Part shown: positions 1 to 64,000 of the stretch, in pieces
Layout: every line of letters begins with the position of its first letter
Position numbering within the stretch: position 1 is the first letter of the stretch
Source of the DNA: an uncultured beta proteobacterium
GTDB taxonomy: Bacteria > Pseudomonadota > Gammaproteobacteria > Burkholderiales > SG8-39
Length of the DNA: 64,000 bases
Reading direction: 5' to 3'
NCBI GenBank assembly: GCA_963789885.1
Contig: CAWBNB010000049.1
Span: 1,304 to 65,303, forward strand
The notes under the pieces: model-generated
The model's input: the letters and a program-made list of their open reading frames with translations, nothing else
The model's database searches: none
What the model was told of the DNA's origin: nothing
Made by a program: the position numbers and the translations under genes

Positions 1-1233
1 CTCGATCGCGGGGCGCTGCGCTCCTATCCGGGCAACTTCACCGCCTTCGAGTCGCGCCGGCGCGACGAGCTCGCCGCCGAAGAGCTCGCCAACCGCCGCT
101 TCGACAAGTTCTGGGCGCAGGAGGAGCTCTGGATCCGCAAGGGCGTCGAGGCGCGCCGCACACGCAACGAAGGCCGCGTGAAGCGCCTGGAGGCGCTCCG
201 CACCGAGCGCACCGCTCGCCGCGAGCGCCTGGGCAACATCAAGCTCACGCTCGACGCGGGCGAGCGCTCCGGCCGGCTGGTCGCCGAGCTGAAGGGCGTC
301 GGCAAGCGATTCGGCGAGCTCGTGATCGTGCACGACCTGTCGATGCGGATCATGCGCGGCGATCGCATCGGCCTCATCGGCCCGAACGGCGCGGGCAAGA
401 CCACGATGATCCGGCTCATCCTCGGCACACTCGCACCCGACACGGGCACCGTGCGCCTGGGCACCAACCTCCAGGTCGCGTACTTCGACCAGATGCGCGA
501 GCAGCTCGACCCCGAGCGGACCGTCGCCGACACGATCAGCCCGGGGTCGGACTGGATCGCCGTCGGCGGCGGCCGGAAGCACGTGATGAGCTATCTCGCC
601 GAGTTCCTGTTTCCGCCACGCCGCGCGCAGGCGAGGGTCGCGAGCCTCTCCGGCGGGGAGCGGAACCGGCTCCTCCTCGCGCGGCTGTTCGCGCAGCCGG
701 CCAACCTGCTCGTGCTGGACGAGCCCACCAACGATCTCGACATCGAGTCGCTCGAGCTGCTGGAGGCGACGCTGCAGGAGTACGCCGGCACGCTCCTCCT
801 CGTCAGCCATGACCGCGCATTCCTCGACAACGTGGTGACGCAGACGCTGGTGGCCGAAGGCGGCGGAAAGTGGCGCGAGTACGTCGGCGGCTACAGCGAT
901 TGGCTCGCGCAGCGTCCGGCCGCCGCATCCATGCCGGCTTCCCCGGCGCCGTCCGAACGCGGCGACCGCAAGCCCTCACGCCAGCCGCAGAAAGTGAAGC
1001 TCACGTTCAAGGAGCAGCGCGAGCTGGAATCGCTGCCGTCCGAGATCGAGGCGCTCGAGCGCGAACAGCACGACCTGACGGCGCGAATGGCGAGCGCCGA
1101 CTACCACAAGCAAGGTCACGAGAAGAGCAAGGCGGATCGCCAGCGTGCCGAGGAGATCGAGCGGCTGCTCGAGCGCGCCTTCGAGCGGTGGGGCGCGCTG
1201 GAGGAGAAGGCCAAAGCGGCCGCGGCGGGGTGA
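1..1233 (+). CDS. uup: ABC-F family ATPase, Uup-like (5' end outside the window)
   Basis: Frame 1 is open from base 1. Second ABC module has Walker A GPNGAGKTT, signature LSGGERNRL and Walker B LLVLDEPTNDLD, followed by a charged coiled-coil tail. Confidence 0.85.
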   Translation, partial: LDRGALRSYPGNFTAFESRRRDELAAEELANRRFDKFWAQEELWIRKGVEARRTRNEGRVKRLEALRTERTARRERLGNIKLTLDAGERSGRLVAELKGVGKRFGELVIVHDLSMRIMRGDRIGLIGPNGAGKTTMIRLILGTLAPDTGTVRLGTNLQVAYFDQMREQLDPERTVADTISPGSDWIAVGGGRKHVMSYLAEFLFPPRRAQARVASLSGGERNRLLLARLFAQPANLLVLDEPTNDLDIESLELLEATLQEYAGTLLLVSHDRAFLDNVVTQTLVAEGGGKWREYVGGYSDWLAQRPAAASMPASPAPSERGDRKPSRQPQKVKLTFKEQRELESLPSEIEALEREQHDLTARMASADYHKQGHEKSKADRQRAEEIERLLERAFERWGALEEKAKAAAAG

Positions 1234-1292
1234 CGCCATCGAGTCACTCCGCATCGGCGCCGCGCTCTCGTCAGCGCATCCCGCCGCGGTGC

Positions 1293-1706
1293 TCAGCCGA
1301 GCACCGCCACCGCCTCGATCTCGACCATCATGTCCGGGTGAGCGAGCCGGCTCACCTCCAGCGTCGTGCTCGTCGGCCAGCCCGGCCCGAAGTACTCGTG
1401 CCGGATGTCCGCGCACGTGAAGAACGCGTCCATGTCGGTGACGTAGGTGTTCGTCTGGACGACGTCCTCCCAGCTCGCGCCCGCCTCGGCCAGCGCGGTC
1501 CCGATGTTCTCGCACACCTGGCGGAACTGGGCGCGCATGTCGCCTTTCCCGACGACGTTGCCGTCCTTGTCCCACGCGAGCTGGCCGGACAGGAAGACGA
1601 GCCGTTTGCCCTCCACCGACACCGCGTGCGGGAAGATCGATTTGCCGTTCAGGATCCGCGAGTGCAGCCTGTTGCTCACGACGTGCTGCTTCCGAGCGCT
1701 TGCCAT
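1293..1706 (-). CDS. RidA/YjgF family protein
   Basis: 137 aa. Typical RidA layout (LVFLSGQLAWD..., TNTYVTDM..., EIEAVAVL C-terminus). Confidence 0.85.
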   Translation of the reverse strand: MASARKQHVVSNRLHSRILNGKSIFPHAVSVEGKRLVFLSGQLAWDKDGNVVGKGDMRAQFRQVCENIGTALAEAGASWEDVVQTNTYVTDMDAFFTCADIRHEYFGPGWPTSTTLEVSRLAHPDMMVEIEAVAVLG

Positions 1707-1828
1707 GCGTTTTCCTCCGGTTGATCGCCGGGCAGCGTAACCCGTATTCGCGCGCCGGTCCCGCGTTGATTCTCCCCGCGATCGGCGCTAGATTCGCCGC
1801 TCCGCTCCCGGCTACCCGTTCGATCCCC

Positions 1829-2764
1829 ATGAACTCGACTCCCTGGCCGCGCGTCGCCGTGCTCGGCGCCGGCGCCGTCGGCTGCTACTTCGGGGGGATG
1901 CTCGCGCGCGCCGGCGCCCCGGTGACGCTGATCGGGCGGCCCGCGCACGTCGACGCGGTCCGGCGCGACGGCCTCCTCCTCGACACGCTGCAGTTCCGCG
2001 AGCGCGTGCCGGTCGCCGCGTCCACCGACGCCGGGGCCGTCGCCGGCGCGGCTTTCGTCCTCGTCGGGGTGAAATCCGGCGACACCGAGACGGCGGCACG
2101 GTCGATAGCACCCCATCTCGTGCGCGGCGCCACGATCGTCAGCCTGCAGAACGGGGTGGACAACGCCGCCCGGATGCGGCCGCTCGTCGATGCCGAGGTG
2201 GTGGCCGCGGTCGTGTACGTCGGCTGCCAGATGGCGGGGCCGGGGCATGTGCGGCACACCGGCCGCGGCGATCTCGTGGTCGGCGGGTCGGGCGGCGCGG
2301 GAATGGAGCGCGCCGCAGCGGTCGCGGCGCTCTTCGAACGCGCCGGGGTGCCCTGCCGCGTATCGGACAACGTCGATGGCGAGCTGTGGACGAAGCTCAT
2401 CATCAACTGCGCCTACAACGCCGTCTGTGCGCTTTCACGCCTCCCCTACGGTCCGATGATCGCGAGCCCATGGTCGCGCGAGGTGATGCCGCAGGTCGTG
2501 GACGAGGCCGTGGCGGTGGCGCGCGCCGAAGGCGTGCGCCTCGACACCGACGACCTGATGGGGCGCGTCTGGAAGATCGGCGAGGCGATGCCGGCGCAGA
2601 TCTCCTCCACCGCGCAGGACATCGGGTTCGGAAAGCCGACCGAGATCGACGCCCTGAACGGCTACGTCGCCAGGCGTGGCGAGGCGCTCGGCGTGCCGGC
2701 GCCGGTGAACCGTACGCTGCATGCGCTGGTGAAGCTCCTCGAGCTGGCGGCGCGGAAGGGCTGA
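1829..2764 (+). CDS. 2-dehydropantoate 2-reductase (PanE/ApbA) family oxidoreductase
   Basis: N-terminal Rossmann motif VAVLGAGAVGCYFGG. Start moved to the internal ATG at 1829 because the upstream part of the ORF is non-protein-like. Confidence 0.8.
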   Translation: MNSTPWPRVAVLGAGAVGCYFGGMLARAGAPVTLIGRPAHVDAVRRDGLLLDTLQFRERVPVAASTDAGAVAGAAFVLVGVKSGDTETAARSIAPHLVRGATIVSLQNGVDNAARMRPLVDAEVVAAVVYVGCQMAGPGHVRHTGRGDLVVGGSGGAGMERAAAVAALFERAGVPCRVSDNVDGELWTKLIINCAYNAVCALSRLPYGPMIASPWSREVMPQVVDEAVAVARAEGVRLDTDDLMGRVWKIGEAMPAQISSTAQDIGFGKPTEIDALNGYVARRGEALGVPAPVNRTLHALVKLLELAARKG

Positions 2765-3038
2765 TTCCGTCTGGCGGGGCCGGGTGCGAGATCGGGATTT
2801 CACGCCCGACGTGCCGCGGTCCAGGTCGGGTGCAACGGGGTCGCGTCGCGCATTAAGTAAGCCGCGTCCCGGGGGGACGCTCGCCCATGCGGGTTTCCCG
2901 CGGAAGGAATATGTTTGGTGGGTAGCTGTCCACATCCGCTGAAGCAGGACGGCCTCGAGCTCGTGTGAACGAAGCGTCCGGCCCGGCCGAGGTCGGGCCG
3001 GACGCGGCCGCACCGACAACAAGGGATAGGGAGGAAGC

Positions 3039-5174
3039 GTGGGAACAGTGAAAACGCCGTCTCGGCGGACGGCAGCATGCGCAGCACTTATCGTGGCGGG
3101 CCTGGTCGGCGCCGTCCACGCGCAGGACAAGTCGAAACCGGCGGTCGGCGTCGGCCGGTCCGAGCTCGGTGGCGTGGTCGCGGGCAGGGCCGGGCCCGAG
3201 GCCGGCGTCTGGGTGATCGCGGAGACGACCGATCTGCCCACGAAGTTCGCGAAGATCGTCGTCACCGACGATCAGGGGCGCTATCTCATCCCCGATTTGC
3301 CGCCGGCGAGCTACGCAGTCTGGGTGCGCGGCTACGGGCTGGTCGACTCGCCGAAGGTCAAGGCGACGCCCGGCAAGACGCTGAACCTCAAAGCGGTCGT
3401 CGCGCCTTCGCCCAGGGAGGCGGCGCAGTACTACCCGGCGATCCACTGGTTCGCGCTCCTGCGCGTGCCGCAGGCGAACGAGTTCCCGCTCGGGCCGGTG
3501 ACGAGCCAGGGCCAGTGGCTGAACACCATCAAGAGCGGCGCGTGCCAGTCGTGCCACGCGCTCGGGACGCCCGGCATGCGCACCGTGCCGGAGGCGTTCG
3601 CGAAGGCCGGCAGCTCGGTCGAGGCGTGGCGCCAGCGACTCCGCGCGGGCAGCGCACAGGCGCTGATGGCGCGCGATATCAGCCGGCTCGACGGCGAGCG
3701 CGCGATCAAGCTGTTCGCCGATTGGACTGACGCCATCAAGGCGGGCGAGCTGCCGTTCTCGAAGCCCGATCGCCCGCAGGGCGTCGAGCGCAACGTCGTC
3801 GTGACGCTCTGGGACTGGAGCCGGCCGACCGCTTACCTGCACGACCTCGTCTCGACCGACCGGCGCGACCCGCGCGTGAACGCCGGCGGCAAGGCGTACG
3901 GTTCGACCGAGGACAGCACCGACCTCATCCCGGAGCTCGATCCGCAGACGCACACCGCGAAGGAGATCCCGCACCCGGTTCGCGACCCCGCCACGCCTTC
4001 CTCGAAGGGCGCGCCGTTCGGGCCCTCCGCGTGGTGGGGGCCGGCGCCGATCTGGGACAGCAAGACCCTCAACCACAACCCGATGATGGACGAGAAGGGC
4101 CGGGTGTGGCTCACCTCGCGCGTGCGTCCCAACGCGAATCCGGCGTTCTGCAAGACCGGGTCGGATCATCCGTCGGCGAAAGCGTTCCCGCTGAACGGCG
4201 AGGCGAACCGGCACCTGTCGATGTACGACCCCGCCACCGGTCAGTGGAAGCTGATCAGCACGTGCTTCCCGACGCATCACCTCAATTTCGCCTACGACTC
4301 CGACCACACGCTGTGGACGAGTCCCGGCGTCGTCGGTCCGGGCGTCATCGGCTGGCTCAATCGCCGGCTGTACGAGGAGACCGGGGACGAAGTCCGATCC
4401 CAGGGCTGGTCGCCGCACGTGCTCGACACGAACGGCAACGGCCGGCGGGACGAGTACGTGGAGCCCGACCAGCCGGTCGACCCGGCGAAGGACAAGCGCG
4501 TCGCGCTGAACCTGTACGCGGTCGCGGTGAGCCCGTCCGACGGCACGATCTGGGGCACTGCGATCGGTTACCCCGGACAGGTGGTCCGCGTCGTGCCGGG
4601 GCGCGATCCCACGCACACCGCGATCACCGAGGTGTACGAGCCGCCGCTGCCCGGATTCGGGCCGCGCGGCGGCGATATCGACATGGACGGCGTCTACTGG
4701 GTGGCGCTCGCGAGCGGGCATCTCGGGCAGTTCGACCGCCGCAAGTGCAAGGTCCTGAACGGTCCGACCGCCACCGGCGCGCACTGCCCCGAAGGCTGGA
4801 CCCTGCACCGGTTCCCGGGGCCGCAGCTGCGCGACGTGAAGACCCCGGGCAGCGCCGAGGCAAGCTACTACGTCTGGGTGGATCACAAGGGCATCCTCGG
4901 GCTCGGCCGCAACGTGCCGATCGCGATGGGCAACCTGAGCGACTCGATCTACGCCTTCGTGGAGGGCAGGTTCGTGAGCTTCCGCGTGCCGTATCCGTCC
5001 GGCATGTTCGCGAAGAACGTCGACGGGCGCATCGACGATCCGAACGCCGGCTGGAAGGGACGCGCGATCTGGACCACCTTCGGCAGCCGGACGCCCTTCC
5101 ACCTGGAGGGCGGGAAGGAGAACCGGCCGCGCGTGGTGAAGTTCGAGCTGCGCCCGGATCCGCTCGCGCGGTAG
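3039..5174 (+). CDS. Secreted protein with carboxypeptidase-regulatory-like domain, one CxxCH haem-c motif and a repeat/propeller-like C-terminal region
   Basis: Signal peptide ending AVHA-QD. CarboxypepD_reg-like segment (VVTDDQGRYLIPDLPPASYAVWVRGYG). CQSCH at nt 3543-3557. GGGAGGA Shine-Dalgarno (SD) sequence before the GTG start. Confidence 0.7.
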   Translation: MGTVKTPSRRTAACAALIVAGLVGAVHAQDKSKPAVGVGRSELGGVVAGRAGPEAGVWVIAETTDLPTKFAKIVVTDDQGRYLIPDLPPASYAVWVRGYGLVDSPKVKATPGKTLNLKAVVAPSPREAAQYYPAIHWFALLRVPQANEFPLGPVTSQGQWLNTIKSGACQSCHALGTPGMRTVPEAFAKAGSSVEAWRQRLRAGSAQALMARDISRLDGERAIKLFADWTDAIKAGELPFSKPDRPQGVERNVVVTLWDWSRPTAYLHDLVSTDRRDPRVNAGGKAYGSTEDSTDLIPELDPQTHTAKEIPHPVRDPATPSSKGAPFGPSAWWGPAPIWDSKTLNHNPMMDEKGRVWLTSRVRPNANPAFCKTGSDHPSAKAFPLNGEANRHLSMYDPATGQWKLISTCFPTHHLNFAYDSDHTLWTSPGVVGPGVIGWLNRRLYEETGDEVRSQGWSPHVLDTNGNGRRDEYVEPDQPVDPAKDKRVALNLYAVAVSPSDGTIWGTAIGYPGQVVRVVPGRDPTHTAITEVYEPPLPGFGPRGGDIDMDGVYWVALASGHLGQFDRRKCKVLNGPTATGAHCPEGWTLHRFPGPQLRDVKTPGSAEASYYVWVDHKGILGLGRNVPIAMGNLSDSIYAFVEGRFVSFRVPYPSGMFAKNVDGRIDDPNAGWKGRAIWTTFGSRTPFHLEGGKENRPRVVKFELRPDPLAR

Positions 5175-5195
5175 CCGGAGGACCTCCGCGGGGCG

Positions 5196-6101
5196 TCAGC
5201 CTGCGGCGGCCGCCCCGCCGAGCCGCATCTGCGCGAGCACCGCGCGGCCGACCGGCCCGTGCGGGTTCGCGATCGTCTCGGCGATCTCGAAGTGGTTGTA
5301 GTGCTCGGCAGCGACGAGCTCTACCGGCTTGCCCGCTTTGCGCAGCGCCGCGGCGAATTCCCGCGACTGGCGCTGGAACTCCGGTGTCTCCAGCGTGCCG
5401 TAGACGAGCACGATCGGCGCGCGGATCGCATCGACATGTCGTTGCGGCGAGAGCGCCGCTTCCATCTCGTCGGTGAACCTTACGTACCGGCTACGCTTGG
5501 AGAGCCGCGGGCCGCGCAGGTCGTACATGCCGCTCGTCAGCGTGTACCCCTTTACTGTATCGGCCGGCAGCCCGAAGTCGCGTTCCCAGCCGGTGATCGC
5601 GACGATGCCGCCGAGGTGCGCGCCCGACGAGCTGCCCGAGACATACAGCCGGGTCGCGTCGCCGCCGAAGCGCGCGGCGTTGCGATGGACCCAGGCCACC
5701 GCGCGCCGCACCTGATCGGCCATCACGAACAGGCTGCCGCCGGCTTCCTCGACGTTGTCGAAGTCCGGGACCACGTAATGCGCGCCGGCGAGGACGAACA
5801 TCTCGGCCGGATAGCCGTAGTCGCGCGCGCGGCCCGCGCGCCACGCGCCGCCGTGGAGATACACGTTGATCGGCGCGTTCGGAAGGGACGTGCGGTAGAC
5901 GTCCAGCTGCTCGATCGGCGTCGGGCCGTAGGCGAAGCGCCCCGGCGCGCCGAGGCGTTGGCGTACGAGCTCGCTCGCGTGTGCGATGCGCGCGAGGAGC
6001 TGCTGCCGGTTGGGCGCGTAGACCGACTGGTCGTAGGCGTCGTCGAGCGCCTTCTGGTCGTAATCGAGGAAGACCTTCGGCCCGCTCGGCGCCGCGGTCA
6101 T
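5196..6101 (-). CDS. Alpha/beta hydrolase (esterase/lipase fold-3 type)
   Basis: HGG oxyanion motif (YLHGGAW) and nucleophile elbow GSSSG. Confidence 0.85.
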
Positions 6102-6105
6102 CGCC

Positions 6106-7077
6106 TCAATCCACCTTCGCGCCGCTCGCCCGCACGATCGGGGCGATGCGCGCGATCTCGGCTTTCAGGTTGGCGGCGAACTCGCCGGAGGTGTTGCCGA
6201 CCGGGATCAAGCCGTTGAGCGCGAACTGCTCGCGGACCGAGGCCGACGCGAGCGCGGCGCGCGCGTCGGCCTCGAGCTTTCCCACGATCGCGGGCGGCGT
6301 GCCTTTCGGCGCGAGCAGCGCGCTGCCGCCGCCGAAGTCGTAACCCTTCAGGCCGGACCCGTCCAGCGTCGGCACCTCCGGGGCGGTGGCGAGGCGGGTC
6401 TTCGTCGTGACCGCGAGCGCGACCAGCTTGCCGGCCTTCACGTAGGGCAGCACGAGCGGCGCGTTCTGGAACGCGAGCTCGATCTGGCCGGCGACGAGCT
6501 CGGTCGTCATCTGCGAGCTCGATTTGTACGGGATGTGCTGCAGGTCCACGCCGGCCATGCGCTTGAAGAGCTCCGCCGACAGGTGCTGCGACGAGCCGCT
6601 GCCGGCCGAGCCGAAGCGCAGCTTGCCCGGGTTGGCCTTCGCGTAGGCGATCAGCTCCTTCGTCGATTTCACCGGCACGCTCGGATGCACCACGAGGATG
6701 TTGGGGGTGTGCGAGATCTGCGTGATCGGCTCGAAGTCGCGCACGATGTCGTACGGCAGGCCCGGGTACAGCGACGGATTGATGTAGAGCGGCCCGGCCG
6801 AGGCCATCAGCAGGGTGTAGCCGTCCGGTGGCGACTTCGCGACGCGTTCGGGCGCAATGTTGCCGCCGCCGCCGGGCAGGTTTTCGATGACCCAGACGTA
6901 GCCGTTCGCCTCGGTCATCTTGTGCGTCACGAGGCGAATCTGGATGTCGGGCGACCCGCCCGCCGAGGACGAAACGACGATGCGGACCGGCTTGGCGGGG
7001 TAGTCCTGCGCGGCCGCCGAGGCGGCGAACACACCCAGCGCGACGCCGGCGGCGAGAAGGATACGCAAATCTCGCAT
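6106..7077 (-). CDS. Bug/TctC family tripartite tricarboxylate transporter substrate-binding protein
   Basis: Signal peptide followed by the family hallmark [10 protein letters not shown]..., PPDGYTLL and [11 protein letters not shown]. Confidence 0.9.
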
Positions 7078-7103
7078 GCTCCCGAGAGCGTGCTGGCGGC
7101 CGC

Positions 7104-9254
<2,151 letters not shown>

Positions 9255-9302
9255 GGGGGAGGGGATTATCCCCTCGTCAGAGCCTCCGCGAGCGCCGGAA
9301 GT

Positions 9303-9755
9303 TCACTCTCGCCCGGCCCGCGCCAGCAGCCGGTCGAGCTGATTGGCGAAGCGCTGTCGGTCGCCGTGCGCGAGCGGCGGCGGGCCGCCGGTCTGCACGC
9401 CGCTCGCGCGCAGCTCGTCCATGAAGTCGCGCATGGTGAGCCGCTCGCGGATCGTGTCCGCCGAGTACATCTCGCCGCGGGGGTCGAGCGCGTGGCCGCC
9501 GCGCTCGATCACCTGGGCTGCGAGCGGGATGTCGGCGGTGACGACGAGATCGCCCGCCTGGACCCGGTTCGCGATCTCGTTGTCCGCGACGTCGAACCCG
9601 CGCGGCACCTGGAGCGTGCGGATGTAGGGCGACGGTGGCGTGCGCAGCGGCTGGTTGGCGACCAGGGTCAATTGCACCCGCGCGCGCTCGGCGGCGCGGT
9701 AAAGGATCTCCTTCACCGCGGCGGGGCAGGCATCGGCGTCGACCCAGATGTTCAT
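9303..9755 (-). CDS. yaiI: YaiI/YqxD (UPF0178, DUF188) family protein
   Basis: Family-typical start [11 protein letters not shown] at the ATG at 9755. The upstream ORF extension is not protein-like. Confidence 0.8.
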
Positions 9756-9870
9756 CGCATGCGAGCATGCCTGACTCGCTCCCGACCGTCGATGAGGAAT
9801 CGCGCATCGGACCTTGATTATCCATCGCTCTGGCATTACCGTGGTGACCGCCTTCCCGAAGGATGTTGTT

Positions 9871-10119
9871 ATGACCTCGGCGAACGCCCTCAAGTTGGCC
9901 GAGATGCGCGAAGCGTTTATCGCCGGAGCTGAGGCGTCGGCCGCGGAGATCGACGCAGGCGCGCCGCTCTACGCGGCTGAGGATGTGCATGCGTACATCA
10001 CTGCGCGTGCAGCCGTGAGGACCGCGGTGCAGCCGAGACCGATCCGCATGGCTCGTCGGTGGCGCTTCCCACAATCCGCAGCCAGATCGAAGAAGCGCAG
10101 AAGCCCCGCGCAGTCTTAG
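9871..10119 (+). CDS. Hypothetical small protein, possibly a ParD-like antitoxin C-terminal remnant
   Basis: [17 protein letters not shown]...[12 protein letters not shown] resembles the C-terminal half of COG3609/ParD antitoxins. No ribbon-helix-helix N-terminus, and the tail is Arg-rich and non-protein-like. Confidence 0.25.
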
Positions 10120-10228
10120 GACGGATCACCGCGACGTCCCCTCGGAATGACCCGTCGGCCGGGAGGTTCCGCGAGGGAGCGCCCGTCGTCCGGCCACACC
10201 CGCCGTCGAAAGAAGCGCCCTCGTCTCC

Positions 10229-11086
10229 TCAGCGCTTGACGATCACAACCTCGAGGTACTCACCTGGTACGACAAGCGAGTCGGGGCCGCCGACGTTCCA
10301 CCGCTCCAGCAGCGCCGCGAGGTCGGCCGCCAGCGCGCTTTGCCGGGAGGCGTCGAGCCCGGCGAACGCCTTGTGCGTCGGACCGTAGTAGTCGCGGAAG
10401 ATCTGGATCCAGTGCGCCGCGGAGCGGTAGCGGAAGACGAAGTTCTTGCGCACGGTCCGGATGTCGAGCGCCTGCGGGCCGAACAGCTCCACGAGGTGAG
10501 GCTCGGTGCCCCACAGCATCGGGGACTTGATTCCGGCGGGCGGCGGCACGTACGCGCCGATGACCCTGAAGAGCTCGCCGAGGAACCCTTCCGGGGTCCA
10601 ATTCGCGAGGCCGATGCGGCCGCCGCTCCGCACGACGCGCAGCATTTCCCGCGCCGGCCGGGTGTGATCGGGCGTGAACATCGCGCCGAACGTCGAGAGC
10701 GCGACGTCGAAGGTCGCGTCGCCGAACGGCAGGTCCTCCGCGTCGGCCACTTCGAACTCGACGTCGAGCCCCTCGGCGGCGGCCCGCGCCCGGCCGCGCT
10801 CGAGCAGCGCCGGCACGTAGTCCGTCGAGGTCACCTGCGCGAACCGGCGCGCCGCGGCGAGCGTGGCGTTGCCGTTGCCGGCCGCCACGTCGAGGACGCG
10901 CTCGCCGGCGCGGACGTCGGCGCTCTCCGCGAGCGATTCGCCGACGATCTGCAGCGTGGTGCCGATGACGGCAAAATCGCCGCTCGCCCAGGTTGCCTGC
11001 TGGCGCTGCTTGATGGCCGCGAGATCGGGCGCTTGCGGCGCGCCCGGATTGGCCCGCGAAGGGGCACGAAGATCGGCTGTGATCAT
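10229..11086 (-). CDS. Class I SAM-dependent methyltransferase
   Basis: Motif I VLDVAAGNGNATL, followed by acidic post-I and DVALSTFG motifs. Confidence 0.85.
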   Translation of the reverse strand: MITADLRAPSRANPGAPQAPDLAAIKQRQQATWASGDFAVIGTTLQIVGESLAESADVRAGERVLDVAAGNGNATLAAARRFAQVTSTDYVPALLERGRARAAAEGLDVEFEVADAEDLPFGDATFDVALSTFGAMFTPDHTRPAREMLRVVRSGGRIGLANWTPEGFLGELFRVIGAYVPPPAGIKSPMLWGTEPHLVELFGPQALDIRTVRKNFVFRYRSAAHWIQIFRDYYGPTHKAFAGLDASRQSALAADLAALLERWNVGGPDSLVVPGEYLEVVIVKR

Positions 11087-11269
11087 GACGGGGTCTCCTG
11101 AGTGTGGGGTTGAGCAAACGTTCGCAGCCGCGAACGCCTCGCATTGTTCGGATCGGCGGCGGTTGACGCTTCACCCGGCGTCGTGCAGATTTGCCCGCGC
11201 GTCCGCTTCTGCGGTGGCGCTTGCCCGAACGTCCGCCGCCCTTGCCCGGGAGTCCGGCGAAGCCGCTCG

Positions 11270-12274
11270 ATGACCCGCGATACGCTGTCCGACGTCCTGC
11301 GTTCCGTGCGCCTGCGCGGCGCGGTCTTCTATTACGTGAGCTGCGGCGAGGAATGGGCCGCCGAGGCGCCGGCGGCGAGAGAGATCGCCGACGCGGTCAT
11401 GCCCGGCGTCGAACACGTGATGGAGTATCACGTCGTCACGAAGGGCAGCGGCTGGGCGGCGATCGTCGGCGAGCCGCCGGTCCGGCTCGAGGAGGGCGAC
11501 ATCGTGATGTTCCCGCACGGCGACCCGCACGTGATGTCGAGCGCGCCCGGGCTGCGCCCCGCTCGCAGCGACGCCGAGTGGTTCTTCGCGACGCGCGACG
11601 ACCCGAAGCCCATCCCGGTCGCCTATCACAACGCGGAGAAGGACTCGATCGGCACGCCGTCGCCGGGCGCGCTGACCAACCTCGTCTGCGGATTCCTCGG
11701 TTGCGACCTCCGGCCGTTCAACCCGCTGGTGGCGACGCTGCCGCGGCTGCTCCGCGTCCGCGCGGCGGGCGACGGCGACTGGGTGGCGCAGGTGATGCAG
11801 CAGGCGGTCAACGCGTCGCAGAACCGGCGCCCCGGCGCCGAGGCGGTGCTGGAGCGGATGAGCGAAATGATGTTCGTGGACGCGGTGCGCCGCTACGTCG
11901 ACACGCTGCCCGAGGAGAGCAGCGGCTGGCTCGCCGCGCTGCGCGATCGCCACGTCGGGCGCGCCCTCGCGCTCCTGCACGGCGAGCCGGCGCGCGACTG
12001 GACGGTCGAGGCGCTCGCGGGCGAGGTCTCGCTGTCGCGGTCGGCCCTGTACGACCGGTTCGTGCAGCTGGTCGGCCGGCCGCCGATTCAATACCTCACG
12101 CAGTGGCGGATGCAGATCGCGGCGGGGCTGTTGCGCGAGACGTCCGCGCCGGTCGCCTCCGTCGCGCTCGAGGTCGGCTACGATTCGGAGGCGGCTTTCG
12201 CGCGCGCGTTCAAGCGGCTCACCGGCACGCCGCCCGCGGCATGGCGTAGGGAGCAACGGCCCCGGGGCGCCTGA
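11270..12274 (+). CDS. AraC family transcriptional regulator with N-terminal cupin domain
   Basis: N-terminus LSDVLRSVRLRGAVFY (AraC-cupin type). C-terminal double helix-turn-helix (HTH) (SLSRSALYDRFVQLVGRPPIQYLTQWRM...EAAFARAFKR). Start at the ATG at 11270. Confidence 0.85.
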   Translation: MTRDTLSDVLRSVRLRGAVFYYVSCGEEWAAEAPAAREIADAVMPGVEHVMEYHVVTKGSGWAAIVGEPPVRLEEGDIVMFPHGDPHVMSSAPGLRPARSDAEWFFATRDDPKPIPVAYHNAEKDSIGTPSPGALTNLVCGFLGCDLRPFNPLVATLPRLLRVRAAGDGDWVAQVMQQAVNASQNRRPGAEAVLERMSEMMFVDAVRRYVDTLPEESSGWLAALRDRHVGRALALLHGEPARDWTVEALAGEVSLSRSALYDRFVQLVGRPPIQYLTQWRMQIAAGLLRETSAPVASVALEVGYDSEAAFARAFKRLTGTPPAAWRREQRPRGA

Positions 12275-12304
12275 CCCCGCGCGAAGCGGGTTACCATTGA
12301 ACCA

Positions 12305-12520
12305 ATGACCCTGGCCAGGATCCTCGGTGTGCTGCTGATCGTCGCCGGCGTGGCGGGCCTGATCCTCGGCAGCTTCTCCTACACCAAGGAGACGCACCAG
12401 GCGAAGCTCGGCCCGATCGAGCTCTCGGTCAAGGAGAAGGAAACCGTCGCGATCCCGATCTGGGTCAGCGTGGCGGCGATCGCCGCCGGCACGGTCCTCC
12501 TGATCAACCGCAAACGCTGA
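12305..12520 (+). CDS. Small two-transmembrane-helix membrane protein (hypothetical)
   Basis: 71 aa with two hydrophobic helices flanking a charged loop. Confidence 0.55.
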   Translation: MTLARILGVLLIVAGVAGLILGSFSYTKETHQAKLGPIELSVKEKETVAIPIWVSVAAIAAGTVLLINRKR

Positions 12521-12555
12521 CGGCGTATCGCGAAAACCAACGCGAAGGTGAGCGC

Positions 12556-13536
12556 ATGAAATTCCGGCCTCTCGGACGCACCGGCGTGCAGGTGTCGCAG
12601 CTCTGCGGCGGCACGATGGCCTACGGCGGCGACGCGGACGAAGGCGCCTCCGCGGCGATGTACAAGGCGTGCCGCGACGCCGGCATCAACTTCTTCGATA
12701 CCGCGAACCAGTACAGCAGCGGGCGTTCGGAGACGATCCTCGGCGCGCTGATGCAGGGTCACCGCGAGGAGCTCGTCATCGCGACGAAGTGCTTCAACCC
12801 GACCGGCGCCGACGTCAACGCGCGCGGACTCTCCCGCCGCCACATCACCCGCGCGGCCGAGGACAGCCTGAAGCGGCTCCGAACCGACCGCGTCGAGGTG
12901 CTCTATCTGCACCAGATGGACCCGTCGACGCCGCTCGAGGAGTCGCTGCGTGCGCTCGAGGATCTGGTGCGCGCCGGGAAAGTGCTGTACCCGGCGCTCA
13001 GCAACCACACCGCGTGGCAGACGCAGAGAGCCGTCGACATCGAGGAGGCGCAGGGCTGGGCGCGGCTCCAGGTCCTCCAGCCGATGTACAACCTGGTGAA
13101 GCGGCAGGCCGAGGTCGAGATCCTGCCGATGGCCGAGGCGAACGGCCTCGGGGTGGTGCCCTACAGCCCCGCCGGCGGCGGACTCCTCTCGGGCAAGTAC
13201 GAGCAGAAGGAAGCCCCGGGGACCGGCCGGCTCGTCTCCAATCCGATGTACCAGGTCCGCTACGGCGAGGACTGGATGCACGAAACCGCGGCGAATTTCG
13301 CCGCGCTTTGCAAGCAGCGCGGGGTGCACCCGATGAGCATGGCCGTCGCGTGGACCGGCAGCCACCCCGCGATCACCGCCCCCATTATCGGCGGGCGGAA
13401 CGTCGACCAGCTGCAGGCGTCGCTCGACTCGGTGAAGATCGACATGACGCCGGGGCTCCGCGCGGAAATTTCCGCGCTGTCGCGCACCCCGCCGCCGGCG
13501 ACCGACCGCCTCGAAGAGGCGAAGGCGAAGACGTAG
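12556..13536 (+). CDS. Aldo/keto reductase
   Basis: AKR pattern: GINFFDTANQY, LATKC, YLHQMD, PYSPAGGGLLSGKY. Confidence 0.9.
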   Translation: MKFRPLGRTGVQVSQLCGGTMAYGGDADEGASAAMYKACRDAGINFFDTANQYSSGRSETILGALMQGHREELVIATKCFNPTGADVNARGLSRRHITRAAEDSLKRLRTDRVEVLYLHQMDPSTPLEESLRALEDLVRAGKVLYPALSNHTAWQTQRAVDIEEAQGWARLQVLQPMYNLVKRQAEVEILPMAEANGLGVVPYSPAGGGLLSGKYEQKEAPGTGRLVSNPMYQVRYGEDWMHETAANFAALCKQRGVHPMSMAVAWTGSHPAITAPIIGGRNVDQLQASLDSVKIDMTPGLRAEISALSRTPPPATDRLEEAKAKT

Positions 13537-13553
13537 CGCGCCGGGCCGAGCCG

Positions 13554-14048
13554 CTAGCTCGCCCGGAAGACGTACTGCGCGTCCACCCCCGGCGTTCCCA
13601 TCCGCGCGCGAAAGAGCCGCTCGTCCGCTTCGCGCAGCCGGCGGCTCACTTCCCGCCCCATGTTCATCTGGATCATCGTGAACTGCTCGAGATCCTTCTC
13701 GTACACGCGGTAGAGGCTCGCGGCGGAAACGAGGATCGCCCGGCAGTCCTCGGTGGCACGCACGGAGGCGCTGCGCGGCATGAGATCCATCAGCGCCATC
13801 TCGCCGAAGCAGTCGCCCGTCTCGAGCGCGTGCAGCAGGTACTCCTCGTTCTGCCAGGACTTCAGCACCGCAACCTTCCCCGCCTCGAGGACGAACATCG
13901 CGTCGGCCGGGTCGCGCTCGCGGAAGAAGTACTCCCCCGCTGGAACGTCGACGATCGGGCACGTCCCAAGCAGGAATCGCAGAATGTCCGCCCGGATCCC
14001 GCCGAAGACGGGCATGCGCTGCAGGAGCTCGATCCGCGCCGCTTCCAT
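13554..14048 (-). CDS. Cyclic-nucleotide-binding domain protein with no DNA-binding domain
   Basis: 164 aa. cNMP-binding beta-roll with FGEMALM...RSASVRA. The protein ends soon after the C-helix with no HTH. Confidence 0.8.
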   Translation of the reverse strand: MEAARIELLQRMPVFGGIRADILRFLLGTCPIVDVPAGEYFFRERDPADAMFVLEAGKVAVLKSWQNEEYLLHALETGDCFGEMALMDLMPRSASVRATEDCRAILVSAASLYRVYEKDLEQFTMIQMNMGREVSRRLREADERLFRARMGTPGVDAQYVFRAS

Positions 14049-14159
14049 AGACCCCCTCGGGGATGGTGATCGCCGGGCAGCCCCAACACTACGCCCAACT
14101 CGGGCGCCGCGCCCGCCAGCCCCGTCGGGCCGTCAGGACGCTGCGGCTTCACGCCCCAG

Positions 14160-14173
14160 GTGCGTAAGCGCAC
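14160..14173. promoter_or_regulatory. Palindrome GTGCGTAAGCGCAC (GTG-N8-CAC, CRP-type spacing), copy 1
   Basis: Lies in the divergent intergenic region, 44 bp upstream of the Crp/Fnr gene start. The 16-nt core GTGCGTAAGCGCACTT is identical to the one at 15080-15095. Confidence 0.4.
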
Positions 14174-14216
14174 TTTCCGGCAGCCGCCGGCGTGCTCGTA
14201 TCCTATAGTGCGCGTC

Positions 14217-14927
14217 ATGACAAGAGCCCAGCAACCCTCGAGCCTCGGCCTGAAGGCCATCGCGCTGCTCGAGGGTCTTCCCGCCGAGCGGCTCGATGCG
14301 CTCGCGCGCGAGTGCGCGTGGCGCACCTGCGCGCCCGAGCAGCAGATCATCTCGCGTGAGGCCGACGATCGCGACCTGTACCTGATCGTCTCCGGTCGCG
14401 TGCGCGTGACCACCTACTCCGCCGGTGGCCGGCAGGTGACGTTTCGCGACATCGGGTCGGGCGACTACTTCGGGGAGGTCGCGGCGATCGACGGCGAGCC
14501 GCGTTCGGCGGACGTGATCGCCCTCGAGAGCACGCTGGTTGCGTCGATGCCGCCGGCGGTCTTCCGGCGTCTGCTCCGGGAGGAGCCGCCGGTCGCGCAG
14601 CGCGTGCTGCTGCGGCTCGCGAGCCTGATGCGGGGGCTCTCCGAGCGGGTCATCGATCTCAGCACGCTCGGCGTGCAGAATCGGATCCACGCCGAGCTGC
14701 TGCGCCTCGCGCGCGAGGCCGGCGCCACGGGCAACACGGCGCGGATCGATCCCGCGCCGAAGCACGCCGACATCGCCAGCCGGGTCAGCACCTATCGGGA
14801 GCAGGTGACGCGGGAGCTCTCGGCACTCGTCAAGCTCGGCATCCTCGAGCGCGGCGAGCACGCGCTCGTCATCCGCGACCTCGCGCGCCTCGAGCGCCTG
14901 GTCGAGGAAGTTCGCGGCGCCGCCTGA
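14217..14927 (+). CDS. Crp/Fnr family transcriptional regulator
   Basis: cNMP-binding domain (FGEVAAIDGEPRSADV) plus C-terminal HTH with an R-E-x3-R recognition helix (STYREQVTRELSAL). Start taken at the ATG at 14217. Confidence 0.85.
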   Translation: MTRAQQPSSLGLKAIALLEGLPAERLDALARECAWRTCAPEQQIISREADDRDLYLIVSGRVRVTTYSAGGRQVTFRDIGSGDYFGEVAAIDGEPRSADVIALESTLVASMPPAVFRRLLREEPPVAQRVLLRLASLMRGLSERVIDLSTLGVQNRIHAELLRLAREAGATGNTARIDPAPKHADIASRVSTYREQVTRELSALVKLGILERGEHALVIRDLARLERLVEEVRGAA

Positions 14928-15072
14928 CGCGGCAGGTAGTCGTCACGATCCGAGGGGCCACAGCCCCTCGGGCTCCCCAAAGTCGGCGAAACCGCTGCTT
15001 GCAGCAGCGGTTTCATCCCTAGTCCCTCCGGCGTAAGCCGGCGGACGCCGCCCGCTAGTTCCTCCGGCCGTG

Positions 15073-15100
15073 CCTGGAAGTGCGTAAGCGCACTTCCAGG
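15073..15100. promoter_or_regulatory. Perfect 12-bp-arm inverted repeat CCTGGAAGTGCG-TAAG-CGCACTTCCAGG, containing copy 2 of the GTG-N8-CAC palindrome
   Basis: Read directly from the sequence. Centre lies about 85 bp upstream of the ATG at 15172. Confidence 0.45.
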
Positions 15101-15171
15101 CGACACCGCCGTCCCTAGCCTTCGAACTGTCGTGGTCGCACTTCGCGGCCGCAGGTTTCGAAGGAGACGTC

Positions 15172-15702
15172 ATGAACCGCTTCGCCCGCTGGTCGGTCGC
15201 CGCACTCGCCGCGCTCGCAGTCTCGAGCCCCGCCCTCGCCGGCGACGACGCCCCGCCGGCCGAGCCGGTGAAGCTCCGCTTCGATCCGCGGTTCGTCCTG
15301 GAGGCCGTCGCGCAGCGGATGGAAGTCACCCTCCGCCCGGACGTCCCGCTGCCGGCGGTCTTCGTCGAGAGCACGGTCCCGCTCCGCCAGTTCCAGGATG
15401 CGATGGAGGTGCAATGGCAGTTCCGGCCGCACCTCGTCGCGAATTCCTACGCGATGGCGCGGAACGAGATCTATCTGAGCGACGACCCTTCGTACTACCG
15501 GCGGTTCAAGCGGACGATCGACGATTCGCTCGCCCACGAGCTCGTGCACTACATCCAGGTGCAGTACTTCCAGGAGGACCTCGCCTCGGACAGCTGCGAG
15601 GTCCAGGCGGCCGAGATCCAGCGGTGGTTCCGGGACGAGCACGTGCTGCCCAAGCGCGACGTCGCCGCGCTGGCCGACGATCGCGCCACCCCGCCGCGCT
15701 GA
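15172..15702 (+). CDS. Small secreted HExxH protein (putative zinc metallopeptidase-like, hypothetical)
   Basis: Signal peptide ...SSPALA-GDD. HELVH at nt 15535-15549. AAGGAG SD before the ATG. Confidence 0.65.
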   Translation: MNRFARWSVAALAALAVSSPALAGDDAPPAEPVKLRFDPRFVLEAVAQRMEVTLRPDVPLPAVFVESTVPLRQFQDAMEVQWQFRPHLVANSYAMARNEIYLSDDPSYYRRFKRTIDDSLAHELVHYIQVQYFQEDLASDSCEVQAAEIQRWFRDEHVLPKRDVAALADDRATPPR

Positions 15703-16539
15703 TCAATCGGGCAGGAACAGCGCCGGATCGACGGCGACGGTGTTGAGATACACGGAGAAATGCAGATGCGGCCCGGTGACGCGGCCGGTCGCGCCCACCT
15801 TGCCGATCGGTGCGCCGGCCACGACGGCGTCGCCGACGCCCGCCTCGATCGCGCTCAGGTGCGAGTAGAGCGAGAGCAATCCCTGCCCGTGGTCGAGGAT
15901 GACGGTGCGGCCGGGGAAGAAGTAATCCCCGGTGTCGATCACCCGTCCCGCATTCGCCGCGATCACCGGCGTGCCCGAGGGCGCCGCGATGTCCATCCCG
16001 GTGTGCGGACTGCGCGGCTGGCCGTTGAAGTAACGGCGTAGCCCGAAGGTCCCCGAACGGGGCCCGGGCACCGGCTGCAGCATTGCGAGCATCGCCGGTA
16101 CGGCGTCGCTGAACGTCTTCAGCACCGCGGCGAGATGGACGCGCTCGCGCTCGTAGCGCGCCAGATCCTCGGGCGAAAGGTCGACCTGGCCCGGCGGCAC
16201 CTTGAGATGCTGTGCGGCGTATTGCTTCGGGCCGACGTCGACGTCGAAGCGCTCGAGCGCGCCGCCCGCGCGCTGCGCCTCCACCCTGAGTTTCGTGCCC
16301 GGCTTCGCGGCAAGCGCGATGCCGACGAGCGCAACCCACTCGTCGCCGTCGCGCACGACCAGCACGCGATCCTTGCCGATGTGCGCGCGCGGCGGGGGAT
16401 CCGCGGCGCCGAGGCGGATTCGCGCGACGCCGCCTGGCACCGCCGCGGCGCGGGGGAGCGCCGTCGCCCACGCGCGGGGCAGCCACGCGGATGCGAGGAG
16501 CGCGGGTGCGAGCGACAGCAGTGCCCTGCGGCGATTCAC
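15703..16539 (-). CDS. M23 family metallopeptidase (peptidoglycan DD-endopeptidase type)
   Basis: HTGMDIAAPSGTPV (HxxxD) and GPHLHFSVY (HxH) motifs. N-terminal signal peptide. Confidence 0.9.
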   Translation of the reverse strand: MNRRRALLSLAPALLASAWLPRAWATALPRAAAVPGGVARIRLGAADPPPRAHIGKDRVLVVRDGDEWVALVGIALAAKPGTKLRVEAQRAGGALERFDVDVGPKQYAAQHLKVPPGQVDLSPEDLARYERERVHLAAVLKTFSDAVPAMLAMLQPVPGPRSGTFGLRRYFNGQPRSPHTGMDIAAPSGTPVIAANAGRVIDTGDYFFPGRTVILDHGQGLLSLYSHLSAIEAGVGDAVVAGAPIGKVGATGRVTGPHLHFSVYLNTVAVDPALFLPD

Positions 16540-16542
16540 CGG

Positions 16543-17142
16543 CTACCTCTGGTGCGTGAACGGCAGCATCCGGTGGAGATACCGGTCGCGGTGGAGCCAC
16601 TGGTGGCGGATGCCGAGCGTCCAGTGGGCGAGCAGGGTGAGGAACAGCGCCGCGGCGGTGACGATGTGCGTCCACTCGGCGATCTTCGACAGCAGGGCGT
16701 GCTTGCCGACGAAATTGGGCATGTTCCAGACGCCGAAGAAGTTGACGCCGTAGCCGCCGGCCATGACAAACAGGAAGCCGCTGACCGGCATCACGAACAT
16801 GCAGAAGTAGAGCGTGGGTTCGATCCACCCGAGCACGCGCTTCTCGCCGTCGCTCAGGTTGGGCGCCCAGTCCGGCAGCGGCGTCGTCTTGCGCCAGATG
16901 TAGCGCGCGAGCGCCACCAGCAGCAGGATGAGCCCGATCGACTTGTGCCAGTTGTAGAGCGTCCCCTGGGCGAAGCCGGCGGTCGTCTTCCCCTGCGGCG
17001 TGTTGAGCATCGCGGCCGCGACGACGAACTGGTTGAGGATGAGCACGAAGACGGTCCAGTGCAGGACCTTGGTGACGACTCCGTAGCGGGTCGGGCTGTT
17101 CTTGATTGCGGCATCCCTCCTTTCGGCGGCCGACGGTACCAC
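16543..17142 (-). CDS. Cytochrome b561 family protein
   Basis: Four transmembrane helices with conserved His (VTKVLHWTV..., NWHKSIG..., AEWTHIV...). Confidence 0.85.
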   Translation of the reverse strand: MVPSAAERRDAAIKNSPTRYGVVTKVLHWTVFVLILNQFVVAAAMLNTPQGKTTAGFAQGTLYNWHKSIGLILLLVALARYIWRKTTPLPDWAPNLSDGEKRVLGWIEPTLYFCMFVMPVSGFLFVMAGGYGVNFFGVWNMPNFVGKHALLSKIAEWTHIVTAAALFLTLLAHWTLGIRHQWLHRDRYLHRMLPFTHQR

Positions 17143-17346
17143 GACCGCTCGCCGGGGCAGCAGGCGCGCGCTCGACGCGCACGCTCACGCGGATGGGCAT
17201 TCACCCCATCGAGAACGCGAACTTCGGCGAGATGGCGCGCGACAAGGTGTGGACGTCGTGCACGATAATTCTGCCGCTGCTGGAGAAGGGCGCGGCGGTG
17301 CGGCCGCTCGCGATCGGCGTGCCGCGCCGCTGACGCGGTCTTCGAG

Positions 17347-17556
17347 TTAAGCGAATCGCGCGCGAACGCGCTGCGTGAGCGCGCGGACGCCGTGCCCCGC
17401 CCACTGAGCGACGGCTTGCACCGCTTTGATCGCGCGATACACCGCCTCGGCGAGCGCCTCTGCACGCTGCAGCGTAGCGGTAGCCGCCGCGCGGTCGGCG
17501 GCGTTCATCTGGACCCGATCCAGCAAGTCGATCATGGAGCCAAGTTCTTGATTCAT
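17347..17556 (-). CDS. Small helical hypothetical protein
   Basis: 70 aa from the ATG at 17556, with GAGG about 8 nt upstream. A near-consensus promoter lies upstream. No recognisable family. Confidence 0.45.
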   Translation of the reverse strand: MNQELGSMIDLLDRVQMNAADRAAATATLQRAEALAEAVYRAIKAVQAVAQWAGHGVRALTQRVRARFA

Positions 17557-17603
17557 ATGGAGCCTCATTCGTTTCTGGCGATTATGGTGCATCGCACAAT
17601 AAG

Positions 17604-17632
17604 AATATAAGGCCCCCAGACAGGGTCTTCAA
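17604..17632 (-). promoter_or_regulatory. Sigma-70-like promoter TTGAAG-N17-TATATT (minus strand)
   Basis: -35 box is the reverse complement of 17627-17632 and -10 box is the reverse complement of 17604-17609, with an exact 17-nt spacer. Sits in a local AT-rich dip about 45 nt upstream of the 17556 start. Confidence 0.45.
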
Positions 17633-17654
17633 TCGCGAATTCGGATCCCTGCGA

Positions 17655-19349
17655 TCACCCCGGTGAATCGAGCATGACCTCCGCCCGCACTGCCCCCGCG
17701 CGCGCGTGGCGTGCGGTCAACTTCACCGACCCGCCCGGCCGCGCGCGGACCACCCACTCCACCTTGGCGCGATCCTCGGTCGCGTCGCCGCTCCAGCCGG
17801 CCCAGCCGCTCGGGACGACCGGCTTGTACGCGCGGCCCTCGAGCTGTCCGAGCTCTTCCCGAGCGCTGCCCGTCTCGAGCCGCGCGCCGTCGGGCACCTC
17901 GATCTCCGCGACGAGCGCGCGCACGGTCTTGTTCTTCAGCGCGCGCTGCGTGACGTAGCTCGGCAGCCAGCCGGAGTTCTGCACGACCAACCGTACGCGC
18001 CAGGAGTCCTCGCCGAGCCGCGTCGCGGTCGCTTCGACGAGCTCGAGCTTCGGCGAGACGAGGAGGTGCCACACGAGCCACTTCGGGAAGCGAGAGATCT
18101 CCTCCTCGAGGAGCGCGTGGGGCGGATTGCTCCAGGTGTAGAGCGCGTCCCAGCCGCCGAGCTCGACGTCGCCGAGCTGCGGATGGCGGAACGGATACCA
18201 GTCGACGAAACCGCGGCCGCCGAGCGCGCCGTCGTTCCAGGCGAGGAGCTTCAGGTCGTCCTCGAGCGGGTGCTCACGGTACCACTCGATGAACTTGTAG
18301 TCCGCGATCCCCGCCGCGCGCTGCGGGCTCCAGATCTCGATCGTCCAGGCGAAGAGGCCGAGGTGGTCGTAGGCCCAGTCATCGAACGAACCGGTGATCA
18401 CTTCCTTCGGGTGGTAGCGGAAATCGTGGAACACCGAGATGTTCGGATAACCGGTGAGCTCGGTCCCTTTCGCCCCGAGCTTCTGGTAGGTCCACAGGTC
18501 TTCCGCGGGGAGCGTGTCGTCGGCCTGGTGGGAGTACGGCCGCAGCAGCACGCCGCTGTAGGTGTGGAACAGGATCGCGCCGGTGACGTTCGGATGCGAC
18601 GCGATGAACTCCACCGCGGTGCGTACCTCCGGCTCCGAGGTCGGAAAGGGTCCGGCGCCGTGCTGCTCGTGCTCCTGCCGCCAGCCGGCCGGAAAGTTGC
18701 GGTTCAGGTCGAGCTGCTCGCGGCGCGGGGCGAGCTCGAGCGTGACGCCGTCCCAGGCGTCGATCGTCCCTTCGGGGAGCAGTCGGTAATAGCGGCCGCC
18801 CGTTTCGGTCGGATCGCGGCGGACCATCAGCCGCGGATCGCGGTCGGAGACCTTCCACGGGCCGTTCGGATCGGGGACGCGCATAGTAAGCACGCGGCCG
18901 TCGCCATCGACGTCCTCGCGGCGCAGCCCCGCTATCGGTTCCTCGTCATAGGGGTAGGGGCGAGTGCTCGAGCGGATGATCCTCGGCACGTCGGCGAGCG
19001 CCCATTCGGCGCCGTCGGGGTTGAGGCGCGGGCAGACGTAGAAGACGCGCGTGTCGAGACAGCGCGTCACCTCGGGGTCGGTGCCGTACTGCGTGACGAG
19101 GTAATGGAGCAGATACAGGCACGCCATCGAACCGGCAACTTCCGTCGCATGGATGTTGCCGTCGACCCAGAGCGCGGGCTTGTCGCGGTCGGCGCCGGAG
19201 TCGAAGCGCGTCGCGGTCGCGAGCCAGATGTCGCGGCCCTCGAAGCTCTTGCCGATGCTCTCGATCTGGACGAGCGCGGGATGCGCGGCGGCCAGGGCGT
19301 GCAGGGCGCGCGTGAGATCGTCGTAGCGAAGGTAGGTGTCGAACCGCAT
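17655..19349 (-). CDS. M14 family zinc carboxypeptidase
   Basis: SIGKSFEGRDIW...WVDGNIHATEVAG (HxxE zinc site). Start at the ATG at 19349, preceded by GGAG. The 114 upstream codons of the ORF are not protein-like. Confidence 0.85.
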   Translation of the reverse strand: MRFDTYLRYDDLTRALHALAAAHPALVQIESIGKSFEGRDIWLATATRFDSGADRDKPALWVDGNIHATEVAGSMACLYLLHYLVTQYGTDPEVTRCLDTRVFYVCPRLNPDGAEWALADVPRIIRSSTRPYPYDEEPIAGLRREDVDGDGRVLTMRVPDPNGPWKVSDRDPRLMVRRDPTETGGRYYRLLPEGTIDAWDGVTLELAPRREQLDLNRNFPAGWRQEHEQHGAGPFPTSEPEVRTAVEFIASHPNVTGAILFHTYSGVLLRPYSHQADDTLPAEDLWTYQKLGAKGTELTGYPNISVFHDFRYHPKEVITGSFDDWAYDHLGLFAWTIEIWSPQRAAGIADYKFIEWYREHPLEDDLKLLAWNDGALGGRGFVDWYPFRHPQLGDVELGGWDALYTWSNPPHALLEEEISRFPKWLVWHLLVSPKLELVEATATRLGEDSWRVRLVVQNSGWLPSYVTQRALKNKTVRALVAEIEVPDGARLETGSAREELGQLEGRAYKPVVPSGWAGWSGDATEDRAKVEWVVRARPGGSVKLTARHARAGAVRAEVMLDSPG

Positions 19350-19517
19350 TTTCACCGCTCCGGGAGGAGACCGATTATCCTCGCGGGGCCGCGACCCGCC
19401 CACCGGCGTCGAGCCGGCCCGGATCAGCCTGGTGCTGCGGGAGAATCTGCCGGCGTGAGCGGACATCGCCCGCGGCGCGCCCTTTCCCCTCCAACCCTGC
19501 TCTGCCATACTGCCCGC

Positions 19518-19754
19518 ATGCGCACGATCGGCAAACGCGAGATCCGCCAGCCATCGGCCGTGCCCAGCGCAGGGGCGCTCCGGGAGGCTGCGGCGCATCA
19601 AGCGGCCGGCCAGGCTTTGGCGGCCATGGCAACGACTGGGGTCCGCAAGGGCATCTATCGGTTCGCATCCCATGCCGAGATGAATCGCCACACCGACGAG
19701 GCGCTGGCGCGCGCCGTGGCGTTAAACGCGCGCCGGCGGGCCGTGCGACGGTGA
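19518..19754 (+). CDS. Small hypothetical protein, upstream partner of the nucleotidyltransferase
   Basis: 78 aa. These are the last codons of the otherwise antisense ORF 17706-19754. C-terminal KGIYRFASHAEMNRHTDEAL motif. Its TGA stop (19752-19754) directly abuts the next ATG (19755). Confidence 0.55.
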   Translation: MRTIGKREIRQPSAVPSAGALREAAAHQAAGQALAAMATTGVRKGIYRFASHAEMNRHTDEALARAVALNARRRAVRR

Positions 19755-20249
19755 ATGACCGATCCTTCCTCGAAGCTCGCGCGGCCGGCGAGCGTCGATG
19801 ACCTCAAGCTGCTGCTGCGCGCGCTCCACGATCACGACGTCGACTACCTGCTGATCGGCGGATACGCCTTGAACGCGCTCGGCTACCAGCGCGGAACGGT
19901 GGACATCGACCTGGTGCTGCGGCCCACGCGCGACGAGGGAGAGAAGGTCAAACGTGCGCTGCTGCTGCTGCCGGACGGGGTCGCCAAGGATCTGGATCCC
20001 GAATGGTTCGCGGATGCCGAGACCATCCGCGTCGCCGACGCCTTCATCGTCGACCTTATGTTCAACGCTTGCGGCGAAACTTACGAGTCGCTGCTCCCCT
20101 ACGCAGTCACGATCGACCTCGATGGGGTACCGGTCCGTACGCTCAACCTGGAGGGTCTGCTAAAGACCAAGCAGAGCGTGCGCGACAAGGACAGATTGGA
20201 CCGTGAAGTGCTCGAGCGTGCACTGGCCGAGTCGAAGAAGCCGGAGTGA
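19755..20249 (+). CDS. Minimal nucleotidyltransferase-fold protein
   Basis: 164 aa. hG[GS]-x13-DhDh signature LIGGYALNALGYQRGTVDIDLVL (nt about 19857-19910). Confidence 0.7.
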   Translation: MTDPSSKLARPASVDDLKLLLRALHDHDVDYLLIGGYALNALGYQRGTVDIDLVLRPTRDEGEKVKRALLLLPDGVAKDLDPEWFADAETIRVADAFIVDLMFNACGETYESLLPYAVTIDLDGVPVRTLNLEGLLKTKQSVRDKDRLDREVLERALAESKKPE

Positions 20250-20273
20250 ACCCAGCGGCGGAGGCTGATCGCC

Positions 20274-21188
20274 ATGATCATCGAGACCCAGGAAGACGTC
20301 ACCCGCGCGGTCATCGCGGAGATGCACCGCACGCCGGACGCGCGCACGAAAGAGATCCTCGAAGCCCTGGTGCGGCACCTGCACGCGTTCGTGCGCGAGG
20401 TGCGGCTGAACGAGCGCGAGTTCCAGGCGGCGATCCGGCTCGTCAACGCGATCGGGCAGCATACGACTGCGAGCCACAACGAGGCGATGCTGATCGCCGG
20501 CGCGCTCGGCGTGTCGAACCTCGTTTGCCTGCTGAACAACGGCGCCAACGGGACGCAACCGACCCAGGCGAACAACCTCGGGCCGTTCTGGCGCGCGGGC
20601 GCGCCGCACGTCGAGAACGGCGGCTCGCTGCTGCGCTCGCCGGTGCCCGGCGAAGCACTGTTCTTCAAGGGCCGGGTGCGCGACGCGGGCGGGCGGCCGA
20701 TCGCCGGCGTGCAGGTGGATGTCTGGCACTCCTCGCCGGTCGGCCTGTACGAGAACCAGGACCCATCGCAGGCGGAGATGAACCTGCGCGGGATATTCAC
20801 GACCGACGCGGACGGCTCCTTCGCGTTCCGTAGCGTGAAGCCGGGCGCCTACCCGGTGCCGATCGAGGGACCGGCCGGGGTGCTGCTCGGCGCGCAGAAG
20901 CGCCACAACTGGCGTCCGGCGCACCTGCACTTCATCTTCTTCAAGCCCGGCTGGAAGACGATCGCCTCGCAGGTCTACACGAACGACGACAAGTATCTCG
21001 AGACCGACTCGCAGTTCGGCGTCACGAAGGCGCTGATCGGGCACTACGTGAAGCACGAGGGCGAGCCGGCCCCGGGCCCCGGCGTGGACGGGACGTGGTG
21101 GTCGCTCGATCACACGTTCGTCCTCGAGCCGGGCGAGGCCCGGATGCCCGCGCCGCCGATCTCGAAGAAGGTGGAAGCCGGCGCCTAG
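20274..21188 (+). CDS. Intradiol ring-cleavage dioxygenase (hydroxyquinol/catechol 1,2-dioxygenase family)
   Basis: N-terminal helical dimerisation region plus the catalytic core (VDVWHSSPVGLYE..., RPAHLHFIF). Confidence 0.9.
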   Translation: MIIETQEDVTRAVIAEMHRTPDARTKEILEALVRHLHAFVREVRLNEREFQAAIRLVNAIGQHTTASHNEAMLIAGALGVSNLVCLLNNGANGTQPTQANNLGPFWRAGAPHVENGGSLLRSPVPGEALFFKGRVRDAGGRPIAGVQVDVWHSSPVGLYENQDPSQAEMNLRGIFTTDADGSFAFRSVKPGAYPVPIEGPAGVLLGAQKRHNWRPAHLHFIFFKPGWKTIASQVYTNDDKYLETDSQFGVTKALIGHYVKHEGEPAPGPGVDGTWWSLDHTFVLEPGEARMPAPPISKKVEAGA

Positions 21189-21220
21189 CGCTGACGCTGT
21201 AGCGCGCTGACGCGTCGCGC

Positions 21221-22513
21221 CTATCGCACCGCGAACGGCGCGTTGTACGGCCGTCCGAACGGCACGCCGCCCACCACCGCCTGCACCGGCCGCAGATGCA
21301 CCTTGCCGTCGCGCTCGTTCTTGCGCGTGTCGACGAATCGCACCGGGCCTTCGACGACGTCGAGGATGCTGACGTCGCCGGGCGCGCCGTTCTGCAGCGT
21401 GCCGAGCTTCGGCGCGCGGTTGATGATCCGCGCCGGGTTGATCGTCGCCATCGTCACCACCTGCTCGAGCGTGAAGCCCATGTTCAGGAACTTGCTCATC
21501 ACCCAGGTGAGGTAGGGCATCCCGGGCGTGTTGCCGGAGAAGACGTGGATATCCGAGGAGATCACGTCGGGCGTCGCGCCCTGCTGGATCGCGGCCTCGG
21601 CGATCGTGTAGTCGAAGCTGCCGCCGCCGTGTCCGACGTCGAACATGACACCGCGGCGCTTCGCCTCGAGCGCGGCGGGCAGGAGCTTGCCGTCCTGCAC
21701 GATGTTCGTCCCCTCGCCCGCCTCGTTCGGGAAGCCCGAGTAGCTGTGCGTCAGGATGTCGCCCGCGCGCAGGGTGTTCAGGATCTGCGACATCAGCTCG
21801 CGGGTCTGCACGCCGCCGATGTGGCACATCACCTTGCCGCCGGTGCCCGAGAGCTCGCACGCGCGGATCGCGCGCCGCAGCGGCTCGAGGCCATGCTTCG
21901 CGATCACGTTCTCCGACATCCGCACTTTCACGCCGATCACCATGTCGGCGTTCTCGGCGACCGCCTTGGCCGCCGCGTCGGTCTGCGCGTAGTCGATGTT
22001 GAAGAGCTCGCCCACCGGGAAGCCGGCGAGCCCGATGTTCGCGATGTGGACGAACGCGTAGAGCCGGCAGCGGGTCTGCGCGACGATGTGGCGGCGGAAC
22101 ACGGCGAAGTTGTTGGCGCCGGCATCGCCCGCCGACACGAGCGTGGTCGTTCCCTGGAACGGCACGAGCTCGTCGGCGGGAATCCCGATCGCCGAGCCGT
22201 ACGGGAACACGTGCGAGTGCAGATCGATGAGGCCAGGTGTGACGAGCTTGCCGCTCGCGTTCAGGACGCGGAGCGCCCGATCGGCCGGGATGTCGGCCTC
22301 GACCGCCTCGACCACGCCGTAGCGGATGCCGATGTCGCGCCGCGCGCGCAGCTTCTGGCTCGGGTCGAGGACCTCGCCGCCCTTGATCACCAGGTCGAAC
22401 TTGTCGTTCGGGCCCATCGCGGCCTGCACCGCGCGTCCCACGAGCCCCGAAACGGCGAGGGCGGAAACCGCCCCGGCGCCGGCGAGAAACCGGCGGCGAT
22501 CACGTATGTTCAT
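21221..22513 (-). CDS. Amidohydrolase/deacetylase family metallohydrolase with Tat signal
   Basis: Tat motif DRRRFLAGAG. Metal-binding GLIDLHSHV. Dihydroorotase-like fold pattern. Confidence 0.85.
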   Translation of the reverse strand: MNIRDRRRFLAGAGAVSALAVSGLVGRAVQAAMGPNDKFDLVIKGGEVLDPSQKLRARRDIGIRYGVVEAVEADIPADRALRVLNASGKLVTPGLIDLHSHVFPYGSAIGIPADELVPFQGTTTLVSAGDAGANNFAVFRRHIVAQTRCRLYAFVHIANIGLAGFPVGELFNIDYAQTDAAAKAVAENADMVIGVKVRMSENVIAKHGLEPLRRAIRACELSGTGGKVMCHIGGVQTRELMSQILNTLRAGDILTHSYSGFPNEAGEGTNIVQDGKLLPAALEAKRRGVMFDVGHGGGSFDYTIAEAAIQQGATPDVISSDIHVFSGNTPGMPYLTWVMSKFLNMGFTLEQVVTMATINPARIINRAPKLGTLQNGAPGDVSILDVVEGPVRFVDTRKNERDGKVHLRPVQAVVGGVPFGRPYNAPFAVR

Positions 22514-22641
22514 TGTTGGCCTCCCTTGGTGGCCCGCTCACGTTGAGCCGCGCCCGGAGGAGCGTCAAGCTGCGACGCAGCACCGCGGGACGCTGCCCAC
22601 TGCTGTACCCTCCGGGACTCCTCCCCCGGAGCGCACCGTCC

Positions 22642-23577
22642 ATGACCACCGCCGCGCGCGAGCGTTACACCGGCGTCTTCCCTATCGCCCCCACGCCTTT
22701 TACCGACCGCTTCGACGTCGATCTCGACGGCCAGCGGCGCGTGCTCGACTGCATGATCGACCAGGGCGTCGACGGCATCTGCATCCTCGCCAACTACTCC
22801 GAGCAGTTCCTGCTCACCGACGCGGAGCGCGACACGCTGCTCGACCTCTGCCTCAAGCACGTCGCCGGGCGGAAGCCGGTGATCGTGACGTGCAGCCACT
22901 TCAGCACGCGGATCGCGATCGAGCGCGCGCGGCGCGCGGAGGCGGCCGGCGCGCGGATGCTGATGCTGATGCCGCCGTATCACGGCGCGACGCTGCGCGC
23001 GGACGAACCGGGCGTGTTCGAGCAGTTCGCGCGCATCGCCGAGGCGGTCTCGATCCCGCTGATGGTGCAGGACGCGCCGCTAAGCGGCGTGACGCTCTCG
23101 GTGCCGTTCCTCGCGCGGCTCGCGCGCGAGGTGCCGCAGGTCTGCTACTTCAAGATCGAGGTGCCCGGGGCCGCGGCGAAGCTGCGCGCGCTGATCGCTG
23201 CGGGTGGCGCGGCGATCGCCGGTCCGTTCGACGGCGAGGAGAGCATCACCCTGATGGCCGATCTCGAAGCGGGCGCGACCGGCACGATGCCGAGCGCGCT
23301 CGCGCCCGATCTGATCCGGCCGGTGCTCGAGCACTATCGCGCCGGGCGGAAGAGCGAAGCCGCCGCGGCGTACGCGCGCATCCTGCCGCTCCTCAACTAC
23401 GAGAACCGCCAGTGCGGCCTGCGGGCGACGAAGACGGTGATGAAGGAAGGCGGCGTGATCAAGAGTGACGCCGTGCGACATCCGCTCGAGCCGATGCACC
23501 CGCAGACGCGCGCCGGGCTGCTCGCGCTCGCCGCCGAGCTCCAGCCGCTCGCGTTGCGCTGGGGCAAGGGCAACTGA
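22642..23577 (+). CDS. Dihydrodipicolinate synthase/N-acetylneuraminate lyase family protein
   Basis: GVFPIAPTPF...GVDGICILANYSE...MLMPPYH family pattern. Start at the ATG at 22642. Confidence 0.85.
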   Translation: MTTAARERYTGVFPIAPTPFTDRFDVDLDGQRRVLDCMIDQGVDGICILANYSEQFLLTDAERDTLLDLCLKHVAGRKPVIVTCSHFSTRIAIERARRAEAAGARMLMLMPPYHGATLRADEPGVFEQFARIAEAVSIPLMVQDAPLSGVTLSVPFLARLAREVPQVCYFKIEVPGAAAKLRALIAAGGAAIAGPFDGEESITLMADLEAGATGTMPSALAPDLIRPVLEHYRAGRKSEAAAAYARILPLLNYENRQCGLRATKTVMKEGGVIKSDAVRHPLEPMHPQTRAGLLALAAELQPLALRWGKGN

Positions 23578-24323
23578 CGGCCGCCACGCTGCTCGAGGCC
23601 GCGCGCAGGCTCTCGCGCTCGCTCGCGAAGCTCGAGTTCCCGCCGCCGGTCGCGCACGTCTACGACCCGCACCAGTATGCGTGGGCGCCCTACGAGGCGT
23701 ACGTCACGCGTTATGGCGCGGGTCCGAAGCGCGTCGTGCTGCTCGGCATGAACCCGGGGCCGTTCGGAATGATGCAGACCGGTGTCCCGTTCGGCGAGAT
23801 CGCGGCCGTCCGCGACTGGATGGGGATTCGCGCGGCGGTCGACAAACCGAAGCGCGAGCATCCGCGGCGGCCGATCGAAGGCTTCGAGTGTGACCGCTCG
23901 GAGGTCAGCGGGCGGCGACTCTGGGGCTGGGCGGCCGACCGGTTCGGTGCCGCGGAGGCGTTCTTCGCCGACTGGTTCGTGCTCAACTACTGCCCGCTCG
24001 CGTTCCTCGAGGCGTCGGGGCGCAATTTCACGCCGGACAAGCTTCCGGCGCAGCTCCTTCGCGCCGTGCACAACGCCTGCGATGCCCACCTCGCCGTCGC
24101 GCTGACCGAGCTCGCGCCGGTCCATGCGATCGGCGTCGGGGCATTCGCGGAGAAGCGGATCCGCGCCGTGCTGGAAAGCGATCGCGTCGACGGCGTAGCG
24201 GCGCGGAAGATCAGGGTCGGACAGATCCTTCATCCGAGCCCGGCCAGCCCGGCGGCGAACCGCGGCTGGGTCGAGGCCGCTGAGGCGCAGCTCGCGGCGC
24301 TCGGCGTGCCGCTGCCGCGCTAG
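23574..24323 (+). CDS. SMUG1-type (family 3) uracil-DNA glycosylase; start codon uncertain
   Basis: GMNPGPFGMMQTGVPFGE motif. The frame is open and family-like (LLEAARRLS...VAHVYDPHQYAW) back to 23469, with no in-frame ATG/GTG/TTG before 23736. Start tentatively placed at the CTG at 23574, which overlaps the upstream TGA. Confidence 0.7.
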   Translation: MTAATLLEAARRLSRSLAKLEFPPPVAHVYDPHQYAWAPYEAYVTRYGAGPKRVVLLGMNPGPFGMMQTGVPFGEIAAVRDWMGIRAAVDKPKREHPRRPIEGFECDRSEVSGRRLWGWAADRFGAAEAFFADWFVLNYCPLAFLEASGRNFTPDKLPAQLLRAVHNACDAHLAVALTELAPVHAIGVGAFAEKRIRAVLESDRVDGVAARKIRVGQILHPSPASPAANRGWVEAAEAQLAALGVPLPR

Positions 24324-24325
24324 GG

Positions 24326-24351
24326 GCGGCTGCGGCCGTTCGCGCAGCCGC
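24326..24351 (+). terminator. Possible intrinsic terminator hairpin (9-bp GC stem, 8-nt loop)
   Basis: GCGGCTGCG-GCCGTTCG-CGCAGCCGC begins 3 nt after the glycosylase stop. Only a weak TCTC tail follows. Confidence 0.3.
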
Positions 24352-24430
24352 TCTCGGGGAGCGGGCGCTCGGACGGACGCACCCGGGACGGTGCTAGATT
24401 ACGCACCCGCAGCAGCATCGGAGCCCGACC

Positions 24431-25681
24431 GTGAGCGCACTCGAAACCGTACCGATCGCACGCGCGTGGCCGCAGGAAGGGCCCGGCCGCGCGCCGTACT
24501 GGGTCTTCTCGGACCCCGACGTCTACGCGCGCGAACAGGTGCGCATCTTCCGCGGCCCGATGTGGCACTACGTCGGACTGGAGGCGGAGATCCCCGAGGC
24601 GGGTTCGTTCAAGTGCACGCGGGTCGGCGACGCGCCGGTCATCGTGTGCCGCGACGAGTCCGGCGCGCTGCGGGCGATGGTGAACCGCTGCGCGCATCGC
24701 GGAAACCTCGTCTGCCGCGAAGAGCTCGGCAAGGCGCAGGAGTTCTACTGCGTCTACCACGCCTGGGTCTACAACCTGAGCGGCGATCTCAAGTCGGCCG
24801 CGTTCCGGCGGGGCCTGCGCGGCGAGGGCGGGCTGCCGGCCGACTTCCGGCTCGAGGATCACGGCCTGCAGAAGCTGCGCTGCGAATCGTTCTGCGGCCT
24901 CGTGTTCGCGACGTATTCGCCCGACACGCCGCCGCTCGCGGACTGGCTGGGCGAGGCGGGCGACGGCATCCGCCGCACGCTGATCAAGCCGCTGAAAGTG
25001 CTCGGCTACGACACGCAGCGCATCAACGCCAACTGGAAGAACTACCACGAGAACCCGCGCGACTCGTACCACGCGAACATCCTGCATGCCTTCTACGGCA
25101 CGTTCGGCATGTCGCGACAGTCGCAGGAGTCCGCGATGTTCATCGAGCGGAGCGGCCGGCATCAGTACTTCTACACCAAGGCCGGCACCGAGAAGCCGTC
25201 CGCCGATTACAAGGAGACCGCGTCCGGCCTGCGTTCGCACAACGAGGGGTTCAAGCTCGAGGACTACTCGATCCTCCAGTGGCAGGACGAGTACGGCGAC
25301 GGCATCAGCGTCCAGATCCTGTCCCTGTATCCGAGCTTCGTCCTGCACCAGATCGCGCACAGCCTGGCGACCCGGCAGCTCATCCCGAACGGCCCGGACT
25401 CGTGCGATCTCAACTGGACCTACTTCGGCTTCGCCGACGATCCGCCGGAGCTGACCGAGCGCCGGCTGATGCAGACCAACCTCGTCGGCTCGGCGGGGAT
25501 GGTCTCGATGGAGGACGCGGCGGTGTGCAACATGATCCGGCGCGCGACCGGCGGCGCCGGCGACGCCGCCTCGGTGATGTACATGGGCGGCAAGGATCTC
25601 GTGAGCGGCGGCACCACCAAGCTTTCCGAACGGGGCTTGCGCAACTTCTGGCAGACCTACCGCACCGACATGGGCTACTGA
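24431..25681 (+). CDS. Rieske [2Fe-2S] aromatic ring-hydroxylating oxygenase, alpha subunit
   Basis: Rieske motif CAHRGN...x17...CVYHAW. C-terminal catalytic domain. Confidence 0.9.
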   Translation: MSALETVPIARAWPQEGPGRAPYWVFSDPDVYAREQVRIFRGPMWHYVGLEAEIPEAGSFKCTRVGDAPVIVCRDESGALRAMVNRCAHRGNLVCREELGKAQEFYCVYHAWVYNLSGDLKSAAFRRGLRGEGGLPADFRLEDHGLQKLRCESFCGLVFATYSPDTPPLADWLGEAGDGIRRTLIKPLKVLGYDTQRINANWKNYHENPRDSYHANILHAFYGTFGMSRQSQESAMFIERSGRHQYFYTKAGTEKPSADYKETASGLRSHNEGFKLEDYSILQWQDEYGDGISVQILSLYPSFVLHQIAHSLATRQLIPNGPDSCDLNWTYFGFADDPPELTERRLMQTNLVGSAGMVSMEDAAVCNMIRRATGGAGDAASVMYMGGKDLVSGGTTKLSERGLRNFWQTYRTDMGY

Positions 25682-26160
25682 TGCCGGTCGACGCGGCCGT
25701 GCAGCGCGCGATCGAAGCGCTCGTGTACGAGTGGGCGCGGGCGATCGACGAGAACCGCCTCGAGGACCTCGCGGGGCTCCTCACCGAGGACGGCGAGTAC
25801 AAGGTCGCCTCGCGCTACAACCTCGACCGCGGGCTGCCGCTCGCGGTGATCCACACCCGCTCGCGCGGCCAGCTCCGCGACCGCATCACGTCGCTCCGCG
25901 TGGCGAACATCTACGAGGCGCACTGCTACCGGCACCTCGTCTCCGGCGTGCAGGTGATCGGGGAGGAGGCGGGTGCCTGCGAGGTGCGGTCGAATTACGC
26001 CGTGATCCGGGTCATGGAGCACGACGGCGCAAGCAGCATCTTCTCCACCGGCCAGTACCGCGACAGCGTCGTCCTCGAGGGCGGCACGCCGCGCTTCCGG
26101 CGGCGGCACGTCGTCTTCGACTCGAAGGCGATCGATACGCTGCTCGTGTACCCGCTGTAA
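25681..26160 (+). CDS. Ring-hydroxylating oxygenase beta subunit (SnoaL/NTF2-like)
   Basis: 159 aa. Its ATG overlaps the alpha-subunit TGA (TGATG). Typical beta-subunit start (VQRAIEALVYEWARAIDENRLEDL). Confidence 0.8.
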   Translation: MPVDAAVQRAIEALVYEWARAIDENRLEDLAGLLTEDGEYKVASRYNLDRGLPLAVIHTRSRGQLRDRITSLRVANIYEAHCYRHLVSGVQVIGEEAGACEVRSNYAVIRVMEHDGASSIFSTGQYRDSVVLEGGTPRFRRRHVVFDSKAIDTLLVYPL

Positions 26161-26216
26161 CGGTAACGCGCCCGCTGGCGCCCCCGCGGCCTCCGGCCTC
26201 GCGGCGCTCCATTCCT

Positions 26217-27185
26217 TCAGTCTATCTTCGCGCCGGACTCCTTCACCACCTTCGACCACTTCGCGATCTCGGTCTTGATGAAGTCGCCGAAGCGCTCCGG
26301 CGTGCCGCCGGGGAGCTCCGAGAGGCCGCCGGGCGCGAGACGCTCGCGCACGTCGGGCGATTCCAGCGCCTTCGCGACCTCCGCGTTCAGGCGATCGATG
26401 ATCTCGCGCGGCGTGCCGGCCGGCGCGAGATAACCGAACCACGCCGTCGCCTCGTAGCCCGGCACGCCCGCCTCGGCGAGCGTCGGGACGTCCGGCAGCG
26501 GCGCGGCCCGCTTCGCGCCGGTCACGCCGATCGCGCGGAGCTTCCCGGCTTTGACGTGCGCGAGCGCGTCGGGCGCGACCACGAATGCGAAGTCGACCTG
26601 TCCGCCGAGCATCGCCGTGACCGCCGGGGCGCTGCCCTTGAACGGGACGTGATTCAGCTTGAGCCCCATCGTCGTGGCGAGCATCTCCGCCGACAGGTGC
26701 TGCGAAGTGCCGTTGCCGTTCGACGCGTAGCTGAGGCCGCCCGGCTTCTGCCGCGCCGCCGCGACGAGTTCCTGCACCGACTTGATCGGCGAGGACGGAT
26801 GCACGACGAGAATGTTCGGCGTCGTCGCGACGAGGATGATCGGCGCGAAGTCCTTGACCGGGTCGTACGGGAGGTTCGCGTACAGGCTCGGCGCGATGCC
26901 GTGCGGGCCGATGCCGCCGACCATGATCGTGTAGCCGTCGGGAGGCGACTTGGCGGTGAACTCGGTGCCGAGGCTGCCGCCGGCGCCGACGCGGTTCTCG
27001 ACGACCATCGGCTGGCCGATGCTCTCGCCCACCTTCTGCCCAATGGCGCGCGCGATCACGTCGTAGTAGCCGCCGGCCGGGTTCGGCACGACCACGCGGA
27101 TCGGCTTCGAGGGATAGGGCTGCGCGGACGTGCCGGCGGCGGCGAGCGCGAGGGCGAAGGCAGCGAGGGTCGGGATGGGTCGCAT
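26217..27185 (-). CDS. Bug/TctC family substrate-binding protein
   Basis: Signal peptide plus YPSKPIRVVVP, PPDGYTIMV and NGNGTSQHL. Confidence 0.9.
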   Translation of the reverse strand: MRPIPTLAAFALALAAAGTSAQPYPSKPIRVVVPNPAGGYYDVIARAIGQKVGESIGQPMVVENRVGAGGSLGTEFTAKSPPDGYTIMVGGIGPHGIAPSLYANLPYDPVKDFAPIILVATTPNILVVHPSSPIKSVQELVAAARQKPGGLSYASNGNGTSQHLSAEMLATTMGLKLNHVPFKGSAPAVTAMLGGQVDFAFVVAPDALAHVKAGKLRAIGVTGAKRAAPLPDVPTLAEAGVPGYEATAWFGYLAPAGTPREIIDRLNAEVAKALESPDVRERLAPGGLSELPGGTPERFGDFIKTEIAKWSKVVKESGAKID

Positions 27186-27246
27186 GGGCTCTCCTGTGCG
27201 GGCGCGCGGCGAGTGTAGTGCATCCCGCCGCGTGGAAGCGTCCGCC

Positions 27247-28089
27247 TCACTCGAGCCGATATCTCTTGCGCCGCACGAACGCCCCGAAGTCCGCCCGCTG
27301 CGGCTCGCTGTACTGACGCGCCTTGTCCTCGGTCCAGCCGTAGCGCTCGGCGGTGCCGAAGCGCTCGGCGAGGCGCTGTCGCCGGTACGGGCGATCGCGG
27401 ATGCGGCGCTCGTCGTAGCCGTCGAGCTCCAGCTCGACGCGGCGCGCGTCGTAGCGGCCTTGGTGCACCGTCGCGGTCAGCGCGAGCCGCGGACTGAACG
27501 GCTCGTACGCCTCCGGCCAGCCGAGCGTGAGGCCGGCGATCGGGAACACCCAGTCGGGCAGCGCCAGCCGCTCGGCGATCGCCTGCGCGTGATTGCGGAT
27601 CTCGCTGATCGGACAGCTGCCGAGTCGAGCGAGCCCCGCCGCCTGCACGAACGTCGAGAGCACGATCGCGCCATCCACCGCCGCGTTGAAGAATGCGTCG
27701 AGGTGCTCGTTCGGAAACGCGAGCCCGCGCCGCTCGAAGATCCGCCGCAGCCGGAAGCCGTCGCCGCAGAAGACGAGGAACTCCGGTGCGCCGGCGATCC
27801 ACGGCGAACCCGGCAGCAGGGCATGGATCGCCGCGCGATCGGCCGGCGCGGTCACGCGCACGATGCTCGCCTGCTGCAAGTCGCTCTTGGTCGGCGATGC
27901 GAGCGCGGTCGCGAACAGGATTCGCAGCAGCGCCTCGGGCACCGGTTCGGCGCGGTAGCGCCGGCAGACCGCGCGTTCATTCATCGCCGCCAGAGCGTCG
28001 GCGCCCGCAAGGTCGGCCGGGACCTGGACGCTTTCGTCGTAGCGGCGGTGAATGGCGGCACCGATGCGGGCAGGAGCGGATGTGCTCAT
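27247..28089 (-). CDS. Nitroreductase family protein with a C-terminal extension of about 70 aa
   Basis: Nitroreductase core (RAVCRRYRAEPVP...SPTKSDLQQ...). Start at the ATG at 28089, preceded by GGAGAG. Confidence 0.75.
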   Translation of the reverse strand: MSTSAPARIGAAIHRRYDESVQVPADLAGADALAAMNERAVCRRYRAEPVPEALLRILFATALASPTKSDLQQASIVRVTAPADRAAIHALLPGSPWIAGAPEFLVFCGDGFRLRRIFERRGLAFPNEHLDAFFNAAVDGAIVLSTFVQAAGLARLGSCPISEIRNHAQAIAERLALPDWVFPIAGLTLGWPEAYEPFSPRLALTATVHQGRYDARRVELELDGYDERRIRDRPYRRQRLAERFGTAERYGWTEDKARQYSEPQRADFGAFVRRKRYRLE

Positions 28090-28186
28090 CGCGGTCTCTC
28101 TCCTCGAATGCGCGCTGCATGGTAGCCCACGCGCCGCGCGCGCTCCTGTACGATCCGCGGGCGACCATTCCAAGGAGGCGGTAACA

Positions 28187-29155
28187 ATGCACCAGTCGAT
28201 TCGGGCGCTGATCTGCGCTGCAGCAATGCTCGTGCCGGGCCTGGCTGCCGCGCAGGCCTATCCGCACAAGCCCGTTCGCATCATCGTGCCGTTCCCGGCC
28301 GGCGGCCCGGCCGATCTGTTCGGACGCGCGCTCGCGCAAGGGATGACCGGCAGCCTCGGCCAGCCGGTGATCATCGAGAATCGCGCCGGGGTGGGCGGCG
28401 TGCTCGGCGTCGACAACGTAGCGAAGGCGCCGCCGGACGGCTACCTGCTCGCACTGAACAGCGGCTCGGCGGTGGCGATCGCGCCGTTCTCGATGGAGAA
28501 GATGCCCTACGACCCGAAGAAGGACCTCGCACTCATCACGACCGTGGTCAAGGTGCCCGAGGTGCTCGCGGTGCATCCGTCGCTGCCGGTGAACACGCTG
28601 GCCGAGCTGATCGCGTACGCGAAGGCGAATCCCGGGAAGATCAACTTCGGCTCGGCCGGGGGCGGCACGATCACGCATCTCGCCGGCGAGCTGCTCAAGG
28701 CGGAAGCCGACGTGAACTTGGTCCACGTGCCCTACAAAGGCGCGGCGCCCGCGGTGCAGGATCTGCTCGGCGGGCAGGTGCAGATGGGCGTCTTCGACGT
28801 GCCGGTGCTGCTGCCGCACCTCCGCTCGGGGAAGCTCAAGGCGCTGGCGATCACGAGCGCGAATCGGTCGGCCGCGCTTCCCGACGTGCCGACGACCGCG
28901 GAGCTCGGCTACCCGAAGGTGAACTCGGACAACTGGTACGGGCTCGTCGCGCCCGCGGGCACGCCGCCCGAGGTCCTCGCCCGGCTCCACGCCTCGGCGA
29001 CGGCGGCGCTGAAATCGCCCGAGGTGATCGAGCAGTACGCGAAAGTCAGCGGGATCGCCTTCCCGTCGTCGGCGGCGGAGTACGCGGTGTTCATCGACAC
29101 CGAGCAGGCGAAGTGGGGTCCGGTCGTGAAGGCGATCGGGTTCAAGCAGCAGTAG
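28187..29155 (+). CDS. Bug/TctC family substrate-binding protein
   Basis: AAGGAGG SD. Signal peptide plus YPHKPVRIIVPFPAGG and PPDGYLL. Confidence 0.9.
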   Translation: MHQSIRALICAAAMLVPGLAAAQAYPHKPVRIIVPFPAGGPADLFGRALAQGMTGSLGQPVIIENRAGVGGVLGVDNVAKAPPDGYLLALNSGSAVAIAPFSMEKMPYDPKKDLALITTVVKVPEVLAVHPSLPVNTLAELIAYAKANPGKINFGSAGGGTITHLAGELLKAEADVNLVHVPYKGAAPAVQDLLGGQVQMGVFDVPVLLPHLRSGKLKALAITSANRSAALPDVPTTAELGYPKVNSDNWYGLVAPAGTPPEVLARLHASATAALKSPEVIEQYAKVSGIAFPSSAAEYAVFIDTEQAKWGPVVKAIGFKQQ

Positions 29156-29175
29156 GTCGAATCAGCGGCGGCGTG

Positions 29176-30045
29176 ATGGCCGCGCTCTCGAAACGCCTGC
29201 CAGCGAACGTCCCCGGCGAGTTCTTCGTCGACTCGACCTGCATCGACTGCGGCACCTGCCGGCAGGTCGCGCCCGAGTCGTTCGCCGAGGGGCGCGACGC
29301 CTCGTACGTCCACCGCCAGCCGGTCGACGAGCCGGCCGCGCAGCGGGCCGCCATGGCGCTCGTCGCCTGCCCGGTCGCCGCGATCGGGACGGAGAGAAAG
29401 CGCGGGCTCGCCGCTGCGCGCGCGGCGTTCCCGGAGCCGATCGAGGACGGCGTCCACTACTGCGGCTGGGCGGCCGAGTCGAGCTACGGCGCACGGAGCT
29501 ACCTGATCGTCCGATCGCGCGGCAACATCCTGATCGACTCGCCGCGCTACGCGGCGCCGCTCGTCGATGCGATCGAAGCGCTCGGCGGCCTGCGCTGGAT
29601 GTTCCTCACGCATCGCGACGACGTTGCCGACCACCGCAAGTTCCGCGAGCGCTTCGGCTGCGAGCGCATCCTGCACCGGGACGATGTCGTCGCCGGCACG
29701 CGCGAGGTCGAGATCATGCTCGAAGGCGAAGTGCCGGTCGCGTTCGACGACGAGGTCTCGTTCATCCCGGTGCCCGGGCACACGCCCGGTTCGACGTGCC
29801 TGCTCTACCGCGAGAGGTTCCTCTTCTCGGGCGACCACGCCTGGTCGGACGCGAAGGGCGAGCGCGTCGCCGCGTCGCGAGGCGTCTGCTGGTACGACTG
29901 GGATCGCCAGGTCGCGTCGATGGCGCGACTCGCGGACCACCGCTTCGAGTGGCTCCTCCCCGGCCACGGCATGCGCTGCCGTCTGCCGGCGGAGCGCATG
30001 CGCGAGGAAGTCGAGCGCTGCGTGGCGCGCATGAAGCGCGCGTGA
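29176..30045 (+). CDS. Ferredoxin-like domain fused to an MBL-fold metallo-hydrolase
   Basis: N-terminal CIDCGTC...ACP cluster motif. MBL motifs THRDDVADH and VPGHTPGS. Confidence 0.8.
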   Translation: MAALSKRLPANVPGEFFVDSTCIDCGTCRQVAPESFAEGRDASYVHRQPVDEPAAQRAAMALVACPVAAIGTERKRGLAAARAAFPEPIEDGVHYCGWAAESSYGARSYLIVRSRGNILIDSPRYAAPLVDAIEALGGLRWMFLTHRDDVADHRKFRERFGCERILHRDDVVAGTREVEIMLEGEVPVAFDDEVSFIPVPGHTPGSTCLLYRERFLFSGDHAWSDAKGERVAASRGVCWYDWDRQVASMARLADHRFEWLLPGHGMRCRLPAERMREEVERCVARMKRA

Positions 30046-30894
30046 GCGGGAAGCGCTCGACCACGGTCGTCATCGAACCCTGGCGGGCGCAGCCGCTCGC
30101 CTGGATCCATCGACGCGAAGCGCGCACGATCGCCGGTGAGCTGCAGCGCGCCGGTCGCGCGGTGACCGAGATCCGGTTCCGGCAGGACGCGGTCGCCGAT
30201 CTTCCGCCGGGACCGCTGCTGCTGCGCCTCTCCGACCCGGTAATGCTTGTTGCCGCGCAGACGCTCGGCCGCGCCGGCATCCCCTATCTCGGTCCGAGCG
30301 CTGCAGTCATGGCACGCTGCTACGACAAATGGGTGGCGCACGGCATCGCAACCACCGCCGGCATCGACTGTCCCGCGACCGCGCTTGCATCAGAAAGCCG
30401 CCGGCCTGTCGTTCCCGATCGTCGTCAAGCCACGGTGGGGATCCGACTCGCTCGGCATGCGGCTCGTCCGGACCCGCCCGATTCCGAAGCGCGCGCGGAG
30501 CGCGGGATTCATCGCACAGGAACAGATCGTCGGTGCGGAACTGACCGTGGCGGTGATCCACGACTGCGTGGGCATGCCGCTGCGGCTCGACCTCCCCGCA
30601 GGGACGCCGTACTCGTTCGCGCGCAAGTACCTGCTGCGGCCGCACCGCACGCCGGTCGCGGACGAGGCGCTCGCAGAGCGCGTGCGTCGCCTTGCGACGG
30701 AGATTGCCGGCGTGTACGCGGTCGACTGGGCGGCGCGGATCGACCTCATCCACGAGACCGCGACCGGGCGCCTGCGCCTGCTCGAATGCGACGTCGCGCC
30801 GCTCGTGGGGCCGGGCTCCGCGTTCGCGGCGAGCCTCGCCGCCGCCGGGGTACCGCGCGCGGAGCAGCTCGAGCTGCTGCTCGGCGCAGCCTGA
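30042..30894 (+). pseudogene. ATP-grasp (D-Ala-D-Ala-ligase-like) protein, interrupted by a +1 frameshift near 30393
   Basis: GTG start overlaps the upstream TGA (GTGA). The N-terminal part (...YDKWVAHGIATTAGIDCPATALAS) is in frame 0. The continuation (KAAGLSFPIVVKPRWGSDSLGM...) is in frame 1 (ORF 30247-30894). Confidence 0.65.
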
Positions 30895-30925
30895 GGCGCC
30901 GAAACGGAGAGACCGCGAGCGCAGG

Positions 30926-31381
30926 TCAGCGTTGCGCTGCGTCCCGCGCCCGCAGCTTCGCCGCAATGTACGCGCGATGCGGGACGTGCAGAAGGTCGGC
31001 GATCTTGCGCACGACATGCTGCTCGTGCGCGCTCAGATCGGCGTCGGCGTAAGCCACTTGCCACATGAGCTCGATCACGCGCTCCTTCTGCGACGCGGAG
31101 AGCCGCTTGTTGATGAGCGAGGTGAACTGGTAGTAGTCGGTCGCCTCGCGCGCCTGCTCCTCGGCGAGCCGGATCAGCGCCGCGGCCTCCGCGTCCGTCA
31201 GCCCGAACTTCGTGCGCACCGCGCGGTGCGCCGCCGCGCGCTCGGCAGCGTCGATCCCGCCGTCGAGGCGGACCGTCTCGACGAGCAGCGCCGCCGTGGC
31301 GAGCTGGAGCGCGTGGCGATCGTCGTCGCCCGCACCGGCGGCGACGTGCTGGTCGAAGAACTCGCGGATGGCGTTCAGCAT
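30926..31381 (-). CDS. TerB family (tellurite-resistance-like) protein
   Basis: MLNAIREFFDQH...LQLATAALLVE...YQFTSLIN...LMWQVAYADADLSAHE. Start at the ATG at 31381. Confidence 0.8.
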   Translation of the reverse strand: MLNAIREFFDQHVAAGAGDDDRHALQLATAALLVETVRLDGGIDAAERAAAHRAVRTKFGLTDAEAAALIRLAEEQAREATDYYQFTSLINKRLSASQKERVIELMWQVAYADADLSAHEQHVVRKIADLLHVPHRAYIAAKLRARDAAQR

Positions 31382-31437
31382 GGCGGCCCCTGGCGTCCGA
31401 CCGCGCGACCGGTACTGGAGTTCCACCGCGCGCCGGC

Positions 31438-32037
31438 TCAGAACCGCCCGATGGCGCCCATCATACCGATCGCGCCCATCCCGAACGTCGCCGCGAGCGC
31501 GGCGCCGATCAGGAACGTGATCACGACGCCGATCGCGACGAGCAGGATGCCGTAGCCGACGGCATCGCGCTCGGGCATCTTCATCAGCTGCGGGGCGCCG
31601 ACCTGCAGCAGGTAGAGCGAATAGAGCCCGCCGAGGAGCGAGATCAGCCAGCCGACCACGGGCAGGATGGTGAAGATGCCGGCGACCCACGAGGCGGTCA
31701 GCGCGTAGGCGGTGAGCTTCAGCGCCTGGTCGAAGTTGCTCCTGCCGCCGAAGCGCGGGGCGAGCAGGTTCGCGACGAGCGCGATCGCGAGCACCATCGC
31801 GAGGCTCAGGACATACCCGGTGAGCGCCGCCTGCAGCGCGACGCGTGCCCCGAGCCGTCCGAAGCCGAGGCTGCCGATCAGCCACGTGCTGATGAGCGTC
31901 GCCGCTGCCGGCAGGATCGCCAGGATCGCGATGTAGCCGAGGTAGAGCGCTTTCGGATCGCTCCGCTCGTGCGCGATCGCGGACCACTCGCTCTGCGGCT
32001 GGAGCAGGATGTTCGTGGCGCGGTTGACGGCGTTCAT
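31438..32037 (-). CDS. Yip1/DUF1282 family membrane protein
   Basis: N-terminal ILLQPQSEWSAI followed by five hydrophobic helices. Confidence 0.8.
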   Translation of the reverse strand: MNAVNRATNILLQPQSEWSAIAHERSDPKALYLGYIAILAILPAAATLISTWLIGSLGFGRLGARVALQAALTGYVLSLAMVLAIALVANLLAPRFGGRSNFDQALKLTAYALTASWVAGIFTILPVVGWLISLLGGLYSLYLLQVGAPQLMKMPERDAVGYGILLVAIGVVITFLIGAALAATFGMGAIGMMGAIGRF

Positions 32038-32254
32038 CGGTCGCCTCCCCTGTCTATGCCATCAGCATACGACCGGGCGGGCCGGGCGCGCAACTCCGGA
32101 CCGCCGGCACCTGACGGCGGACGGCGTCGAGTGCAACGCCGGGAATGCCGCCGAGTGCGGGATCTTCACGGTGGTGAAGATCCGCGGCTTGGCGCGCCCG
32201 GCATTTTTGCGCCATTATGACGGCGTTCTACACCCGTACCGTCGAGGAGGCAGC

Positions 32255-32767
32255 ATGAAACGAGCGCTCACCGTCCTTGCCTTCGTCCCGGCGGCGCTTG
32301 CCGCGCCCGCCTGGGCCGACTGTTACACGGTCTTCCAGCGCAACCTGATCGTGTATCGCGCCGAGATGACGCCGATCGACCTGGAGCCCCCGATCCACAC
32401 GATGCTGCAGAAGCGGTTTCCCGGCGGGCAGCTCGTGATTTCCAGCGATACGAAGACCTGCACTTACATCGATCCGTCGAGCCCGGTCGACCCGGCTACC
32501 GGGGCAGCCGCTTCGCCGCCCGGATCCGAGCGGGCGGGACTCAGCGTCGTTCCGGGGCCGCTCGCGGGCATTTCGACGAACGCCGCGGGCGCGGCGCCCG
32601 CTTCCGCCCCGCAACCTGCCGTGGACGAGGGGTGTCGCCGCGGCGGCACGGTGACTCGACGTGGAGAGCCTTGCCCCGACACCGTCGTGGTGGGCGACCG
32701 GGTGGTCGGCGCGCAGGGAGGTGCTACGGTACCGGAGCGGACCAGACCGATGGTCAGGCCTCGCTAA
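32255..32767 (+). CDS. Secreted hypothetical protein
   Basis: GAGGAGG SD. Signal peptide ...APAWA-DC. A Cys-containing N-terminal domain is followed by a low-complexity Ala/Pro/Gly tail. Confidence 0.5.
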   Translation: MKRALTVLAFVPAALAAPAWADCYTVFQRNLIVYRAEMTPIDLEPPIHTMLQKRFPGGQLVISSDTKTCTYIDPSSPVDPATGAAASPPGSERAGLSVVPGPLAGISTNAAGAAPASAPQPAVDEGCRRGGTVTRRGEPCPDTVVVGDRVVGAQGGATVPERTRPMVRPR

Positions 32768-32814
32768 GGCGCCGCGCCCCGCGCGTCCGGCTCGATCTCA
32801 CCGGGACATCTGCG

Positions 32815-33639
32815 ATGGACACCGCCGCCGGAAGCGCGGCGATCACCGCCGCAATCACCTATGCCGTCGACACCGGCGAGAAGCCGGTCAACGAGACCTT
32901 CGGCCCGGGGAACATCCGGCGCCGCAACGTCGGCGCGAAGGAGCAGCGCCCGATGCCGATCCGCGACGGGCGGCCGCTCGCCGGCACCTTCTCGCTCGAC
33001 CGGAACGGGTTCGCGTTCGTGCCGCACCCGACCGCGGTGGCGGATTTCTTCGACAAGGATCAGCTCGCGTCCGTCTACTACCCGGAGGTCGAGCGCCTGG
33101 TGAAGGCGGTGTCCGGCGCCGCGCGCGTCGTGGTGTTCGACCACACGCTGCGCTCGGGCGACGAGGCCGAGCGCGAGGCGCGGCTCGTGCGTGAACCGGT
33201 GCTGTCCGCCCACAACGACTACACCGAGTGGTCCGGACCGCAGCGCGTGCGCGAGTGCCTCCCCGACGAGGCGGACCGCCTGCTCGCGGGCCGGTTCGCG
33301 ATCATCCAGGTCTGGCGCGCGATCAACCAGCCGATCCGGTCGAACCCGCTCGCAATCGCCGACGCGCGGAGCGTCGCCCCCGGCGATCTGCTCGCCGCCG
33401 AGCGCCGCTATCCGCACCGCGTCGGCGAGACCTACCAGGTCCGCTTCAACCCCGAGCACCGCTGGTTCTACTTCCCCGAGATGCGGCGCGACGAAGCGCT
33501 CGTGTTCAAGGTCTACGACTCGGCAAAGGACGGCCGCGCGCGCTTCACCGCGCACACGTCGTTCGTCGATCCGACCACGCCGCCCGGAGCGCCGCCGCGC
33601 CAGAGCATCGAGGCGCGGACGTTCGCGTTCTTCGCCTAG
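32815..33639 (+). CDS. CmcJ/NvfI family oxidoreductase-like protein
   Basis: Pattern FSLDRNGFAFVPHPTAV.DFFD...YYPEVERLVK...VVVFDHTLR is recalled from this family. Start at the ATG at 32815. Confidence 0.65.
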   Translation: MDTAAGSAAITAAITYAVDTGEKPVNETFGPGNIRRRNVGAKEQRPMPIRDGRPLAGTFSLDRNGFAFVPHPTAVADFFDKDQLASVYYPEVERLVKAVSGAARVVVFDHTLRSGDEAEREARLVREPVLSAHNDYTEWSGPQRVRECLPDEADRLLAGRFAIIQVWRAINQPIRSNPLAIADARSVAPGDLLAAERRYPHRVGETYQVRFNPEHRWFYFPEMRRDEALVFKVYDSAKDGRARFTAHTSFVDPTTPPGAPPRQSIEARTFAFFA

Positions 33640-33681
33640 TACCGGTCAGGCCTCGTCGGCCGAGAGCCGGCGCTTCCCGCG

Positions 33682-34362
33682 TCACCAGGCCACGGGGCGC
33701 CGGTGCCGGAAAAACCCGCCCGTCGGACCTGACGCCGGCAGCGTCGCGAGCCAGACGATCGTGTCCGCACCCTCCTCGACCGAGCTGGTCGCGGATTTCC
33801 CGCCCATCCGTGTGCGTACCCAGCCGGGGCACCCGGCGTTGACCTTGACGTCGCCGCGCACCTCGCCGGCGAGCTTGAGCGTCAGCGCGTTGAGCGCGGC
33901 CTTGGAGATCGAGTACGCGGTATCGGGCCCCAGGCCGCTGCTGAAGGCGCCGTAGCCCGACGAGACGTTGACGACGCGCCCATATCCGCGCGCGACCATC
34001 CCGGGCACCAGCGCCCTGCACAGCGCGAGCGGCCCGAACAGGTGAACTTCCATCGATTCGCGCACCGCCGACATCGCGACCGTGAAGCTGTCGCCGGTGC
34101 TGTAGATGCCGGCGTTGTTCACGAGCACGTCGATCGCGATACGCTCGCGCGCGAGCGACGCCACCGCGGCGTCGATCGACACCGGATCGGCTACGTCCAG
34201 CTCGATGGCGGTCGCCTGCGCGTCCGTGATCGAACGCGCCGCCGCCTGACCGTCCGGCACCGACCGCGACCCGATGACGACGCGCAGGCCCGCGGCGGCG
34301 AGCCCCTTCGCGACGGCGAGGCCGATGCCGCGGTTCCCGCCGGTGATCAGCGCGGTTCGCAC
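33682..34362 (-). CDS. SDR family oxidoreductase
   Basis: TGGNRGIG cofactor motif, NNAG, and the YSISKAAL catalytic Y-x3-K. Confidence 0.9.
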   Translation of the reverse strand: MRTALITGGNRGIGLAVAKGLAAAGLRVVIGSRSVPDGQAAARSITDAQATAIELDVADPVSIDAAVASLARERIAIDVLVNNAGIYSTGDSFTVAMSAVRESMEVHLFGPLALCRALVPGMVARGYGRVVNVSSGYGAFSSGLGPDTAYSISKAALNALTLKLAGEVRGDVKVNAGCPGWVRTRMGGKSATSSVEEGADTIVWLATLPASGPTGGFFRHRRPVAW

Positions 34363-34437
34363 GGCTGCGCGGCTACTTGGGGGGCTTGAACGCGTGTGTC
34401 CACTGGTTGCGGAGCAAGGTGATTGCCATCGTGCAGT

Positions 34438-35440
34438 TCAGGCATCGTACGCCGACACCCGGCGCTGGACCGGGAAGAGATGCAGGTCGAAGCGCTCGCG
34501 CGACGTAGCCCCACAGCCCGCGCGGGAAGCGCACCATCACCACCACCGCGACGAGCCCGAGCACGATCAGGTACCAGGTCCCGAAATCGGCGAGCGTCTC
34601 GCGCAGCACGAAGAAGAGCAGCGTGCCGATGATCGGGCCCTCGATCGTGCCGATCCCGCCGATCACGACGATGAAGATCACGAACGCGGTCCAGCTCACG
34701 CCGAACGCCGCGTCGGGCGAGATGCGCAGGTTCACCAGGAAGTAGAGCGCGCCGACGACGCCGCAGCCGAACGCCGCGATCACGTACACCCAGAACTTGG
34801 TCGCGGCGATGTCCACGCCCTGGCTCGCCGCCGCGCGCTCGCTGTCGCGGATCGCGGTGAGTGCGAGGCCGTGCCGCGAACGGAGCAGCCAGTAGAGCGC
34901 CGCGACCGCGCCGACGAGCCACCGCGAGCGCGATCCAGAACGTCACCGACTCGCGCATGGCTCTTCGGGAACTCGCGGATGGAGATCAGGCTGGTGCCGG
35001 TGCCGCCGCCGACCGCGGCCGTGTTCGAGGCGACGAGGCGGAGCGACTCTGCCACCACCCAGGTGCCGATCGCGAAGTAGCCGCCCTGCAGCCGGAACAC
35101 GATCCTCGAGGTCGGCACCGCGACCAGCGCCGCGACCACGCCCGCGAGCGGAACGCAGAGGAACGGGTTGAGGCCGCCGAGATCGGCGGCGACGACGAGC
35201 GCGTAGCCGCCGACGCCGAGATAGCCCTGCTGCCCCACCGAGACGAGGCCGCCGTAGCCGGCGAGCAGGTTCCACATCTGCGCCAGCGCGAGCAGGCAGG
35301 CGAACTCGACGAAGAGCCGCAGCGTGCTCGGGTCGGCCCACGCGGGGAGCGACGCGAGCACCAGCACGCGCGACGACCGCCGCGACCCCGGCGACCCGGC
35401 TGGCGCGCGTGGCGCGATGGACGACGGCGGCCGGCTCGTC
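34438..35440 (-). pseudogene. livM: LivM-type branched-chain amino acid ABC permease, at least 3 frameshifts (5' end uncertain)
   Basis: Conserved segments are split over ORFs 34780-36240 (LAQMWNLLAGYGGLVSVGQQ...), 34347-34958 (MRESVTFWIALAV) and 34373-34816 (DIAATKFWVYVIAAFG...GGIGTIEGP). The family-typical end RFDLHLFPVQRRVSAYDA* appears only after a further shift near 34500. Confidence 0.7.
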
Positions 35441-35446
35441 CGCTCG

Positions 35447-36322
35447 CTAGTCCCGCGTCCGCGGGAAGAGACCCTGCGGCCGCACGAGCAGCACGGCGAG
35501 GAAGACGAGATGCCCGACGAGGATGCCCCAGCCGGGATCGAGGCGGAAGCCGATGCCCTGCGCGACGCCGAGCACCAGCGCGCCCGCGAACGTGCCCCAG
35601 AACGAGCCCGAGGCCGCCGATGATGACCGCCTCGAACGCGTAGAGGAGATATCCCGGGCCGTCGCTCGGCGAGACCGTGGTGCGTAGCGCGAGGAAGACG
35701 CCCGCGACGGTGACCACCGCGAACGCGATCGCGGTGGCGAGCGCGTACACGTGGCGGTGGTCGATGCCCTGCAGCTCGGCCGCCTGCGGATCGTCGGAGG
35801 TGGCGCGGAACGCGCGGCCGAGCGTGCGTATGTCCGAAGAGCCACTCGAGCGCGACGGTCAGGCCGAGCGCCACGAGCAGCGTGATCAGCGGGAGCCAGC
35901 CGATCGCGAGGTCGCCGGCGATGCGCATGCTCTGCGTCTCGAGGCCGCCGGCGCTCAGGCCGCGCGAGTCGGCGGAGAACACTTCGAGCAGCACGTTCTG
36001 GATGATGATCGAGAGCCCGAACGTCACCAGCAGCGGCGGCAGGATGTCCTTGCCGAGCGTGCGGTTCAGGACGCCGCGCTGGAGGCCGTAGCCGACCGCG
36101 ACCATCACCGGCAGCGACCATGGCGAGGAGCGAGCGCCGGACCGGCCGGGACCGCCGAGCGCGATGCCGATGGCGAGGAACGCCGCGAGCACGATGAGGT
36201 CGCCGTGCGCGATGTTCACCAGGCGCATCACGCCGAACATGAGCGACAGCCCGATCGCGAACAGCGCGTAGAGGCCGCCGAGCAGCAGCGCCCTGCAGGA
36301 CGGTGTCGATCCAGCCGATCAT
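35447..36322 (-). pseudogene. livH: LivH-type ABC permease, at least 3 frameshifts
   Basis: MIGWIDTVLQG (ORF 35447-36322 frame), then LLLGGLYALFAIGLSLMFGVMRLVNIAHGD (ORF 34780-36240 frame), then YALATAIAFAVV...IIGGLG (ORF 34986-35750 frame), then FWGTFAGALVLGVAQ...* (back in the first frame). Confidence 0.75.
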
Positions 36323-37031
36323 GCCGCCACGCCCGACCCGAAGTACGCAGCGGAGATCGCGGCGCGCGCGAGCTCGCTCGAGCGCCCCTGCAGCGACACG
36401 CGGCCCTCCTGGAAGCAGTACAGGCGGTCGGTCGTGCGCTGCGCGAGCCCACGTCCTGCTCGACGACGATGACGGTCAGCCCCTCGCGCATCATCGCCGG
36501 GAGCGCGCCGTAGAGGCGCGGTCACGACCAGGGGCGAGAGCCCGAGCGAGATCTCGTCGCAGATCAGGAGGCGCGGGTTGGCGATCAGCGCGCGGCCGAT
36601 GGCGACCATCTGCTGCTGGCCGCCCGAGAGCGCGTTGCCGGGGAGCGCGCGCACCTCGCGGAGCGCGGGGAACAGCTCGTAGACGCGCGCGAGGCTCCAC
36701 GGTCCCTTGCGCTCGTGTAACCGCCGATCGAGCAGGTTCTCCTCCACGGTGAGGCTCGGGAAGAGCCGCCGGCCCTCCGGGACCATGGCGATGCCGCGCC
36801 GGACGATGCGGTGGCGGGCATGCCCGCCGATCGCTCGCCGTCGAGCACGATCCGGTCGGGCGGCGCGGCGAGCAGCCCGGTGACCGTCTTGAGGAACGTC
36901 GACTTGCCGGCGCCGTTGGCGCCGATGATCGCGACCACTTCGCCGGCGCGGATCTCGAAGTCGATGCCGAACAGCGCCTGGAAGTCGCCGTAGAACGCGG
37001 TGAGCCCCCGGGTGGCGAGCAGCGCGCTCAC
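36319..37031 (-). pseudogene. livF: LivF-type ABC ATPase, about 5 frameshifts
   Basis: Walker [10 protein letters not shown] lies in the ORF 36585-37478 frame. Signature LSGGQQQMVAIGRAL lies in the ORF 36319-36786 frame. MMREGLTVIVVEQD lies in the ORF 36228-36494 frame. The GTG start overlaps the upstream stop (GTGA). Confidence 0.75.
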
Positions 37032-37760
37032 GCCTCGATTCCCAGGTAGACGCGCCGGACCTCCGGGTCGGCCATCACCGCGCGCGGGCGCGCCCTCGGC
37101 GAGCTTCGCGCCGAAGTTGATCACGACGATCCGGTCGGCGACCGCGACGAGGGCGTGCATGACGTGCTCGATCCAGATCATCGTCGACGCCCGCGCGCCT
37201 TGATCTCGCGGATCAGCGCGACCAGCTCGCGCGACTCGTGCTCGGTCAGGCCGCCGGCGATCTCGTCGAGCAGGAGGAGCTCGCGGCCGCGTGGCGAGCG
37301 CGCGCGCGAGCTCGAGGCGCTTGCGGTCGAGAAGGGTGAGCGAGCCGGCGAGCGCGGTTCGCGTGGCCGCCGGAGCCCGGTGCGCTCGAGCACCTCGACG
37401 CACGCGCCGCTCGCCGCGTCCTCGCGGCAGCGCCGCGCCGAACGTGGCCGCGACGAGCAGGTTCTCGAACACCGTCATGCCGCCGAACGGCTGCGGGATC
37501 TGGTAGGAGCGCCCGATGCCCCGGCGGCAGCGCTCGTGGGGCGCGAGCCGCGGTGATGTCCTCGCCGCGGAAGCGGATCGACCCGGCGTCGGCGCGCAGG
37601 TCGCCGCCCGATCGAGGTTGAACAGCGTGGTCTTGCCGGCGCCGTTCGGGCCGATGACGCCCAGCGACCTCGCCGGCCTCGACCGACAGCGTCAGATCGT
37701 CGACGACCCGCACGGCGCCGAACGACTTCCGACGCCCGCGAGTGCGAGGACCTCGGTCAT
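37028..37760 (-). pseudogene. livG: LivG-type ABC ATPase, about 9 frameshifts
   Basis: MTEVLALAGVG, SFGAVRVVDDLTLSVEAGEVAG, VIGPNGAGKTTLFN (hand translation), GIGRSYQIPQPFGGMTVFENL, VLERTGL, SLTLLDRKRLELARALA, LLLLDEIAGGLTEHE and TMIWIEHVMHAL alternate between all three frames. Confidence 0.75.
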
Positions 37761-37819
37761 CGGACGACGCGGCGCCGCGTAGCGCGCCTCCGGCGCCGTG
37801 CTCCCGCGCGAGGACAGGG

Positions 37820-39107
37820 TCAGCCGATCAGCTTCAGCTTGCCCGCGACCGGGATCGTTCGGCGCGGTCCGGTTGTCGACGACGACCAGCTCGTACTTGT
37901 ACTTCTTGCCCGGCACCCACTGGCCGCCCGACGAGCGGCGTCCGCGTCACGTTCTTCACCGGCCCCTTGCCCCACGCGACGTGGCCGACGATCGTGTCGA
38001 GGTCGGTGGCGACGAGCGCGTCGCGGATCGGCGGCCTTGTCGCCCGCGTCCTTGGCGCGCTTGAGCGTGTCGATCGCGACCTCGAACAGCGCGTGCACGA
38101 AGCCGATCGGCTGCGTCCACTGCTTCTTCGTCGCCGCCTCGTACGCGTCGGCGAGCTGCGTCGCCGACTGGCCGGTGAGCGAGGACTTGAACGGGACGGT
38201 CGGCGTCCACCACACCTCGGTCGACATCCCGTCGCCGAGCTCGCCGAGCGCCTCGACCGCGGCCGGGAAGAGCAGCGCCTTGCCGACCGTGACCACCTTC
38301 GGCCGGAAGCCCTGCTGGCGCGCCTGCGTCAGGAACGTCTTCATGTCCGGCGGGATCACGACGCCGGTGACGATCTCGACGTTCTCCTTCTTGAACGCCG
38401 CGATCTGCGCGCTGAAGTCCTGGGTGAGGTTCTGGAAGCGGCCGGGATCGACGAGCTTGAAGCCGTCCTTCGCGAGCGCGGGCGGCAGGCCGAGCTTCGG
38501 ATCGCCCCACGCGTTGCCGTCGCCGTCGTTCGGGAAGAGCCCGCCCACGACCTTGTTGGTCGGCACCGAGCCCCACAGGTTGAGGAACACCGCGATGATG
38601 TCCTCGAGACCCCAGAAGAAGTGATAGGTCCAGTTGAAGCCCTTCGCCGGGTCGCCCTTGCGCCCGAAGAACCACGGCTGCCACGGGCAGAGGCTCGACA
38701 CGCACGGCACCTCGTTCAGCTCGCACTGGTCGGACACCGGGTTCGCGGTCTCCGGCGTGTTGCCGACCGCCATGATGTCGATCTTCTCCTTGAGGATCAG
38801 ATCGGCGGCCACCTCGCCGGCGCGGTTCGGGTTCGACTGGCTGTCGCGGACCACGACCTGCACCGGGTACTTCTTGCCGCCGATCGTGATGCCGTTCTTG
38901 AGGAGGGCCTGGACGCCGCCGATCACGAACTTGTCCGCCTCGCCGAACGGCGCGAGCGGGCCGGTCTGCGGCGACACGTAGCCGATCTTGAGCGGGCGGG
39001 CGCCTGGCCGAACGCGGGAAGCCGAGGCTGGCGGCGGCGCCCGCCGTGGCGAGCGCGGCACCGCGCTTGAGGGCACTGCGGCGGCCCGGGTCGACGTTGC
39101 GTTTCAT
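37820..39107 (-). pseudogene. Liv-type ABC substrate-binding protein, at least 4 frameshifts
   Basis: The Tat-like signal MKRNVDPGRRSALKRGAALATAGAA lies in the ORF 37956-39107 frame. The body (PLKIGYVSPQTGPL...TLKRAKDAGDKAA) lies in the ORF 37820-39076 frame. PGKKYKYELVVVDNRTAPN lies in the ORF 37692-37916 frame. The last codons IPVAGKLKLIG* return to the body frame. Confidence 0.75.
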
Positions 39108-39120
39108 GGTTCTCCCTTGT

Positions 39121-40690
39121 CTATTTGCGGAACAGGTTGATCTTGTCGGTGTTGACCAGGTCGGGCGCCGTCCAGCCGTTGAGGTCGTACTCGTTCAGGC
39201 ACTTGTCGGCGAACGCCTTGAAGCGGTCGTACGCGCCGGAGGCGATCGCGCCGAAGAGCGCGTAGCGCCGGATCTCCTCGTGGCTGCCGCTGTAGTTGAT
39301 CTCGTACAGTTCGTGGCGCCCGCCGAACTCGGTCCCGACCGCGTCCCAGAGCGCCTTCATCACCTTCACCCGGCCCACCGCGTCGACGCCGCCGGAGCCG
39401 CGCAGGTAGCGGTCGAGGTACGGGCGCAGCTCCGGATTCTTGAAGTCGTTCGCGTGCGAGTTGAGGAAGATGAGCCCGCTCGCCACCGTCTTCTCGATCA
39501 GGTTCTTCACCGCGACGTACGCCTCGGGGGCGAGCACCTGGTAGGCGGAGGCCGCCTCCATGCTGGGAAGGATGCACCCGCTCTCCCACGGGTCGGCCGA
39601 GTGCGCCATCGCCTCGGTGCACGCCCACAGCATGTTGCGCCAGGCGAGCGCCTCGCCGATGTTCGCCTCGACGCCGCGGAACTGCCGCGCGCCGGTGATC
39701 TCGGTCGCCTTGATCATCAGGCCGACGATGAAGTCGAGCTTCACTGCGAGCCGCGTGCAGCCCTGGAACATCGCGCGCGGCAGGAAGCCGGTGCGCGGGA
39801 AGAAGTTGTTCGCCTTCTCGACGTCGGCGTAGACGAACACGTCTTCCCACGGCACGAACGCGTTGTCGAGCACGAAGACCGCGTCGTTCTCGTCCAGCCG
39901 GCTCGACAGCGGGTAGTCGAACGGGCTGCCCATCGCCGCGGCGCGGTACTCGTTCGAGACCCGGCAGATGAGCTTCACCCCCTTGGCGTTCGTCGGGATC
40001 ATGAACACCATCGAGAAGTTCTTGTCCTGCACCGGGATCAGGCCGTGGTGCGCGACGAACGTGTAGTGCGTGAGCGCGGACCCCGTCGCGACGACCTTGG
40101 CGCCGCTCACGTAGATGCCCGCGTCGGTCTCCTTGGTGACGTGGCAGTACACGTCGGTCGCGCCGCCCGGCGCGCCGGGCGCGATTTGCGGTCGACCGGC
40201 GGGTGGATGATCGCGTGGTTCACGAACGGCACGCGCTCCTGGCTCGCGCGGTACCACTTGCGCGCGTTCGCCTGGTACGGCGCGTAGAACTCCGCATTCG
40301 CGCCGAGGGTGCCGAGGAACGCCGCCTTGTAGTCGGGCGAGCGGCCGAGCCAGCCGTAGGTGACGCGCGCCCACTCGGCGATCGCGTTGCGCGAGGCGAC
40401 CTGCTCCTCGACCGTGCGCGGCGCGATGAAGTAGCGATGCGTGAACCCGCCCCACTCGGTCGGGCAGGTGAGAACGTTCTTCCGGACTTGTGGTCTTCGT
40501 GCAGCGCGTCGTAGAGCCGCGCGATCATCCGCGCGGTGTTCTGGAACGCGGGATGCTGGGTGATCTTCTTCACCCGCTCGCCGTAGATCCAGATCTCCCG
40601 CCCGTCGTCGAGGCTCTCGAGGAACTCCTGGCCGGTGTACGGGAGCGTGACCGTGCCGCTCGCGGATTTCGGCTTCGCTTCGGTCGCCAT
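39121..40690 (-). pseudogene. 4-hydroxyphenylacetate 3-monooxygenase oxygenase-component (HpaB) family protein, 2 frameshifts
   Basis: The N-terminal 67 aa lie in ORF 40220-40690 (...[34 protein letters not shown]). The middle part ([22 protein letters not shown]...[11 protein letters not shown]) reads only in the third frame. The C-terminal ~350 aa lie in ORF 39121-40455. GAGGAGG SD precedes the ATG at 40690. Confidence 0.75.
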
Positions 40691-40793
40691 CGGGAATCCT
40701 CCTCTGCGGGGGCGCGCCGAGGCCTGGCCAGGCGCGGATCGTTTGCAGCGACTCTACCCGAACCTGCGCTTCGCTCCAAGCGCGGCACAGCGG

Positions 40794-42044
40794 TCAGCCG
40801 GCGCGTGCGAGCGGCGCGGGGGCGCGCGGGAAGAACCCGCCGCCCGAGCGCCGCACCAGCCACAGTGCGATCGTGAGGTTCACGAGGTTCCACCCGATCC
40901 CGTTCGCGAACGCCGCCTTGTACGAGCCGGTGAGGTCGAAGATCGCGCCGGTCATCCAGCCGCCGAGCGCCATGCCGAAGAGCGTCGCCGTGATGACCGC
41001 GGCGATGCGGGTGCCGGCCTCCCGCGGCGTGAAGTGCTCGCGGACGATGATCGCGTACGCCGGCACGATGCCCCCCTGGAAGAGGCCGAAGAGCCCGGAG
41101 ATGACGTAGAGCGACACCAGCCCGTCGAACGGGAGGAACAGCATCAGCGCGAGCCCCTGCAGCAAGGACCCGAGCGCAAGGGTGCGCAAGCCCCCGATGT
41201 GATCGCAGATCCAGCCCGACGCGAGCCGGCTCACGACGCCCAGGCCGAGCATCACCGACAGCATCTCGGCGCCACGCGCCGGCCCGTAGCCCAGGTCGGT
41301 GCAGTACGCGACGATGTGGACCTGGGGCATCGACATCGCCATGCAGCAGGCGAGGCCGGCGACGATCAGGAGGCCCTGCAGCGTGCCCGGCGAGAAGCCG
41401 AGCGGTCGCGGGCTTCCCGACGCCACGCGCGCGCCCGCGGGCGAAAACTCGAACACCGGTGGCCGCCGTCGCATGACCACCGCGAGCGGCAGCATCACCG
41501 CCGCGCAGACGATGCCGATGCCGAAATGGGTCTGGCGCCAGCCCACGGTCTCGATGAAGTGCTGCACCACCGGCGGCCAGATCGTGCCGGCGAGGTAGTT
41601 GCCGCTCGCGCAGATCGCCACCGCCAGCCCGCGCCGGCGGACGAACCACAGCGAGATGTCGGCGATGAGCGGCGAGAACGTCGCCGAAGCGCCGAGGAGG
41701 CCGATGATCAGCCCCTGGACGAGTGCGAACTGCCACAGGCTCGCCGTTGCGCTCGCGGCGACGTAGCCGATGCCGAGGGCGAGCGCACCGATCACCACCG
41801 GGACGACCACGCCGAAGCGGTCGGCGAGCCGGCCCATGAGCAGGCCACCGACACACAGGCCGAGGAGCGTCAGCGTGTAAGGCAGCGAGGCGTCGCCGCG
41901 CGCGACGCCGAATTCCGCCTGAACCGTCGGCAGCACCACGACCACCGACCACAGGCCGACGCCGCCGACGGACGAGATCGCGAGCGCCGCGGCGAGGCGC
42001 ACCCACGCGTAGGCGGAGTCCGCCTCGCTTTGCTGCTTGGTCAT
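40794..42044 (-). CDS. MFS transporter
   Basis: 416 aa from the ATG at 42044 (GGAGG SD). Twelve predicted helices and the MFS loop motif GRLADRFG. Confidence 0.85.
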   Translation of the reverse strand: MTKQQSEADSAYAWVRLAAALAISSVGGVGLWSVVVVLPTVQAEFGVARGDASLPYTLTLLGLCVGGLLMGRLADRFGVVVPVVIGALALGIGYVAASATASLWQFALVQGLIIGLLGASATFSPLIADISLWFVRRRGLAVAICASGNYLAGTIWPPVVQHFIETVGWRQTHFGIGIVCAAVMLPLAVVMRRRPPVFEFSPAGARVASGSPRPLGFSPGTLQGLLIVAGLACCMAMSMPQVHIVAYCTDLGYGPARGAEMLSVMLGLGVVSRLASGWICDHIGGLRTLALGSLLQGLALMLFLPFDGLVSLYVISGLFGLFQGGIVPAYAIIVREHFTPREAGTRIAAVITATLFGMALGGWMTGAIFDLTGSYKAAFANGIGWNLVNLTIALWLVRRSGGGFFPRAPAPLARAG

Positions 42045-42145
42045 CCACTCCTCCCGGTCGCCCGGGAGCGAGCGACGCTCCGAAGGTACCCCAGTCCGGC
42101 GGCGGTGCGCCATGCACACCGCAGCGACCGGCGTTGCGTCCCGCC

Positions 42146-43225
42146 CTACTGTACCGGCAGGCGCCGCAGCACTGAGCCGGCTTCCTCGGCGAGCCGCGCG
42201 ACCAGCTGTGCCGCGGAGCCCCGGCGCGCCATGCCCGCGCCCTGACCCGCCCAGAGCGAGAGGAACTCTGCACGACCCGCCTTGGCCGCGGCGGCGCGCA
42301 GCGGGCGCGTCAGCGAGTTCTGCAGCGGGAACGGCAGGATCGCTTCGACGCCTCCCGCACGCTCGACCTCGGTCATGAACCGGTTGACGATGCCGCGCGC
42401 GGACCGGCCGGAGAAGGCACGCGTGATGCGCGTGTCGCTCTCCCGCGCGGCGAGGATCGCCTGCTTGTAGGCCTCGGGGATTCCCGCCTCTTCGCACGTC
42501 AGGAACGCGGTCCCCATCTGCACGCCGCTCGCGCCGAGCGCGAGCGCGGCGGCGATGCCGCGCCCGTCCATGATGCCGCCCGAAGCGATGACCGGCACCC
42601 GCACTGCGTCGACGATCTGCGGCACGAGCGCGATGGTGCCGACCATGCCGGCGTCGGTCTCGCCCACGAACGTGCCGCGATGGCCGCCCGCCTCGCTCCC
42701 CTGCGCGACGACGGCGTTCGCACCCGCCCGCTCGAGCACCCGGGCTTCCTCGACGTTGGTCGCGGTGCCCATCAGGAACATGCCGCGGGCCTTGATCGCG
42801 TCGATCGCCGCGACGGGCAGGACGCCGAACGTGAAACTGAACGCCGAGGCGCCGCTCGCGAGCGCGGCCTCGAAGAGGGCCGGGAACGCGTCGGCGGGCG
42901 CGGCCGGCGCAGTGGGCGCGGGCAGCCCGAGCTCGGCGAAGTAGGGCGCCACGCGTGCGAGCGCGGCAGTCGCGTCCGCCGGCGGGGGCGCGGGCGAGGG
43001 CGCGAAGAGGTTGATCCCGAACGGCCGCTTCGTCAGGCCGCGCACCGCGCGCGCGGCCTCGGTGATCTGCGCCGGCGTCAGGTAGGACGCCCCGATGAAC
43101 CCGAGCGCGCCCGCCTCGCCGACCGCGGCGACGAGCGCCGGCGTATCGCCGCCGCCGGCGAGCGGCGCCTGGATGATCGGGTGGGTGAGCTCGAGCGCTC
43201 GGGTGAGCTCGGTCTGGATCGCCAT
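42146..43225 (-). CDS. Nitronate monooxygenase (NMO/2-nitropropane dioxygenase) family protein
   Basis: HPIIQAPLAGG..., VVAQGSEAGGHRG, VIASGGIMDGRG. Start at the ATG at 43225. Confidence 0.85.
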   Translation of the reverse strand: MAIQTELTRALELTHPIIQAPLAGGGDTPALVAAVGEAGALGFIGASYLTPAQITEAARAVRGLTKRPFGINLFAPSPAPPPADATAALARVAPYFAELGLPAPTAPAAPADAFPALFEAALASGASAFSFTFGVLPVAAIDAIKARGMFLMGTATNVEEARVLERAGANAVVAQGSEAGGHRGTFVGETDAGMVGTIALVPQIVDAVRVPVIASGGIMDGRGIAAALALGASGVQMGTAFLTCEEAGIPEAYKQAILAARESDTRITRAFSGRSARGIVNRFMTEVERAGGVEAILPFPLQNSLTRPLRAAAAKAGRAEFLSLWAGQGAGMARRGSAAQLVARLAEEAGSVLRRLPVQ

Positions 43226-43327
43226 CGGTCGCCTCCGCCAGGCAGGGTGCGCACGACAGACGGTACCTTGACGGAGGCATCCCGGCAAATGAATAATCGT
43301 GAACATATCGTTCTCGAATAGAGAATC

Positions 43328-44209
43328 ATGGACTTCGCCTCCCTGCAGGTGTTCAAGGCGGTCGCCGACGAGGGCGGCATCAGCCGGGCGGCGCGCCGGC
43401 TGCACCGCGTCCAGTCCAACGTCACGACGCGCATCCAGCAGCTCGAAGCGTCCCTCGGGACGCAGCTCTTCGTGCGCGAGAAGCGCGGGCTGCACCTGTC
43501 GCCGGCCGGGCAGGTTTTTCTGCAGTACGCCGAGCAAATGCTCCGTCTCGCGGGCGAGGCGCGGAACGCGCTCGCCGGCGACTCCCCGCGCGGCGTGCTC
43601 CGGATCGGGACGCTCGAGAGCACCGCGGCGAGCCGTCTGCCGCCGCTCCTCGCGCGCTACCACGCCGCGCACCCGGCGGTGACCGTCGAGTTGGTGGCCG
43701 GGACCACCGACGCGCTGGTCGAGGCGGTGCTCGGCCGGCGGCTGGAAGCGGCGTTCGTCGCCGACTGCCGGCCGTCCCTCCGGCTCGAGACGATGCCGGC
43801 GTTCCGGGAGGAGCTCGTGCTCGTCGCGCCGCGGTCCCATCCGGCGATCCGGCGCGGGCGCGACGTCCGCGCCGACACGCTGATCGCCTTTCCGAGCGGC
43901 TGCGCGTACCGCCGGCGACTGCAGGGCTGGCTCGGCGAGGACGGGGTCGTGCCGGATCGCATCCTCGAGCTCGCCTCCTATCACGCGATCGTCGCGTGCG
44001 TGGCCTCCGGCACCGGCGTCGCGATCGTGCCGCGCTCGGTGCTGGAGACCATCCGGCGCGACGAGGGGGTGACCGTCTACTCGCTGCCGAAAGCTGCGGC
44101 CGCGACCACGACCGCGCTCGTTTGGCGCAAGGGCGAGCTGTCGCCGCCCTTGAAGGCGCTGCAGGCCGAGGTCGCCGCGGTCAGGAAGCCCGTGCGCCGA
44201 CGCGGGTGA
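43328..44209 (+). CDS. LysR family transcriptional regulator
   Basis: N-terminal HTH (LQVFKAVADEGGISRAARRLHRVQSNVTTRIQQLE). Divergent from the NMO gene. Confidence 0.9.
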   Translation: MDFASLQVFKAVADEGGISRAARRLHRVQSNVTTRIQQLEASLGTQLFVREKRGLHLSPAGQVFLQYAEQMLRLAGEARNALAGDSPRGVLRIGTLESTAASRLPPLLARYHAAHPAVTVELVAGTTDALVEAVLGRRLEAAFVADCRPSLRLETMPAFREELVLVAPRSHPAIRRGRDVRADTLIAFPSGCAYRRRLQGWLGEDGVVPDRILELASYHAIVACVASGTGVAIVPRSVLETIRRDEGVTVYSLPKAAAATTTALVWRKGELSPPLKALQAEVAAVRKPVRRRG

Positions 44210-44963
44210 AGCGGCGCGCCAGGGCGAGCACGATGATCAGCGCGAGCCCCGCGGCGCCGGAGTAGACGATCTCGAACGGCCAGAGGTTGTGCGAGGTCGG
44301 ATCGCGGCTGGTGTCGATGACGATCCGCACGACGACGAACGCCATGACGGCGAACGGCACCACCGCTGCGAGTCGCCACCAGCCGCGCCATTGCCACAGC
44401 GCCCAGACCGGCGCGCCGACGCAGGCGAGGACGGCGCCGAGGAAGAGCGGAACCACCAGTAATCCGAACGCCGTCTCGCCCGCGCTCTGCGGCTTCGCCG
44501 CCGCCGCGCGGCGCTCCGCCTCCCACGCCGCAGCGGTCGCGCGCTGGAGCTCGGGGACCCACGGCGCCGCCTCCGCGGCCGGGGGGCCGTCGCCCCAGCG
44601 CAGCTTGACCGGGTACGAGGCCACCTGCCACTCGCGATACGGTTTGCCGCCGCCGGCGAAGATGCGGATCTCGTCCACGTCCATCGGGACGTAGAACGAG
44701 ACCCAGCCGAGCGCGTAGCCCGAGCCCGAGTACGTCGCCGACGCGTTCGATCGCCAGCCCTTCTCGATCCGCTTGCCGCCGGCATAGGCGCGGGCCCAGA
44801 GGCTGACCGGCTCGTCGGCGTCGAATTGGATGCGCACGTAGAACGACTGGTCGCGGCCGAGCGTCGCGTCGGCCGGCGGATCGGTCGCGGCGACGCGCGC
44901 GCGCACTTCGGCGTGTGCCGCGCACGCGACGAGAGCGAGTAGCAGGAGCGCGAGGAGGCGCAC
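44181..44963 (-). CDS. Hypothetical membrane protein (signal peptide, periplasmic domain, 3-4 C-terminal transmembrane helices)
   Basis: MRLLALLLLALVACAAHA signal peptide and a hydrophobic C-terminal third. No family recognised. Confidence 0.6.
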   Translation of the reverse strand: MRLLALLLLALVACAAHAEVRARVAATDPPADATLGRDQSFYVRIQFDADEPVSLWARAYAGGKRIEKGWRSNASATYSGSGYALGWVSFYVPMDVDEIRIFAGGGKPYREWQVASYPVKLRWGDGPPAAEAAPWVPELQRATAAAWEAERRAAAAKPQSAGETAFGLLVVPLFLGAVLACVGAPVWALWQWRGWWRLAAVVPFAVMAFVVVRIVIDTSRDPTSHNLWPFEIVYSGAAGLALIIVLALARRFTRVGARAS

Positions 44964-45151
44964 GCATTAACCGTAGCACGGGCAACTCGGTGCGACAGTC
45001 GCCGCATGCGGGCGGGTGAGGCGTAGTTGACGCTGACTCGCCGCGCGCGCTGCGCGCGTCGAGGCTTAGTGCCGACCGGACCGATCTCACCGCCGTCGTG
45101 TACCCTCGGCCGGTGGGCGCCGCATCCCGGCGGTGCCGGCTTCGACGCCGC

Positions 45152-46783
45152 ATGCACGACCTCTCGATCATCATCACGCTCGCCGGCGGCCTCGCCGTCG
45201 CCCTCGCCTTCGGCTGGGTGACGCAGCGCCTCGGACTGTCGACCCTCGTCGGGTACATGCTCGCGGGGATCGTCGTCGGGCCCTACACGCCGGGCTTCGT
45301 CGCCGATGCGGGCCTCGCCTCGCAGATGGCGGAGATCGGCGTGATCTTGCTCATGTTCGGCGTCGGGCTGCATTTCCATCCGCAGGAGCTCCTGCGCGTC
45401 TGGCGTATCGCGGTCCCGGGCGCGGTCGCGCAGAGCGCGGTCGCGGCGGTTGCCGGCTGGGCGATCGCCCGCGCGTTCGGCTGGAGCCACGCCGCGGGGA
45501 TGCTGTTCGGCATGGCGCTCGCGGTCGCGAGCACCGTCGTGCTGATGCGCATGCTCGTGGCGCAGGACCGCTTGAGCACGCGCGACGGCCACGTCGCGGT
45601 CGGCTGGCTGATCGTCGAGGATCTCTTCACCGTGGTCGCGCTGGTGATGCTGCCCGCGCTTGCTGCCGATCGTACCGATCCGGCCGGGATGGCGAGCGCG
45701 CTCGGCCTGGCGCTCGGGAAGGCCGCGGTGTTCGCCGCGCTCGTCTGGGCGGTCGGGAGCCGCCTCGTCGCGCCGGCGATGGAGCGGATCGCCCGCACCC
45801 GCTCGACCGAGCTCTTCACGCTGACGGTGTTCGTCGTCGCGCTCGGCGTCGCGCTGCTCGCGGCGGAGGTCTTCAGCGTTTCGGTTGCGCTCGGCGCGTT
45901 CTTCGCCGGTCTCGTCGTCGGCCAGTCGCGGTTCGGGCCGCAGGCCGCCGCCGACATGGTGCCGTTCCGCGACGTCTTCTCGGCGCTCTTCTTCGTCTCC
46001 GTCGGAATGCTCTTCAACCCGGGCGTCGTGACGTCGCAGCCCCTGCTCCTCGCGGGCGCACTCGCGATCGTGCTCGTCGTCAAGCCGGCGGTCGCACTGG
46101 GGATCGTCAAGCTCCTGCGCGACACGCAGCGGACGGCGCTGACCGTCGCCGTGGGCCTCGCCCAGATCGGCGAGTTCTCGTTCATCCTCGGCGTGCTCGG
46201 CCAGCAGCTCGGCATCCTGCCGCCGGCGGGGATGGACATCCTGGTCGCGGTGGCGATCGTTTCGATCGCGCTGAACCCGCTGCTCTTCCGTGTGGTGGCG
46301 GCGCGCGAGGCGCGGCTCGCCGGCGGCCGCGCCGACGCTCCGACGCAAGAGGGCGCCGCGCCGGTACCCGAGAGCGCGCCCGCCGTGGCGCTCACCGGTC
46401 TGGGCGAGCTGGGGCGGAGGGTCGTTCAGCGCTGCGCGGCAGCGGGCGTGCCGGTGTCGGTCATTGACGCCGACCCCGACGCGCTCGCCGAACTGCGCGG
46501 GCGCGGGCTGGCCGTCGTGCGGGGCGATCCGGCCGACCCCGAGGTGCTGCGCGCCGCAGGGATGGCCGACGCCAGGATGATCCTCGTCACGAATCCGACG
46601 CTCGCGGACAAGATGCAGATCTGCATCGCGGCGCGCCAGGTGAATCCGCGCATCGCGATCGTCGCGACTTCGAGCAGCGCTGCGGAGCGCGCATGGCTGC
46701 ACGAGTTCGGCGCCGCGTTCGTCTGCGACGCGATCGACGAGATGACCGAGTCGCTGGTACGGACGGTGCGGGACGCGCTCTAG
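45152..46783 (+). CDS. Cation:proton antiporter (CPA2/Kef type) with C-terminal RCK/TrkA-N domain
   Basis: Multi-helix Na+/H+ exchanger domain plus a Rossmann-like VALTGLGELGRRV segment. Start at the ATG at 45152. Confidence 0.85.
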   Translation: MHDLSIIITLAGGLAVALAFGWVTQRLGLSTLVGYMLAGIVVGPYTPGFVADAGLASQMAEIGVILLMFGVGLHFHPQELLRVWRIAVPGAVAQSAVAAVAGWAIARAFGWSHAAGMLFGMALAVASTVVLMRMLVAQDRLSTRDGHVAVGWLIVEDLFTVVALVMLPALAADRTDPAGMASALGLALGKAAVFAALVWAVGSRLVAPAMERIARTRSTELFTLTVFVVALGVALLAAEVFSVSVALGAFFAGLVVGQSRFGPQAAADMVPFRDVFSALFFVSVGMLFNPGVVTSQPLLLAGALAIVLVVKPAVALGIVKLLRDTQRTALTVAVGLAQIGEFSFILGVLGQQLGILPPAGMDILVAVAIVSIALNPLLFRVVAAREARLAGGRADAPTQEGAAPVPESAPAVALTGLGELGRRVVQRCAAAGVPVSVIDADPDALAELRGRGLAVVRGDPADPEVLRAAGMADARMILVTNPTLADKMQICIAARQVNPRIAIVATSSSAAERAWLHEFGAAFVCDAIDEMTESLVRTVRDAL

Positions 46784-48120
46784 CCGGCGAGCGCCTGCTC
46801 CAGCGCGCACGCGATCGCGAGCGTCCGCCGGTCGGTCATCGCAACCCCGCACACCATCAGTCCGACCGGTCCGCTGCCCGGCTCGTGACACGGCACGGTC
46901 ACCGCGCAGCCGTCGAGAAAGTTGATCAGCCCGGCGTTGCGCAGCACCCGCGCGTTCCACTTGAAGTAGGCGTCGTCGGAAGCGTCGACCTCGGCGATCG
47001 TCGGCGCGACGCACGGCACGGTCGGCATCACGATCGCGTCGAACGGCGCCGCCGCGGTCTCGACCTCACGGAGGTACGCCGCGCGGACGAAGCCGAGCTC
47101 GACGAGATCGGGCGCCGGGATGTCGTTGCCCATCGCGACGCGCTTGCCGACCCGCGGGTCGTACTCGCCTATGCGGCTCGCCCACGGGCGATGGATCGCC
47201 GCGGCTTCGGCGCCGGCGTAGCCGCCGCCCTTGAAGTACCGGTCCTGGCGGTCGAATGCCGGCATCGCGACCTCGGTGACGACCGCGCCCGACCGCGAGA
47301 GCTTCCCGAGCGCTGCTTCGAAGGTCTTGCCGACCTGAGCGTCGAGGTCGTCGAGCGCGCTCGAGCGCGGCAGCATCAGCCGCAGTCCCCTGGCCGGCAG
47401 CGGGGCAAGCGTCGCGTCCGGCTCGCCGGCGAGGACCGCATCGTAGGCCGCGCAGCACGCCGCAGTCCGTGCGAGGGGTCCGATCGAGTCGAGCGTGTAC
47501 GAGAGCGGAAACGCGCCCTCGCGCGGCACGCGCCGGGCGGTCGGCTTGAATCCGGCGACGCCGTTCAGCGCGGCCGGGATGCGCACCGACCCACGCGTGT
47601 CGCTCCCCAGCGCCATGACGCTCATCCCGTCGGCGGCGGCGACGCCGGCGCCCGACGACGAGCCGCCGGGGACGCGCCCGGTCCTGCGGTCCCACGGATT
47701 GCGCGGCGTGCCGTAGTGCGGGTTGAGCCCGAGACCGCCGAACGCGAACTCGACCATGTTGGTGCGGCCGACGAGGATCGCGCCGGCCGCCCGCAGCCGC
47801 GCGACCGCGGGCGCGTCGGCCTTCGCCGCCGGGGCGCCGGCGAGCACTTTCGACCCGGCGCGCGTCACGTCGCCGCCGACGTCGAACAGGTCCTTGACCG
47901 ACACCGGCAGCCCGTCGACCGGTGAGCGGACGATGCCGCTCTTTCGCAACCGATCGGCGAGGTCGGCTTCGGCCCGCGCCGTATCGGCGTAGGTCTTGAG
48001 GAACGCGCGCGAACCCTCTCCCGCCGGATCGGCAATGCGCGCAAGCGCCTGCTCGAGCAGCTCGCGGCTGGTGGTTCGGCCCGCGGCGAGCGCCGCAGCG
48101 AGGGTGGCGACGGTGTTCAT
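46780..48120 (-). CDS. Amidase (amidase-signature family)
   Basis: GGSSSGAG signature and the Ser-cisSer-Lys context. Start at the ATG at 48120. Confidence 0.85.
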   Translation of the reverse strand: MNTVATLAAALAAGRTTSRELLEQALARIADPAGEGSRAFLKTYADTARAEADLADRLRKSGIVRSPVDGLPVSVKDLFDVGGDVTRAGSKVLAGAPAAKADAPAVARLRAAGAILVGRTNMVEFAFGGLGLNPHYGTPRNPWDRRTGRVPGGSSSGAGVAAADGMSVMALGSDTRGSVRIPAALNGVAGFKPTARRVPREGAFPLSYTLDSIGPLARTAACCAAYDAVLAGEPDATLAPLPARGLRLMLPRSSALDDLDAQVGKTFEAALGKLSRSGAVVTEVAMPAFDRQDRYFKGGGYAGAEAAAIHRPWASRIGEYDPRVGKRVAMGNDIPAPDLVELGFVRAAYLREVETAAAPFDAIVMPTVPCVAPTIAEVDASDDAYFKWNARVLRNAGLINFLDGCAVTVPCHEPGSGPVGLMVCGVAMTDRRTLAIACALEQALAG

Positions 48121-48192
48121 GGCAGGTCCTTCATATCCTTCGGCGAGGCCGCGGAGTTTACTTGGAAGGCCCGCAACCTGGACAATGCCGCC

Positions 48193-49425
48193 GTGACGCT
48201 CCTCTCGCACCGCGACTACGATCCGCTGCTCCTCGGCTCGCCGCTACGCCGGCGCGGGCCCTGCCTCGTGCTCTCGGCGGTGCTCGCGTGCCTGCTCGGC
48301 GTCGCCGCCCTCGTCCAGCTGGGCCTGTTCGTGGGGATGCGCGCCGACGTGTCGGCCGTGTTCTTCGGCGCGCTTTTCGCTTCCAGCCTGCTCGCGCTCG
48401 TCCCCCTGCGCATCCTCTGGTACCTCGACCGGCGCGAGCGCGAGCAGCCGTGGCTCTTCGCCGCCGCGTTCTTCTGGGGCGGCCTGATCGCGACCGGCCT
48501 CGCGCTGCCGTTCAACACCGCGTTCGCCGTCGCCGTCGATGCCTGGGTCATGCAGCACCCGATGGTCAAGGAGATCCTCGGTGCCGACGCGGCGCAGCTC
48601 ATCTCGGCGCCGATCTCCGCGCCGCTCGTCGAGGAGCTGACCAAGGCGATCGGGGTGCTCGCGCTCTTCTGGCTGCTCCGCGCCGAGTTCGACAACATGC
48701 GCGACGGCATCGTCTACGGCGCGCTGGTCGGGCTCGGCTTCAACTGGTTCGAGGCGCCGATCTACGTCGCGCAGGGCTACGCCGAGACCGGCGTCGCGCC
48801 GTGGGGGCTGCAGCTCGGCTGGCGCTACGCGCTCTTCGGGCTCGGCGGGCACGCGCTCTTCACCGCGCTCTTCGGCGCCTCGCTCGGACTCGCGCTGCAG
48901 ACGCGCCGCCGCTGGCTGCGGATGCTCGCGCCGATCGGCGGCCTGGTGCTCGCGATCGCTGCGCATGCGGTGAACAACGCGCTACCGCTCTTCTTCGCGC
49001 TCGCCGCCGCGGCCGCCGGCGAGCCCCCGCCGCAGGAGGACCTCAACGCACCCGGGCCCGGCTTCTTCCAGGCGTTCCTGTCGGGCAGCCTGGTCGAGCT
49101 CACGATCTTCCTGCCGTTCGTCGCGATCCTCGCCGTCGCGCTCTGGCGAAGCGGCGTGTGGGAGCGGCGCGTGATCCGCGAGGAGCTCGCGGCCGAGGTC
49201 GGACGAACGGTGAGCCGGGACGAGTACGGCGAGATCGCCGGCGACCGCATGCTGCGCACGCGCCGGATCGACCCGCTGCGCCGGCGCGCGTCGGCAGCGC
49301 TCGTGAACGCGCAGCACGAGCTCGCGTTTCGCAAGCGGCGCGTGCGCGACCGCGGCGAGGATCCGGAGCTCGACCGCCTCGTCGCCCGCTGGCGCGACGA
49401 GATCCGCCGCCTAAACGGCGGCTAA
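48193..49425 (+). CDS. PrsW family intramembrane metalloprotease
   Basis: EELTKA and GLGFNWFE...HALFTALFG motifs embedded in multiple transmembrane helices. Confidence 0.8.
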   Translation: MTLLSHRDYDPLLLGSPLRRRGPCLVLSAVLACLLGVAALVQLGLFVGMRADVSAVFFGALFASSLLALVPLRILWYLDRREREQPWLFAAAFFWGGLIATGLALPFNTAFAVAVDAWVMQHPMVKEILGADAAQLISAPISAPLVEELTKAIGVLALFWLLRAEFDNMRDGIVYGALVGLGFNWFEAPIYVAQGYAETGVAPWGLQLGWRYALFGLGGHALFTALFGASLGLALQTRRRWLRMLAPIGGLVLAIAAHAVNNALPLFFALAAAAAGEPPPQEDLNAPGPGFFQAFLSGSLVELTIFLPFVAILAVALWRSGVWERRVIREELAAEVGRTVSRDEYGEIAGDRMLRTRRIDPLRRRASAALVNAQHELAFRKRRVRDRGEDPELDRLVARWRDEIRRLNGG

Positions 49426-50408
49426 AGCCCCAGCAGCCCGAGCTGCCCTTTCGGGTAGCGCGTGCCCTGCACGTCCGAGTCGTCGATCGCGCGCGCGAGC
49501 GCCGCGGCCTCGTCGGCGGAGAGCTTGATCTCGAGCGCGGCGAGGTTCTGGCGCAGGTGCGTGCGGCGCTTCGTGCCCGGGATCGGCACCATGTCGGGCC
49601 CCTGGGCGAGGAGCCACGCGAGCGCGAGCTGCGCCGGGGCGCAGCGCTTCGCGTCCGCCATTTCCATCAGCGGCCGCACGAGCCGCGCATTGCGCTCGAG
49701 GTTCTCGCCCTGGAAGCGCGGGTGGTCGCGGCGGCGGTCGTTCTCGCCGAGGTCGGCGGCCGAGCTGATCGCGCCGGTGAGCATGCCGCGGCCGAGCGGC
49801 GAGTAGGGGACGAAGCCGACGCCGAGCGAGCGGCAGACGGGGAGGATGCCCTGCTCGACGAAGCGGCACCACACCGAGTACTCGGTCTGCAACGCGGCGA
49901 TCGGGTGCACGGCGTTGGCGCGGCGCAGCGTCTCCGGCCCTGCCTCGGAGAGTCCAAGGTACCGAACCTTGCCTTGGTCGACGAGGCGCTTCATCGCGCC
50001 GACGGTGTCCTCGATCGGCACGCTCGCATCGACGCGGTGCTGGAAGTAGAGATCGATCGCGTCGATCTTGAGCCGGGCGAGGCTTTTGTTGCACGCCTCG
50101 ATCACGTACTCGGGCTTGCCGTTCGCCGCGGGCTTGCCGTCGGGCGTCCGCACGTTGCCGAACTTGGTGGCGACTACCGCCTTTGCGCGATAGCCGTCGG
50201 CGAGCGCACGGGCGAGCAGCTCCTCGTTCTTGCCGTCGGCGTAAGCGTCGGCGGTGTCGAGAAAGTTGGCACCGGCGTCGAGCGCCTCGCGGACCGTGGC
50301 GATCGCTTCGGCCTCGTCCACCGGCCCGTAGAGGCTGGTCATGGCCATGCACCCGAGGCCGAGCCCCGAGACCTCGAGGCCGCCCTTGCCTAGACGTCGC
50401 ATCTGCAT
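49422..50408 (-). CDS. Aldo/keto reductase
   Basis: GANFLDTADAY, ATKFG, YFQHRVD and PYSPLGRG. Confidence 0.9.
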   Translation of the reverse strand: MQMRRLGKGGLEVSGLGLGCMAMTSLYGPVDEAEAIATVREALDAGANFLDTADAYADGKNEELLARALADGYRAKAVVATKFGNVRTPDGKPAANGKPEYVIEACNKSLARLKIDAIDLYFQHRVDASVPIEDTVGAMKRLVDQGKVRYLGLSEAGPETLRRANAVHPIAALQTEYSVWCRFVEQGILPVCRSLGVGFVPYSPLGRGMLTGAISSAADLGENDRRRDHPRFQGENLERNARLVRPLMEMADAKRCAPAQLALAWLLAQGPDMVPIPGTKRRTHLRQNLAALEIKLSADEAAALARAIDDSDVQGTRYPKGQLGLLGL

Positions 50409-50491
50409 TGGCTTTCCCCTTTCTGGATCGGACCGCGAGTCTACCCCTACAATCTCCCCGAACGGAGGACCCGACCGATGAGGCGCGCCCG

Positions 50492-50995
50492 ATGACCCCG
50501 CAGACCGCCCGCATGCTGACCCGGTACAACGCCTGGGCCAACAAGCTCATCTTCGACGCCGTCGCCGCGCTGCCCGCGGGCGAGGCGACGAAGGAGCGGC
50601 CGACGCTGTTCAAGAACATGGTCAACACCCTCAACCACCTGTACACGGTCGACGTGATCTGGCAGGCGCACCTGGAGGGGCGCGAGCACGGCATCCCGGC
50701 GCTCAAGACGGTGCTCCACCCGGAGTTCGCGGACCTCTGGCGCGCGCAGACCGCGATGGACGACTGGTACATCGCCTACGGCGACCGGCTGACCGAGGCC
50801 GGCCTGAACGAGACGGTGAACTTCACGCTCATCGGCGGCAACGCCGGCACCATGAGCCGCGGGGACATCCTGCTGCACGTCGTCAATCACACGAGCTATC
50901 ACCGCGGCTGGGTCGCGGACATGTTCTACGCGGTGCCGGTGCATCCGCCGACCACCGATCTGCCGGTGTTCCTCAGGTCTGGTAACGTTTCCTGA
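50492..50995 (+). CDS. DinB family protein
   Basis: YNAWANKLIFDAV...LNHLYTVDVIW...VNHTSYHRG. Start at the ATG at 50492. Confidence 0.8.
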   Translation: MTPQTARMLTRYNAWANKLIFDAVAALPAGEATKERPTLFKNMVNTLNHLYTVDVIWQAHLEGREHGIPALKTVLHPEFADLWRAQTAMDDWYIAYGDRLTEAGLNETVNFTLIGGNAGTMSRGDILLHVVNHTSYHRGWVADMFYAVPVHPPTTDLPVFLRSGNVS

Positions 50996-51167
50996 GTCTG
51001 GTCCACATCCGACGAGGAGGCGCATGAACAAGTCCCTGGCCGTGCTCGCCGGCGGCGCCGTGCTCGTGCTTGTCCGCCGTCGGCGGACGACGGCCTGAGG
51101 TCCGGCCCGCGCATCGCGGGGCATCGGGGATGGGACCGTGAACCCGCCACAACTACGGGAAGGAGGC

Positions 51168-52313
51168 ATGCCCGGCGCGCCGGCGACATTCGCCGATCAG
51201 CCCGAGCGCCCTGGGTACGACGCCCCGGACACGTGGCAGCCGCCGCCCGAACCCCCCGCGTTCTCGAGCCGCGGCCGCGAAGAAGGGCTCGCGTTCGCAC
51301 GACGCATGCACGGCCCGCGCACGCTCGGACTCGGGCTCGGGTTCTTCTGCGTTGCGTCGGTGCTCTACCAGCACGGCGCGAACCCGGTGACTTGGGCGGC
51401 ACTGGCGTTCAACGGCTTCCTCTGGCCGCACGTCGCCCGGCTGATCGCGAACCGCAGCCGCGATCCCTATCGCGCGGAGCTTCGCAACCTGATCGCCGAC
51501 TCGGGCGCCGGCGGCGTGTGGGTCGCGCTGATGGGATTCAACCTGCTGCCGAGCGCGCTGCTCGTCGCGATGCTGAGCATGGACAAGATCAGCGCCGGGG
51601 GCTTCAGGTTCTTCGCCCGCACGGCGGCGGTACAGGCCGCGTGCTGTGCGGCGGCGGTGCTCGCGTTCGGTTTCGATTTCCGTCCGACGACGACTATGCT
51701 CAACGTCGTTGCGTGCCTGCCGCTCCTCATCGCCTACCCGCTCGCGGTCGGCGTGGCGACCTACCGGGTCTCGCGCCGGATGCGCGAGCAGAACCGGATG
51801 CTCGCGGCGCTGAGCCGCACCGACGGGCTGTCGGGACTGCTCAACCGGATCGCGTGGGAGCAGATCGCGTACACCGAGATGGCGCGCTGCCGGCGGAGCC
51901 GCCAGGCTTCGTCGCTGCTGATGCTCGACATCGATCACTTCAAGGGCATCAACGACCAGCACGGGCATCCGGCCGGCGACGTGGTGATCCGCAGCGTCGC
52001 CGCGATTCTCGGCCGGACGGTGCGCGCATCCGACGTCCCCGGACGCTACGGCGGCGAGGAGTTCGCGGTCGTGCTGCCCGACACCGACGAGCACGGTGCC
52101 GCGATCATCGCCGAACGCATCCGCCGGCGGATCGAGACGGCGACCATGGGGCGGGAAGTCGTCCTGCAGTGCACGGTCAGCGTCGGTGTCGCGCAGGCGG
52201 AGCCGGACAGCGAGGACGCCGGCGACTGGATCGCGCGCGCCGACCGCGCGCTGTACGAGGCGAAGCGCCTCGGCCGCAACCGCGTCGTGCGCGATGGTCC
52301 GGCGCTGGCTTAG
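51168..52313 (+). CDS. Diguanylate cyclase with MASE2-like membrane domain (AdrA-like)
   Basis: GGEEF active site preceded by an RxxD I-site (RASDVPGRYGGEEF). ATG at 51168 follows GGAAGGAGG. Confidence 0.85.
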   Translation: MPGAPATFADQPERPGYDAPDTWQPPPEPPAFSSRGREEGLAFARRMHGPRTLGLGLGFFCVASVLYQHGANPVTWAALAFNGFLWPHVARLIANRSRDPYRAELRNLIADSGAGGVWVALMGFNLLPSALLVAMLSMDKISAGGFRFFARTAAVQAACCAAAVLAFGFDFRPTTTMLNVVACLPLLIAYPLAVGVATYRVSRRMREQNRMLAALSRTDGLSGLLNRIAWEQIAYTEMARCRRSRQASSLLMLDIDHFKGINDQHGHPAGDVVIRSVAAILGRTVRASDVPGRYGGEEFAVVLPDTDEHGAAIIAERIRRRIETATMGREVVLQCTVSVGVAQAEPDSEDAGDWIARADRALYEAKRLGRNRVVRDGPALA

Positions 52314-52346
52314 AGTCCGCCGTTCCGGCGGCTGCAGGAGAGGCAG

Positions 52347-52919
52347 ATGAAGACGATCGAGCTCACGCAAGGCGACATGGCGCAGCGCGTCGCGCGCTTC
52401 CGCGAGCTGAAACCGCTCCCGACGCAGACGGAAAGCGGCGTCCCGCTCGAGGCGAAGGACGTGATCTACGCGCGGAAGCTGCTGTCGGTGATCGGCCTCG
52501 AGGCCGGCGCGACGCCGATCAGCTCGAACGCGCCGATCCGCGGCGCGGCGGGGATGACGATGACGCTCGCCGTCTGCCCGCCGGGACAGGGGCCGGAGCT
52601 GCACGCGCACGTGAAGACCTACGAGACGTTCACCGTGCTCCGCGGCCGCTTCGAGCTGCGCTGGAACGACCATGGCTCGGAGCGGCTCGTGCTCGAGGAG
52701 CTCGACACGGTGTCGGTGCCGCCGGGTGTCTGCCGCGCGTTCCGGAACGTCGGCGAGACCGAGGGCATCCTGCAGGTGCTGATCACCGGTGGCGTGCACG
52801 ACATGCAGGACATCGACTTCGCGCGCCAGATCGGCGACCGCCTCGAAGCGATCGACCCGGCCGCGCGCGTCTATTTCGAGAAGGTCGGGTTCACGTTCAC
52901 CGCCAGCGCACGGGGTTGA
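52347..52919 (+). CDS. Cupin domain protein
   Basis: Cupin motifs (PELHAHVKTYETFTVLRG...VSVPPGVCRAFRN). Confidence 0.75.
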   Translation: MKTIELTQGDMAQRVARFRELKPLPTQTESGVPLEAKDVIYARKLLSVIGLEAGATPISSNAPIRGAAGMTMTLAVCPPGQGPELHAHVKTYETFTVLRGRFELRWNDHGSERLVLEELDTVSVPPGVCRAFRNVGETEGILQVLITGGVHDMQDIDFARQIGDRLEAIDPAARVYFEKVGFTFTASARG

Positions 52920-52923
52920 AGGC

Positions 52924-53355
52924 GTGCGGCGTCCCGCGGTCGCGCTCGTCGCGGCGTTCACCGCCGGTCTCGCCGCTGCCCTGACGGCGTGCACCACCCC
53001 TGCGCCGCAACCCCCGGCCATGAAGACGCTCGGCGGCACGCTCACCTACCGGCTGCGGATCGCCATCCCGCCCGAGACCGAAGCGATCGTCCGCCTCGTC
53101 GACGTCTCGCGCGCCGACGCGCCAGCGACGGTGATCGCCGAGACGCGCTTCAGGACCAACGGGCGGCAGGTGCCATTGCCGTTCCGGCTCGAGTACGATT
53201 CGGCGCGGATCGATCCCCGGATGCGCTACGCCGTGAGCGGCGAGCTGCGCGCCGGGGAGCGCATCCTGTTCCTGAACACGACGCGCCACAGCGTGTTGAC
53301 GCAGGGTGCGCCGTCCGACAACGTGGAGATCCTGCTCGAACAGACCGGACGCTAA
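52924..53355 (+). CDS. YbaY family lipoprotein
   Basis: Lipobox LTAC. Repeats of the YbaY pattern (TYRLRIAIPPETEAIVRLVDVSRADAP..., PLPFRLEYD). GTG start at 52924. Confidence 0.7.
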   Translation: MRRPAVALVAAFTAGLAAALTACTTPAPQPPAMKTLGGTLTYRLRIAIPPETEAIVRLVDVSRADAPATVIAETRFRTNGRQVPLPFRLEYDSARIDPRMRYAVSGELRAGERILFLNTTRHSVLTQGAPSDNVEILLEQTGR

Positions 53356-53356
53356 G

Positions 53357-54652
53357 ATGACGACATCGGAACGACAGACCGCGCTGCTCGCCGACGCGGG
53401 CAAGTACCTCGCCGGCGGGGGGCTCGGCCTCTTCCAGCTGCCGCCCGATCTCAACCTCGTGGTCGAGCGCGGGCAGGGAAGCCGCGTTTGGAGCGTCGCC
53501 GGGAAGGAGTACATCGACTATCACCTGAGCTCCGGCCCGGCGCTGCTCGGGCACGCGCATCCGGCGGTCGTCGACGCGGTCACCGCCCAGCTCGGCAAGG
53601 GCACCGCCTTCTACTTCCTCACCGCGCCGGAGATCGCGCTCGCGAAGCGGCTCGTCGAGGCGATCCCGTGCGGCGACGCGGTGCATTACACCGGCTCGGG
53701 CACCGAGGCGACGTTCTACAGCCTGCGCATCGCGCGCGCCTTCACCGGGCGGAACAAGGTGCTGAAGTTCGAGGGCTCGTGGCACGGCATGCACGACTAC
53801 AGCCTGTGGGGCACCGTGCCGTCCGCGCCGTCCGAGTACCCGCACGCGAAGCCCGATTCGGTCGGGATCCCGGCGCAGACCGGCGAGACCGTGCTGGTGA
53901 CGCCGTTCAACGACACCGCGCGCGCGGTCGAAACGATCGAGCGCAACGCCGCCGACCTCGCCGCGGTGATCGTCGAGCCGCTCCAGCGGGTGCTGCTGCC
54001 GGAGCCGGGTTTCCTGCCGGCGCTCCGCGAGGTGACGAGGAAGCACGGCATCGTGCTGGTGTTCGACGAGATCGTGACCGGCTTCCGCATCGCCTGGGGC
54101 GGGGCGCAGGAGCGCTACGGCGTCGTGCCCGACGTCGCGTGCTACGGCAAGGCGATGAGCGGCGGCTTCCCGATGGCGGCGGTGGTCGGGACGTCGGACG
54201 TGATGTCGGTGCTCGACGGACGGAAGCGCCCGCGCGCGGAGGTCGTATGGGCGACGCATACGCTCAGCCGCAATCCGATCGGCGCGACCGCCGGTTGCGC
54301 GGCGCTCGACGCGCTCGCGCAACCCGGCGTGTACGACCGGCTGCACCGGACGGGGTCGCAGCTACGTGCCGGCATCGTCGCCGCGGGCGAGCGCCACGGC
54401 TTCGCGGTCCAGACGCCGGGCGAGGATGCGGTGTTCGGGGTCCGGTTCACCGCGCGCAAGCCGCTGCGCAACTGGATGGACCTGACGACCGCCGACAAGG
54501 AGCTCGGCCTGCGCTGGGCGCTCGAGATGATCCGGCGCGGCATCCTCATCAACCCGAACGAGAAGATCTACATCTCGATCGTCCACACCGATGCCGACGT
54601 CGATCGGACACTGAAAGTCGCCGATGAGGCGTTCGCGGCAATGAAGCGGTAG
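53357..54652 (+). CDS. Class III (GSA-aminomutase-like) PLP-dependent aminotransferase
   Basis: YTGSGTEAT, VFDEIVTGFR, and the pyridoxal-Lys context YGKAMSGGFP. Confidence 0.85.
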   Translation: MTTSERQTALLADAGKYLAGGGLGLFQLPPDLNLVVERGQGSRVWSVAGKEYIDYHLSSGPALLGHAHPAVVDAVTAQLGKGTAFYFLTAPEIALAKRLVEAIPCGDAVHYTGSGTEATFYSLRIARAFTGRNKVLKFEGSWHGMHDYSLWGTVPSAPSEYPHAKPDSVGIPAQTGETVLVTPFNDTARAVETIERNAADLAAVIVEPLQRVLLPEPGFLPALREVTRKHGIVLVFDEIVTGFRIAWGGAQERYGVVPDVACYGKAMSGGFPMAAVVGTSDVMSVLDGRKRPRAEVVWATHTLSRNPIGATAGCAALDALAQPGVYDRLHRTGSQLRAGIVAAGERHGFAVQTPGEDAVFGVRFTARKPLRNWMDLTTADKELGLRWALEMIRRGILINPNEKIYISIVHTDADVDRTLKVADEAFAAMKR

Positions 54653-54923
54653 CTGCAGGGAAAACCGCTGCGGTAGGAGGGCCGGGGCGGTCGCCTCGCA
54701 CAGCGCGGCGTCGATCGCTTCGGGTAGGACGGTCATTTTCAAGCCTTTTCTTCCCGGGCCCGCCCGAGCAGGCCTCGAAGGGTATTCGGGGCCGGCGCTG
54801 ATCCGGATCGGGCGCGGGTAATACCACGGGTGGATGGTCGGCCTATGCCTCGGGTCGATTCGCCGGGCTCGCCGGTAAGGAAATAATTCCTCCATCCCGT
54901 CCGCAACCAGAAGAGGAGCGACC

Positions 54924-55253
54924 ATGAAAGCGAGATTCCTGATCAGCGCCCCCGCTTTTTCGCGACTCGGCCCGGCCGCCGGTGACCGCGGCTGGTGCAG
55001 CGACCCCGAGTACGCGCAGCGCACCGTGGAGCGGGTCATCGCGCGGGCGCCCGCAGGCGGCGCGCGCGAGATCGGCGGGCGCCGGCTCGAGGACCTCGCC
55101 GCGATGTCCGGCGAGTTCGCCACGGACACGGTCGAGGAGGTCATCACCGCGATCGCGCGCTTCTTCGGCGAGCGGCCACCGTGCGTGGAGGCAGGGGGCG
55201 TCGAGTACGCCGTCGGGGCGAAGGTCACGGCGTTCGAGCCGCTCGCCGCCTGA
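54924..55253 (+). CDS. Hypothetical protein
   Basis: 109 aa. GAGGAG SD 6 nt before the ATG. High-GC third-position codon bias. No family recognised. Confidence 0.45.
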   Translation: MKARFLISAPAFSRLGPAAGDRGWCSDPEYAQRTVERVIARAPAGGAREIGGRRLEDLAAMSGEFATDTVEEVITAIARFFGERPPCVEAGGVEYAVGAKVTAFEPLAA

Positions 55254-55328
55254 GCGCTCGCCCGCCGGGCGCTTGCGGGCGAGCCGGCTTGCGGCGAAGA
55301 TCGTGCTGGCTTTCTGGAGGACGCGCGC

Positions 55329-56168
55329 TTGCTTCCCGCTGCAGCCGCCGGCACCGTCCGGCTCGGTGACCTGACGGTGAACCGGATGGGATTCGGCGCG
55401 ATGCGCGTGTGCGGCCCCGACATCTGGGGCCCGCCGAAGGACCGGGCAGCGGCGCACCGCGTGCTCCGCCGCGCGATCGAGCTCGGCGTGAACTTCTTCG
55501 ACACCGCCGACAGTTACGGCCCGGAAGTGGACGAGACGCTGATCGCTGAAGCGCTCCATCCATATCCGCCCGGCCTGGTGATCGGCACGAAGGGCGGCCT
55601 GGTGCGGCCGAAGCGGCACGCTTGGGATCCGGACGGGCGGCCGGAGCACCTCCGGCGCGCGCTCGACGGCAGCCTGAAGCGGCTCAAGCTCGAGCGGATC
55701 GACCTCTACCAGTTCCACGCGCCCGACCCGAGGGTGCCGTTCGCCGAGTCGATGGGCGCGCTCGCGGAAGCGCAGGCCGCGGGCAAGATCCGCCATCTCG
55801 GCGTGTCGAACGTCAGCGTGCGCCAGCTTGCCGAAGCGCGGCGGATCGCGTCAATCGTCTCGGTGCAGAACGAGTACAACCTCGACGACCGCAGTTCGGA
55901 CGACGTCCTCGCGGCGTGCGAGAAGGCGGGAATCGCCTTCATCCCGTGGTTCCCGCTCGGCGCCGGCCGGCTGCTGCGTTCGTCGCAGGTGCAGCGCGCG
56001 GCGAAGCACGCCGGCGCCACGCCGGCGCAGGTCGCGATCGCATGGCTGCTGGCGCGCTCCCCGGTGATACTGCCCATCCCGGGGACGGCGTCGATCCCGC
56101 ACCTCGAGGAAAACGTCGCCGCGGCGGCGCTGAAGCTCGCCGCCGCGGATCTCAAGGCGCTCGGCTAG
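55329..56168 (+). CDS. Aldo/keto reductase
   Basis: GVNFFDTADSYG, GTKGG, LYQFHAPD and IPWFPLG. TTG start as given in the ORF track. Confidence 0.85.
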   Translation: MLPAAAAGTVRLGDLTVNRMGFGAMRVCGPDIWGPPKDRAAAHRVLRRAIELGVNFFDTADSYGPEVDETLIAEALHPYPPGLVIGTKGGLVRPKRHAWDPDGRPEHLRRALDGSLKRLKLERIDLYQFHAPDPRVPFAESMGALAEAQAAGKIRHLGVSNVSVRQLAEARRIASIVSVQNEYNLDDRSSDDVLAACEKAGIAFIPWFPLGAGRLLRSSQVQRAAKHAGATPAQVAIAWLLARSPVILPIPGTASIPHLEENVAAAALKLAAADLKALG

Positions 56169-56785
56169 GCCGCCAGCCGCTCCGGAGCGGCGAGCTGCTC
56201 GATCGTCCGCTCGGCGCGCGACAGGGCGGCGACCTTGCTCGCTTCGCTGATCGCCAGCCCTTCCGCGTAGACGAACTCGACGTCGTCGAGGCCGAGGAAG
56301 GCGAGGAACTGCCGGACGAACGCGGTCTCGGTGTCGCCCGGCGTACCTGCATACGAGCCGCCGCGCGTCGCGAAGGCGTACACCTTCTTCCCGGTCAGGA
56401 GGCCCTGCGGCCCCCGCTCGGTGTAGCGGAACGTCACGCCGGCGCGTGCAATGTGGTCGAAGTACGCCTTCAGGGTCGACGGGACGCCGAAGTTGTACAT
56501 CGGCAGGCCGATCACGATCACGTCGGCGCGCCGGATCTCGTCGATCAGCGTGTCCGAGTACTCGACCACCGCCCGTTGCGCTTCCGTGCGCTCGCCGGCT
56601 GGGGTGAGGAACGACTGGAAGCGTTCGGCCGTGAGGTGCGGCACCGGGTCGCGGGCGAGGTCGCGCGCGATCACCACGCCACCCGGATTGCTGGCACGCC
56701 AGTCGGCGACGAAGCGGGCCGCGAGGCGGCTCGACTGGCCACCATCGGAGAAGAGACTCGTGTTGAGCTGGAGCAGGGTTTTCAT
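56165..56785 (-). CDS. azoR: FMN-dependent NADH-azoreductase
   Basis: MKTLLQLNTSLF...IVIGLPMYNFGVPSTLKAYFDHI. Start at the ATG at 56785 after AGGAGG. Confidence 0.85.
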   Translation of the reverse strand: MKTLLQLNTSLFSDGGQSSRLAARFVADWRASNPGGVVIARDLARDPVPHLTAERFQSFLTPAGERTEAQRAVVEYSDTLIDEIRRADVIVIGLPMYNFGVPSTLKAYFDHIARAGVTFRYTERGPQGLLTGKKVYAFATRGGSYAGTPGDTETAFVRQFLAFLGLDDVEFVYAEGLAISEASKVAALSRAERTIEQLAAPERLAA

Positions 56786-56864
56786 GGGCACCTCCTGGTT
56801 TCGATGCCCCTGATATTTATATTTACTGATCAGATAGAAAAGCACAATAATTCGGCCAAAGTCG

Positions 56865-56879
56865 ATCTAATATTTAGAT
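56865..56879. promoter_or_regulatory. LysR-type T-N11-A box, ATCTA-N5-TAGAT
   Basis: Inverted repeat in the AT-rich azoR/LysR divergent intergenic region. It ends 2 nt before the LysR GTG. Confidence 0.4.
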
Positions 56880-56881
56880 AG

Positions 56882-57800
56882 GTGGCCACCCCACGAATCG
56901 CTCTCGAGCAGTGGCGCGCCCTGCTGACGGTCGTCGACGCCGGCGGCTATGCCCAGGCGGCGGCGACCCTCCACAAGAGCCAGTCCGCGGTGACCTACGC
57001 GGTGCAGAAGATCGAATCGCTGCTCGGCGTGAAGGTCTTCGAAATCCGTGGCCGCAAGGCCGCGCTCACCGACGCCGGGCAGGTGCTCTACCGGCGCGCG
57101 CGTACCTTGGTCGAGGAGGCGGCGGCGCTCGAAGACGGCGCGAAGGCAATGGCCGCGGACTGGAAGCCCGAGCTTCGCCTCGCGGTGGAGGTGATCTTCC
57201 CGACGTGGCTGCTGCTCGAGGCCTTGCGCGACTTCGCCGGCGAACGGCCGGAGACGCGCATCGAGCTGTACGAGACGGTGCTCGGCGGGACGGACGAAGC
57301 GCTGCAGTCCCGCTCGGTGGATTTGGCAGATCACCTCGCAGGTGCCGCAGGGATTCCTCGGCGACCTGCTGATACGGCTGCGCTTCATCGCCTGCGCGCA
57401 CCCCGACCATCCGCTCCACAAGCTCGGCCGCGAGCTGACCGACCGCGACCTGCGGCGGCACCGGCACCTGGTCATCCGCGATTCCGGCACCCAGCGCACC
57501 CGCCCGGGCGCGTGGACCGGCGCCGAGCAGCGCTGGACGGTGAGCTACAAGGCGACCTCCATCCGGGCGGCGACGATGGGGCTCGGCTTTGCGTGGTACC
57601 CGGAGGAGAACGTCCGCGAAGAGCTGGCGGCGGGCCGCCTCAAGGCGCTGCCGCTGCGGGAAGGCTCCGAGCGCTGGGCGGACCTCTATCTCGTGTTCGC
57701 GGATCCGGACTACGCGGGCCGCGACGAGCGCCGCCTTGCGGAGATCATCCGGGGGTCGGTGGCGAGGACCTGCGCCGGCGCGGCACGGCGTGACGGATAA
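56882..57800 (+). pseudogene. LysR family transcriptional regulator, interrupted by a +1 frameshift near 57329
   Basis: HTH and the first half of the substrate-binding domain lie in ORF 56882-57793 up to ...EALQSRSVDLA. The continuation (VPQGFLGDLLIRLRFIACAHPDHPL...) lies in ORF 57342-57800. Confidence 0.7.
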
Positions 57801-57808
57801 TCTTCGCC

Positions 57809-58210
57809 ATGGACCCGAATGGCATGAACGCGAGGCTCGTGGGCACGTTGCCCGGGCTGCTCGGCATCCGATTCGTCGAAACGGCCGCCGAACGCGTCGT
57901 CGCCGAGCTGACGATCCGGGACGATCTGCGGACCGTTGGCGGTGCGCTGCACGGCGGGACGCTGATGGCGTTCGCCGACACGGTCGGCGCGGCGGCGACG
58001 ATCGTGAACCTGCCGGCCGGCGCGACCACGACGACGCTCGAATCCAAGACCAACTTCTTCGCCGCGGGACGCTCGGGCGTCGTGCGCGCCGAGTCGACGC
58101 CGCTCCACCGCGGGAAGACGACGATGGTCTGGCAGACGCGGATCACCGACGAGAGCGGTCGGCTGCTCTCGCTTACCATCCAGACGCAGATGGTGTTGAT
58201 GCCGCGCTGA
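57809..58210 (+). CDS. PaaI family (hotdog-fold) thioesterase
   Basis: GALHGGTLMAFADTV motif in a 133-aa protein. Confidence 0.85.
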   Translation: MDPNGMNARLVGTLPGLLGIRFVETAAERVVAELTIRDDLRTVGGALHGGTLMAFADTVGAAATIVNLPAGATTTTLESKTNFFAAGRSGVVRAESTPLHRGKTTMVWQTRITDESGRLLSLTIQTQMVLMPR

Positions 58211-58281
58211 CGCGCGGCGCTGTCCTTTCAGCGCGCCGATCGGGTGCTGAGCGAGGCACGCGGCCCTATGGCCGCGGTGTT

Positions 58282-59256
58282 TCAATCGATCTTCATCTCC
58301 TTGATGATCGGCCGGAACTGCGCGAGCTGCCGCTTCAGGATCGCGTCCTGATCGGCGGACGAGGAGCCCACCGGCTCGGCCCCGATCTCGACGAACCGCT
58401 TCGCGACGTCGGGGTGCTTCACCGCTGCGGCGGTCTCGCGCTGCAGGCGGTCGATCACGTCGCGCGGCGTCTTGGCCGGCGCGAAGAAGCCATTCCAACC
58501 TTCGGCCTCGAGCAGCGGAAAGCCGAGCTCGCGCACCGTCTGGACGTCCGGCAGCTCGGGGACGCGCTTGGAGCCGTTGGTCGCGAGCGCGCGCAGCTTG
58601 CCGGCCTTGATGTCGGCGAGCGACGAGGAAAGCTGGTCCCCGCCGACCTGCAGCCGGCCGGCGAGCAGCTCCTGCTTGAGCGGCGCGGCGCCCTTGAGCG
58701 GCACGTGGGTCATCTCTACGTTCGCTTCGCGCTTGAATGCCTCGCCGATCACGTGCATGAACGACCCGGGTCCGGTCGAACCGTAGGTGTAGTGCGCGCT
58801 CGTGTTGGCCTGGAGGAAGGCGGCAAGCTCCTTCAGGTCCTTCGACGGGATCGTCGGGCTCGCGGTGATCACCAGCGGCACGAACACGACGATCGAGATC
58901 CCGGCGAAATCGGTGTCGACGTTGTACAGCGGCCGGTTGGCGAACTGCGCCGCGGCGGACGCCATCGGGAACGTCACGTTGTGCACCAGGATCGTATAGC
59001 CGTCCGGCGGCGCCTTCGCGACCACCTCCGCGCCGAGCTGGCCCCCGGCGCCGGCGCGGTTCTCCACCACGACCGGCTGCCCGATCGTCTCGCTCATGCG
59101 GCTCGCGACCAGGCGCCCGACGATGTCGGTCGTGGCGCCGGCCGGGAAGGGCACGATGATCTTGATCGGCTTCGAGGGGAAGGGCTGGGCGAGCGCGTGG
59201 GGCGCAAACGCGGCGAGCGCGGCGCACAGCGCCGCCCCGGCGAGCTTCGTTCTCAT
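58282..59256 (-). CDS. Bug/TctC family substrate-binding protein
   Basis: Signal peptide plus FPSKPIKIIVPFPAGA and PPDGYTILV. Start at the ATG at 59256 after AAGGAGG. Confidence 0.9.
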   Translation of the reverse strand: MRTKLAGAALCAALAAFAPHALAQPFPSKPIKIIVPFPAGATTDIVGRLVASRMSETIGQPVVVENRAGAGGQLGAEVVAKAPPDGYTILVHNVTFPMASAAAQFANRPLYNVDTDFAGISIVVFVPLVITASPTIPSKDLKELAAFLQANTSAHYTYGSTGPGSFMHVIGEAFKREANVEMTHVPLKGAAPLKQELLAGRLQVGGDQLSSSLADIKAGKLRALATNGSKRVPELPDVQTVRELGFPLLEAEGWNGFFAPAKTPRDVIDRLQRETAAAVKHPDVAKRFVEIGAEPVGSSSADQDAILKRQLAQFRPIIKEMKID

Positions 59257-59367
59257 GTCGGGTTCCTCCTTTGGGGTCCGCGGGTTGTACTCCAACCGGC
59301 GCGGGTTGTCAGCACCTCGCGGGCGTTGCGCGACAATTCGCGCCACGCTCATCCAGGAGGACGCCAA

Positions 59368-59797
59368 GTGAACGCCCGAGCCCAGCGCTTCAACGTCAGC
59401 CACCGCGCCAAGTCGAAGTTCGTGCGGCGCGGTCTGCGCAGCTACTTCGAGTACCGCGACCTCGGCATCGAGCGCGCGACCCGCGGCAAGGTGGTCGCTC
59501 ACGTCATCCGCGCTCGGCCCGGAAAGGCACCGCACGGCGAGTGGCACTATCACGATTGCGACGTGCAGTTCGTCTACGTGCTCAAGGGCTGGGTGAAGTT
59601 CGAGTACGAGGGCGTCGGCAACGTGACCATGCGTGCGGGCACGTGCTTCTACCAGCCGCCGAACATTCGCCACCGCGAGCTCGCGCATTCGCAGGGACAT
59701 CGAGATGATCGAGGTCGTCGCGCCGGCGAACTTCGAGACGCGCGACGCGAAGCCCCCGGCGAAGCGCAAGGCGCGCCGGAAGCACAAACGGAGCTGA
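59368..59797 (+). pseudogene. Cupin domain protein, interrupted by a +1 frameshift in the GGG run at 59694-59696
   Basis: GTG at 59368 follows CCAGGAGG. The cupin core (GEWHYHDCDVQFVYVLKG...CFYQPPNIRHRELAHSQ) is followed out of frame by DIEMIEVVAPANFETRD...KRS*, ending at the TGA at 59795-59797. Confidence 0.65.
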
Positions 59798-59801
59798 CAC
59801 G

Positions 59802-60143
59802 ATGCCTTACCTCTTCATCGCGAGCATGGACGTGGACCCGGACAAGGAAGCGCTCTTCAACGAGGTCTACGACACCGAGCACATCCCGCTCATCAGGAAG
59901 GTTCCCGGCGTGCGCTCGGTGCGCCGCTGGACGAGCGTGCCGCTGACGATGATCATCGGCGGCGAGAAGAAGACGATCGTCGCCGAGGGCGAGCCGAAGT
60001 ACAGCGCGATGTACGAGCTCGACAGCCCCGAAGTGCTGGTGAGCGAGGCCTGGGCGAAGGCGGTCGACGCGGGACGCTGGCCGGGCGAGGTGCGGCCCTA
60101 CACCCGCAACCGCCGGCACGTGCTGAAGAAGCTCGCCGACTAG
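59802..60143 (+). CDS. EthD/Dabb-like alpha+beta barrel protein (hypothetical)
   Basis: 113 aa. DPDKEALFNEVYDTEHIPLIRKVPGVR resembles EthD-type N-termini. Confidence 0.55.
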   Translation: MPYLFIASMDVDPDKEALFNEVYDTEHIPLIRKVPGVRSVRRWTSVPLTMIIGGEKKTIVAEGEPKYSAMYELDSPEVLVSEAWAKAVDAGRWPGEVRPYTRNRRHVLKKLAD

Positions 60144-60160
60144 GGCGCTACCACTTCCCT

Positions 60161-61042
60161 TCAGGGCAGGCGACGCGCCGTCCAGCGGCCCGAGCTCCCG
60201 GGCCGGGTCAGCTCGCCTGCCATCGTCGCGCCGGTCACCCGGCCGCGGAACACGAGCATGCGGCCGGCGTGGAAGACGTCGAACCGTATCGCGTCGGCGC
60301 GTACAGTGAGGTCGCGGAGCGCGAGCGAGGTGCCGTCGACGATCGCCGCGCCTTCGAGCCGGTCGGGCCACTGCTCGATCGCGAGCTCGACCGGACGCGC
60401 CGCGATCGGCTGATCCGCTTCCAGCGCCCAGCGCCCGTCGACCTGCGCCGGCACCACGTAGTAGAAGAGCTTCGTCTCGGTCATGCCGTTGATGTTGAAC
60501 TTCTCCTCGACGTCGAAGATCAGCGTCTTGTCCGGGCGCCACGGTTCGAGCGGGTAGTCGTGCGAGACGATCCGCGCACCGGGACGCAGCTCGGCACGGA
60601 GCTTCGGCACGAGCTGGACGACGAGGCGCGGCAGGAGATACATCGTCACCACGGTCGCGTCGCGGAGGTCGGCCTTCAGGACGTCGCCCTCGACGAACTT
60701 CACGCGCTCGGCGACGCCGTCGCGCTCGGCCTGCACGCGCGAGAAGATCACGAGGTCGCCGTTGAGCTCGATGCCCACGCCGCGGGCGCCATGACGCTTC
60801 GACGCGGCGATCACGAAGCGCCCGTCGCCCGAGCCCAGGTCGTAGACCGTGTCGTCCGGACGGATCTCGACGAGCTTCAGCATCTCGTCGACGATCACCC
60901 ACGGCGTCGGGACGAACGGGCCGCCGTCGTTCGTCGGAGGCTTCGGCTGCGCGCGCACGGGCGCCGGCGTCGCGAGCGCGAACGGCGCGGCGCCGATCGC
61001 GCCGATCAGGCGGCGACGCGTCGCATCCGGGGCGCGCGTCAC
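60161..61042 (-). CDS. Class I SAM-dependent methyltransferase with N-terminal Tat-like signal and a C-terminal beta-rich domain
   Basis: TRRRLIGAIGAAPFALATPAPVRA-QP signal. Motif I VYDLGSGDGRFVI. Confidence 0.8.
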   Translation of the reverse strand: MTRAPDATRRRLIGAIGAAPFALATPAPVRAQPKPPTNDGGPFVPTPWVIVDEMLKLVEIRPDDTVYDLGSGDGRFVIAASKRHGARGVGIELNGDLVIFSRVQAERDGVAERVKFVEGDVLKADLRDATVVTMYLLPRLVVQLVPKLRAELRPGARIVSHDYPLEPWRPDKTLIFDVEEKFNINGMTETKLFYYVVPAQVDGRWALEADQPIAARPVELAIEQWPDRLEGAAIVDGTSLALRDLTVRADAIRFDVFHAGRMLVFRGRVTGATMAGELTRPGSSGRWTARRLP

Positions 61043-61049
61043 GAGGTGC

Positions 61050-62711
<1,662 letters not shown>

Positions 62712-62783
62712 CGGACTGACCGGGAATCGGTGCGGGAATGGAACGGGGCGCGATTATCCCCCGATCGCGCTCGGCGCGCCGCG

Positions 62784-63179
62784 CTAGATCGACTTGAGGT
62801 ACTCGGCCGGCGAGAGGATCTTTACGCCTTTGATCGACTTTCCGTAGAGGTCCCCGAAGTGGCGTCGGTCGCCGGTTAGGAGATGGGTCGCACCCGCCTC
62901 GATCGCCGCCAGGAGGATCGGCGCGTCCTTCTCGACCAGCTTGACGCCGTCGGGCAACCGCCCCCCGGCGACGGCATCGACGAGCTCGATGCTCTTGGCG
63001 AAAGCGGTCAGCCGCGAGCGTTGCTCGCCGCTCTCCAGGTTCCGCTCTGCCTCCGCCAAGGCGTATCGCGAGGTGATCAGCGTCGCATCGGGGACGCGCC
63101 ACAGGCGGGCGAGTCCGGAATCTTCCAGCCACGCCGCCGAGAACAGCACGTTCGCGTCGAGGAAGACGCGGTGCGTCAC
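62784..63179 (-). CDS. vapC: PIN-domain toxin (VapC-like)
   Basis: VFLDANVLF... with acidic PIN residues. The GTG at 63179 overlaps the antitoxin TGA (GTGA). Confidence 0.75.
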   Translation of the reverse strand: MTHRVFLDANVLFSAAWLEDSGLARLWRVPDATLITSRYALAEAERNLESGEQRSRLTAFAKSIELVDAVAGGRLPDGVKLVEKDAPILLAAIEAGATHLLTGDRRHFGDLYGKSIKGVKILSPAEYLKSI

Positions 63180-63457
63180 GGCCGGCGGTGCGGGATACTC
63201 TCCGGATCCAATCCGAGTTTGCGCACCGCGCGGACGGCGCGCTTGTAGTCGGCGGCGTCGACGGCGTTGTTGAGCAGGAGCTCCGCCTTGCGGCGCGCCG
63301 AGTACACCTCCACCGGCACCGCCACTGCGGGCCGGATGCTGATCCCGTCCTCGGTCTCCTCGAGCACGACCATCCCGCCTTCCTGCAACCCGAAGCGGCG
63401 CCGCAACTTGGCGGGAATCACCAGGGTGCCGTTGCGGCCGATCTTGCCGGTTTCCAT
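63176..63457 (-). CDS. vapB: AbrB/SpoVT-family antitoxin (VapB-like)
   Basis: GRNGTLVIPAKLRRRFGLQEGGMVVLEE swapped-hairpin motif, 93 aa. Confidence 0.8.
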   Translation of the reverse strand: METGKIGRNGTLVIPAKLRRRFGLQEGGMVVLEETEDGISIRPAVAVPVEVYSARRKAELLLNNAVDAADYKRAVRAVRKLGLDPESIPHRRP

Positions 63458-63458
63458 G

Positions 63459-63481
63459 TTCTGAATCTCGTAAACTCAGAA
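63459..63481. promoter_or_regulatory. Inverted repeat TTCTGA-N11-TCAGAA immediately upstream of the antitoxin start (candidate autoregulatory operator)
   Basis: Read directly from the sequence. It lies in a local AT-rich stretch next to the ATG at 63457. Confidence 0.35.
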
Positions 63482-63546
63482 ATTCCAATAATAACACGGA
63501 CGACCGACCAGGCTTCCGGCACTCCTCCTCATCGGATCGGCGGCGG

Positions 63547-63933
63547 CTACACCGCGGCGAGCCGGTACGCGGTCCCGTACGGACCGAATTCGTGGCTCGT
63601 CACGCCGTTCTGCAGCGACCCGGCGTATCGGGGCAGCGGCTGCTCGACGGTGATCTTCACGATCGCCGAGTCGCCGGGCTTGACGAGGCCGGCGTGGACC
63701 GCTGCCACTGCGATCGCGGAGTCGCCGGTGTAGACGCCGGTGCCCCAGAGCGGCCCCGCGGCTTCGCCCGCCACGCGAAAATAGTAGGTCGCGCCGACCG
63801 GATCGCAGAGATCGATCATGGTGAGCGGCGCATCCGCGGCGAGCAGCCCCTGGTCGAGAAGCCGTCGGATCTGCTTCCTGGTGAGCCGCCCACGGCGGTC
63901 GAAGTAGGCGACGAGTTCCTGCAAGACTTTCAT
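63547..63933 (-). CDS. Cytoplasmic LCCL-like domain protein
   Basis: GTGVYTGDSAIAVAAVHAGLVKPGDSAIVKITV...YAGSLQNGVTSHEF aligns by eye with the LCCL core (VYG..Y...SSIC.AAVH.GV...GG.V.V...Y.S...NGI.S). GAAGGAG SD. No signal peptide. Confidence 0.65.
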   Translation of the reverse strand: MKVLQELVAYFDRRGRLTRKQIRRLLDQGLLAADAPLTMIDLCDPVGATYYFRVAGEAAGPLWGTGVYTGDSAIAVAAVHAGLVKPGDSAIVKITVEQPLPRYAGSLQNGVTSHEFGPYGTAYRLAAV

Positions 63934-63943
63934 TTGCTCTCCT

Positions 63944-64000
63944 TCAAACGGGCTGCATGGCGATCACGCGCCCGTACGGCGGTCCGAACGCGCCCGCCCC
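63944..64000 (-). CDS. 3' end of a second LCCL-like paralogue (5' end outside the window)
   Basis: The last 18 codons, ...GAGAFGPPYGRVIAMQPV*, parallel the C-terminus ...SHEFGPYGTAYRLAAV* of the downstream gene. Confidence 0.45.
   Translation of the reverse strand, partial: GAGAFGPPYGRVIAMQPV

Follow-up and report, generated by a model that had tools for sequence, protein, structure and literature searches.

Frameshifts clustered in an HpaB–Liv operon are probably consensus errors from two collapsed variants

Several kinds of process are known to leave frameshifts in bacterial genes. In heterozygous or strain-mixed regions, mixtures of haplotypes produce artefacts during consensus building and polishing with Pilon, Racon and other tools, as described in the Hapo-G paper (PMC8092372), and in metagenomes assembled with Flye close strains end up merged in one consensus sequence (PMC8302730). 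The residual indels of long-read genomes and metagenomes (proovframe preprint, 10.1101/2021.08.23.457338; Nanopore R10.4 study, PMC9262707) are described as lying mainly in homopolymers and as scattered genome-wide. Genuine pseudogene clusters, in turn, arise by reductive decay of a dispensable operon.

The locus described here is a six-gene operon in a 64 kb stretch of DNA (hereafter, the window), and it shares something with each of these. It is like the haplotype-mixture artefacts (PMC8092372; PMC8302730) in that the errors are confined to a stretch where two variants probably co-occur, the frameshifts fall in otherwise intact coding sequences, and alleles of both variants are interleaved; it differs in an unusually high density, about 5 per kb and up to 13.6 per kb in livG, and in that its signature of both alleles in tandem was inferred from relatives rather than from reads. 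As in the accounts of residual long-read indels (10.1101/2021.08.23.457338; PMC9262707), the pieces of the broken reading frames align consecutively to one intact homologue. Isolated errors of that kind occur in L081, L060 and elsewhere in the window, whereas those of the operon are mostly non-homopolymer, insertion-biased, clustered and tied to polymorphic sites. The disruption of a whole functional unit beside intact neighbours recalls a genuine pseudogene cluster; however, the operon lacks stops, larger deletions, a deletion bias and, in three of its six genes, any relaxation of dN/dS, and its indels coincide with positions at which relatives are polymorphic.

The genes hpaB-SBP-livG-livF-livH-livM, on the minus strand at 34438-40690, carry 31–32 frame-breaking indels in this sequence, comprising 24 insertions of a single base and one of 2 nt, together with six deletions of 1 nt and one of 2 nt. 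Insertions outnumber deletions by 25 to 7 (about 4:1), and no event is larger than 2 nt. The features are as follows.

39121..40690, minus strand: hpaB-like gene (4-hydroxyphenylacetate 3-hydroxylase family oxygenase component); 1-nt deletions at 40480-40484 and 40186
37820..39107, minus strand: periplasmic substrate-binding protein (SBP; Peripla_BP_6, LivJ/K-like); 2-nt deletion near 39015; +1 at 38034, 37931 and 37855
37028..37760, minus strand: livG-type ABC ATPase (ABC_tran + BCA_ABC_TP_C); -1 at 37732; +1 at 37662, 37544, 37424, 37366, 37357, 37282, 37196, 37187 and 37084; +2 at 37612-37611
36319..37031, minus strand: livF-type ABC ATPase (Pfam ABC_tran); -1 at 36808; +1 at 36730; -1 at 36714; +1 at 36517; -1 at 36447
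35447..36322, minus strand: livH-type permease (BPD_transp_2); +1 at 36289, 36154, 36132, 36116, 35826 and 35609
34438..35422, minus strand: livM-type permease (BPD_transp_2); +1 at 35368, 34963, 34917 and 34498

Four independent methods agreed on the frame breaks. A GC3 frame-plot showed many phase switches at 34.4-40.7 kb, and a homology-free Viterbi segmentation based on codon usage switched at matching coordinates. A protein-to-DNA aligner with explicit frameshift states, using the intact L001 and L081 orthologues as references, upheld the breaks and assigned two to hpaB, four to SBP, 10–11 to livG, five to livF, six to livH and four to livM. The net length changes, -2, +1, +10, -1, +6 and +4 nt, respectively, agree exactly. 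The aligner found no in-frame stops in any of the six genes. DNA alignments to L001/L060, L081, L083 and L084 placed the indels identically, all of them private to the window. A previous sequence-only reading had counted at least 26 frameshifts in the operon and had described the damage as indel-only, without in-frame stops; its roughly 26 positions were all recovered within a few nucleotides, and the present list adds 37357 in livG and the insertions at 36154, 36132 and 36116 in livH. Its cluster end at 34373 is corrected here to the livM stop at 34438.

The contrast with the surroundings is sharp, at 31 events in 6253 nt compared with three in the remaining 57.7 kb (P=2e-28). Those three isolated breaks, near 30368, 57330 and 59695, match the number reported previously for the other ~57 kb. 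The flanking SDR (33682-34362) and MFS (40794-42044) genes, already described as uninterrupted, each hold a single GC3 phase, and no frameshifting indels were found in the co-aligned flanks (SDR + YDMC, 1479 nt; MFS, 1251 nt). Within the operon the density is uneven, with livG the most heavily damaged of the six genes and a central 970 nt of SBP remaining in one frame with no events, and it follows divergence from the relatives only loosely. The background of the window is itself error-prone, as its three isolated frameshifts outside the operon indicate; one of them, in a LysR gene (GC{A}{G}ATC), belongs to the non-homopolymer wobble type seen in the operon.

The repaired products give full-length Pfam matches (HpaB_N + HpaB, Peripla_BP_6, two ABC_tran and two BPD_transp_2), and on this basis the underlying genes are predicted to be an HpaB-family hydroxylase and a Liv-type (HAAT) ABC uptake operon. 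Repaired hpaB has 521 codons, no stops in the frameshift-aware alignment, and amino acid identities of 98.3% to L081 and 94% to L001, while livH and livM are 96.9% and 96.7% identical to L081, respectively. The GTG start of livF overlaps the livG stop (GTGA) and the ATG start of livH overlaps the livF stop (ATGA); the start of livM is uncertain, being either GTG at 35422 or a codon farther upstream near 35437, as in L081. Gene order and sizes are conserved in L081, L083, L084, L001, L012 and the P0123 contig, and the genes tabulated for a JGI contig of 66.7 kb are likewise intact, at 523, 428, 240, 236, 289 and 331 aa.

Five independent assemblies with the same operon served as comparators (L084, L081, L083, L001 and L060); nucleotide identity to the window is 93-93.3% for L084 and 91.5-91.7% for L081. 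None of the 31–32 indels is common to any of them. Their own frameshifts are isolated: none in L084, one in L081, one in L001, two to three in L060, and none within the part of the operon that L083 covers. L081 shares the MFS-operon-SDR-YDMC synteny of the window; among other close relatives (L084, L082, the P0123 contig, L001/L060) the operon lies in different genomic contexts. Derived states like those of L084 and of L081 are interleaved among the window alleles. No second copy or close paralogue of the operon was found within the window.

The indels are related to polymorphic sites. At 13 of the 24 insertions of one base, the added base and the one beside it match precisely the two alleles that segregate in that column among four relatives, compared with 12-13% expected for random insertions (P~1e-6, with gaps optimised anew in the same way for real and simulated insertions); the relatives act in these tests as a proxy for the variants actually co-assembled. 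With three relatives the figure was 7-9 of 21 (P=1e-4 to 4e-4). L084 served as an out-of-sample check, being added after the alternative alleles had been predicted, and it has them at 37424, 36289, 35826 and 34498. Both of the alleles found in relatives are reproduced by the livG doublets at 37662, 37424, 37366, 37196 and 37084, and by four of the six insertions in livH, where all six are wobble-position doublets. Deletions behave similarly: three of five single-base deletions fall at columns polymorphic among the relatives (12.9% background, P=0.017), the bases lost being polymorphic wobble bases, including that of an AAT/AAC codon at 40186 in hpaB. The 11 insertions without a matching allele in the four relatives may derive from variants outside the sample. 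An earlier and weaker criterion, the synonymous wobble doublet, gave a marginal result (14/21 against a null of 41-50%, P=0.02-0.09).

Homopolymer-compatible insertions are depleted (5/24, with 52-55% expected; P~1e-3), so that the extra G or C in short G/C runs proposed from the sequence describes few of the events. A suspected association with GATC was not significant, 3/31 events lying within 4 nt of one of the 74 GATC sites (13.7% expected, P=0.8). Nor do the relatives show the GGAAAG that had been proposed as the repair of GGAAG: at 40480 the relatives read GGGAAG or GGAAGG (GGAAGGAAC or GGGAAGAAC, compared with GGAAGAAC in the window), and the base lost at 37732 is the wobble of a GTN codon.

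For hpaB, livH and livM, which together carry 12 frameshifts, dN/dS is 0.06-0.15, the same as between pairs of intact genes (0.08-0.14 for livH and 0.06-0.10 for livM); pN in livH and livM is 0.010-0.016, again as in intact pairs, despite six and four frameshifts, and no excess of private substitutions was found in these three genes. In SBP, livG and livF, pN/pS on the window branch is raised to about 0.4-0.7, with conservative replacements and no stops. The many private replacements of the SBP allele have a mean BLOSUM62 score of +0.36, compared with -0.47 for random substitutions. The excess of amino acid changes in SBP, livG and livF may mean that the allele really is divergent, or that the consensus is a chimera involving a variant farther removed, and the collapse of variants does not fully explain it.

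The indels are restricted to this assembly and lie on polymorphic sites, both alleles are reproduced, and purifying selection on the intervening sequence is normal, most clearly in hpaB, livH and livM. We consider it very probable that the organism carries an undamaged operon and that the 31–32 indels are consensus errors from two co-assembled variants collapsed into one contig. Reads of two co-occurring, closely related operon variants would have entered one contig; these variants could come from two strains or populations with a common operon but different flanks or, less likely, from a second genomic copy. Where the variants differ by a single base, consensus or polishing would take the difference for one inserted and one deleted base and carry out just one of the two changes, so that both alleles are written in tandem (a +1 doublet) or both are dropped (-1). 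The outcome would be indels of 1-2 nt limited to the stretch of mixed reads, with clean flanks, and the damage would stop at the operon because close relatives carry it in different contexts. Both the read-level mixture and the responsible software step are what we infer from this pattern.

Ordinary long-read errors, left uncorrected at random where coverage was locally low or polishing was lacking and unrelated to any mixture of populations, would also give indel-only damage of 1-2 nt that is sharply local. Sporadic frameshifts do occur elsewhere in the window and in related public long-read assemblies such as L081 and L060, and an insertion excess, as seen here, is found in some long-read error profiles. 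Such errors nevertheless give no reason for the indels to coincide with the relatives' polymorphic sites or to supply the alternative allele, and homopolymer events, the typical remnant of long-read sequencing error, are under-represented here instead of being in excess. Random error is also at odds with the lack of excess private substitutions in hpaB, livH and livM, and the window holds no paralogous copy that could have blocked polishing. The allele doublets and the coincidence with polymorphic sites therefore favour a mixed-variant consensus over random error, which we regard as unlikely. The previous suggestion of an assembly artefact stands, but its proposed cause, an unpolished or low-coverage patch in a multi-copy Liv operon, is not the best fit, since the errors hit polymorphic sites with the alternative allele.

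A real and very recent inactivation in which numerous small indels disabled the entire operon, also raised from the sequence, would fit damage that strikes every one of the six genes in a functional unit and spares the genes next to it, as if one pathway had lost selection, and the raised pN/pS of SBP, livG and livF points the same way. Bacterial pseudogene decay is, however, deletion-biased, broad in its range of sizes and favoured by slippage at runs, which is the opposite of the spectrum observed here. The indel spectrum, the allele doublets and the unrelaxed dN/dS of hpaB, livH and livM together argue against mutation, as do the absence of stops, the conservative nature of the extra replacements in SBP, livG and livF, and the three +1 insertions in livH (36154, 36132, 36116) that lie within 38 nt and jointly restore the frame; we hold such inactivation to be very unlikely. 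Only one biological reading would explain why the indels fall on polymorphic sites, and it calls for a new mutational process: homeologous recombination between diverged L084-like and L081-like operon copies, with heteroduplex mismatches aberrantly resolved so that both bases were kept or both dropped. It is highly improbable that the indels are physically in the DNA for this reason, the operon having been killed by a single event of this type that left +1/-1 scars exactly at the mismatches. Expression through ribosomal frameshifting or transcriptional slippage could draw on the intact start codons, the tight overlaps and the pristine sequence between shifts. It would require about 32 shifts of both signs over six genes, at heterogeneous and mostly non-repetitive sites that are neither slippery heptamers nor long homopolymers, and the five orthologous loci share none of these shifts; programmed recoding, the last of the options raised previously, is effectively refuted by this lack of conservation.

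The frameshift cluster is almost certainly not a real biological feature and represents no new biology; the value of the finding is one of quality control. Its signature, +1 insertions outside homopolymers whose added base forms with the adjacent one the relatives' two alleles, confined to a segment that varies in genomic context among relatives, can be computed without reads from an assembly and a few relatives, and could serve to mark collapsed-variant regions in MAGs built from long reads. Annotation of the operon as it stands would yield six pseudogenes, or about 20 gene fragments, and might suggest that a catabolic pathway has been lost; such calls should not be propagated. For each of the six genes the repaired protein sequence follows without ambiguity, and the HpaB-type hydroxylase and Liv-type uptake operon is most likely functional in the organism.

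Because the window has a G+C content of ~70%, long spurious ORFs occur in every frame. ORF lists alone are weak proof of broken genes in such a sequence, and four independent approaches were therefore applied to the operon (minus strand, 34438-40690). A GC3 frame-plot showed repeated phase switches across 34.4-40.7 kb, with the SDR (33682-34362) and MFS (40794-42044) flanks each in a single phase. A homology-free Viterbi segmentation, using codon usage trained on the window itself, placed switches at the same coordinates as the frame-plot and detected three convincing breaks elsewhere, near 30368, 57330 and 59695, which matches the count that the sequence-only reading had given for the remaining ~57 kb. 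A purpose-written protein-to-DNA aligner with explicit frameshift states, with intact orthologous proteins as references, then gave the following events.

Frameshift events per gene of the minus-strand operon, from protein-to-DNA alignment
hpaB: 2
SBP (substrate-binding protein gene): 4
livG: 10-11
livF: 5
livH: 6
livM: 4

The indel positions were reproduced by DNA alignments against five orthologous loci. In total there are 24 single-base insertions, one 2-nt insertion, six 1-nt deletions and one 2-nt deletion. In every gene of the operon the net length change equals the gap to the intact gene length. The density of 31 events in 6253 nt, versus three in the other 57.7 kb, is highly significant (P = 2e-28). 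All of the ~26 shifts that had been placed by hand translation were found again by alignment, at accurate coordinates, and further ones were added at 37357 (livG) and at 36154, 36132 and 36116 (livH), the latter three being +1 insertions that jointly restore the frame. The broken frames were thus confirmed against intact orthologues, as was the earlier observation that no in-frame stops lie between the shifts, there being none in the matched codons of any of the six genes. The repaired products are full-length (HpaB_N+HpaB, Peripla_BP_6, ABC_tran+BCA_ABC_TP_C, ABC_tran and two BPD_transp_2 proteins).

The three isolated breaks, each on the plus strand, lie in an ATP-grasp/Ddl-like gene (30340-30390), a LysR-type regulator (57325-57335; GTGGATTTGGC{A}{G}ATCACC, an extra wobble-position base outside any homopolymer) and a cupin-like gene (59690-59700), the last in a G-run (CAG[G]GAC).

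With the intact C-terminal segment of HpaB as query, species-representative genomes gave 80 loci, of which L001 and L060 were the closest. Both are from Nanopore soil MAGs and have the operon alone in common with the window (84-89% nucleotide identity), their flanks being different. Apart from one private indel relative to the window in a five-way alignment, L001 is essentially intact, its six ORFs all being full-length. Used as a protein query, the repaired HpaB gave a full-length match of 98% identity (P0001) on L081, a contig of an ENA metagenome assembly. There the complete operon is followed by the SDR and YDMC genes, as it is in the window, and the two sequences form a single 8-kb alignment of 91.5% identity. 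Two JGI contigs extend the comparison: L083 (MFS-hpaB-SBP-livG), and a 66.7-kb contig (P0123) whose gene table, the only part consulted, reads NMO-MFS-HpaB-SBP-LivGFHM…SDR-YDMC with products of 523/428/240/236/289/331 aa. The nearest relative over the operon (93.3%), the JGI locus L084, was located with a DNA pattern tolerant of doublets (+1 insertions whose extra base and neighbour resemble the two alleles of a one-base polymorphism), and is completely intact. Exact-match look-ups with the window's SDR and MFS proteins, aimed at a second assembly of this genome, gave no record.

None of the window's indels occurs in L084, L081, L083, L001, L060 or the JGI gene table. The co-aligned flanks (SDR+YDMC, 1479 nt; MFS, 1251 nt), whose divergence is similar or higher, are free of frameshifting indels, which bears out the earlier view that the SDR and MFS genes are uninterrupted. 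Isolated frameshifts of the comparators' own number one in L081 (SBP), two to three in L060, one in L001 and none in L084. The L081 SBP (~2729) is called at 452 aa and runs Arg-rich and out of frame after ~aa 314 owing to an extra G in a G-run; the private single-base insertions of L060 include sites equivalent to window 39394 and 38868.

Read codon by codon, many of the window's insertions look as if the two alternative bases of a one-base variant had been written one after the other, as in livH (GG{C}{G} GTC … CT{C}{G} CTC … GT{C}{G} CTG), and deletions appear to drop wobble bases. Under a "synonymous wobble doublet" criterion, by which either of two adjacent, different bases can be removed with the protein unchanged, 14 of 21 insertions fit. 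However, so did 41-50% of simulated random insertions in these GC-rich genes (P = 0.02-0.09), and this test was therefore dropped as decisive evidence. A stricter allele-matching test asked that the extra base and its neighbour be two alleles found among intact relatives at the same column. With three relatives, 7/21 insertions matched versus 7% expected (P = 3-4e-4); when the gap position was re-optimised in the same way for the observed and the simulated events, 9/21 versus 11% (P = 1-2e-4); and with L084 added, 13/24 versus 12-13% (P ~ 1e-6). Alternative alleles predicted and recorded before L084 was fetched are present in that locus at 37424, 36289, 35826 and 34498. Insertions compatible with homopolymer error are depleted (5/24 versus 52-55% expected; P ~ 1e-3), and three of five single-base deletions fall at columns polymorphic among relatives, against a background of 12.9% (P = 0.017). 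The suggested tie to GATC was not significant (P = 0.8), and GATC- or methylation-linked errors were rejected as the cause.

A single common codon alignment gave dN/dS values of 0.06-0.15 against the closest relatives (pN 0.008-0.016) for hpaB, livH and livM, which have 12 frameshifts together; these values are indistinguishable from those of intact-versus-intact pairs (0.08-0.13). In SBP, livG and livF, window-private substitutions are in excess and are distributed evenly across codon positions. Neutral decay, or substitution errors, was rejected as the main reading of this even spread because the replacements are significantly conservative (mean BLOSUM62 +0.2 to +0.8 versus about -0.5 for random) and include no stop, and because no such excess is seen in hpaB, livH or livM. 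A 970-nt stretch of SBP has many private changes and zero indels. In character, the private changes of the three genes resemble genuine alleles of a variant that is functional but more divergent. Around 150 of the 172 window-private substitutions fall within 36750-39240, and the operon edges outside it are 94-96% L081-like. The segment itself (SBP, livG and the 5' half of livF) is equally far from L081 and L001 (82-90% nucleotide identity). Natural mosaicism or recombination may have produced it, as may a chimeric consensus with a more distant variant. Derived alleles common to the window and L084 (66) and to the window and L081 (23) are interleaved along the operon.

We consider that the indel cluster is very probably an artefact, not biology, produced when collapsed variants passed through consensus building or polishing. 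A one-base difference between two read populations could be written as an insertion paired with a deletion; if only one of the two were applied, a tandem doublet or a dropped base would result. At 40480, where relatives have GGAAGGAAC or GGGAAGAAC and the window GGAAGAAC, two nearby mismatches aligned as compensating indels, with the deletions alone retained, would yield the window reading. Flye is known to merge close strains into a single consensus (PMC8302730), and the MFD MAGs, to which L001 and L060 belong, are Nanopore-only assemblies made with Flye and one round of Medaka (PMC12313526). The literature covers the general phenomenon of collapsed strains and polisher-induced frameshifts in heterozygous regions; an explicit description of the tandem-allele doublet was not found in the literature searched.

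The sequence-only reading had proposed an unpolished or low-coverage patch, and its artefact component stands. Random residual read errors in such a patch are nevertheless an unlikely cause, as they leave the link of the indels to polymorphic sites unexplained. A real, recent inactivation of the operon by indels, also raised earlier, is very improbable, since it fits neither the indel spectrum nor the allele doublets, and selection on hpaB, livH and livM is unrelaxed. Programmed recoding, or read-through by slippage, can be set aside almost entirely, since the shifts are too many, of mixed sign and not conserved in orthologues.

The collapse of variants would also account for damage confined to the operon, as populations with a common operon in different surroundings would produce mixed reads across the operon only. 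Differing genomic contexts were indeed found among close relatives. L084 has a complete NADP/F420-oxidoreductase-like gene downstream of livM (5866-6537, 223 aa, ending '…FLRNEWTHAFKLLK*'), and directly past the livM stop the window retains a ~13-codon 3' remnant of such a gene (34373-34411, minus strand, '…LRNQWTHAFKPPK*'). This remnant is a deletion scar, and the operon's downstream junction has therefore been rearranged among close relatives. L082 carries a RidA-family gene (Pfam Ribonuc_L-PSP) upstream of the operon, in the 66.7-kb JGI contig livM and SDR are separated by an aldehyde dehydrogenase gene, and the operon flanks of L001 and L060 are unrelated to the window's. Self-blastn and tblastn found no second operon copy within the window, where the only paralogues are distant ABC-ATPases (280-459 and 61170-61754); this ruled out an in-window copy as the source of a mixture or polishing failure. 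A copy elsewhere in the genome, where the sequence-only reading had proposed to look for paralogous Liv operons, is a less likely source than a mixture of strains.

In L001 (~12350-12490 and ~13215-13325) and L060, the SBP-livG and livG-livF spacers also hold G+C-rich, palindrome-containing insertions of 84 nt and ~115 nt, at points corresponding to window 37761 and 37035, which may be small repetitive extragenic elements. The window, L081 and L084 lack them, their genes abutting or overlapping at these points. MAGs labelled Rokubacteria/Methylomirabilota, Alphaproteobacteria, Acidobacteriota, Binatia and others (L002-L059) encode HpaB proteins with 73-83% identity to that of the window, and one Rokubacteria locus (L012) has the complete six-gene operon, which suggests that the unit may be horizontally widespread among soil bacteria. 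Several TctC/Bug-family periplasmic binding protein genes are present in the window (28052-29155, plus strand; 58285-59271, minus strand) and next to the operon in L081 (8130-9074), and would fit the Betaproteobacteria label of the closest MAGs.

The reusable part of this analysis is a read-free signature for spotting collapsed-variant segments.
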